From IMG/VR virus record IMGVR_UViG_3300025120_000177, positions 1 to 38,930 of that record: a DNA stretch of 38,930 bases; one strand, written 5' to 3'. The notes below the pieces were generated by a model. It saw only the letters and a list, made by a program, of their open reading frames with translations, had not been told where the DNA came from and did no database searches. The position numbers and the translations under genes are program-made. This DNA is from a virus. Its lineage: Duplodnaviria > Caudoviricetes. Shown piece by piece: positions 1-38,930 of this stretch (the first letter of the stretch is position 1; every line of letters starts with the position of its first letter).

Positions 1-168
1 AGCTTGGAAGTCCGATAAAGACGTAATTTTGATTGGCTTCATTGCAGGGCCCTTTTTGGCACGGCCGATTAGAAGCAATCCGTCATTCTCAGGAACCGCA
101 GCAACAGCTGATTGGTCGATTTCTCTCAGTTCAATTCCTGGAGACAAAAAGTCAAACTTGGTAGGCAT
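1..168 (-). CDS. Tail sheath protein (T4 gp18-like), N-terminal fragment running off the window edge
   Basis: Not in the ORF track. Manual translation from ATG at 168: MPTKFDFLSPGIELREIDQSAVAAVPENDGLLLIGRAKKGPAMKPIKITSLSDFQA. The FLSPGIELREID and IGRAKKGP motifs are typical of contractile sheath N-termini. AGGAGA Shine-Dalgarno upstream; lies downstream of the neck/terminator genes. Confidence 0.9.
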   Translation of the reverse strand, partial: MPTKFDFLSPGIELREIDQSAVAAVPENDGLLLIGRAKKGPAMKPIKITSLSDFQA

Positions 169-203
169 TAAAAACTCTCCTTTTTAAAATTCATTTTTCC
201 TAG

Positions 204-211
204 TAAATAGT
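204..211 (-). promoter_or_regulatory. Putative late promoter motif ACTATTTA upstream of tail sheath
   Basis: Intergenic exact copy of the motif recurring upstream of structural genes. Confidence 0.7.
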
Positions 212-228
212 CTTCTGAAAGCCCAAAG

Positions 229-1044
229 TCATAAATCTCGGTATTTCTCACCGTTCTTATCCCAAGGCTTATCATCTCCGATGATAACGCGCTCTCTTGA
301 GATCTTGACTTCAACGATTGACTCTTGTCTTTTGACGAGCGGTTCGTTGATTTCGCCGTTGGTTTGATTGATGTATCCGAGGACTTTGATTTGCACTTTT
401 GAGTTAAACATTCTCTCGTCTTGACCAAGGTTTGCTTGGTTGCTATTGATGCCATAATCATCTTGGATGAAAGCTTCATACTGATAGCCGTTGTTTTCAA
501 CGAGAAAGTAATTTTTCATGCTATTCATAAACAACGGAAGAAGCTCGTTCATCTGTTGTTGATATTCTGTTCTTATGTTAACTTCAAACATGCAGTTCAG
601 ATAAGTGGGTTTTGGGATTGAAATTGTCTCATAGACAATCTTTTTTGTGGAAACGGGTCCTGTATCGTCACCCTTTTCCTGACGCTTCCTAGAAGCGTTT
701 TGAAAATTCTGTGTTTTGTCTTGTTGGATTACCTTTCGGATGGTTATTCTTTCGCCGTCTCCAATGTAAGCAGCTTGCACTGATCCTTTAAATGCGTCGT
801 CTCTCGACACACTTGCTCTTGAAATGGTGATCAACGGTAGACGAAGCTTTCCAACCTTATCTCTTAACTCTTTGTTGTTCTTGATTTGAAAAGTTCTTTC
901 AGTCCCCATCCATAGCACATTAACCTTTTCTCTACCGGCATTTGTCGTGGTGTGGGGATTTAAAGTTTCATCGACAAAGCGGTAAATAGCCGTGTCGATG
1001 TTTTCGAGAGTTGATGGGTGTGAAATTTCGTTGTTAGCCCGCAT
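229..1044 (-). CDS. Tail completion / sheath terminator protein (T4 gp15-like)
   Basis: 271 aa; LRLPLITISR and TEYQQQMNELL segments; position between neck proteins and sheath as in T4-like phages. Confidence 0.65.
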   Translation of the reverse strand: MRANNEISHPSTLENIDTAIYRFVDETLNPHTTTNAGREKVNVLWMGTERTFQIKNNKELRDKVGKLRLPLITISRASVSRDDAFKGSVQAAYIGDGERITIRKVIQQDKTQNFQNASRKRQEKGDDTGPVSTKKIVYETISIPKPTYLNCMFEVNIRTEYQQQMNELLPLFMNSMKNYFLVENNGYQYEAFIQDDYGINSNQANLGQDERMFNSKVQIKVLGYINQTNGEINEPLVKRQESIVEVKISRERVIIGDDKPWDKNGEKYRDL

Positions 1045-1519
1045 TGAATAGTCCGTCTCTTGCTCTTATGCACTCAGCGCCAACTTCAAATCTAGATTCA
1101 GGTTGTCCGAACAGGATTTTTGGCTCAATGAGCTTCACAATCTCGTAAAAGATCTCTCCGAATCTTACGAAGTCACCTTCTCTGACAAACAAGTTCTGAT
1201 CTTCTGTCAATCTTCTCTTATGAAAGTTTACTTTGATCTTCGTTGCCTTGTCGAGAGCGATGTTCTCCATGTCGGAGGTCTCAACCCCTTGATACTCAAC
1301 TAAAGCGAACACTCTGATTGGATGCAAGAAGTTTTTCTCGATTGCTTCTCCATAAATAGGGTGAAAATCTGTTGACTCCACATCTATTGGAAAGTAAAGT
1401 ACTTGCTGACCAACCACGCGCTCGATAATTTCGTCATTAATCTGCTTAACGAGGTCTTTTTCTTTCTCTCCAAAGAACATTGGAGAGGGTGGTTGAGTTG
1501 GTCTTTCCCATTCTGACAT
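1034..1519 (-). CDS. Neck / head completion protein (T4 gp14-like)
   Basis: 161 aa; GQQVLYFPI, IYGEAIEKNF, VREGDFVRFGEIFYEI motifs; synteny. Confidence 0.7.
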   Translation of the reverse strand: MSEWERPTQPPSPMFFGEKEKDLVKQINDEIIERVVGQQVLYFPIDVESTDFHPIYGEAIEKNFLHPIRVFALVEYQGVETSDMENIALDKATKIKVNFHKRRLTEDQNLFVREGDFVRFGEIFYEIVKLIEPKILFGQPESRFEVGAECIRARDGLFNAG

Positions 1520-1524
1520 TTATG

Positions 1525-2787
1525 TTACCCCACGAAGATCTTTAATGGCGTTTTCCCAACGATTGCATCAGAGTTCTCAACCATTGCCTTATCCGTCTCT
1601 GCTAACTTAGCATAGAGCATCTCATCAAGTTGCTTGTTAAGCTCTTCTCTAAGGTTTTGCTGCTCTGTTTGGGATTGAGATAGTAGATCTGATGCATTAA
1701 GTGTGACGTTATCACCGGGAATTGGGATTTGTCCGCCAAACTTACCTCGGATTTGTCCGAGAGTCTCTTTCGAAAGAGCCAAAGAGAATCGTCTAATCCA
1801 TTGCTTACCAATTGAGTTGATGTTTTCGTAGGGAAGGTTCTCCATCGGCATGGTGTTCATGTTATTAACACCTTCGAGGCCTGTGTCGTACTCTCCCTCG
1901 GTAAATGCTTGGTTTCCACCGTCAACAGAGAATTTAAACCAGAAGGTTTTACAAGTCACGCTGTCCGGCATTGGATAAAGTCTAAGCTTGTTGTCGATGA
2001 TCTCGTAAGAATAGTGAGATGTTCTTGTGTAAAGATGATCCTCATAAGCCATTGCTTGCAACTTGTTTTGCCAAGCAGGGATAACTTCAAAAGTAGAGCC
2101 ATCAGCATACTGTCCATAGTTGTGGAAGTTACCAACAACGTTTAGTCCACCATAGTAACCATAAAATCTCCACATTTGTCGAGGAGTCACATAGAACATT
2201 TGGCGAATCTTAATTCTATATTTCTTATCTTCGCTTCCCAATGCGTTAGCAAAAGGTAAAGATGCATCGGCTACGGCTAAATCTTCAACAACCTTTTGAA
2301 GATCGTAGTCTTGTTCCATAGGAGTTATGTCAAATGATGCAGAATAGATTGGAGTGGTTCCTCCAACAACTGATTCTGTTGAGAACTTGTCTGCGATTTT
2401 AAACGCGTAATCAAATTGAAACTTTGGATATTTTAATGCTACGTCTGTGCCTGAGGTTAGGGCTCCTTTCTCATCAAAAGACCCTGTTGGAGAGCCTAGG
2501 GCGCTCCCTAAGGCGTTTCTTGCTTGGTGTAGGTTAACGATGTAAGAGTATTCCAAACATGCTTCCTCATAGTGGTTATAGACGTTCTTAGCGGTTAATT
2601 CAATGTCTAAGACATCACCACCCAAACGCTTGTGTGTGTAAGCAACTTGCGAAGCAGCACCAGATAAAAAAGCATCGGTTGAATAAAAACCGATTGCTAG
2701 AGATGCAGCAACATCTGCTTCCGTGCCATCCTCTGGTAGGGTGATTGCGGACGTTGTTGATGTTGGTGTTAAAGTTGGGAATGCCAT
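1525..2787 (-). CDS. Neck / head-tail adaptor protein (T4 gp13-like)
   Basis: 420 aa; RLGGDVLDIEL at the N-terminus, WIRRFSLALSKETLGQIRGKFGGQIPIPGDNVTLNASDL near the C-terminus, typical of gp13-like proteins; GGAGGA RBS. Confidence 0.8.
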   Translation of the reverse strand: MAFPTLTPTSTTSAITLPEDGTEADVAASLAIGFYSTDAFLSGAASQVAYTHKRLGGDVLDIELTAKNVYNHYEEACLEYSYIVNLHQARNALGSALGSPTGSFDEKGALTSGTDVALKYPKFQFDYAFKIADKFSTESVVGGTTPIYSASFDITPMEQDYDLQKVVEDLAVADASLPFANALGSEDKKYRIKIRQMFYVTPRQMWRFYGYYGGLNVVGNFHNYGQYADGSTFEVIPAWQNKLQAMAYEDHLYTRTSHYSYEIIDNKLRLYPMPDSVTCKTFWFKFSVDGGNQAFTEGEYDTGLEGVNNMNTMPMENLPYENINSIGKQWIRRFSLALSKETLGQIRGKFGGQIPIPGDNVTLNASDLLSQSQTEQQNLREELNKQLDEMLYAKLAETDKAMVENSDAIVGKTPLKIFVG

Positions 2788-2806
2788 AGTAAATCCTCCG
2801 TCTTAC

Positions 2807-2814
2807 TAAATAGT
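2807..2814 (-). promoter_or_regulatory. Putative late promoter motif ACTATTTA
   Basis: Intergenic exact copy about 20 nt upstream of the neck gene start, just downstream of a terminator. Confidence 0.7.
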
Positions 2815-2820
2815 CAACAT

Positions 2821-2856
2821 AAAAGGAAACCCCCGAGCTTCAATCGCCCGGAGGTA
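2821..2856 (-). terminator. Rho-independent terminator
   Basis: Minus strand ACCTCCGGGC-loop-GCTCGGGGGT (with G-U pairs) followed by TTCCTTTT. Confidence 0.6.
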
Positions 2857-2876
2857 AGGAGGTTAATGAAACAAAC

Positions 2877-3203
2877 TTAATCTTTTTTCTTGGAGGATTT
2901 GCGAGTTGTTTTCTTTCGAGTTGTTTTACGAGCCGTCTTCTTTTCCTTTACTTCTTCTACTGCTTCTTTTGCTTCTTCAATAATATCTTCAGCAGTAGCT
3001 TTTGCTTCTTCGATTGCTTTCTCGACTTTCTCAGCAATCTCAACAACTTCTTCTTTTACTTCTTCAGCAGCTTCGGCAACTTTTCCAACAGCTTCTTCAG
3101 CTGCTTCAGAGATTGCTTCTGATGCTTTGAGGGCAGCTTGCTTCGCAGCAAGTGCTCGCTCTCTAATCATTCTTCTTTTCATTTTACGTCTATTACTAGC
3201 CAT
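2877..3203 (-). CDS. Small charge-segregated protein (basic N-terminus, E/A-rich helix, H1-like basic tail)
   Basis: 108 aa; RRKMKRRMIRER, EAAEE/EEAKE repeats, KKTARKTTRKKTTRKSSKKKD; AGGAGA RBS. Confidence 0.75.
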   Translation of the reverse strand: MASNRRKMKRRMIRERALAAKQAALKASEAISEAAEEAVGKVAEAAEEVKEEVVEIAEKVEKAIEEAKATAEDIIEEAKEAVEEVKEKKTARKTTRKKTTRKSSKKKD

Positions 3204-3222
3204 GTTATTCTCCTAATTTTTT

Positions 3223-3627
3223 CTAACTTTGTGACCACTCAACACCGTGAGTCATTGCTTGAACATACCATTTGGTCCCATCACAAATCAAATCGATGTA
3301 AGATCCACCTGTCGCACCTGCTGGTAGGGTTAATGTAGTTTCGTTAGTGTCTCCGAGAGACAACACCCCCACATTACCATCATCATAAATTGCAACCCCT
3401 TCCATTGCTGGTAAGACAATGTTCAAAGCATATGAACAAGCTTCTTCCAAGATAATTTTCATGTAAGATCCTTGATCTTTATAATTCACTGTAAGAGTGA
3501 CATCTTCAGAGTTTGCTGTCACAAACAAGCAATAGCCCGAAAGTTTGCTGCTAATGTTAGCGCTAGATGAATAAGAATTTGTTAGCCATCGAGCAGCATT
3601 GAATGGTGTTCTTGCAATTTTAGCCAT
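3223..3627 (-). CDS. Small virion protein, probable capsid decoration domain; paralogue of the N-terminus of 3672..7604
   Basis: 134 aa beta-rich; ends GSYIDLICDGTKWYV; close to the major capsid gene with its own late motif. Confidence 0.55.
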   Translation of the reverse strand: MAKIARTPFNAARWLTNSYSSSANISSKLSGYCLFVTANSEDVTLTVNYKDQGSYMKIILEEACSYALNIVLPAMEGVAIYDDGNVGVLSLGDTNETTLTLPAGATGGSYIDLICDGTKWYVQAMTHGVEWSQS

Positions 3628-3647
3628 TTTGTTGATTCCTTTTGTTA

Positions 3648-3655
3648 TAAATAGT
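3648..3655 (-). promoter_or_regulatory. Putative late promoter motif ACTATTTA
   Basis: Intergenic exact copy about 20 nt upstream of ATG at 3627. Confidence 0.7.
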
Positions 3656-3671
3656 TCATTAAATTGTTTAT

Positions 3672-6600
3672 TTACTGCGGACCTGCATTGTAAATTTGTA
3701 GTAGTAGCGATTCGCTTTTGAGAGTTTGTTCAATTCTTACGCCTTGAATTTGTCCATCGATTGTTCGGTTGCCGGAAGAAGATCCGCTGGTTTTCAAAAC
3801 ACCTATGTGGATCGGCAGGCTCGTATGTGAATTTCCTATAGTTGCATTGTTCATTGACCCAATCTCAACTCCATTAAAATAAGCTCTAGCTGTATTTGTC
3901 GAAGAGTCTCTAGTCATTGCGACAAAGTGCCAAGCATTAAGGGAGATCCCATTGGTAACTTCAAAATCATCATTGATGTTATTACCAGCATTGCCAAAAG
4001 CATTATTACATGCGATTCGGATGCCCCCATCTGCGTCATTAGCTGCGCCTGTCACCACCTGGATGGAGAAACCACTACTCCAGTTTCCTGGTTGTAAATT
4101 ACCTATGATGCCTGCTTGTTGCGTGGGAAGAGCATCTAGATAGACCCAAGCAGAATAAGTCATGTCACCAGTTGCATCATAATTAGAAGATCCCGGGATG
4201 GATCCATAATCAGAAACATTCCCAGGTAGATCTAAAACTCCGTTAGACATAGTCGCACTGCCATGTGCAGTTATTGTTTCAGAAACCAAAAGCGAATCAG
4301 ATTGAATTAAATTACTGCTTGCAGCGACGACGACCTCTAAGGTCTTTTGTGTGGCTGTGTTTCCAGCTGCATCCGTTGAGTCAAACGTCAAATTATAGGT
4401 TCCAGCAGTGTTGAGATCTAAAGTATGGCCGCCTTGAGTGACGGAAGATCCATCGTCTGTTGTCGCAGAGAAGTTAAATGTGTCACCCTCGGTAAGGTTT
4501 ACTACATGTGGCGTTCCGGTGATGTCTGCTAGGGTATCGGTGTTGGTCACTGTTATTATTGGTGCTATTGAATCAATAGCTGCAAGTGCTCCATCAATAG
4601 TTCTCTGTCTTCCCGAGTCACTAGCGATCCACAAAATCTGGTCATCAGTTAATGCAATTCCATCTCCAAATTGTATAGAATCAAATTCACCTTCAACAGA
4701 GGCTACGTTCGAGCCGAATCCTTGCGTTCCTCCAAATTTAAAAGTCGCATTGTTTTTAGGTGGCATATGTTTTGTTCCCAGTGTGGCCGTTCGGTGACCA
4801 GCTAGACCCACTTCTGCACCATTTACAAAGACGGCATTTACCATATGCGTTGACGACTGTTTGAATCTTATTACGAAATGTGTCCAATTTGTAAAGTCTC
4901 CAACACCAGCCTTGAAATGTTGAAACGGTCCAGTATCGTTGTTGTGCCAACCAAATTTAATGTTTGCATTTGTTTTGGCACCACCCGTCACGAGATAGAG
5001 TCGCCTACCACTGTTTGTTCCTATGAAATACTGATTGGCGTTAATATTATCAAGTTTTGCCCAAAATGAAATTGTAAATTCGTCATTTACTGTTTCTCCT
5101 GTTGCATTATCGTAAGCTATGAGACCATCTGTATCTAAGTTTAGCGCCAACCCTCCGCCGCCCTGGGAGTTGGTGTCTATAAGTACTCCATTGCTTATAC
5201 TAAGATTCGCTGTGTTGGTCACTCTCGTGATGATTGCCGGAATATCCTCAACAAAGGCGGGGGTCTGAATTTCAACTGAGAAATCGAAAGTTGAAGTTCT
5301 TCCACCAGAATCAGTCACGCTCAATTCAACCGTATAATTTCCAGCGGTATTGGTGTCTACATCGTTTGTTACTTCTGTGATTAAAGAAGATATGTCATTC
5401 TGTAAATAGTCCTCCGCTGATGCAGTAAATGCAAAACCACTTCCGATGATTGCCACTACATCATCACTTGCATTAATAAGTGACTGATCACTATCCCTAC
5501 GAACAGTAATTGTCGGGTTGACAACCGGTGCTGTAGTTATGGATTTGTTTTCCACGCTTGATGAATTTGATTCTTCCCCAGCACTATTGACGGTAATTGC
5601 GGTGATTGCAAAGGTTCCACTGCCCAAGTTCGTTGTTGTATATTCGAATTCTCCGCTTAAAACTGAGACGGGCTGTCCATCATCGTTCCCGTCGACTTTA
5701 ACTTGAACATGTAGATTGTCCGAATAGGCGCCATTAACTTCACCTTGAATCCTTAGTGTTCCATTTCCATTGTCCGTAACGCTTGTTATAACCGGAACAA
5801 TCACTTCTGTTGTAACAGTTACATCTCTAGTAACTGGAGTCGCTGAGTTCCCAGCAACGTCATCGGCGTTGTAAGTTACAGTGTAAGTGCCCTCAGTTGT
5901 TGTGCTAACCTGAGTGTCCCAGTTTGAAGTCGACGTTGCGACTCCAGATGAGGAGTCAGAAGCAGAGAAACCTGAATCTAGATTTGATCCAACGTTTGGC
6001 AAACCAACTGTCTGTGTTCCACCTGTTAGTGTGATTTCAGGAGCAACGCGGTCAATAAGAAGTCCGAATGGATCTGAAGTGTTGGGTAAATGATTAGATA
6101 GTGAGGCGACTGCGGTAAGGTTGGAGGTAGATTCGTTGGCAACGGTCATAGTTGCTGTCCAATCTGTCCCAACAACAGAGGGGCCGCCGGCAAGTGTGGC
6201 GGCGCCGCTACCGTTCTTGATTGAGATTGTAGATCCCGCGTCAGTTGTTCCTCTAAGCGTGAATGTTCCAGCAGTGTTTGACCAAGTTGACTTGGCTTCT
6301 CCATCAATTGTCAAAGTAGGTTTTTGAACTTGTGGTTGGACATAGTTGAAAGCAGGAGAGTATTCTCCGAAAGTACTTCGGTTTGGATTATCAACGCCAT
6401 CTTCGGTGGCTTGAGCTTTTAAGGTGAAGTTGCTATTGAAACTTAATGCGACTGGACCGAATGACCAGTTGCCACCACCGTCTGATGTGACGGTTGGAGA
6501 CAATGCAAGACTGTCTTGAAATAATGTAATTGTTTTTCCGGGTTCCGATGTTCCATTAGCAGATAATTCATTGATGTTTGCGATAGAGGCTGCTAAAAAT

Positions 6601-7604
6601 ACTGGTGCTGTTGGAGGAGTGTCGTCGACGATCTCTCCCGCAACTGTTTGAGACACAGTAACTCCGCCGTTAACAGCAGCATCTGTGATCGAGTAAATAA
6701 TGTTGAAGGTGGCTCCGTGAGCCAAGCCTGAGTTCCATGCTGTGCTATCGACAGTTACGGTCAATGGTGTTCCATCGGGCTTAGCAGCACTGGCTCCTGC
6801 TGAGAAGTCAACAACTTCTGCAGGATCTGGAGAAAATGCTGATGGGACAGTGAAAGTTATTGGACCAGTGTCTCCGATGAATGACTTATTTTGAACGCCA
6901 TTTCCAGCTGATGGGCTAAAATCGAACGTGTAAGTCGCATTTGGAAGATCGGTGGCTCTTGTTATAGTCCAGACACCTGTTGATGGAATCTTTATGGTGA
7001 TTGGATTAATTGCTCCTCCGTCCTCAGCGATTGTTAAGGTTGCACCAGGTTCACCTTCGCCTGAAAAAGTCAAGTCATGTCTAGCTTCTAGACCGCTACC
7101 TACGAATCTGACATCCGATGTGATTGCAACGTTGGTGATATCGGCTGGTGTAGGCAAGACTATTGTTGGTGTAAAAGTAGAATTAATCCCACCTGTCCTA
7201 ATAGATAAGGTTCCACCAGTGGCTACCGACCACACAAACCATTCAGAGCCGTTCGACAGTGTTTGGATAAAGCTTCCGTCTTTGACGTCATTTTCCAATG
7301 TGATTTGGTCCGTAGTGCTTCGAATAGGATCAATTGAGATTGAGCCACCCGAAGTGTTAAGCATTAAACCTTTGAAGGATGCTCCATTGGATGTCTTGAG
7401 AGTGATAGCGCCGGTCATTGTAGAAGTGTTGATTATGTTGAAAGTGAATGTGTCAGATATGCTTGGAAGTTGAACAAATAAGTCGTTAGATCCGATCGGA
7501 ATTACAGTCTCTCCGTGATTTTGATTTGGAACTAATGCTCTATCGAAACTGAGTTTGCTAACCAACTTTCTATATGACTTATATACTGCTTTTGTGGACT
7601 TCAT
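3672..7604 (-). CDS. Large virion surface protein: N-terminal decoration-like domain, multiple Ig-like domains, two LamG/ConA-like domains
   Basis: 1310 aa; Ig-like repeats (SGEGEPGATLTI, NGTSEPGKTITL, PEITLTG...YTVTYNADDVAGN, YNLTFDSTDAAGN); LamG motifs FTISFWAK/WTHFVI/VFVNG and MTYSAWVY/WHFVAMT/YFNG; directly after the major capsid gene. Confidence 0.75.
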   Translation of the reverse strand: MKSTKAVYKSYRKLVSKLSFDRALVPNQNHGETVIPIGSNDLFVQLPSISDTFTFNIINTSTMTGAITLKTSNGASFKGLMLNTSGGSISIDPIRSTTDQITLENDVKDGSFIQTLSNGSEWFVWSVATGGTLSIRTGGINSTFTPTIVLPTPADITNVAITSDVRFVGSGLEARHDLTFSGEGEPGATLTIAEDGGAINPITIKIPSTGVWTITRATDLPNATYTFDFSPSAGNGVQNKSFIGDTGPITFTVPSAFSPDPAEVVDFSAGASAAKPDGTPLTVTVDSTAWNSGLAHGATFNIIYSITDAAVNGGVTVSQTVAGEIVDDTPPTAPVFLAASIANINELSANGTSEPGKTITLFQDSLALSPTVTSDGGGNWSFGPVALSFNSNFTLKAQATEDGVDNPNRSTFGEYSPAFNYVQPQVQKPTLTIDGEAKSTWSNTAGTFTLRGTTDAGSTISIKNGSGAATLAGGPSVVGTDWTATMTVANESTSNLTAVASLSNHLPNTSDPFGLLIDRVAPEITLTGGTQTVGLPNVGSNLDSGFSASDSSSGVATSTSNWDTQVSTTTEGTYTVTYNADDVAGNSATPVTRDVTVTTEVIVPVITSVTDNGNGTLRIQGEVNGAYSDNLHVQVKVDGNDDGQPVSVLSGEFEYTTTNLGSGTFAITAITVNSAGEESNSSSVENKSITTAPVVNPTITVRRDSDQSLINASDDVVAIIGSGFAFTASAEDYLQNDISSLITEVTNDVDTNTAGNYTVELSVTDSGGRTSTFDFSVEIQTPAFVEDIPAIITRVTNTANLSISNGVLIDTNSQGGGGLALNLDTDGLIAYDNATGETVNDEFTISFWAKLDNINANQYFIGTNSGRRLYLVTGGAKTNANIKFGWHNNDTGPFQHFKAGVGDFTNWTHFVIRFKQSSTHMVNAVFVNGAEVGLAGHRTATLGTKHMPPKNNATFKFGGTQGFGSNVASVEGEFDSIQFGDGIALTDDQILWIASDSGRQRTIDGALAAIDSIAPIITVTNTDTLADITGTPHVVNLTEGDTFNFSATTDDGSSVTQGGHTLDLNTAGTYNLTFDSTDAAGNTATQKTLEVVVAASSNLIQSDSLLVSETITAHGSATMSNGVLDLPGNVSDYGSIPGSSNYDATGDMTYSAWVYLDALPTQQAGIIGNLQPGNWSSGFSIQVVTGAANDADGGIRIACNNAFGNAGNNINDDFEVTNGISLNAWHFVAMTRDSSTNTARAYFNGVEIGSMNNATIGNSHTSLPIHIGVLKTSGSSSGNRTIDGQIQGVRIEQTLKSESLLLQIYNAGPQ

Positions 7605-7639
7605 TGAAACACTCCCTTCTTTGAATTCTTTATTCTTCT

Positions 7640-7647
7640 TAAATAGT
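7640..7647 (-). promoter_or_regulatory. Putative late promoter motif ACTATTTA
   Basis: Intergenic exact copy between the capsid terminator and ATG at 7604. Confidence 0.7.
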
Positions 7648-7667
7648 TCACTGAAAGGTCAATAAAC

Positions 7668-7698
7668 AAAAAACCCCGCTTTGAAATAAGCGGGGTTT
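7668..7698 (-). terminator. Rho-independent terminator of the major capsid gene
   Basis: Perfect stem AAACCCCGCTT / AAGCGGGGTTT with 6-nt loop and T-run on the minus strand. Confidence 0.85.
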
Positions 7699-7721
7699 AA
7701 TCGGATAGATGTTAGCTAAGA

Positions 7722-9623
7722 TTATTGAGCAACATCATCACCCAAGAGACCACGAACGATAACCAATCCGTACATGTCCGGACGAACCATTTTCTTACCG
7801 TAACGAGTCATTACACCCTTACGAGGAACAAAGTCATCTGGTCCAAAGATGGTCGGTGTAGTTTGTAGTGGCACGTAAGGTGCATAAACATAACCAGACT
7901 CTAAGAAAGAAGAACCTTTACGTCCAACCAAGATGGCGTTACGTGGGAAGTAAGGATCAACGATAACGTCGAACTTACGGTTCAAAGAACCAACCTTAAC
8001 AGCACCGATGTCGCCTTTGTCTGCATCAGCAGTTACGTTTGCACGGAAACCAGCTGTGAATTCCAAAACGTTTGCAACTTCAGGAGAAAGAACTACGAAG
8101 TTAGCACCACCACGCAAAGTCTTACGATGGATTTGTGCAGAAACGTCGTTGATAGTTTCGATCAAAGTTTCATACCATTCTGAAACAGTACCAGTGAAGT
8201 CAGGAGCAACTGAAGAGTTATCCAATGCAACACCAGTGGTGCGGTTTACGAACAAACCAGGTGAACGAGACCAGTAGAAAGTTCCAGCAGTAGCGCCTTT
8301 GATAAGGTCTTGCAAGATTTCACGATCGATTTCAAGAGCGATTTGCTCAGAAAGAATAGAAGTCAATTCTACTTCAGCATCCAAGTTGTGGTAAGCGTTC
8401 AAGTCTTGTCCAAGTTCTGGAGTCCACTTTGCTTTCAACTTTTTGGTTACTGCGGTGATCGCGATAGAGTCAACTTTGATGTCGATCTCTGGGATCTCAG
8501 CATTCCCTTCAAGTCCCCAGCTAGCCGCACCAGCAATAGATCCGATTCCACCAGTAGGACTAGCGTCAATGGTATCTGCAGAAGGATAAGAAGAATGAAC
8601 TTGAGTTCCTTCCCATTCACTTGCAGCGGCACCGGTTGTGATATCACCAGCAATCATAAGACTAGCAGCACTGATAGCACCGTTAGCTTTGTTTGCATGA
8701 GAGCCTTGTAGTGAAGCTGGAACGACGTAGTAAAGGGTAATTGTGTCAGTTGCCAAGTCATAAGAAGTTAAACGACGAAGTTGCTTGAAAATGTGAGCAC
8801 CAGTCAAAGTCCCAGCAGCAGAATCCCAGTTGTCTTTAGTTCCTGTAGTATCTGTGAATTCATGAATCGGAGCGTGAATTTGAGACAATTGTTCCATGTT
8901 CATTGCAAAACCTGTTTGTTCCATGTTGGTTTTAGTAATAGTCAAACTTAAGATTTTACCAACAGCAACAGTTGGGTCACCAGCATGTTCAGACAAAAGA
9001 TCTGCGTCAAAGTCCAATTCTTGAAACAAAGCTTCATTTATTGAAGCGGCTCTGTTGTCCAAAACTGCAGCTGAAGCGTCAGCATCAAGAACAACTGTCA
9101 CAGCGTTGGTGATTGAACCAGTTGGAGAAGAATAAGCAGCTCCAAGACCATATGGTTGTTGATCCATAGTGTTAGAGTTCAAGTTAACCCCACCAGTGAT
9201 CTCAGCACCCACAACGCCTTGTCCGTAGATAGAGCGATCTTTTTCAGCACCAAGACGACCATTTGAATCTGCATCACCGATGTTTGAACCGAATGTGAAA
9301 TCCATGAAGAAGATCAGACCAGATGGCAAAGACATCGGCTGAACACTTACAAGATCGTTAGCAATCAATCCAGCGAATACACGACGGACGATTGGGAATG
9401 CAACAGCAGCGAAACCTTCAACGTCTCCACCTGCCATTGTGTTAGACTCACGAAGAAGTTCGCGAGCTTGATTTTCTAAAAGACGAGCCATGCCAGCCTT
9501 TTGTTCGTCGTTAGACAAGCCTTCCAAAAGACCAGTCGCAGACCATTTATTCAAAAGAGAAGCACCTTCTTGTTGCATATTGCGGTGTACCATCCCTTCT
9601 GTAAGAGTTTCGATAATAGACAT
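7722..9623 (-). CDS. Major capsid protein (T4 gp23-like)
   Basis: 633 aa; PIVRRVF, LVSVQPMSLPSGLIFFMDF, KKLKAKWTPELGQDLNAYHNLDAEVEL, YAPYVPL, GVMTRYG are gp23-family hallmarks. Confidence 0.97.
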   Translation of the reverse strand: MSIIETLTEGMVHRNMQQEGASLLNKWSATGLLEGLSNDEQKAGMARLLENQARELLRESNTMAGGDVEGFAAVAFPIVRRVFAGLIANDLVSVQPMSLPSGLIFFMDFTFGSNIGDADSNGRLGAEKDRSIYGQGVVGAEITGGVNLNSNTMDQQPYGLGAAYSSPTGSITNAVTVVLDADASAAVLDNRAASINEALFQELDFDADLLSEHAGDPTVAVGKILSLTITKTNMEQTGFAMNMEQLSQIHAPIHEFTDTTGTKDNWDSAAGTLTGAHIFKQLRRLTSYDLATDTITLYYVVPASLQGSHANKANGAISAASLMIAGDITTGAAASEWEGTQVHSSYPSADTIDASPTGGIGSIAGAASWGLEGNAEIPEIDIKVDSIAITAVTKKLKAKWTPELGQDLNAYHNLDAEVELTSILSEQIALEIDREILQDLIKGATAGTFYWSRSPGLFVNRTTGVALDNSSVAPDFTGTVSEWYETLIETINDVSAQIHRKTLRGGANFVVLSPEVANVLEFTAGFRANVTADADKGDIGAVKVGSLNRKFDVIVDPYFPRNAILVGRKGSSFLESGYVYAPYVPLQTTPTIFGPDDFVPRKGVMTRYGKKMVRPDMYGLVIVRGLLGDDVAQ

Positions 9624-9641
9624 TTTTAAAATCTCCTTAAA

Positions 9642-10823
9642 TTATTTTTTTATGCCTGCAAGACGTTGCATCATTTCCTTCATAGGATTATGCCCAGTCT
9701 TACTTTCGTTAATGTTTTGCCTAGAATTCAGCATTGCGCTTAAATTGCTTTTGCGATTGACAGACTCGCTCAGTGATTGTGGACCTCTTTTGCTATTAGG
9801 CGTCGATCCCACTGTGGCTTTGAGCGTCTCGAAAAGCTGCTTTGCTTCTTTCGTAGACTCCGCATTTGCGATGGCGTCGACAATTTTTGACTTTTGTCGC
9901 TCATTCAGGGAGGCATCACCCAGAGTGCGGTTCTGGTATAGTAACTTTGCGTTAGACAATAGAGCCTCGTCTAAATGCACTTCTAATTTTTCAAGTACAT
10001 TAGCCATAGCTTCATTTTGCTTGGCAAGGGCTTCGATTGTCTCATATAATTCTGTTTGTGCTTTTTCAGCATCGGCATCGGTGTCTTCATCTTCAGATGA
10101 TTCTTCTTCTGCTTCTTCGAGACCTTGGGCTTCGCGAGCTTTGCACAAATCTCTTCGTCGCTCTGCTTCTTTAGAGACAGGGTTCCACTCACCAGTTGGT
10201 TTATAGATGTCATCATCATCCATGTGAAGCTCTTCTTCTAACATGTCAAGGATCTCTTGAAGTTGCTGATCTTCTTCGTTAATTTCTTTGTTCTCTTGGA
10301 GGGTCGCTAATAGGTCGTCAAGGCTTTCATCACCACCACCGCTGTCATCACCTGCTGGTTCTGCTGCGAGGTCATCAGATGGCTCTGGGGAGTCTCCAAG
10401 AGAACCTAGTGTATCATCACCTGAGCCACCCATTGCTGCCTCTTCTTCCGGAGATAATTCAAACTCTCCTAGATCAAGATCAACCATTCCTCCTGATATT
10501 TCTGGAAGAGAATCTACAAGGGCGCTAAATCTAACACCAATATCATCATAGCGAGAGTCCCAAGCAGGTGGTGCTTCAATAGTTGCCCCCTCTTGTCCGC
10601 CGCCAAAAGATGCCGGCATTGCATCTGCAACTGAGTTCATTTCTGCTTCTGCTTCTGCAATCATGCCATTTGCGCTTGCAAGGTTCTGATTTTCGAGCAT
10701 TACATCAACGGCTTCTTTAATTTGGTGAGAATATTTTTCGATAACAGATTGTTCCGCATTTTTAATGGCCTGTTCTCGCAACGCTGCTGCGTCGGCGATT
10801 GCCTGCTCTAGCATGTTTGACAT
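9642..10823 (-). CDS. Prohead core scaffolding protein (T4 gp22-like)
   Basis: Start reassigned to MSNMLEQAIADAAALRE (AGGAGA RBS); acidic coiled coil, LLSNAKLLYQN, C-terminal MQRLAGIKK; immediately upstream of the capsid gene; many (L/I)xE sites. Confidence 0.8.
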   Translation of the reverse strand: MSNMLEQAIADAAALREQAIKNAEQSVIEKYSHQIKEAVDVMLENQNLASANGMIAEAEAEMNSVADAMPASFGGGQEGATIEAPPAWDSRYDDIGVRFSALVDSLPEISGGMVDLDLGEFELSPEEEAAMGGSGDDTLGSLGDSPEPSDDLAAEPAGDDSGGGDESLDDLLATLQENKEINEEDQQLQEILDMLEEELHMDDDDIYKPTGEWNPVSKEAERRRDLCKAREAQGLEEAEEESSEDEDTDADAEKAQTELYETIEALAKQNEAMANVLEKLEVHLDEALLSNAKLLYQNRTLGDASLNERQKSKIVDAIANAESTKEAKQLFETLKATVGSTPNSKRGPQSLSESVNRKSNLSAMLNSRQNINESKTGHNPMKEMMQRLAGIKK

Positions 10824-10852
10824 CAATTTTCTCCTAGAATTCTTTTCTTCTT

Positions 10853-10860
10853 TAAATAGT
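10853..10860 (-). promoter_or_regulatory. Putative late promoter motif ACTATTTA (scaffold-capsid operon)
   Basis: Intergenic exact copy downstream of a terminator, about 30 nt upstream of the scaffold ATG. Confidence 0.75.
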
Positions 10861-10892
10861 GTAGAGAGAAACAAAACTCCAAAAGAGGGCTC

Positions 10893-10930
10893 AAAAAGAA
10901 AAAACCCCCTGCACCTGATAGCGCAAGGGA
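10893..10930 (-). terminator. Rho-independent terminator
   Basis: Minus strand CCCTTGCGC-loop-GTGCAGGGG (with G-U pairs) followed by TTTTTTCTTTTT. Confidence 0.7.
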
Positions 10931-10958
10931 TTGTAACTCAACAAATGTTTGTTTGAAA

Positions 10959-12701
10959 TTAAAGCTGAGACGCAGCCTCAACTCCCATTTGACGATCTGC
11001 TTGAGCAGCAATAGCAGCAACTTGAGCATCTGTTAGAGCAATACCCTCTTCAATTTGAATTGAATCGAATTGTCCTTTAACAGACTTGCCGCTCGCTCCA
11101 CTATAACCAAAGCCGAAGCTTTCATTCGAAGAAGAAGGAAGAAGCTTTGTGCCCAAAGGATAACCTTTGGTTCCCGGAAGCTTAGTTCCATTTATATAGA
11201 GACTAACTACGAGATTAGATCCGTTTGACTTACATGTGTATGCCGCATGAACCCAGCCACCAGCAACAGCCATCCCACTATTGGTATTAAACATAGTTTG
11301 GCTGCCTATTTGAGTTGTGATGTGCGCATTTCCATTGATGTTCCCGCCAACTTTCAACGCAAATCTGTCCGCCGGAGGATCATATCTTCCAAGAACAGAA
11401 ACTGTTCCAGCGTCCTGTGTAGTGTTGAGATTCATCCACCAAGAGATAGTGAACTCTTCTTCAACTGGTTGTCCGTTACCGTCATAGGAAATGATGTCAT
11501 CTCCATCCAAATTTAATGTTAAGCCATGACCCATTCCGGAATGATTATCAGTAACTATTCCAGTAGGAAAATTGAATCTTGCAAGATCTTCCAAGAAGCT
11601 AGGTTGACTCCCGCGACCAGCAGAATGTAAGTCAGAGATGTCACTAGCAACCATTGCGGACTTTTGAATGAATAGTCCGTCAATGTCTCCATCAAAATAT
11701 CCACTGTATCCTCCATTTTCCCAACCACCGATCTTAAGGTCTCCCGAAGTGCCGGTAATTCTGTTAGTTGGGGAGTATGAGTGAACTTCTTGTCCATTGA
11801 AGTACATCTTATAATCTCCAACCGCAGGCATAACAAATGCTACGTGATGCCACGTATTCAAGGCAATGCCACCAGAAGGCGCAGCACGGTTGTTAGAATT
11901 TCCTCCACCGAATGTGGTAGTTTGTAAACCACCAGTGGTCATGTTTCCGCCCGCATCGGCAGCCATTGTTGAGATTGCTGCGATATAACCAGACCAACCA
12001 GCACCCATTTTAGAAACAAGAGCGGCATTCCAATTACTTGGCAATGAATTAGGCTTCATCCACATGTAGATCGTCAGGTCACCAGACTCTCTATCATAAT
12101 CAGTGGAATGAGGTAGTGAAGCATAGGTCCCGCTGGTTCCATCAAAAGATAGAACACCATTAGCTAATTGTGCGTTACCATGAAGAGTAATGTTCAAGTT
12201 CTCTTCTAATCCTACCATGTTTGATGCTGCTTCCCCACCTTCAGTTGGGATGATGTAAGACTCTGATGCCAACAACCAACGTAAAGAACCATTGGACATG
12301 ATTGTCAACATTTTATTAACATCACTAGCAGTATAAATTGGCACTTCATCGATGTCATAAAGCTTAATGCCTCTGTCAACACCAACAATAGATGGTGTTG
12401 AGCCTTGATACTTTTCAGCAGAAAATAAAGAAACGCGAATAGTTTCACTAGAACCAGTCAATGATTTAAGATAAAAGTTTGTATAATTGTGTACCCAATT
12501 ATCCGCTGTAAATTGATCAGCGGTGCCATCCCAAGTATGAAGCGTTGTCCAAACCGATCCATCATATCCATGGATAGAAATATCCTTTCCACCAAACACA
12601 ATTGACATTTGACCATCGTGAGTCGCAGGCACTGTAAAAGAGTTTTCCAAGGCTGGTTCCGATACATATGCTTGTTGTTTTATAAGTTTTTGTTTTTTCA
12701 T
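10959..12701 (-). CDS. Virion protein with N-terminal domain paralogous to 12716..13117 plus two LamG/ConA-like domains
   Basis: Start reassigned to MKKQKLIK (GGAGG RBS); LamG motifs LTIYMWMKP/WHHVAF/YFNG and FTISWWMN/WVHAAY/LYING. Confidence 0.7.
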   Translation of the reverse strand: MKKQKLIKQQAYVSEPALENSFTVPATHDGQMSIVFGGKDISIHGYDGSVWTTLHTWDGTADQFTADNWVHNYTNFYLKSLTGSSETIRVSLFSAEKYQGSTPSIVGVDRGIKLYDIDEVPIYTASDVNKMLTIMSNGSLRWLLASESYIIPTEGGEAASNMVGLEENLNITLHGNAQLANGVLSFDGTSGTYASLPHSTDYDRESGDLTIYMWMKPNSLPSNWNAALVSKMGAGWSGYIAAISTMAADAGGNMTTGGLQTTTFGGGNSNNRAAPSGGIALNTWHHVAFVMPAVGDYKMYFNGQEVHSYSPTNRITGTSGDLKIGGWENGGYSGYFDGDIDGLFIQKSAMVASDISDLHSAGRGSQPSFLEDLARFNFPTGIVTDNHSGMGHGLTLNLDGDDIISYDGNGQPVEEEFTISWWMNLNTTQDAGTVSVLGRYDPPADRFALKVGGNINGNAHITTQIGSQTMFNTNSGMAVAGGWVHAAYTCKSNGSNLVVSLYINGTKLPGTKGYPLGTKLLPSSSNESFGFGYSGASGKSVKGQFDSIQIEEGIALTDAQVAAIAAQADRQMGVEAASQL

Positions 12702-12715
12702 TGTGATACCCTCCG

Positions 12716-13117
12716 TTATCGTGTGATCCAAATAAGGTTTCCACCAGCGTCAACCGAAAGAACCTTTCCAGCATCAGAAGCAGTAAATGCTGGTACATCA
12801 CTAATTTCACTTACTGATGCGGGTGCAGGCGCAGCAGCTTTGATTAATGAATCTTCCATGAAAACAACACGAACAGTTTCATCAGATCCAGAATTTGATT
12901 TAAAGAATATTTCTGAATATGTTTCAAAAGAAGCAAAGACGATCTTGTCATCTGTGCTAGTGGTGCCAACGAGTTCCCAAGTTGAGCCGTTTTTACCATA
13001 AACTTCAACAGTAGTAAATCCGATGCAAATAGCTGTGTTGTGGTTTGCTCCTGGTCCAATTCCTACTGAGGCTGCGGTTGGTGCCGATTGTCCGGCAGTA
13101 TATTTTGTAATAGACAT
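12716..13117 (-). CDS. Small putative virion protein
   Basis: 133 aa; GGAGGA RBS; C-terminal ASDAGKVLSVDAGGNLIW fibre-type motif; similar to the N-terminus of the downstream gene. Confidence 0.6.
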   Translation of the reverse strand: MSITKYTAGQSAPTAASVGIGPGANHNTAICIGFTTVEVYGKNGSTWELVGTTSTDDKIVFASFETYSEIFFKSNSGSDETVRVVFMEDSLIKAAAPAPASVSEISDVPAFTASDAGKVLSVDAGGNLIWITR

Positions 13118-13151
13118 TTTTAATCCTCCAAAGAAATTTTTTGTCTTTATT

Positions 13152-13187
13152 AATAAAAATGGGCCTCGAAGAAGTCCCCGAGGCCCA
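13152..13187 (-). terminator. Rho-independent terminator
   Basis: Stem GGGCCTCG / CGAGGCCC followed by ATTTTTATT on the minus strand. Confidence 0.7.
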
Positions 13188-13228
13188 AGGTTAAATACCT
13201 CTGGTATTATGAACTAACTAATCAATGA

Positions 13229-15754
13229 TTAGAACAAGTACATAACTCCACCTTTCTTAACGAACATAACAGATGCGCCGCCATGAAGAGTAATTGAACC
13301 GTCACCTTCGCCGTCAATAGACTCACCAGCACCAGCGTTGAAAGTTACAGAGTTTGAACCTTCAGCAACCTTAACCATGATGAAGTAATTTTCAGTCATA
13401 GATGGAACTGTAAATGCTTTTGGAGAAGAAGCGTTAACGATGTAATGAGTAGCAAGACCCATTGCAGCAGAAGCTTCTGTCAAGTAAGCAACTTCAACTT
13501 TACCAGCAAAGTGATCATCAAATTTACCTTCAATACGTCCTTCTTCGCCTTGAGCACGAGTAACTTCAGATGCCAAGTTAGCAGTCAAAGTGTTATCAGC
13601 AGCAATGCGAGCAGCTTCTTCGGCAGCAACAGCAGCAACCATATCGGTTTCGATAGCAGCAAAGTCAGCAGCAACTGCACCAGAAAGAGCAGTGATGCTA
13701 GATTGAAGACCGTTATCACCAGCGATTCTTGCAGCTTCTTCTGTAGAAACAGAAGCAGCCAAAACAGCTTCAGCAGCTAATGCACGCGCTTCTTCATCAT
13801 CGATAGCGTCTGAAAGAAGACCTTCTGCAGCCAATGCACGAGTTTCCTCAGCAGCAATAGCAGCGTCAGCGTCAGCTTCGTTACCATCAACATCAGATTG
13901 TAATGCAGCAATAGCATTAGTCAAAGATGTGTCAGCAGCGATTCTTGCAGCTTCTTCAGCAGTAACAGCAGCAGCTCTATCAGAAACTTCTTGAGCCAAT
14001 GCAGCATTGTTAGAAGCAACATAAGAACCAAAAGCAGTATCGTTTACAGTATCAACATCGTTGATCAAAGTTACGATTTCTGCGAATGAATCTTTATCAG
14101 CAGAAGAAGCAAGAAGGATAGCGTCAACTCTTGCAGTCTCAGCATCAATGTTCAATTGAAGTTGAGTATCAGCAGCTTTATATGCAGTGTCCAAAGCGCC
14201 TTCAGCAGATTGTGCACGAGCAATTTCAGCAGCCAAAGCAGAGTCGTTTGATGCTTCGTAAGATGAAAGATCAGATGCAACAGCAGCAATAGCAGCATCA
14301 GCATCAGCTTCATTTTGGTCTACATCAGCTTGAACACCAGCCAAAGCAGATTGAACGTCAGTTTCCATAGCTGCGAAATCAGCAGCTACAGCACCAGACA
14401 AAGAAGTGATAGATGCAGAAAGAACACCTTCAGCAGCAACAGCGCGAGTTTCCTCAGCAGCGATTGCAGCATCAGCATCAGCTTCATTTTGATCTACGTC
14501 AGCTTGAAGAGCAGCAATAGCAGCATCAGCATCAGCTTCGTTTTGATCTACATCAGCTTGGATAGCGTTACGAGCTTGCAAAGAAAGGTTAGCTTCAAAT
14601 GCATCAGCAGCCATTCTAGCAGATTCTTCAGCAGTGATTGCAGTTTGCAATGCAGCATCAGCAGCAGCACGAGAAGTAGCTTCAGCAGCTTCACGAGCAT
14701 CAGTGTACGCTTTAGCATCTAACAAGCCTTGAGCATCAGCAGCAGCACGGTCAAGAAGTTCTTGAGCCAAATCTGCAGCGATTGCTTGATCTTCAGCCAA
14801 ACGAGTAGCAGCTTCAGAGTTGATGTTAGTTTGCAAAGTAGCATCTGCAGCAGAACGAGCGTTTGCTTCTGCAGTGTCAGCAGCAGCGAACTCAGAACGG
14901 ATAGCAGCACGGTCAGATGTTGCAGCACCGTCAGCAGAAATACGAGCAGTTTCTTCGTTACCAATGTTAGCTTGAAGAACAGCTTCTGCAGAAAGAGCAC
15001 GAGACTCTTCAGCATCTACGTCAACACCACGATCAACGATCTCTTGGTCAATCTTGCCATCAAGAGTAACGATTTGAGAAAGGATAGAAGTATCAGCCAA
15101 CTGATAAGCGTCAGCGATTTCTTTCAAAGTGTCGAAATCAACATCAGCACCAGCCAAAACAGCATCCAAACGACCACGTTCAGTTGCGATTTCACCAGAA
15201 AGACCAGAATCTGCAGCGATACGTGCTGCTTCTTCTGCATCTAATGCAGCTTGCATGTCAGTTTCCATTGCTGAGAAGTCAGCAGCTACAGCGCCAGACA
15301 ATGCGTTGATGTTACCTTGAAGAGTAGCATCAGCACCTTGACGTGCAGTTGACTCAGAAGCCAAAGCAGCGTTGTTAGAGATAACGTAAGCGTCATGCTT
15401 ACCTTCGATACGACCTTCTTCACCGAGAGCACGAGTCTCTTCAGTAGAGATAGCAGCAGCATTTGCAGCTTCAGCACCTTGAGCGCGAGTGATTTCAGAA
15501 TCTAATCCACCTTGAAGACCGACACGACCTTGCTCAGCAGCAACTTCAACATCTTTTAAGTGTTTTTCTTGTACAAGTTTGTCACCACCAGCTTGTGGGG
15601 CGTTTGCGGTACCGACCTTAACAGCATCAGAAATTTCTGAAACGTTCTTTACGGCGCCAACTGGAAGGGTAAGTTTTCCTTCCGCCAATTCTGACATATC
15701 AAATTCAGTAACCTGATCGTCAACCTTGACTTTTCCTAAGAATAATTTAGCCAT
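13229..15754 (-). CDS. Long alanine-rich coiled-coil fibre protein with C-terminal beta domain
   Basis: Start reassigned to MAKLFLGKV (GGAGG RBS); recurrent EExARIAAD / ExRAxAAE units, fibre-type FDTLKEIAD motif, short C-terminal beta-rich domain. Confidence 0.7.
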   Translation of the reverse strand: MAKLFLGKVKVDDQVTEFDMSELAEGKLTLPVGAVKNVSEISDAVKVGTANAPQAGGDKLVQEKHLKDVEVAAEQGRVGLQGGLDSEITRAQGAEAANAAAISTEETRALGEEGRIEGKHDAYVISNNAALASESTARQGADATLQGNINALSGAVAADFSAMETDMQAALDAEEAARIAADSGLSGEIATERGRLDAVLAGADVDFDTLKEIADAYQLADTSILSQIVTLDGKIDQEIVDRGVDVDAEESRALSAEAVLQANIGNEETARISADGAATSDRAAIRSEFAAADTAEANARSAADATLQTNINSEAATRLAEDQAIAADLAQELLDRAAADAQGLLDAKAYTDAREAAEATSRAAADAALQTAITAEESARMAADAFEANLSLQARNAIQADVDQNEADADAAIAALQADVDQNEADADAAIAAEETRAVAAEGVLSASITSLSGAVAADFAAMETDVQSALAGVQADVDQNEADADAAIAAVASDLSSYEASNDSALAAEIARAQSAEGALDTAYKAADTQLQLNIDAETARVDAILLASSADKDSFAEIVTLINDVDTVNDTAFGSYVASNNAALAQEVSDRAAAVTAEEAARIAADTSLTNAIAALQSDVDGNEADADAAIAAEETRALAAEGLLSDAIDDEEARALAAEAVLAASVSTEEAARIAGDNGLQSSITALSGAVAADFAAIETDMVAAVAAEEAARIAADNTLTANLASEVTRAQGEEGRIEGKFDDHFAGKVEVAYLTEASAAMGLATHYIVNASSPKAFTVPSMTENYFIMVKVAEGSNSVTFNAGAGESIDGEGDGSITLHGGASVMFVKKGGVMYLF
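13850..14560 (-). repeat. Intragenic degenerate repeats encoding (A/S)DVD(Q/G)NEADADAAIAA, four copies
   Basis: Copies near 14515-14560, 14455-14505, 14285-14331 and 13850-13900; LSGAVAADF(S/A)A(M/I)ETD also occurs three times in the gene. Confidence 0.85.
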
Positions 15755-15938
15755 TATTATTTCCTCCAAATAATGATCATAAGACTCAAGACACACCGGT
15801 GCCTAGAGCTACCCTTAACTACACTCAATAATAACAAAAAGAATTTTTATTTTAACCAGTTTAGTATCTACGTTCTTAAACACTAAAAAAAAATAAAAAA
15901 AACTCTATAGCTTCGAAAAAATGGGAAGGATAGAGACT

Positions 15939-18098
15939 CTACATGATGAAGAATTTTGATTGACCGTCGCAGTAGATGTTCATTGCTGAGCCGGGAGAAG
16001 CCAAGGTTATACTTTGTCTATTTTCAATCAATTGGTTTGGTCTCGCAATAACGTCAATTGTGAATTGATTTGCATTTTCTAACTCATCTTTTATGACCAT
16101 GATCTGTCCATTAAATAAAGTTGATGCATCCGGAAGCGTTACTGTTAAGTTTTGTGTAGCTTGAATCGCTACAAAATAATCGCCAGTTCCAACAGAATAA
16201 TCTGCAGTTACCACTGTTCTATTTCGAACTTCGATATCTGTTTGGTAGGGCGGACACATGACGATGTTGCCATCGGCATCTAAAGATAGAAAGTTGTTAG
16301 ACGTTCCTTGTTGAACATTAGTTAAATTTAATTGAGGCATTATCACCTTACCAGAAGTGGGGGAAATCTCTAGATCACCAGCATCATTTGTGTTCAAATC
16401 AGTAAACCTATTTTGAGATAGTCCGAAAACAAATTCAGAATTTGTCAATCTTAATTGCGCGTTGTTAGCGTCTTTGATCTCGACCATTCGAGCAGCGGAT
16501 GGTTTGTTGATTGCTAGAGGACCCCCGAGAATTGCTGCGTTTGCAACATTAAGCGAAGTTAGCGTTCCCAAACTCGTTACGTTTGGCTGTGCAGCGGTAG
16601 TTAAGGTTCCTCCGAGGTTTGTGGAATTTACCGTTGTTACGTCAACAGTTGGGGTTGCAATGCTATCGTTATTGATTGTTGAGTTACCATTCGTGATTAC
16701 GGTTGATATTATGTTCGTGAAGTCTCCAAGTTCTGAGGACATAGAGACGGTTGATGAGATTTGACCAACGTTGTCTAAGACGATGCCGCCATTAGAGCCC
16801 ACCACAAGTTCTCCTAGGACGTTTGTCGAGTTGCCTATGTCCAAGGTTGGTGTTTGTGTAGAAACCGTTGTAGAGCCATTGTTGACGCTTATAGACAACT
16901 TTTCGGTTGAGGTTCCCACTTTGAATTGATTTGATGTGGCTTCGACCTCAAATTTTGCACCCGATGAATGATTACCAACGCCGATCAATGCTCCATCGAT
17001 GAAGAAAGCATTGTTTATATCCAAATTGTTTGGAGTAGTCATTGTGTTGGCATTGACAACTATCGTGTCTGTTGCTTCATCTCCGAACGTTAATGTGTCG
17101 GCTGAGACTGCGAAGTCTGTCATCCGAGCAACAAGCGACCCTGTTACAACAAGATCACCAGAAACATTCAGATTTCCTGCGACATTTGTGTGACCATTAG
17201 AAGGAGTTATGGTAAAGTTTCCTTCTACATTTGTGTGAAGATCGGTGAACTCGTGATCTTGTAAGCCGAAAACTCCTCGCTGGCTTGTTAATCTCAATTG
17301 GGTTGATGTGGATAAGATTTCTGATGTTGTTTGCGGATCAGAAACATTGACTCCAACTTTGTTCTCTCCGCTTTTGACATAAAGTGTTCCGTTGATTGTT
17401 GCATCGTTTGCAACATTTAGGCTTGTTAGGGTTCCTACCTCTGTGATATTCGGCTGAAGTGGGGATGTTAACAATCCTTCAAAAGTTGTAGATTGAATAT
17501 GGGTTGCGTTTGCAATAGTTCCACTCTCGACAGTCAGCGTTCCGTCTGTTAGTTGATCTATCTGAATGTCTCCGGCATCCATTGATCCAAAAAGGGCGAT
17601 GGAGCCACTGAATTGTGATGCGTCTATTTCTAATGCTTGGATGTCTCCGGAGACATCTAATAGCGCTCCGTCAAATGTTAAGTTCTCTTCCGCATTGACA
17701 GTGTCTCCACTAACAGATGTTACGATTCGATTGTCTGCGAAGTTCGTAGCATAATTTATTGGGACACCATCTAGGGTTGCACCCCAGCCATAATGGTTTG
17801 TAGCAGTGATGTCACCGCTGATTCCAACTGATCCTGTGAAACTGTGAAAATCGTCTTCGGTGTCTCCGAAAATTGAGGACCCAGTTGTGGTAAAGTGATA
17901 AACTGTTTCTGTTTGATTTTGGATTTCAAAGTTATGTGCAACAATGTTACCAGAGATGAGCAGCGAATTAAGTTCGTCTGACCAGATTAAATTTGAATCG
18001 TGTTGAAGCTCTACACCAGAACCGGCTAGCTGGATTGATCCTGGAGGACCCGATCCATGCCGACCGACAACATATGCCCATCCAAATTGCTTTCCCAT
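15939..18098 (-). CDS. Fibre-like virion protein with internal duplication
   Basis: 719 aa; GSSIFGDTEDDFHSFTGSV, two QPN(I/V)TxxGTLTSLNVAN...QLRLT...FTDLxTN units, C-terminal TVTLPDAS...IYCDGQSKFFIM domain. Confidence 0.7.
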   Translation of the reverse strand: MGKQFGWAYVVGRHGSGPPGSIQLAGSGVELQHDSNLIWSDELNSLLISGNIVAHNFEIQNQTETVYHFTTTGSSIFGDTEDDFHSFTGSVGISGDITATNHYGWGATLDGVPINYATNFADNRIVTSVSGDTVNAEENLTFDGALLDVSGDIQALEIDASQFSGSIALFGSMDAGDIQIDQLTDGTLTVESGTIANATHIQSTTFEGLLTSPLQPNITEVGTLTSLNVANDATINGTLYVKSGENKVGVNVSDPQTTSEILSTSTQLRLTSQRGVFGLQDHEFTDLHTNVEGNFTITPSNGHTNVAGNLNVSGDLVVTGSLVARMTDFAVSADTLTFGDEATDTIVVNANTMTTPNNLDINNAFFIDGALIGVGNHSSGAKFEVEATSNQFKVGTSTEKLSISVNNGSTTVSTQTPTLDIGNSTNVLGELVVGSNGGIVLDNVGQISSTVSMSSELGDFTNIISTVITNGNSTINNDSIATPTVDVTTVNSTNLGGTLTTAAQPNVTSLGTLTSLNVANAAILGGPLAINKPSAARMVEIKDANNAQLRLTNSEFVFGLSQNRFTDLNTNDAGDLEISPTSGKVIMPQLNLTNVQQGTSNNFLSLDADGNIVMCPPYQTDIEVRNRTVVTADYSVGTGDYFVAIQATQNLTVTLPDASTLFNGQIMVIKDELENANQFTIDVIARPNQLIENRQSITLASPGSAMNIYCDGQSKFFIM

Positions 18099-19171
18099 TA
18101 CTCATCGATTCCCGTTCCAGATAATTCAAACATTCTACTAGCAGGAATGCCTGTAAGAGATGCGCAGACGGCTAAATCAGTTGCCGTTGCACCACCGTGC
18201 CCATCGGGACAAGATAATAAAATTTGCTTTGTCTTACATTGCAGCGTAATGCTTTCTCCACCAACTAATTGAATCTTATGACGCGCTTCTGCGTTTTCAA
18301 TTAGCTGGCCATCAACAAACTCTACATTTGCAGTATTACCATTAATAGACAAGTTGTTGTTTGAGATTCTATCATTTATTGTTGATGTTGTATCTGGTGT
18401 CGAATAGAAGGTTTTATATTGATTATCTTCAAATTCCCAGAGGCCAACTATGTCTGACGCTAGACTGGTGGATCTTGGATCCTTAAATGCGCCATCGTTG
18501 TAAACTTCAGATATTTCGGTTTCTGTTAGTGCTTTCGAGAAAATTGCAGCATTATCATAAACTCCGTCAAAATTTGGGTTATTGTTGTCGCCCAAGTTCA
18601 AAGTGACTAGGTTGTCTGCAAATGCTGTGGTGTTTACATTTCCAACTTGTTGACCGTTAATAAGCAATTTTGACTCACCAGTTTTTATCGTAGCTATAAC
18701 GTTAATCCACTCATTGTTGGAAAAAGTAAGTGGAGCTGTGGTAGTTTCAACACCGTTGTTTACAAAAAACTTTATCTCATCGGGTCCGACGGCGTGTATT
18801 TGTATTCTTGATGAATTCCCGCTAGCATGTAGTAGTTCAAAAATCCTAGTTGGCGCAATAGTCTCTACATTTAACCAAATTGAAATCGAAACTTCCGCTA
18901 GAGTCAACGAAGAAATATCAGATTGATAATAGGTGGAATTTGATCCAATAAAATTTAAAGCACGTTTTGGTTCGCAGAACATAATATCAAGAATGCTTGT
19001 TGCGCCATTTCCACCAAGATCGTTAGAAATCTCAATTTGGTTGGTTACGTTTGGGAATTCCAAAAGAGTTCTTGCACCCAGAGACAAAGAAATGTCTTTG
19101 AGCCAAGGGCGTCCGGACACCTGATAGGATCCGACGTTTTGGAGACCAACTGAATAAAAATTTCCGCTCAT
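18098..19171 (-). CDS. Virion protein: paralogue of 19168..19593 with an inserted LamG/ConA-like domain
   Basis: 357 aa; N-terminal YSVGLQNVGSYQVSG and C-terminal LTGIPASRMFEL match the neighbour; the middle has ISIWLN/WINVI/LING/FDGVYDN LamG motifs. Confidence 0.7.
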   Translation of the reverse strand: MSGNFYSVGLQNVGSYQVSGRPWLKDISLSLGARTLLEFPNVTNQIEISNDLGGNGATSILDIMFCEPKRALNFIGSNSTYYQSDISSLTLAEVSISIWLNVETIAPTRIFELLHASGNSSRIQIHAVGPDEIKFFVNNGVETTTAPLTFSNNEWINVIATIKTGESKLLINGQQVGNVNTTAFADNLVTLNLGDNNNPNFDGVYDNAAIFSKALTETEISEVYNDGAFKDPRSTSLASDIVGLWEFEDNQYKTFYSTPDTTSTINDRISNNNLSINGNTANVEFVDGQLIENAEARHKIQLVGGESITLQCKTKQILLSCPDGHGGATATDLAVCASLTGIPASRMFELSGTGIDE

Positions 19172-19593
19172 TGTGTAATTCCCTCAAGACCTTCGAGATC
19201 GAACATTCTACTAGCAGGAATGTTGGTTAATTCTGCGTAGACTTGAATCTCGCCTGTTTGACTATTTGCAACAGGTGAAAAGAAAACTTCTTTACACTTT
19301 AGTTCGAACTCAACTTGCGCACCTGCGAGGATAACGAAAAAATTATCATTAGTGGTTGCGCCTTGAGTAAAACCAAATGTTGAACCAACAGTTAGGTCAA
19401 ATGGTGCAAAATGCATTCTAACAGAATCATTGCTTGTAGACTTTACAACTATCTTCTTTGTAACATTTTGAAATTGAAATCTGAAAGATTCATCTTGTGT
19501 AGCAGGAATTGACGAGCCACTGACGTAAGGTATCCCACTTACTTGATATGCACCAACATGATGTAGTCCTACGCTATAGATATTTGAACTCAT
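19168..19593 (-). CDS. Small putative virion structural protein
   Basis: 141 aa; YSVGLHHVGAYQVSGIPY...ELTNIPASRMFDL; first gene after a late motif. Confidence 0.6.
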   Translation of the reverse strand: MSSNIYSVGLHHVGAYQVSGIPYVSGSSIPATQDESFRFQFQNVTKKIVVKSTSNDSVRMHFAPFDLTVGSTFGFTQGATTNDNFFVILAGAQVEFELKCKEVFFSPVANSQTGEIQVYAELTNIPASRMFDLEGLEGITQ

Positions 19594-19615
19594 AATTTTT
19601 CCCTCTCTTTAGGAC

Positions 19616-19623
19616 TAAATAGT
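19616..19623 (-). promoter_or_regulatory. Putative late promoter motif ACTATTTA
   Basis: Exact copy overlapping the bS21 stop codon, about 22 nt upstream of ATG at 19593. Confidence 0.65.
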
Positions 19624-19817
19624 TATTGCTTCTTCTTCTTGAGACGCGCTCTCCATTTTTTACGAGCAAGACGTTTTTTCTCCGAATCTGAAGTAAAATG
19701 TCTTTTGTCTCGGACTTCTTGCAGAATGCCAAGCTTTTTACACTTCTTTGTAAATCGTTTAATAAATTTTTCCATGCTCTCGTTTTTGCGAGGTCGCATT
19801 CTATAATTGGTAGCCAT
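19623..19817 (-). CDS. rpsU: Phage-encoded 30S ribosomal protein bS21
   Basis: 64 aa; NESMEKFIKRFTKKCKKLGILQEVRDKRHFTSDSEKKR matches the bS21 pattern E..E..L.RF.....K.G...E.R.R....... Confidence 0.9.
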   Translation of the reverse strand: MATNYRMRPRKNESMEKFIKRFTKKCKKLGILQEVRDKRHFTSDSEKKRLARKKWRARLKKKKQ

Positions 19818-19819
19818 TG

Positions 19820-20245
19820 TTATCCCTTTGCTAATTTTGACCAGAGAGCGGTGTTCATCCCAAATGATGACAAATCAACACCTGGATCATTAGGTGCAAC
19901 ACCATCTAGGGCTTTCGAGCCATGAGGTGATGATGCCGATTTTCCGCTATCTCTGCTTGTAAGTGGGGTCGTCCCCTCAAATAAGTCAACACCATTGAAG
20001 GAGTCTCGACCGATTGAGTCAAGCATCTTGCGACGTGTATCTTTACGCTTCCTTTCTTGGGCTTCGTAATCTACTTGTGGTTGTTGAGATTGAACGGGGT
20101 GGCGGGTTTCAACGATCCGTTGTGACCCAGTTCCTTTCACGACCTCTGAAATGATTCCAGAGAGAACACCTTCTTCAAAGATGACCTCTTTAATGCACTC
20201 CTTAATGAGTGGCTTAAGTGTCTTTTTTAATTCAGCTTTGTTCAT
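19820..20245 (-). CDS. Hypothetical head-associated protein with LKPLIKECIKE N-terminal motif
   Basis: 141 aa; between protease and bS21; N-terminus resembles the LKRIIKEE tag. Confidence 0.6.
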   Translation of the reverse strand: MNKAELKKTLKPLIKECIKEVIFEEGVLSGIISEVVKGTGSQRIVETRHPVQSQQPQVDYEAQERKRKDTRRKMLDSIGRDSFNGVDLFEGTTPLTSRDSGKSASSPHGSKALDGVAPNDPGVDLSSFGMNTALWSKLAKG

Positions 20246-20869
20246 TTAGTCTCCAAGAATCTTTCTAAATAGATTGTCAATGTTATTTTCTTTTTGTTCT
20301 CTCAATTTTGCAGAGAAGCGAGAGGGCTTTTTCGAGCCACTATCAGGATAAACATAAGCATCTGGCGTTGATGGTTCTGATACTATGTCAAAACAGATTA
20401 GCTGAAAATCCTCTTGAACAACTGTTTTGCCCATAGATTCTTGAACAGATCCAAGTCCTCGAGATGAGATCCCGAGTTTGACACCTGCACTGATCAAATC
20501 TTTAAGGATTCTTCCGCTTGGTGTGTCAAGAACTTTAATCTTGCCCATGACATCTTTACCTTCCCACCAGCATTGCGTAACAAGGTGAGATACATTTTTA
20601 AGATTAATAACTGAATCATCTGGATGATCAAGTTCACCGGTTGCTCTGTTATCTTTAATGATTGTCTGGTAATTCGCAATTTCTCGCTTGAGGACTTCCG
20701 ATGGATAGATTCTACCGTTTCCATTTTGCTTTTCAGCAGTTTGAATACGACCGGTGAGATACATTGCCCCGTTTTCGGTAATGTCCCTCTTTTCTCTCTC
20801 AGTTAGTAAATCTTGACACATGCCGTCTGGGCAAAGTGCATGAAATTCTCTTAGCAGTTGTTTTGACAT
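20246..20869 (-). CDS. Prohead core protease (T4 gp21-like)
   Basis: Start reassigned to MSKQLLREF (GGAGA RBS); NGNGRIYP, GELDHP, GISSRGLGS, FDIVSEPSTPDA motifs. Confidence 0.95.
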   Translation of the reverse strand: MSKQLLREFHALCPDGMCQDLLTEREKRDITENGAMYLTGRIQTAEKQNGNGRIYPSEVLKREIANYQTIIKDNRATGELDHPDDSVINLKNVSHLVTQCWWEGKDVMGKIKVLDTPSGRILKDLISAGVKLGISSRGLGSVQESMGKTVVQEDFQLICFDIVSEPSTPDAYVYPDSGSKKPSRFSAKLREQKENNIDNLFRKILGD

Positions 20870-20882
20870 TTGTTTCTCCAAT

Positions 20883-20909
20883 AAAAAAGTGGGCCGGCGC
20901 TACCGGCCC
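20883..20909 (-). terminator. Terminator-like hairpin directly upstream of the protease RBS
   Basis: GGGCCGG-TAGCG-CCGGCCC, all-GC 7-bp stem, followed by ACTTTTTT on the minus strand. Confidence 0.7.
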
Positions 20910-20912
20910 GAG

Positions 20913-20972
20913 CTAGGATCCGCTGCAACAGCGACGGACGGGTTGTAAAACCCAACGCTTAATCACCAACAT
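20913..20972 (-). CDS. 19-aa micropeptide MLVIKRWVLQPVRRCCSGS
   Basis: Not in the ORF track. ATG at 20972 preceded by GGGGGTGAG, overlaps the end of the upstream gene in the +1 frame and fills the gap to the hairpin. Confidence 0.5.
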   Translation of the reverse strand: MLVIKRWVLQPVRRCCSGS

Positions 20973-21288
20973 GCTCACCCCCTGATCTTGATGATAGTCT
21001 TAAGCCGAAATCATCGACCAAGACCGAAATTAAATAAGATGTTCCCGCAGACAAACAGCCAAGCAAGAACGCATTCACGAATGAACGCTCGAAACTAAAT
21101 AGTTCCGTATATGGAGAAAGACACGAAATAAAGACTCCAACCCAGAAACCAACACACAAAGGGCAGTTCCAAAGCGTGTTCCATTTCTTTGTGTAATCTT
21201 TTCTTGGTCTTATGTCTTCGAAAATTTTGCCATAAACAACCATAAATGTCATTCCATAGCAAATTAAAATAAAGTGCAATAAATCCAA
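20959..21288 (-). CDS. Small membrane protein with CxxC motif (DUF1360-like)
   Basis: Start reassigned to TTG at 21288 (GAGG upstream, removes overlap); three hydrophobic segments, WNCPLCVGFWVG. Confidence 0.65.
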   Translation of the reverse strand: MDLLHFILICYGMTFMVVYGKIFEDIRPRKDYTKKWNTLWNCPLCVGFWVGVFISCLSPYTELFSFERSFVNAFLLGCLSAGTSYLISVLVDDFGLRLSSRSGGEHVGD

Positions 21289-21295
21289 CCAAGCC

Positions 21296-21904
21296 TCACT
21301 CGTATGTGTAGCGACCATAGAGGTAGGGCGCAAACAAGTTTCTTTGTCGGATAGATCCCTTTTGATCTTCGTGAGGCACTTCTCCAAGTTCGGTTGAATA
21401 TTCTCCATCCGGATTCGCTAAGTGTTTTTCCATCTCTTCATCGTGACCTTTCAATCGCTTAATGTAAGGCTCTTCGTCCTGCATCCACTCATGGATTGCC
21501 AAAAGTGTAATCTTATTAACATCATGTTCGTTGGCGTCCATCAATTTTCCCTCCATGGATCCATAAATGTTTCCACCTTGGATTGAGGCAAACTCAAGAA
21601 CACCTTTTTTACGAAGGAACTCGAATAGACGAGATTCTGCTCCGTAAACAAAGTCTGAGTTCATTTCTTTTGCAAATGCTGTGACTTTGCGATCATTTTG
21701 ATTTAGGACAATATCGATATCTCTATGTGCGAAGATCATGAGATCTCCGTTGACTGCAGATTTTGCTTGGAGTTCAAACTCGATTCTCTCCTTGTCTACA
21801 ATTTCAATTTTAATAGTAGGCTCAGCCGGAGCTTCTGGCTTGGTTATTTGATTAATCTTGATTTTTATAGGAGGAGTCTCCGCTATTTTAACTTTAATTG
21901 ACAT
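21296..21904 (-). CDS. Hypothetical protein of the head module
   Basis: 202 aa; GGAGGT RBS; tightly packed in the portal-protease interval. Confidence 0.7.
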   Translation of the reverse strand: MSIKVKIAETPPIKIKINQITKPEAPAEPTIKIEIVDKERIEFELQAKSAVNGDLMIFAHRDIDIVLNQNDRKVTAFAKEMNSDFVYGAESRLFEFLRKKGVLEFASIQGGNIYGSMEGKLMDANEHDVNKITLLAIHEWMQDEEPYIKRLKGHDEEMEKHLANPDGEYSTELGEVPHEDQKGSIRQRNLFAPYLYGRYTYE

Positions 21905-22709
21905 TTCGCTTTACCTCCGCCAAAAGATCTTGAATGTAAAAAATTTCCTCAACCATACTTTCTGTCAGTGGTTGAGCTGCATAGCTATCTAGCTTTTCTC
22001 TAACTTTTTTAAAATTATCGGTTAGTGCTTCTTGGTGACCTTTTGTTATTTCAGAGTCTACAGCCTCTTTAAGTCGACCAATTTCTGAATTAAGATAGGA
22101 TTTGAGTCCCAATCCATTATCTGAAAATGATGTGATAAAGCTTGTCAACAACTCTTTTTGCTCGGTGAGGAGTGAGTGCTCATAGGCACTGTTAAAACGT
22201 TTTACGAACATTCCAAACTCAAGACTGTCGAGATGTTTCATTTCGGTCAAAGCCTTTTCTGCTCTAGAAAGGTATCTTACACAATTATCTTCTAACATGA
22301 TTCGCTTCTTAGCAGATAGATTATCTTGCTGGAGGAATATTCCCATGGTTGCCAAGTCTTTGTAGTTTGGAACAAATATTCCAAATGAGTCGGAGCCCAA
22401 CTGCTTGTTGATTCTATTAATAAGTTTTGTTTGTTCATTAAAGACATCTTTACGATTGATTGCATCAAAGTCTTTTTTAGTCTCTAATAGTAGACGACGG
22501 GAGTAATCCACTTGCAATTCTTTAGATTCTAGAAGAGATCGATAGACTCCAAGCTCTTTTGCTAGAATAGTTTCTTTGTTGAAAAACTCTTTTAATATCC
22601 CTTTAGCAACTTGTTGTTGCTCTTTGTTCTCACGAATGACAGATTTTGTTAATGAACGAATCAGGCACTCATAAAGAAAAGCGGTATTTCTTTTCTTATT
22701 ATGTTTCAT
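21894..22709 (-). CDS. Conserved-type hypothetical head assembly protein (MKHNKKRNT N-terminus)
   Basis: 271 aa helical protein downstream of portal; AAGGA RBS; multiple LxE sites. Confidence 0.65.
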   Translation of the reverse strand: MKHNKKRNTAFLYECLIRSLTKSVIRENKEQQQVAKGILKEFFNKETILAKELGVYRSLLESKELQVDYSRRLLLETKKDFDAINRKDVFNEQTKLINRINKQLGSDSFGIFVPNYKDLATMGIFLQQDNLSAKKRIMLEDNCVRYLSRAEKALTEMKHLDSLEFGMFVKRFNSAYEHSLLTEQKELLTSFITSFSDNGLGLKSYLNSEIGRLKEAVDSEITKGHQEALTDNFKKVREKLDSYAAQPLTESMVEEIFYIQDLLAEVKRNVN

Positions 22710-22730
22710 GTCTTTATCCTTTTTTATTGT

Positions 22731-23012
22731 TTAATAATCTTCGCCAAGTTCCCTGACTGCTGCTTCGAATGCATCGACGGATTCTTTATTTGCTTTTTTA
22801 GCAAGGTCTTGAAGACCCTGTGGGTTTAATTCCTTCATCATTGCAAACCACGGATCAACACCGCTGGTGAAGCTCCAATAGCCATTGTCTTCAGCCCAGG
22901 CTTCAATCTCACTTATTGTTTCGTATATGGTCGCCATGTCTTCATTTTCATTTAAAATGTTACCAAGCTCTTCCTTAATTATTCTTTTCAATGTCTCTTT
23001 GTTAAGTTTCAT
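22731..23012 (-). CDS. Small acidic protein with N-terminal MKLNKETLKRIIKEEL tag
   Basis: 93 aa; overlaps the portal stop; shares its N-terminal motif with other ORFs. Confidence 0.75.
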   Translation of the reverse strand: MKLNKETLKRIIKEELGNILNENEDMATIYETISEIEAWAEDNGYWSFTSGVDPWFAMMKELNPQGLQDLAKKANKESVDAFEAAVRELGEDY

Positions 23013-24897
23013 CTTCTTTTCCTTTTTTATTTAATGATTCGAGTAGCGTCTTAATTTCAGCTTCAGATTTAAATAGCTTGCTCTCTTCAAAATCAACAGT
23101 TTCTGTTACTCCACGTACCAAGGAATCCAATCCACCAAATCCGACTTTACCTGGAAATGTTTTTCTTGCGGTTCCAATCTCGCCTGATGCAGTGTTACTC
23201 ATTTGTTTTTTCAACCCGCCTTTCTTGTAAGTTAACTTATGCCTCTTATAAGGGCCTCGAGGTTTAGCATCATCGCTACGTTTGGCTGGAGGTTCTGCCA
23301 TTAAGTCTGGTTCAGAGTCAGAAGCGGGTTCTGCGGCTGGCTTATCATCATTGCCTCCACCACTGTCACTGGCGTCGAATGTGGGTGCTGCTCCCCCACC
23401 GATATCACCAAGCCCTCCACCACCACCGCCTGCAGCGGGTTCTGCTGATTGGCCTGCGGCTTCGAGTTCAGCCATGAACTTCTTATCTGTAAACATCTCG
23501 CGTTGCATTCGTAAATATTCTTCTTGTGAAAGACCGAGCAAGTTTTCGGAGATCCACCGACGGGAGAAGAATCCTTCAGTTGCAGTTCCTGCGATGTCGA
23601 ATTTAGATTTCCAATGTTCCAGTTCTTGCATCTCAGCAATCTTCGACGGATTGTTGAGTTGCAATTTAAAATTCAATAAATCATCATCTCTATAGCCCAT
23701 TGTGTAAAGGTGGACGATGCCAACCTTTTCCAATTCGGAAATAAGAACTCGCTGAAGTCTTTGAATGGTTCTTGCGAACCTGATGTCTTTCTGAGCTAGT
23801 GTCGTCTTGTCCTCTGTTGCGCCTTCCCCCATTGAAAGATAGGATTGCGGAACTTTAAGAGCTGAGAATAATTTGTCTCGAAGATATTTCACGTCTTCGA
23901 TCTGTGCTGTAAATTGACCACCAGGAAGGTTGACAATGTCCGTAGAGGACTGTCCACCTCTGATTGGGATAAAGTAGTCCTCTTCAATTGAAAGAGGGTT
24001 ATAACGTAAATCTACGCGTCCTGTGGTGGGGTCTACAACCTGATGTCTTTTCATTTGGGTCATAACCTTTTGCATGTATTGCTCTACATCTTGGGGCGCA
24101 ATTCCACCCACGTCTATCTTGAACACACGTCGCTCTGGTGACCTTGTAATTCGATAGGCCATCATTGCGTCCTCAAGGAGTGTAAGTTGTCTCCAGATGC
24201 GTCTGGCAGGCTCTAAAACAGATGTCCCATAGGGGGCATGTTTGTCATTTCCTAAAACTCTAAAGTGTGCCATTTGCCAATTCTCAAGAGTCAACGATGC
24301 ATTGTTCCACTGAAACTGCACGTAATTTGGATTAGTAGGATCCTCGCCTTCCAATCTTTCGACTTCTTGCGGAGGGAGACCAATGCAGTTTTGAATGCCC
24401 TTGGTCTCATCAATATCTAGATAAAGAAAGAGGTCTCCGTATTTACACATAGTTCTTGCCCAACCAAAAAGGTTGTGCTCAACATTCATAATATTGTAGT
24501 AAAGATTGTGCAGGATGTATTTAATTTCATCATTCGTGCACTTAATGTGAAGCATTGGAGTTAGTGCTGAGTGAGTTGTCATTTCATCTGCATAAATGTC
24601 TATAGATGAAGCAATCTCTGGTGTAAATTCCATTTGATCGAAATCAATGTAACGCTCTGCTCGGTTTCTGTTTGAGATCATGTTGAGCGTCATGATGTTC
24701 ATTGGGTTATATTCAGTCTTCTTAAACTGTTGACCCGATGCGGACTTGAAACGCTTTGCGTAAATGTCCAAGTGGCGTCGCCGTAGTTGTCGTCCTGATT
24801 GTGTTCGTCGTTGGGTCAAAGGACCCGAGAACATTCTTGTTAAAGCTTTGAATAAATCATTTTGATTATTATTCGGGTTTCTTTCATTGCGAGCCAT
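23002..24897 (-). CDS. Portal protein (T4 gp20-like)
   Basis: 631 aa; PEIASSIDIYADE, PYGTSVLE, LLEDAMMAYRITRSPERRVFKIDVG, EDYFIP, IEDVKYLRDKLFSALKVP. Confidence 0.96.
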   Translation of the reverse strand: MARNERNPNNNQNDLFKALTRMFSGPLTQRRTQSGRQLRRRHLDIYAKRFKSASGQQFKKTEYNPMNIMTLNMISNRNRAERYIDFDQMEFTPEIASSIDIYADEMTTHSALTPMLHIKCTNDEIKYILHNLYYNIMNVEHNLFGWARTMCKYGDLFLYLDIDETKGIQNCIGLPPQEVERLEGEDPTNPNYVQFQWNNASLTLENWQMAHFRVLGNDKHAPYGTSVLEPARRIWRQLTLLEDAMMAYRITRSPERRVFKIDVGGIAPQDVEQYMQKVMTQMKRHQVVDPTTGRVDLRYNPLSIEEDYFIPIRGGQSSTDIVNLPGGQFTAQIEDVKYLRDKLFSALKVPQSYLSMGEGATEDKTTLAQKDIRFARTIQRLQRVLISELEKVGIVHLYTMGYRDDDLLNFKLQLNNPSKIAEMQELEHWKSKFDIAGTATEGFFSRRWISENLLGLSQEEYLRMQREMFTDKKFMAELEAAGQSAEPAAGGGGGGLGDIGGGAAPTFDASDSGGGNDDKPAAEPASDSEPDLMAEPPAKRSDDAKPRGPYKRHKLTYKKGGLKKQMSNTASGEIGTARKTFPGKVGFGGLDSLVRGVTETVDFEESKLFKSEAEIKTLLESLNKKGKEDET

Positions 24898-24900
24898 TTT

Positions 24901-26478
24901 TTATCCTTTGTAGATCCAAAAAAATTCTTTTGATTTTTTGATTTCCTCCTCATGTTTTTCTCTAAACGTTTCGTTATAGAATTTCTGACCTTTAATTTGT
25001 GTGTTCATGGTTGTGGTGCTTTTGAAAACACCTCCAAGCATCGCTTTCTTATATGCCATGTCTCGCTCGTTTTCTGCCAAGGCAGTGTCCCTAACCCAGC
25101 AAGCAATTGCCAAAGACATTACGAGATCATCATTGTAAGAGCGCATTGCTTGAGGCTTGCCATTGAACCAAATGAAAGTCTTCAATTCGTGAAAAACTCT
25201 AGCGGAGTGCATAGTAATTAGTTTGTTTCTGACGTACTCTTCCAATTTAGCCACAATTAAAGGTCTTGTTTTGGTAGATGTGGTAAAACCCATCACCGCT
25301 CTGTCGTCGTTCTCTGCTAAATAGGCTTCGACATATTCGTGAGTTGACTTGATAGAATAATAAAGTTTTTTATAGTTCATCTCTTTGAGTTTTTCCAAAA
25401 CAGCAATTCCGACTCCAACATTTTCCACCACCAACAGACATGTTCCATATTCTATCCCTGCATCATAGAGAATTCTAGAATACATATCCAGGTCTGGTTT
25501 GCCTTGATATTCCGCGACGACAGTCATTGTGTCTACTCGAATGACATGAAAGCAACTAAAGTCTGCACCATCTCCTCGTGCAACATCAGCTGATAAAAGA
25601 TAGGGAACACCTTCTTCAAACTTCTCCCAAATCCAGAAATTTCGATCATAGCCAGTTCGATATTGTGGATCGCGGACCTCAGCGTGGAGTCTTTGTAGAT
25701 CCTCAGGGTTAATTACTGTTTCTCCAGATGCATTAAAGGAACACTCCAACTCCTGAGCTATCTGTCGTTTGGACATGTTATTTGTCTCTTTGTCAAACCA
25801 TGCCTGGTCACGATCAGGGTGGACATCCCAATTTAATTTAGTGGGGAAGAAATCATTGTTTCCCACATCCGCTTCGGTGTAGGTTTTGTGAAACCAGTTT
25901 CCAACGCCGTTAGGGGTGCTTAGAGCGATGCAGCGGCCTCCTGTAGACAAAGTAGGGTAGAGACCCGTCCAAAGCTCGTCGAGGCCGTCAACGAAGGCTG
26001 CTTCGTCTATAATGAGCAATGACAATGCTTCCGAACGACCAGCGTCGCCTGATGTCGTCCCAGCTTTTACTTGAGATCCATTTGTCAATTCAAACGACTG
26101 TTTGTTGTCAGTCTGGATCTTTGCAATCAACATCCAAGACGGAAGATTCTTGAAGATCATTTTGACCTTCTTTACGAGGTTTGTTGCCGTGGATAGTTTG
26201 GTTGCGATAACGAGAACGTTCTTTTCTCGATGAAACAGCATGAACCATGCAACATAAGCAGCAGAGATCGTCGAGATCCCCAGCTGTCTTGCTTTTAATA
26301 TAACGTTAAAACGGTAGTCGTTAAAGTTTTGTAACATCTCCTTTTGGTAGTCATAAGTCTTGAACGGAATTTGACCATGCATCGGGTGAGAGATCTTACA
26401 ATAGTTGTCGATGAAGTATTGAGGATCTTTCCCACATCTCACAAGTTCTTTAACAATTTCACTCTTAGTGAGTTTCAT
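24901..26478 (-). CDS. Terminase large subunit (T4 gp17-like)
   Basis: 525 aa; KARQLGIST Walker A, LLIIDEAAF Walker B, STPNG coupling motif, nuclease SADVARG and DDLVMSLAIA. Confidence 0.96.
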   Translation of the reverse strand: MKLTKSEIVKELVRCGKDPQYFIDNYCKISHPMHGQIPFKTYDYQKEMLQNFNDYRFNVILKARQLGISTISAAYVAWFMLFHREKNVLVIATKLSTATNLVKKVKMIFKNLPSWMLIAKIQTDNKQSFELTNGSQVKAGTTSGDAGRSEALSLLIIDEAAFVDGLDELWTGLYPTLSTGGRCIALSTPNGVGNWFHKTYTEADVGNNDFFPTKLNWDVHPDRDQAWFDKETNNMSKRQIAQELECSFNASGETVINPEDLQRLHAEVRDPQYRTGYDRNFWIWEKFEEGVPYLLSADVARGDGADFSCFHVIRVDTMTVVAEYQGKPDLDMYSRILYDAGIEYGTCLLVVENVGVGIAVLEKLKEMNYKKLYYSIKSTHEYVEAYLAENDDRAVMGFTTSTKTRPLIVAKLEEYVRNKLITMHSARVFHELKTFIWFNGKPQAMRSYNDDLVMSLAIACWVRDTALAENERDMAYKKAMLGGVFKSTTTMNTQIKGQKFYNETFREKHEEEIKKSKEFFWIYKG

Positions 26479-26490
26479 TTACCCCTCAAT

Positions 26491-26982
26491 TCATTGTGAT
26501 TTCTTGCCGACTTGATTGGCAGCTAGTGCAATTGCCAAAGCGGCTACTACAGAACCAGCCATTGTTGCACCACCCATTCCTAAGGCGGTAAGTGCTGGAT
26601 CTATGTATGGCGCGAGCACATCCATCAGTTGCTTTCCTGCTTCTGAGTTTATGACCATGCTAGCAAGAATTGGTGATGACATCATCGTTGCTCCTGCAAC
26701 ACCAGCCCCTGCAACCTTGGCAGCGACGCTTCCGTCTTCCGGTCCATAAAGGCCTCCGCCATCGTCATATTGTTCATTCATTTGTTGTGCTTGGTTGAGA
26801 ACAGCTTGTAGTGCAGCAGCGACTTCTGGTTTGGCAGAGAGAGCGGCAAACACTGCATCAGCCTTTGGGCTGTTTAGCATCTCTTTCGCTTCCTCAGCAG
26901 ATTGCTCCGCTTGCTGTTCGAGCATTAGATGGTTGAGTTCTTCTTTGATGATTCGTTTGAGTTGGACGCTTGTAAGATTCAT
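26491..26982 (-). CDS. Protein with N-terminal LKRIIKEEL tag and C-terminal hydrophobic Gly/Ala-rich helices
   Basis: 163 aa; MNLTSVQLKRIIKEELNHLMLE; hydrophobic VAGAGVAGATMM and SVVAALAIALAA segments. Confidence 0.7.
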   Translation of the reverse strand: MNLTSVQLKRIIKEELNHLMLEQQAEQSAEEAKEMLNSPKADAVFAALSAKPEVAAALQAVLNQAQQMNEQYDDGGGLYGPEDGSVAAKVAGAGVAGATMMSSPILASMVINSEAGKQLMDVLAPYIDPALTALGMGGATMAGSVVAALAIALAANQVGKKSQ

Positions 26983-27167
26983 TTACTTAAATCCTTTATT
27001 AGAGCTCTCAATAACGGTAGTGCATCATTGGCAGACTTATATCTACCCGAGAGACTAATCAACAAGTTTTTGCATGCTTCTAGCATCTCAACATCTGATG
27101 ATGCTGAGGGTTCATTTTCTAACTCTTCTTTAATGATTTGCTTTAGTGTTTCTTTTGAAAGTTTCAC
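26979..27167 (-). CDS. Small protein with N-terminal MKLSKETLKQIIKEEL tag
   Basis: Start reassigned to GTG at 27167 (GAGGA RBS), which puts the shared motif exactly at the N-terminus; 62 aa. Confidence 0.7.
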   Translation of the reverse strand: MKLSKETLKQIIKEELENEPSASSDVEMLEACKNLLISLSGRYKSANDALPLLRALIKDLSK

Positions 27168-27171
27168 TTGC

Positions 27172-27243
27172 TTATTCCTCGCAACATTCACATGAGCAGC
27201 ATGGGCAACAATTCCCACAACATTTTTCTTCTAAATTATTCAT
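27172..27243 (-). CDS. 23-aa cysteine-rich micropeptide MNNLEEKCCGNCCPCCSCECCEE (metallothionein-like)
   Basis: Not in the ORF track. ATG overlaps the upstream TGA (ATGA), GGAG upstream, TAA 4 nt before the next start; 9 Cys in 23 aa. Confidence 0.75.
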   Translation of the reverse strand: MNNLEEKCCGNCCPCCSCECCEE

Positions 27244-27794
27244 TTTTTATTATCTCCAGTTTTGATGTATTCATTTTGAGGTCGCTTTGCTTTCGCCGCC
27301 TTCAAAAAGTTTTTTGTAATATCTCTGACAGTATCTTCGGAAGGTGCAAGGATTTCGTCCATTTGTAGGCCGCCAATCTTATAGTGTTGATAGGCTTGAA
27401 CAAAAGTTCGAACGTTCGAAACTGACTGGACAATAACTTGTGGCTCACCTTTAGCAGTCAAAGAAACAGAGTTCCCAGTAATTGCTTTATATTCTTTTTG
27501 TAAAAATTTCTTTACTTCATTGATGGTGCGAGTGATCTCGTTCTCAAATCCGTTTTCTTTAAGGTCACACATTCTAACATCAGACTGATAGTTGATAACC
27601 ATTGAGTCTCCGTAGAACTTAACCTTGAAGCCATCGATTACTCGTTTGTCGAGCAAAGGGATGCCTTGTTCTCGCATAAGCCCAGTCTTGCGTGCCTTAC
27701 CATCATGTGAGTAGTTTTCTATGTGAGCGCCATCATAAGCATTCGACGCGGCTTGAGCTAACCCTTGGACAATTTCTAAAATTTCTTTGCTCAT
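27240..27794 (-). CDS. Hypothetical protein
   Basis: 184 aa; AGGAGA RBS; coupled to both neighbours by ATGA overlaps. Confidence 0.7.
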   Translation of the reverse strand: MSKEILEIVQGLAQAASNAYDGAHIENYSHDGKARKTGLMREQGIPLLDKRVIDGFKVKFYGDSMVINYQSDVRMCDLKENGFENEITRTINEVKKFLQKEYKAITGNSVSLTAKGEPQVIVQSVSNVRTFVQAYQHYKIGGLQMDEILAPSEDTVRDITKNFLKAAKAKRPQNEYIKTGDNKK

Positions 27795-28096
27795 ATTGCT
27801 CTCCTTGCTTCAAATTTCTCAACAAGCTCTCGTGCCATCCCGTCGACGTCTTCCAATCTTGCAGAGACAACTTCATTAGACATTTTCATGAAATCGGAAT
27901 CATCACCATTATCTGTTAATTGTCTGAGTGTTGTGCCCATCATCTCCATTGCTCTATCTCCGACTTGGTCCATGATGCGAAACAATCCATCATTGGGATC
28001 GGTTTGATCTACGGATAGATCGGGAGAGATTTCAGTATATGCTTCGTCCAACTCTTCTTTAATAATTCTTTTTAATGTTTGTTTTGTAAGTTTCAT
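27791..28096 (-). CDS. Small acidic protein with N-terminal MKLTKQTLKRIIKEEL tag
   Basis: Start reassigned to ATG at 28096 (GGAGA RBS, ATGA overlap with upstream stop). Confidence 0.75.
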   Translation of the reverse strand: MKLTKQTLKRIIKEELDEAYTEISPDLSVDQTDPNDGLFRIMDQVGDRAMEMMGTTLRQLTDNGDDSDFMKMSNEVVSARLEDVDGMARELVEKFEARRAI

Positions 28097-28461
28097 TTGT
28101 TTGGTCTCCAACCTGAATTCCATCTTTCTTCTCGACCTTCTACCCACTGGATATAGCACTTAAAACAACAATCAAATTTCGTCATATAAAGATCATCGAC
28201 AGATTTGAATGAATAAGTGTTACATGTTGGACATGAACGTTCCGATTCTCTATTAAGTAGTTCTTTTGAGATTAAAACCCCATCTAGATCTTCTTTCTCG
28301 CTCTCTGCTTTATCGTGTCGATAGTTCGACTTGAGTTCTTCAAGGTACTGTTTTTCTTTGTCGTCATCCCATTGTGACTTGGGGTTCACAACAGCTTCTT
28401 TACCATACTTCTCGGCTATTGCTTTTTCAACCTTTACGGCATAATTTGGATCTTTACTCAT
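28093..28461 (-). CDS. Hypothetical zinc-finger protein
   Basis: 122 aa; CPTC...CCFKC four-Cys ribbon. Confidence 0.7.
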   Translation of the reverse strand: MSKDPNYAVKVEKAIAEKYGKEAVVNPKSQWDDDKEKQYLEELKSNYRHDKAESEKEDLDGVLISKELLNRESERSCPTCNTYSFKSVDDLYMTKFDCCFKCYIQWVEGREERWNSGWRPNK

Positions 28462-28868
28462 TGAACACTCACATCTATTTTATTGGCAGCATAGTAAGTC
28501 AAAAGCGATGCGGATGTTCCAAGAACAAAGCCTCCGAAGAACACCCAAGATTGTCTTTTGGTGTTTGAGGATCTTCTAAGAATCTCAATTTCTTCATCTT
28601 TGATCGCGATCATTGCATCGTATTTTGTTTGCAAAGCTGTCTTTTCTATCTCTAAATAGTCAATTTGGTGCTGTTTTTCCGCAAGTTGAAGTGAAAAATC
28701 TAGAGCAGAGTTGATTGTGCACTGCTCTTCTGTGAACTCTTTCATTGTTATTATTGACACAACCGCTTCATCATTGAATAGCCTACCAGCAAAAGGTGCT
28801 GGCTCTCCTTCAACCAAAGGAGTCATAAGCGGCTCAGCAATTGACAATGCAGTGAGAAGCCAAATCAC
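28458..28868 (-). CDS. Secreted/membrane-anchored coiled-coil protein (possible spanin-like lysis component)
   Basis: 136 aa, GTG start; hydrophobic N-terminus, coiled coil, C-terminal TM segment WVFFGGFVLGTSASLLTYYAA. Confidence 0.5.
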   Translation of the reverse strand: MIWLLTALSIAEPLMTPLVEGEPAPFAGRLFNDEAVVSIITMKEFTEEQCTINSALDFSLQLAEKQHQIDYLEIEKTALQTKYDAMIAIKDEEIEILRRSSNTKRQSWVFFGGFVLGTSASLLTYYAANKIDVSVQ

Positions 28869-30829
28869 TTGATTGCCCTAGTCCATCTTTTGATCAAGCC
28901 TTCATTAAACTTAGCTGGATCCTCATCTGGTTCTTCTTCCGTGTTTAGATCCTGTAGGTCATCAAATGAAAATAATGATGGCATTTGACTTTCTTCCCAT
29001 TTATTATATAGCTCTATCACATCTTTGGTTTTTAGTTGCAAAAAGTAAGATAAAAGTTCTTCATCTGTCATTCGAGTTCCACCGACAGAGTTCTGTCGGT
29101 TCTGCAGTCTGAATTTTTGTATCGTTTTCAGTCCAAAATTCGAGATTGTTTTTTCCACTGCCTCATCCGGATCATCTAATGTGGATATATATTTTGCTTT
29201 TTCCACCGATGGTAAATTGGCTTGGGCCAAGTCAGCGGTGAATTTTGAAAGAACAGCAGACCTTATTTTTCCAGGAGTCATCTCTTTTGAAGATAAAGGT
29301 GTGAAGGGTCTGGTCTGTGTGGGCTCGAATGTTATTTTATTGTCCAAATCTGTGAATGCTTTGTCCATTTCATACATGTCTCCAATAGCTCGAATTAAAA
29401 CTTGAGCCAGTTTCTCACAGTCATCATCTGCTGTGTGGGTTTGTGTGAAGTTTTTTGTTTCTTCAAAAATTTTCATCAATCCATCTAATTTGCTTTTCAA
29501 TTTTTTGTGCATTAAAACAATCGTTTCAATCGATTCTTTGGACCTCGTTGCTACTTGAGTTGTTGATTTTTCTAAACCTTCAGGATCAATTGGTAAAAGA
29601 TCGGCAAAGAATTGCATTTGCTTGGTGTACATTGTCAGCAAATCTAGAGAGTCTAAAAATTGCGAATCTTGAAACGAATCAACTAGTTTTTTGCTAATCC
29701 TATATTTTGCTGTTCGTTTCATTATGACATTGTTGTCAAAAGACTTGATGTTGTGACCAACCAAAATGTAGTTGTCTTTTCCTAAGCTTTTTAGATATTG
29801 TAGAAATGCTCTCAGGCCTTGTTCTTCAGTTATAGATCCTGGTTGAAAGCCGGTGGGGTGAAAAGATTCATATTTTTCAAGTGGAAAATTTTCATACTGT
29901 GTGAAGTTTTTGTTCTCAGTATAAGTGAATGCAAAAACTTTGTTTAAGTAGTAAGTTATTTTAGAGAATTTTTTGAACCCTTCTGAGATTCTAAAGTTCT
30001 TGGGTCCTTTAGATTTTGTATAATGGTAAGGACTTGATGAAAAGGTTCTAAATAAATCGCAAAGATTCATGAAAAATTCTTTAGACCCTTCACTATCATT
30101 AATGTCAAACATCTGCTCGGGTTTGAAAATCTCATATAACTTCTCACCTCCTTTAGTCGTTTTCCACTCTCCACAAGAGTCTAGTAGCAATTGTGTTACA
30201 ACGTCAAATTCAGTTGGATTCTTTTTGTTCATGTGAATCAGCAAGAGATTAGTTAAGAGTTGACTATTATTGATCCTAGTAGTTTCATTTATTGCTAATA
30301 ACGCTCCGATAATGGCATCTGTGTTTCCAGTTTTTGGATCCAACTCCATGTTTGGATCGGCCTCATTTTTGCCTCTGAAAAGTTTTCTGAAGACTTCATG
30401 GGAGACTTCATCATTTTTTTCCTTGTTTCCTTCGTATTCAGGCCCTCTTCCCTTGAACGCACTCCATGTTCTCTTTCGCTTTTTTTTAATTATTTCATCT
30501 TGTTCCGCAAAATCTTTCGAATTGAACTTTGCCTTACTAACAAAGCCACCTGTTGCAGTGAGGTTTGCTATCCCAGACATGGGTTTACCAGATAGGTAGT
30601 CGGTCAAAATCGACTTAACATCAAACTCTAAAGCAGCAATTTGATGGACATATGCCTTTTCTCCAAATCCATTTGTTTCCAAATCATAAAAGATTAGCTT
30701 TTTATCAAAGATGGAGCCTTGCTTGGATGGATCCAAAATGTTGTTCAATATGTATTTAGTAGACATCTTAGAGTGAATCATTGCTCTTTCATCTAAGTTT
30801 TCTTTGTTCTTGACGATTTTAATTTTCAT
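28865..30829 (-). CDS. DEDDh (DnaQ-family) 3'-5' exonuclease with large insertion and extensions
   Basis: 654 aa; ExoI FYDLETNG, ExoII LVGHNIKSFD, FLDSL, ExoIII HTADDD. Confidence 0.8.
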   Translation of the reverse strand: MKIKIVKNKENLDERAMIHSKMSTKYILNNILDPSKQGSIFDKKLIFYDLETNGFGEKAYVHQIAALEFDVKSILTDYLSGKPMSGIANLTATGGFVSKAKFNSKDFAEQDEIIKKKRKRTWSAFKGRGPEYEGNKEKNDEVSHEVFRKLFRGKNEADPNMELDPKTGNTDAIIGALLAINETTRINNSQLLTNLLLIHMNKKNPTEFDVVTQLLLDSCGEWKTTKGGEKLYEIFKPEQMFDINDSEGSKEFFMNLCDLFRTFSSSPYHYTKSKGPKNFRISEGFKKFSKITYYLNKVFAFTYTENKNFTQYENFPLEKYESFHPTGFQPGSITEEQGLRAFLQYLKSLGKDNYILVGHNIKSFDNNVIMKRTAKYRISKKLVDSFQDSQFLDSLDLLTMYTKQMQFFADLLPIDPEGLEKSTTQVATRSKESIETIVLMHKKLKSKLDGLMKIFEETKNFTQTHTADDDCEKLAQVLIRAIGDMYEMDKAFTDLDNKITFEPTQTRPFTPLSSKEMTPGKIRSAVLSKFTADLAQANLPSVEKAKYISTLDDPDEAVEKTISNFGLKTIQKFRLQNRQNSVGGTRMTDEELLSYFLQLKTKDVIELYNKWEESQMPSLFSFDDLQDLNTEEEPDEDPAKFNEGLIKRWTRAIK

Positions 30830-30830
30830 T

Positions 30831-31211
30831 TTAGTTTTCCTTTGTTAACTTGGCAACATTGAGTTCTTCAAGTAAAATTTTATCTATCGCATCTGGATCT
30901 TCTTTTGCTAATTCCAAGAGCTCCAGCTTTCTATTTAAAGTTTCTCTTTCGAGTTCAGACTTTGCAGTCCGATGCTTCTTTCTTAGTGCAATTCTAGAAC
31001 TGACATATTTCTGATGTGCTTTTGCTAATCTTAATTTTTCCTCAGCCGAGATTTCTTCAATGACTTTAATTTCTTTATCTTTGGCCTCTGCAGAAGCCTC
31101 GGCAACCTTAACCTGTAATTTGTTACTTTTTCGCCCTAATACAAAAACTGTTAGCACGACAAGCGCGGAAGCAATAATTTCCCACTTATCTTTAATCCAA
31201 TTCAACATCAT
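30831..31211 (-). CDS. Membrane-anchored coiled-coil protein (possible inner-membrane spanin)
   Basis: Start reassigned to ATG 31211 (overlaps upstream stop); one N-terminal TM (IIASALVVLTVFVLG) then charged coiled coil. Confidence 0.5.
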   Translation of the reverse strand: MMLNWIKDKWEIIASALVVLTVFVLGRKSNKLQVKVAEASAEAKDKEIKVIEEISAEEKLRLAKAHQKYVSSRIALRKKHRTAKSELERETLNRKLELLELAKEDPDAIDKILLEELNVAKLTKEN

Positions 31212-31402
31212 CCGTTTCTCCAAGTTTTAGCAAAATCAATAGCGGTTTGACCGCCGATATAAGTTACAGCAATCATGCCCCATGTATCAGAACTTAAGTC
31301 TGAGAAATACATTAAAGCAGTTGCAACACCGAATACTAAAAGCTTACGAGAGATAAGTTTCTCTTGAACAGCATCGAGCATTCCTTTGTCTTCGTTTTCC
31401 AT
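31208..31402 (-). CDS. Small two-TM protein, candidate holin
   Basis: Start reassigned to MENEDKG (GGAGGA RBS); SRKLLVFGVATALMYF and WGMIAVTYIGGQTAID segments; first gene after a late motif. Confidence 0.55.
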   Translation of the reverse strand: MENEDKGMLDAVQEKLISRKLLVFGVATALMYFSDLSSDTWGMIAVTYIGGQTAIDFAKTWRNG

Positions 31403-31427
31403 AATAAAATCCTCCAAAAGAATGCCC

Positions 31428-31435
31428 TAAATAGT
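31428..31435 (-). promoter_or_regulatory. Putative late promoter motif ACTATTTA at the start of the lysis/head block
   Basis: Intergenic exact copy between the SbcCD stop and the holin-like gene. Confidence 0.7.
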
Positions 31436-31443
31436 CTGATGTA

Positions 31444-34400
31444 TTACAAATTTACCCTTGCGTAACCATCAGCTTTATCAATGTCGATTGTCATATCGAC
31501 CACATCCTTCAAACTTTCCAAGTGAGTGATCAATAAAACAGTTTTAAATTGAGCCTTAATCATTTGTAGGAGTCTTGTAAACCCTTCCATGTGATCGGCA
31601 TCAAGAGCTGTTGCTGGTTCGTCCAAGACAAAAATGTTTGACTTTGGCAAAGATGAAACAGAGATTAGTGCCAACCTAACTGCCATTGAGGCGATTGTTT
31701 TTTCTGCTCCAGAGCCCATCGATAGGGGTCTAGGGTCATAGTTTGGATGTTTAAGATAGACTTCTAGTTTGTCACCATCTTCATCAAAAAAGACTTGGAA
31801 CTCGACAATTGACGATAAGACTTTTTGAATCTCCTCATTGATTACTGGTAACATAGACTTAATCACTTCATAAGAGATGCCATTAGCGTGAGTTGCTTTT
31901 ACAAAAATATCGTAGGCAATGTAGTCCTTCTCGGCATTCGCAATTTGTTCAATCTTTTCATTTGCTTCTTCGATAGTTCTCTTTGTTGATCCCTTCTCAG
32001 ACATGAACTCGAGAACTTTAGATTCACAGGATTTGATTTCAGCTGCTTTCAGGGACACGGTCTTGTTGATTGCTTGTAGATCTCGACGTAATGAGGATAG
32101 ATTCTCATAGGCTTCGATGTTATCATTGTAATAGGCCATGTCTGCCTCACAGTCTTTGATGCGACGGTTCATAAGGGACACCTTGCCTTCACAGTTTTCC
32201 CACTGTAGGGACGTGTTTCGAACTTCTGATTGTTCTTTAGCAAAAGCGTCACGCTGAACTTCGTAGTCTTGAACAACTGCTCTAGAGTAAACTTCGTTGA
32301 TTAAAGATGCTTTCATTTTCAAGTCAAGCATGGCGGAGTTGAGGCGTTCGATATCCTGCTCTACCTCGACAATCGTCACCTTCGCTTCTTCTGCTTTCTT
32401 TACGAACTCATTATTACTACAGAATTTACAGCCTGGGTCATACTCGTGGTCGTGGAGCATGTCGATCTTTGATTGAAGCCTAGACTTTTCTCGCTTTGCT
32501 TTATCGACAGACTTTTGAGTTTCTTTCATTTTTGACTTGATGATCTCAAAAGTATCTAGATCTTCTTGAGCAACAGTTGACTCTTCAAGCAAAGATGGTA
32601 ATCTAAGCGTCAAATCTTCAATCCTAGAGCGTTTTGTAGCGATCTCGGTAGATAGCCTATCCATCTCTTTAGAGTTCTTTGAGAGCGATTTACGAGCCTT
32701 TGAGAGCATGTTTCTTAAGGCATCAATATCAAGATCTCTTTGAGAAGCTGCTTCAACTTGATCCTGAATCAGCTGCTGTTCTTCTTTGAGAACCACTAAT
32801 CGAGCAGTGTGTTTTTCGCACAAATCTTGTTGAGTTTGAATATCTTCGAGAATCTCAGAAAATTCTGCTTGTGCTCGAGACAATTTCCGTTGCCAGTCAA
32901 CCGAATTGAGATGCTTGATGACTCCACGCATCTCTGATGAATCTTGCTTTGCCAACTTATGCATTTGATCGAAGATCTGTAAATCAAGAAATTTGGCAAG
33001 AATCTCCTTACGCTTTGTAGAACCTTCGTTAATAAATCCGAAGGAGTCATTTTGAGCAGCAAGTGATGTCATCATAAAGTCCTCTAGAGATCCAAAGATG
33101 TTTCGAATATTCTCATCGGTCTTATTGCGGGTGTCGCCGTTCTTCGACTCCTTTTGGATTCCAAATGTTAACTTTCTGAAGTCGAGGTCTGTTTTCGCTG
33201 AGATGATTTCCCGACCTTTAGACCTTCCGGTTGTTTTTTCGAGGCTTCGATCAATTTCATAAACATCATCGCCGACAGCGATCTCGAGTTTACAAGAAGC
33301 TTGTTCTTTGTTTTGATTGATGATATGGACATTCTTTCTTTCTCCTTTTGATGTCGTGTTAAAAAGGCCAAACAGTGCAGCATCTATAATAGAAGACTTG
33401 CCTGAATAGTTCTTTCCGAAGATTCCAACAAGACCATTTAGTCGATTGAAATCCAAAGTGTTGCCTTTTCCGTAATTAAATAGGTGGTCCCAAGTCATTT
33501 TCTTAATATCCCACACAACATTTCTTGCAATAGGTGAAGATGACTCGACCTTTTTAAGATAGTCTCGAGACAATTCAACAACTCTATCGCGGATAGAATC
33601 ATCAATTTCTTTGGAATCCATAAACTCTCTCAGGAATTTTTCCTGATTATCTGGGTTTCGCATATTTAATGCCTTTCCATTCTTTGCAGACTCTACCGAA
33701 TTTGAAGATGCAGAATTGTTTACGAAGCTGACAGAATAGGTTGACCATTTGACCTGGGCATAATCACATGCGCGCTTAAGTTTTGACATTGGCAGATTGT
33801 GATTACAAACCAATCTTAACCTAGAATTCTTAGGTACTTCCACATCAGGTAAAGTTCCATCCTGATTGATGTAGATTGTTATGAAGGGTCTTGGGGATTG
33901 AAACAATCTCTTGTCGATTGTGTGCTTGTCTTTTGAGTGGATATTCCAAACTATGTAACCCTTTAGTCTCGACTCTCCGAAATTCTGTTGCACTGTGGAT
34001 CCTGCATACCACACTCTTTGATCACGATCCATAAATTGTGTCTTGTGGATATCTCCCAACATAGCATAGTCAAACTCTTCAAAGATTGACATGTCATCTT
34101 CTCCATGATCCAAAGAGAATCCAGATCCGACTTGTGAGCCGCGAATGGCGCCATGGTAAAGTGCGATGTTAATTGAATTTTTGTTAGATGGATCCTGCCA
34201 ATTGTCCCTATCGAAAACCGAAAGGACATTGAATGTCAGCCCATCTTCAGGAGAATATTCCCCAGAATTCTTCAACAAAGTAAAGTTTGGATGTTGAAGT
34301 GCTTCCACTATTGGCGTTACTGCATCCTGACGGTCACCATTTTTCAGATTACCATCGTGGTTGCCTAAGATCATAATTGTCGGTGCTATATCCGCTAATG

Positions 34401-34599
34401 ACTTCAAGAAATTAGATGCCATTTCAAAATATTCTGGCGATAGTTGAGTCTTCGTGTGTGCAAGATCTCCAGTGTGAACAATATAGTCAGGCTGTTCTTC
34501 TTTAAGTGAATCATAAATTTTGTTGAAAACATGTCTGTATTCATCATGGTATTTGAGATTACGGATATGTGTGTCGCTAATGTGTGCGATGCGTTTCAT
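31444..34599 (-). CDS. Fused Mre11/SbcD nuclease - Rad50/SbcC ATPase (T4 gp47+gp46-like)
   Basis: 1051 aa; phosphoesterase HISDTH, HTGDL, GNHD, LGDIH; Walker A GKNYSGKSS, coiled coil with CKFC zinc hook, signature MGSGAEK, Walker B FVLDEP, ITH. Confidence 0.93.
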   Translation of the reverse strand: MKRIAHISDTHIRNLKYHDEYRHVFNKIYDSLKEEQPDYIVHTGDLAHTKTQLSPEYFEMASNFLKSLADIAPTIMILGNHDGNLKNGDRQDAVTPIVEALQHPNFTLLKNSGEYSPEDGLTFNVLSVFDRDNWQDPSNKNSINIALYHGAIRGSQVGSGFSLDHGEDDMSIFEEFDYAMLGDIHKTQFMDRDQRVWYAGSTVQQNFGESRLKGYIVWNIHSKDKHTIDKRLFQSPRPFITIYINQDGTLPDVEVPKNSRLRLVCNHNLPMSKLKRACDYAQVKWSTYSVSFVNNSASSNSVESAKNGKALNMRNPDNQEKFLREFMDSKEIDDSIRDRVVELSRDYLKKVESSSPIARNVVWDIKKMTWDHLFNYGKGNTLDFNRLNGLVGIFGKNYSGKSSIIDAALFGLFNTTSKGERKNVHIINQNKEQASCKLEIAVGDDVYEIDRSLEKTTGRSKGREIISAKTDLDFRKLTFGIQKESKNGDTRNKTDENIRNIFGSLEDFMMTSLAAQNDSFGFINEGSTKRKEILAKFLDLQIFDQMHKLAKQDSSEMRGVIKHLNSVDWQRKLSRAQAEFSEILEDIQTQQDLCEKHTARLVVLKEEQQLIQDQVEAASQRDLDIDALRNMLSKARKSLSKNSKEMDRLSTEIATKRSRIEDLTLRLPSLLEESTVAQEDLDTFEIIKSKMKETQKSVDKAKREKSRLQSKIDMLHDHEYDPGCKFCSNNEFVKKAEEAKVTIVEVEQDIERLNSAMLDLKMKASLINEVYSRAVVQDYEVQRDAFAKEQSEVRNTSLQWENCEGKVSLMNRRIKDCEADMAYYNDNIEAYENLSSLRRDLQAINKTVSLKAAEIKSCESKVLEFMSEKGSTKRTIEEANEKIEQIANAEKDYIAYDIFVKATHANGISYEVIKSMLPVINEEIQKVLSSIVEFQVFFDEDGDKLEVYLKHPNYDPRPLSMGSGAEKTIASMAVRLALISVSSLPKSNIFVLDEPATALDADHMEGFTRLLQMIKAQFKTVLLITHLESLKDVVDMTIDIDKADGYARVNL

Positions 34600-34627
34600 T
34601 TGTCCTCCAATGTTTGGTGTTAATATT

Positions 34628-34656
34628 ATTATAACATTTTAGCAATCGATTGTCAA
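34628..34656 (-). promoter_or_regulatory. Sigma70-type promoter, perfect consensus
   Basis: TTGACA-17 nt-TATAAT with extended -10 TG, upstream of the SbcCD gene. Confidence 0.9.
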
Positions 34657-34929
34657 GTATTTTTCTTCGAACTCGTCATAAAAAATTGGGCCGCCTTTCA
34701 TAAATGTTAGATCAAAAATGTTATAATCAAACCACTCAAGGGCATCAATAGCATCCCAATCATAAGCATCCTTCAGGCACTGTAGTAAAATGCTTACATT
34801 ATAAACAAGGCATCCTCGTTTGCTATTAAATTCTTTTATTGAATCTTCGAAAATTTCTTTGGGCTCCAAAACAATGAATGAATGACCGTCCTCCACCGCT
34901 TCTTCTATTAATTTTTCTGAGAAACTCAT
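34639..34929 (-). CDS. Hypothetical phage protein
   Basis: 96 aa; LVYNV...ALEWFDYNI...GPIF pattern seen in small phage proteins; GGAGGT RBS. Confidence 0.7.
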   Translation of the reverse strand: MSFSEKLIEEAVEDGHSFIVLEPKEIFEDSIKEFNSKRGCLVYNVSILLQCLKDAYDWDAIDALEWFDYNIFDLTFMKGGPIFYDEFEEKYLTIDC

Positions 34930-34954
34930 TGTAACCTCCTAAAGTTCACATTAT

Positions 34955-34983
34955 AATATAACATGATTGGAGTCTATTGTCAA
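34955..34983 (-). promoter_or_regulatory. Sigma70-type promoter
   Basis: TTGACA-17 nt-TATATT with extended -10 TG. Confidence 0.8.
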
Positions 34984-34984
34984 G

Positions 34985-35191
34985 TCAATTAAGAAGAATT
35001 ATCATTTCGGAAGAGACAACAATATCAACACGACCAAACATGACAGAGTACCATGTAATTCCTTGGCCAAAATCTTCGCCCAACAGTTCATCGAATGAGA
35101 TCACCGCGAGGACAATGCCAACATTTGGCAATGTTTCGCTTTGAAAATCTTCTAAAAAAACAACTAAACTTCCAACCTCAAATTTCTCCAC
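34985..35191 (-). CDS. Small hypothetical protein (possible SH3/KOW-like beta barrel)
   Basis: Start reassigned to GTG 35191 (GGAGG RBS); FEVGSLV...VGIVL...YSVMF pattern. Confidence 0.6.
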   Translation of the reverse strand: MEKFEVGSLVVFLEDFQSETLPNVGIVLAVISFDELLGEDFGQGITWYSVMFGRVDIVVSSEMIILLN

Positions 35192-35208
35192 ATAAAACCC
35201 TCCACTAG

Positions 35209-35216
35209 TAAATAGT
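35209..35216 (-). promoter_or_regulatory. Putative late promoter motif ACTATTTA
   Basis: Intergenic exact copy just upstream of the GGAGG RBS of 34985..35191. Confidence 0.65.
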
Positions 35217-35234
35217 GTCGAGTGTAGCGAGGAT

Positions 35235-36134
35235 CTATTCGATGTGACCTGTTCCCACAACAGACCATTCAAGCTGAACATCAACATAGCCATTCAGACC
35301 TTCATAGGGAACTCTCTGTTGAGAAAATCTTGTCATGTGAATTGCAGTCAAGGACCATGTTGGAAATGGCTGGAAATAGGATCCGTCAAAAAAGAAAGAG
35401 CCCGTGTCTTGGGTTGAACAAGATGCGACGCCCAAAAGTTGGCTGCCATCTGGTGAATAAGATGCAATGGTGATGTTAAACAAATCTGGTCCTCCAGAAG
35501 GTCCCCACTGAAACTGTGTTCCGAATTTGGAAACCACTGCTGCAAATGCATAGGAAGGATCGACATATCGCATCTCATAAGGCTCTATAAAATCATAGCC
35601 TCGGATGGATCTAAATTGAAAAGAAGATCCATCTTGTAGTTGAACATTCATGTTGGTGTCTCGATCATATTGCGATTCAGTAATAAATCCACTATAAATG
35701 TTTGAGTTGTTGTTAAACGCTGCAAAGGAATTTGGGTTCCCAACAATGTTTAAGGATGATCCGAGATTGACTCCTTGGATAAAAATAGAAACAGGATTCA
35801 TAGAGCTTACACACTGCCCGGCTTCTGGATACCATGTCGGATGGGTTTCACTTATTTTATCGTGAAACTTTGCTTCAAACTGAATGGTGATTTCTTGACC
35901 TACTCCCATGCATGGTTGGCATGCGACTTGTTCTAAATTATAGTTTACAAGACCAACAGTCCCGCTTAAAGGCTCAGAGGATGGTTCGGTTGATGGTTCA
36001 ATAGAAGGTTCTGGAGAGGGATCAGTAGGTGCTGTGTCAACTACTGTGGAGCCACTGTCACTGTTTTGGACTTTATCAACCGTTCTAATTCCGATGTCAC
36101 CACCGCAACTCCACAGTAAAATTGATAATAGCAT
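35235..36134 (-). CDS. Putative lipoprotein with EPS(x) repeat linker
   Basis: 299 aa; MLLSILLWS-C lipobox-like; PSPEPSIEPSTEPSSEP linker; beta-rich body. Confidence 0.65.
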   Translation of the reverse strand: MLLSILLWSCGGDIGIRTVDKVQNSDSGSTVVDTAPTDPSPEPSIEPSTEPSSEPLSGTVGLVNYNLEQVACQPCMGVGQEITIQFEAKFHDKISETHPTWYPEAGQCVSSMNPVSIFIQGVNLGSSLNIVGNPNSFAAFNNNSNIYSGFITESQYDRDTNMNVQLQDGSSFQFRSIRGYDFIEPYEMRYVDPSYAFAAVVSKFGTQFQWGPSGGPDLFNITIASYSPDGSQLLGVASCSTQDTGSFFFDGSYFQPFPTWSLTAIHMTRFSQQRVPYEGLNGYVDVQLEWSVVGTGHIE

Positions 36135-36142
36135 AACCTCTC

Positions 36143-36352
36143 CTAGTGTTCTTCGATTATTACATATGATCCTAGAGGGTCACAACAAAAGTCAAGACTA
36201 TACAGATCAGCAAGTTTAAAAACTATCTCCCTCATTTGAGTAGAGTGACCTGTTATGACTTTGAAACGTGTGCCCCAATGGTCATTAATAAATAGTTCGA
36301 GTTTACGTTTCGCGACCTCATGTCGCAATCCGTGTAAATCTATAGTGCACAT
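36143..36352 (-). CDS. Stand-alone Smr/MutS2 C-terminal domain protein
   Basis: 69 aa; IDLHGL and VITGHS motifs. Confidence 0.75.
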   Translation of the reverse strand: MCTIDLHGLRHEVAKRKLELFINDHWGTRFKVITGHSTQMREIVFKLADLYSLDFCCDPLGSYVIIEEH

Positions 36353-36366
36353 TATAACCTCAAAGT

Positions 36367-36390
36367 AAAAAAAACCTCTCCGAAGAGAGG
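36367..36390 (-). terminator. Rho-independent terminator downstream of the tRNA
   Basis: CCTCTC-TTCG-GAGAGG (cUUCGg tetraloop) followed by TTTTTTTT. Confidence 0.9.
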
Positions 36391-36430
36391 CTAAAAGGTG
36401 TGAGAGCTCCGTAGAACTAAGTTTTTAAAA

Positions 36431-36506
36431 TGGTGGAGATGAGGAGAGTCGAACTCCTGACCCCTTGCGTGCAAAGCAAGTGCTCTCCCAACTGAGCTAC
36501 ACCCCC
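36431..36506 (-). tRNA. tRNA-Ala(UGC)
   Basis: 76 nt GGGGGTGTAGCTCAGTTGGGAGAGCACTTGCTTTGCACGCAAGGGGTCAGGAGTTCGACTCTCCTCATCTCCACCA; cloverleaf, TGC anticodon, G3-U70 Ala identity pair, TTCGA T-loop, encoded CCA. Confidence 0.97.
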
Positions 36507-36516
36507 GTAACCATTA

Positions 36517-37347
36517 TTAAATAGTGTGAGATAATTGATTTGGAATGTTTTCTTTTTGTCTGCTTAGAATATCTCGATAGCGGGAGACTACCTTGAAATA
36601 AGACGATGCATCGCACTTAAGCAGCCAAGAATGGAGCTGAGCGAACGTTTGGGTTTGGCTATGTCTTACCATTCCGTAGTGCTCTGAAAGCAGACTGAGA
36701 GCATCCTCGGGACTCGTTATTGTCCATTCTTTGGTCTTTTTCTCTTTTATTCCACAAAAGTGATTAAAAGTGTAGCCAATCTCTGAAAACAGGGCAACAA
36801 GGAACTGGGTTCTATGTAATCCTTTGAGAGATATCTCCCCATGAGAATAGTAAGACCATTGAAGCCAATCGATGTCTCCGACCATCCAATCTATCTGGAC
36901 ATAGTCATCTGTTGGACCATTTTCGTCGTGCTGAGAAAAGCAGGTGAAAATGTTTCCTGCGGTTACTCGATCTCCAACATCTAGATTGTCTGCGAGTTTT
37001 GCGGAGATTAGAGTTAGTAATGCACGCATTTTACTCATGTCAGGTGTAGATGTTCGTGCTCTCTTGTGGATTTTCTCATAAAGACTGTTCCAAGTCTCAT
37101 AGTCAATGCCCCACTTTTGCAGTTCCGGCTTTGTAAAAGACCGAACAATATGAGTTGAATCAATTGCTAAGTCAAGATCTCCCGAAACTTCTTTCTTTCC
37201 TGCCGAACCTACTGGCTTAAAGAACGTAAGAGAGTGGGCCTTCTTTGGGAAAACTTCTCCCAAATGTTTCTTGTAGGCTTTTATTGTTGGTTCAATCCTG
37301 CTTTTTGGAATTGAAATTGCTTTGTTTTTAAAGATGTTGCCACCCAT
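36517..37347 (-). CDS. Pol-beta-superfamily nucleotidyltransferase-like protein
   Basis: 276 aa; VGSAGKKEVSGDLDLAID (GS...DxD) and VQIDWM third Asp; GGAGGA RBS. Confidence 0.7.
   Translation of the reverse strand: MGGNIFKNKAISIPKSRIEPTIKAYKKHLGEVFPKKAHSLTFFKPVGSAGKKEVSGDLDLAIDSTHIVRSFTKPELQKWGIDYETWNSLYEKIHKRARTSTPDMSKMRALLTLISAKLADNLDVGDRVTAGNIFTCFSQHDENGPTDDYVQIDWMVGDIDWLQWSYYSHGEISLKGLHRTQFLVALFSEIGYTFNHFCGIKEKKTKEWTITSPEDALSLLSEHYGMVRHSQTQTFAQLHSWLLKCDASSYFKVVSRYRDILSRQKENIPNQLSHTI
36518..36525 (-). promoter_or_regulatory. Putative late promoter motif ACTATTTA upstream of the tRNA
   Basis: Exact copy overlapping the upstream stop codon, 11 nt before tRNA position 1. Confidence 0.65.
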
Positions 37348-37369
37348 GTTGTCCTCCGTTGTTTAAAAC

Positions 37370-37398
37370 AATATAGCACGTTAGTATTGTCTTGTCAA
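37370..37398 (-). promoter_or_regulatory. Sigma70-type promoter
   Basis: TTGACA-17 nt-TATATT with extended -10 TG. Confidence 0.8.
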
Positions 37399-38330
37399 AT
37401 GTTTTCTAAAAGTTTTTCGAAAAAATACATTTCATTCTTGATGGGGCTGGAAATTTCCAACCTTTCTCTAAACTCCTTCTCTCCCATTTCTGATACGTCT
37501 TCTTCATCAATGGGGACCTTAAAAACTTCGAGGTCGTACTTGAGCATGGACTTAATGATCCACTCTGCTTTCTTCTCGGCGTCACCGTCAAGAGCCATAT
37601 AGACCGGTGTGTCGTGCACAGCAATGGCTTGAAACAAACGAGAGCGTTCTCGTAAGGTTGAGCCAAGGATGGGGATTGCGTTGCCTCCTGCTGCGATAGC
37701 GTCAAAGACACCTTCAACAAGAACAACGGGTTCATCCCAATCAATCATCAGTTCGTTAAAAACGATATCACGGTCTGCTGGAGGGTTGAGGTACCTATAA
37801 GAATGCCCAACGTAACTGCGAGCAATGAAGTAATTGCAATCTCCATCCACGTCAAACGACGGTATAATAACTCTTCCTGCATAACGGCCCTCCTTACAAT
37901 AGCCAATCTTCCATTTTAGTATTTCTCTCCGACCAATGCCGCGAGACGATAGGTAGCGGAACACGTCCGTTGTCTCCATGGGTAGGTCTTTGTTGCACAA
38001 CGAGATGAACTCTTCGGGTAAGTCGATGTGTTGTTTCTCTTCTTCGTTGTTTAGTTCTTTGAAGAGATCGTCGAACTCGTTAAGGTCAAGTCTGCCTTGT
38101 AGTTCAAGATACTTTTGTCGTTGCTGGTATGTGCCGAACTTTCTTATGATTCGGTAAATGTTCTTTCCTCTTTCGTCGCAGATCCAGCATTTCCAATAAC
38201 CATTTGCGAAGTTCACCGACATTTTCTTTTTGTGGTGATTGCAATAAGGGCAATGATACAAATGTTCATCGCCCTTTTGATGATAAGACCCAAGAACTTG
38301 GGTCACAATTTTTCTTTTGTCCTCGATCAT
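37395..38330 (-). CDS. DNA primase (zinc-binding + TOPRIM)
   Basis: Start reassigned to MIEDKRK (GGAGGA RBS); CPYC...CWIC, GRVIIP, YLNP, LVEGVFDA, ALDGDA. Confidence 0.92.
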   Translation of the reverse strand: MIEDKRKIVTQVLGSYHQKGDEHLYHCPYCNHHKKKMSVNFANGYWKCWICDERGKNIYRIIRKFGTYQQRQKYLELQGRLDLNEFDDLFKELNNEEEKQHIDLPEEFISLCNKDLPMETTDVFRYLSSRGIGRREILKWKIGYCKEGRYAGRVIIPSFDVDGDCNYFIARSYVGHSYRYLNPPADRDIVFNELMIDWDEPVVLVEGVFDAIAAGGNAIPILGSTLRERSRLFQAIAVHDTPVYMALDGDAEKKAEWIIKSMLKYDLEVFKVPIDEEDVSEMGEKEFRERLEISSPIKNEMYFFEKLLENI

Positions 38331-38347
38331 AATGTCCTCCTGTTTAT

Positions 38348-38376
38348 AATGTAACACATCGCAGAAGGCTTGTCAA
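38348..38376 (-). promoter_or_regulatory. Sigma70-type promoter
   Basis: TTGACA-17 nt-TACATT with extended -10 TG upstream of primase. Confidence 0.75.
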
Positions 38377-38402
38377 GTAAAAAGTTTTATTTCTTGTTTG
38401 CG

Positions 38403-38930
38403 TTAAGTGAGTTTCCTCTCTTTTTCTTTTCTTTTTTCAATTACTTTGTCCGCCGCTTTCAATATAGCATATTGATCTGTCCCTCGGCTCGTCATCCACC
38501 CAAGCAGACCCCGGAGTTGTTCATAAGTCTCGTCGTAAAGCTTGGCCAGTTCCATATTTCCTGCTTGTTTTGCTTGGAAATACTTACGTCTTTCTGCTGT
38601 GATGCGATAGTCGAGTGCTTCCATGGGCGCTTTCATTCCAAGCTCTATGTACTTAAGTTTTTCAACCCAAGTTGAGCCTCGGTTCGGTTTATCCACCATA
38701 GGTGAATCAGCAATCCAAGGTTTCCTTGGGTTCCTTTGTGTAGAGTGGGAATCATACGAGATTTCGCTGCTCAATTCTCTTGTTTGCTTATTATATTCAA
38801 GATATTCATCAATCCAGGCTGGATCTCCCTGATAAGCGTCTACCAATGCCCTAGCTTGATTTATTAGATCTTCCCTCCCTGAATCGAGCAAGCTGATGAA
38901 TTTGGCCATTGCTTCTTCGGAGGGAATATT
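38403..38930 (-). CDS. Hypothetical helical protein, probably 5'-truncated by the window edge
   Basis: Frame stays open upstream of ATG 38909 to the edge (NIPSEEA) and no RBS is evident. Confidence 0.6.
   Translation of the reverse strand, partial: NIPSEEAMAKFISLLDSGREDLINQARALVDAYQGDPAWIDEYLEYNKQTRELSSEISYDSHSTQRNPRKPWIADSPMVDKPNRGSTWVEKLKYIELGMKAPMEALDYRITAERRKYFQAKQAGNMELAKLYDETYEQLRGLLGWMTSRGTDQYAILKAADKVIEKRKEKERKLT

Follow-up and report, generated by a model that had tools for sequence, protein, structure and literature searches.

Gene cluster surrounding the mini-gene

The DNA analyzed here (the window) is a whole virus record of 38,930 bases, in which nearly all long open reading frames (ORFs) lie on the minus strand. 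Matches to PHROGs were obtained for a T4-like major head protein, head protease, portal, and large terminase, and also for ribosomal protein S21, an SbcCD-like nuclease, and a primase. The terminase shares approximately 45% identity with those of the nearest isolated phages, and three relatives rated 100% complete range from 184 to 192 kb. Some contigs matching the peptide pattern described below bear TARA names, which points to a seawater origin. G001, a complete relative that carries the mini-gene, encodes DnaE, GroEL, ClpP, ClpS, UvdE, a B12-type ribonucleotide reductase, and a glutaredoxin. The same genome (loci L279 to L284) contains a large block of nucleotide-sugar, methyl-, and glycosyltransferase genes and also encodes a fatty acid hydroxylase and Ig-like domain proteins. 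Elsewhere in the window, an 855-amino-acid (aa) ORF (13229 to 15796, minus strand) without a PHROGs or Pfam match is located between the head gene block and two laminin-G-domain proteins. The S21 gene (19623 to 19817, minus strand) shares its strand with the head genes and comes three genes after that of the head protease, whereas for freshwater clades the accessible part of PMC9723584 gives bS21 in a reverse-strand arrangement.

All genes of the cluster considered here are on the minus strand. A 64-aa two-helix membrane protein (31208 to 31402), holin-like by size and position only and without a Cys tail, is encoded 3,964 nt upstream of the mini-gene. It is accompanied by a 126-aa protein with an N-terminal membrane anchor (30831 to 31211), weakly spanin-like (Rz-like spanin, E = 0.38; E = 0.0038 for its counterpart in locus L073), and by a 136-aa protein with hydrophobic ends (28458 to 28868), which is the third member of the membrane-gene trio in most relatives. 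Two genes upstream of the mini-gene, a conserved 122-aa protein (28093 to 28461) contains the motifs CxxC and CCxxC, which probably form a zinc site. The gene immediately upstream (27240 to 27794) encodes a conserved 184-aa protein with 327 relatives in viral contigs. Its AlphaFold model has a pLDDT of 60, the best Foldseek hit in the PDB was not significant (E = 0.037), and a search of the ESM Atlas returned only unnamed viral clusters; nonsignificant fold matches to neck and tail-terminator proteins recurred.

Downstream of the mini-gene are a 62-aa gene (26979 to 27167), whose true start is the GTG at 27167 and which gene callers extend to 27218, a 163-aa gene (26491 to 26982), and the large terminase gene (24901 to 26478; PHROGs E = 1.7e-54). 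Both the 62-aa and the 163-aa products begin with a 16-residue leader ending in IIKEEL that is common to unrelated ORFs of the window starting at 28096, 27167, 26982, and 23012. In addition to these four ORFs, 185 distinct N termini in related loci carry the leader, which resembles the T4 capsid targeting sequence.

Sequence and translation signals of the mini-gene

Between the 184-aa and 62-aa genes, positions 27243 to 27172 of the minus strand hold a 23-codon ORF with the translation MNNLEEKCCGNCCPCCSCECCEE followed by a stop codon; the plus strand of 27172 to 27243 has no such ORF. The position behind the 184-aa gene, a variable slot before the terminase gene, is referred to as slot A. Nine of the final 16 residues are Cys, arranged as four CC pairs plus one single Cys, just as described in the first-pass annotation, which had left the strand unstated. 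The predicted peptide is 39% Cys, and the window-wide Cys content is 0.61% of 10,402 residues (22 window ORFs). One short ORF with at least nine Cys in 16 codons was found in the window and none in 200 dinucleotide shuffles.

The ATG overlaps the TGA of the upstream 184-aa gene (ATGA), and a GGAG ribosome-binding site (27254 to 27257, minus strand) is located 10 nt before the ATG, inside that gene. At the other end, the last two Glu codons supply a GAGGA (27176 to 27180, minus strand) 8 nt before the GTG at 27167, which serves as the ribosome site of the next gene; in homologs ending in Gly-Glu, this site is GGAGA. The coupling and both ribosome sites had been noted at first pass and were all confirmed in the sequence. 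The GGAG and the ATGA are also present in most relatives that lack the mini-peptide, and thus both signals belong to the slot. Similarly, the terminal Glu-Glu or Gly-Glu codons also form the ribosome site of the next gene and may be conserved on that account and not because of the peptide.

The ORF had been described as unannotated, and the mini-peptide is indeed absent from approximately 15 billion called proteins. The product of the next gene is among them in a 79-aa form that runs through the mini-gene DNA in another frame. The extension frame has a pN/pS of 1.5 and is closed in locus L002. Standard annotation therefore hides the mini-gene by stretching the next gene over it.

Conservation, selection, and gain or loss

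Using the upstream 184-aa protein as bait, the loci of the best 80 of its 327 relatives were examined without reference to the peptide. Slot A held the mini-gene in 13 loci, a leader-type gene directly in 50, and the terminase gene directly in 17. The 13 copies have the same length (23 codons), nine or eight Cys, the same ATGA overlap, and the same stop. For the pN/pS analysis, nine distinct copies identified by synteny alone were used, including that of the window and excluding duplicates and the divergent L034. The mini-gene had a pS of 0.674 and a pN of 0.078, giving a ratio of 0.116, compared with 0.311 for the final 100 codons of the upstream 184-aa gene. Both TGT and TGC occur in eight of the nine Cys columns, and a single Cys-to-Ser change was seen among these copies. 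Copies added by pattern scans are biased toward Cys and were left out of the headline ratio; the pooled ratio including them is 0.165. The first-pass annotation had proposed looking for a syntenic ORF before the terminase gene with conserved Cys and synonymous variation, and such an ORF was found at these 13 of 80 loci. The mini-gene is selected as a protein.

Start, length, and stop are kept over 28 distinct coding sequences, and Gly, Pro, and His residues as well as the exact Cys spacing are conserved among the homologs. All 27 metagenome matches to a stop-free core pattern, one of which is the window's own record, were free ORFs of 22 to 23 aa. A looser Cys-codon pattern applied to viral contigs retrieved approximately 3,000 stretches, mostly TGC/TGT repeats read off-frame, and was rejected; these scored at most 40 bits, compared with 58 to 76 for true members. 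The 23-codon ORF is almost certainly a real gene on these sequence criteria.

On a tree of 72 upstream proteins, 12 of them from carriers, the distribution of the mini-gene required seven gains or losses, compared with 11.4 when labels were shuffled, and at least four of the seven are forced by well-supported branches. The mini-gene is thus accessory and has been repeatedly gained or lost, as a whole unit. Eight of the 12 carriers have long end branches on this tree (0.10 to 0.21, compared with a median of 0.042); the remaining carriers group together on a single branch of 0.14. This may reflect recombination around slot A; window-wise identity along the carriers' 184-aa gene showed no clear break.

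Peptide family and its two slots

In total, 23 distinct free peptides of 20 to 23 aa were identified, and these occupy two slots of one late gene cluster. The second, slot B, lies a few genes upstream of slot A, behind the small membrane-protein gene that follows an SbcCD-like gene. The first-pass annotation had placed the ORF in a head-assembly operon. This agrees with the variable slot before the terminase gene and not with the family as a whole, which elsewhere sits directly behind the holin-like gene.

The family core is CC-x2-CC-x-CC-x-C, followed by x-CC or x2-C. Cys content is 35 to 45% in all 23 peptides, none contains Phe, Trp, or Tyr, and net charge ranges from 0 to −5. Fourteen peptides have nine Cys, eight have eight Cys plus one His, and one has eight Cys only, such that Cys and His sum to nine in 22 of 23. 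All eight peptides with eight Cys plus a His are in slot B, with the His two places before the first CC; it is kept in 10 of 10 coding sequences, while neighboring residues vary. Of 16 loci with the slot-B membrane gene, seven have a Cys mini-gene, three from this family and four from another, described at the end of this report.

Fused tails on the small membrane protein

In two of 71 distinct homologs, the membrane protein itself begins with a nine-Cys acidic tail (L073, 1858 to 2133; L077, 2145 to 2411). The membrane part of the fused form shares 55% identity over 56 residues with the window's 64-aa protein, to which it is clearly homologous. None of the closest 120 homologs of the window's protein has three or more Cys. 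A query with the fused protein of L077 retrieved 319 proteins, and 87 of the best 120 have tails of at least six Cys, a set biased toward tails by that query. These tails (best 120 of 319) span zero to 11 Cys and zero to five His and are mostly acidic; Cys and His mostly sum to 8 to 11, so that nine ligands are not kept. An aromatic residue was found in two of 81 distinct tails. Across the membrane family, an N-terminal Cys stretch occurs in only five of 147 representatives at 50% identity. The N terminus of the small membrane protein (L073, L077, and P0207 to P0326) is exchanged between nothing, a helical acidic piece, and a Cys/His tail with 1 to 11 Cys.

Several tails (e.g., P0213 and P0257) start much like slot-B peptides. 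When scored with a profile of the free peptides, 27 of the 81 distinct tails beat 95% of full shuffles (approximately four expected). With Cys fixed in the shuffles, 12 of 81 did so (approximately four expected), with a median z of 0.24. Given that only these 12 pass with Cys fixed and that the tails are kin, the case for ancestry is mostly one of Cys spacing and similar starts, and common ancestry of free peptide and fused tail is somewhat favored.

No locus contained both forms: 21 combine a free peptide with a membrane protein that lacks the tail, and two have a tail and no free peptide, too few tail loci for mutual exclusion to be called. Where both slots are visible, 34 of 47 loci have neither form, and the module is thus dispensable. 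The membrane protein has two predicted helices and heads a trio that includes the spanin-like gene. Its best match to a holin profile is at an E value of 0.19, and none of 110 distant homologs matched PHROGs at 1e-4. The fused protein, modeled by AlphaFold with a pLDDT of 58 (below 50 in the tail), gave no significant fold match.

Low-complexity tails rich in His or Cys that bind metals are known from SlyD, HypB, and metal transporters, and interchange of Cys, His, Asp, and Glu, as in the fused tails, is the look of a loose metal-binding tail. Like those of SlyD and HypB, the fused form is an acidic Cys/His tail of variable length on another protein. Unlike them, it sits on a tiny membrane protein of a phage, encoded within a lysis-like trio, and also exists as a free gene.

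Relation to described proteins

The window peptide had no Pfam match at an E value of 0.1 and no PHROGs, NCBIfam, or PDB sequence match, and seven of its relatives had no metallothionein match in Pfam at an E value of 10. A tblastn search of 50,697 phage records returned nothing for either the peptide or the fused protein, a result weakened by the low-complexity filter. The family pattern was also searched for in 185,579 bacterial and archaeal genomes; the sole match was an off-frame chance match inside a prophage gene and was discarded. In the literature, no description of the family was found: the accessible parts of PMC11191002 and PMC8240259 contain nothing on it, and the small-protein catalogs PMC11364881 and PMC12856327, as well as a 2022 catalog of small phage genes, may list the sequence without a function. 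As far as sequence can tell, the mini-gene is a real gene of an undescribed family in uncultured T4-like phages.

A virus-borne metallothionein is not unheard of, since metallothioneins are named among viral auxiliary genes in the available portions of PMC13317609 and PMC12917443. Those cases, so far as these portions go, rest on database annotation, which the mini-gene family escapes. The main text of PMC8240259, which is cited by PMC12917443, does not contain the word metallothionein.

A proposed metallothionein-like peptide made late

The size, Cys motifs, and lack of aromatic residues of the predicted peptide match the metallothionein class. The smallest fungal metallothioneins are approximately 25 aa, and those of mammals are Lys-rich. 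Like the class, the mini-peptide is very short and Cys-rich, with CC and CxC motifs, no aromatics, and nine ligands in most members. It differs from the class in being 20 to 23 aa long, acidic, phage-encoded, and part of a late cluster, with no metal regulator seen. The odd Cys numbers and the trade of His for Cys, which represents one or two evolutionary events only, fit metal ligands and not disulfides. That the mini-peptide binds metal is considered probable from this composition. Its function as a free metal-thiolate buffer, metallothionein-like and made late, is our first reading, to which we give about an even chance.

Under the buffer reading, ribosomes ending the 184-aa gene would restart at the overlapping ATG, and the peptide would be produced along with the late cluster, independently of metal; its coupling into this cluster suggests late, uninduced expression. 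Six RNA runs matched 5 to 7% of the sequence words, and in four of them no contig spanned the ORF, an outcome that bears neither way on expression. In a reducing cytoplasm, the nine thiolates would coordinate approximately three divalent ions or, alternatively, several Cu(I). Hardly any side chains of the peptide could sustain an independent fold, and it would fold around zinc, cadmium, or copper ions through its Cys. Any benefit would be conditional, with the peptide taking up surplus Cu, Zn, Cd, or oxidants while virions are assembled; alternatively, it may hold Zn for late phage proteins. The free mini-gene likely arose by detachment of the Cys/His-rich tail from the membrane protein of the same cluster. 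The first-pass proposal of a metallothionein-like chelator expressed late is supported to the extent that the gene is real, selected, and translationally coupled and that its make-up fits a metal-thiolate peptide.

Known metallothioneins offer parallels for such a site. In the accessible text of PMC3323870, metallothioneins are described as folding around metal clusters, with His often a ligand. The beta domain of human MT3, with nine Cys, forms Zn3Cys9 or Cd3Cys9 or binds 4, 6, or 10 Cu(I); a Yarrowia metallothionein forms Cu4Cys8-9, and the Cu-thioneins of Neurospora and Agaricus have seven Cys (accessible part of PMC13107397). A fixed three-metal cluster is not established for the mini-peptide, as the fused tails lack a constant nine ligands.

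The likeness to the bacterial proteins SmtA and BmtA is that the gene is small and easily missed by annotation and that His can be a ligand (PMC3323870, in part). The zinc-finger fold of BmtA, its conserved nonligand residues, including a Tyr, and its much greater length, as given in that source, have no counterpart in the mini-peptide, which matches no profile, has no aromatic residue, and falls outside the BmtA family. SmtA is controlled by SmtB, for which the mini-gene has no counterpart, and thus responds to metal, which a gene locked in a late cluster cannot do (same source). A Pfam scan of 118 G001 proteins (of 168 listed) returned no metal-homeostasis family, and no metal sensor family was found in these proteins or in 41 window ORFs.

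If the mini-peptide binds metal as predicted, it would be a virus-made metallothionein shorter than those known to us, and the natural series of forms (nine Cys, eight Cys plus His, free, and fused) would allow the minimal size of a metal-thiolate cluster to be tested. Large seawater phages would then handle Zn or Cu through genes hidden by standard annotation. The weight of this is limited by the function being inferred from composition and by most relatives being without the mini-gene.

Alternative functions

Compared with the free buffer, the main rival is action on the membrane protein, the peptide being a split-off cytoplasmic domain of a holin-like protein that still acts on it in trans, with metal or thiol state governing membrane permeabilization or lysis timing. 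The peptide or tail is found fused to the membrane protein, adjacent to its gene, or distant from it. The membrane protein is tail-less at each of the 21 loci where its gene is visible alongside a free peptide, both tail loci are without a free peptide, and the membrane gene heads the trio with the spanin-like gene. These patterns must be set against the fact that just two loci bear a tail, versus 34 with neither form. In addition, 1.7 to 4.0 kb separate the peptide from the membrane gene in the window and in relatives with a slot-A copy, the two are never side by side at 45 loci from closer relatives of the window, and the holin label is weak on the profile, PHROGs, and fold results given above. 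We regard this reading as unlikely. A modular metal or thiol sensor of lysis, in which a Cys/His domain, fused or free, would set the trigger of the membrane protein according to its metal loading, is also rather unlikely; no literature was found that treats holins, zinc, a Cys-rich protein, and lysis timing together. The fused form suggests a so far unexplored connection of metals with a lysis-like cassette. Were the sensor reading true, host trace-metal state would for the first time be linked to the timing of phage lysis, and no metal-cluster protein made on ribosomes would be known that is shorter than the free form.

Other thiol chemistry, with the peptide as an Fe-S carrier, a sulfur store, the redox couple of a glutaredoxin, or the precursor of a modified peptide, appears quite unlikely. 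CC-rich acidic peptides could hold Fe-S, and G001 does encode a glutaredoxin; a third slot-B family, with a helix-like N terminus and a run of five Cys, also looks like a leader plus core. A modified peptide or Fe-S cluster is disfavored by the gene content: complete genomes G001 to G003 encode no protein of more than 150 aa with the radical-SAM motif CxxxCxxC, the 118 G001 proteins scanned include no modifying-enzyme or Fe-S assembly family, and the window encodes no RiPP-modifying enzymes.

The first-pass annotation had also read the N-terminal LEE as a head-protease site that would release the peptide into the head. In the full form of this idea, the peptide would enter the prohead, be cleaved behind LEE, and pass into the next host; in a variant, it would cross-link the particle by disulfides after lysis. 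The consensus of the T4 head-protease site is [LI]xE, which is found as [LIV]xE in only 14 of the 23 peptides, and the leader is absent from all 23; the LEE proposal was not upheld. Nine Cys cannot all pair, which argues against the disulfide variant. Both slots are shared with leader-bearing genes, one of which usually follows the peptide, and T4-like phages vary such internal proteins freely (PMC9026906, accessible part). The neighbors of the mini-gene resemble T4 internal proteins in carrying an analogous leader and varying between strains, whereas the mini-peptide differs from those with a capsid targeting sequence in having no leader. The same text cites LIE as the T4 protease motif and gives approximately 10 N-terminal residues as needed for targeting, compared with the five to seven that precede the first Cys here. 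A virion passenger is therefore distinctly unlikely.

It is very improbable that the ORF serves as a Cys-sensing spacer or attenuator, in which ribosome speed over the Cys codons tunes the downstream genes and the peptide is a by-product. The mini-gene runs into the next ribosome site, with which its Cys codons pair in a weak consensus hairpin; one pair of this hairpin shows three double changes among 11 sequences. The consensus energy is just −2.7 kcal/mol over the same 11 sequences, and the window RNA folds worse than shuffles (z = +1.34). Poly-Cys ORFs do act in this way in mycobacteria (accessible part of bioRxiv 10.1101/834739), and the mini-gene is like them in being short and Cys-dense, with an end that meets the next ribosome site. 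The mycobacterial ORFs are first in their transcripts, often leaderless, and form very stable duplexes, according to that source. The mini-gene, unlike them, lies mid-cluster with its own GGAG and no stable duplex, and the 300 nt before it contain no promoter-like site. Its downstream genes vary (terminase, leader-type, or spanin-like gene), and none is related to sulfur or Cys. The conservation of Gly, Pro, His, and exact Cys spacing also argues against this role, in which a fused protein tail could not act.

The remaining possibility, a chance ORF or a longer N terminus of the next gene read in another frame, has in its favor that gene callers pick the extension; it is extremely improbable, being already refuted by the substitution pattern (pN/pS of 1.5 in the extension frame versus 0.116) and opposed by the constancy of start, length, and stop and by gain and loss of the cassette as a unit.

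Other Cys-rich mini-genes

The other mini-gene family of slot B consists of peptides of 31 to 39 aa with 10 to 12 Cys, a helix-like N terminus, and often five Cys in a row; those in the four slot-B loci measure 33 to 39 aa. Members were identified at L256 (3245 to 3364), L276 (2501 to 2602), L267, L268, L272, and L274, and the family also occurs in two other contexts. It had no match in Pfam, NCBIfam, or the ESM Atlas, the last queried with a 33-aa relative. A further Cys module, CPxCxCxPCDC, was found in 11 viral stretches at other places in these and further phages, either within short ORFs or at the ends of ORFs, with sites at L284 (4247 to 4324, in G001), L295, and L308 to L318. Of these, the sequence at L314 begins much like the window peptide, and the divergent slot-A copy at L034 looks intermediate.
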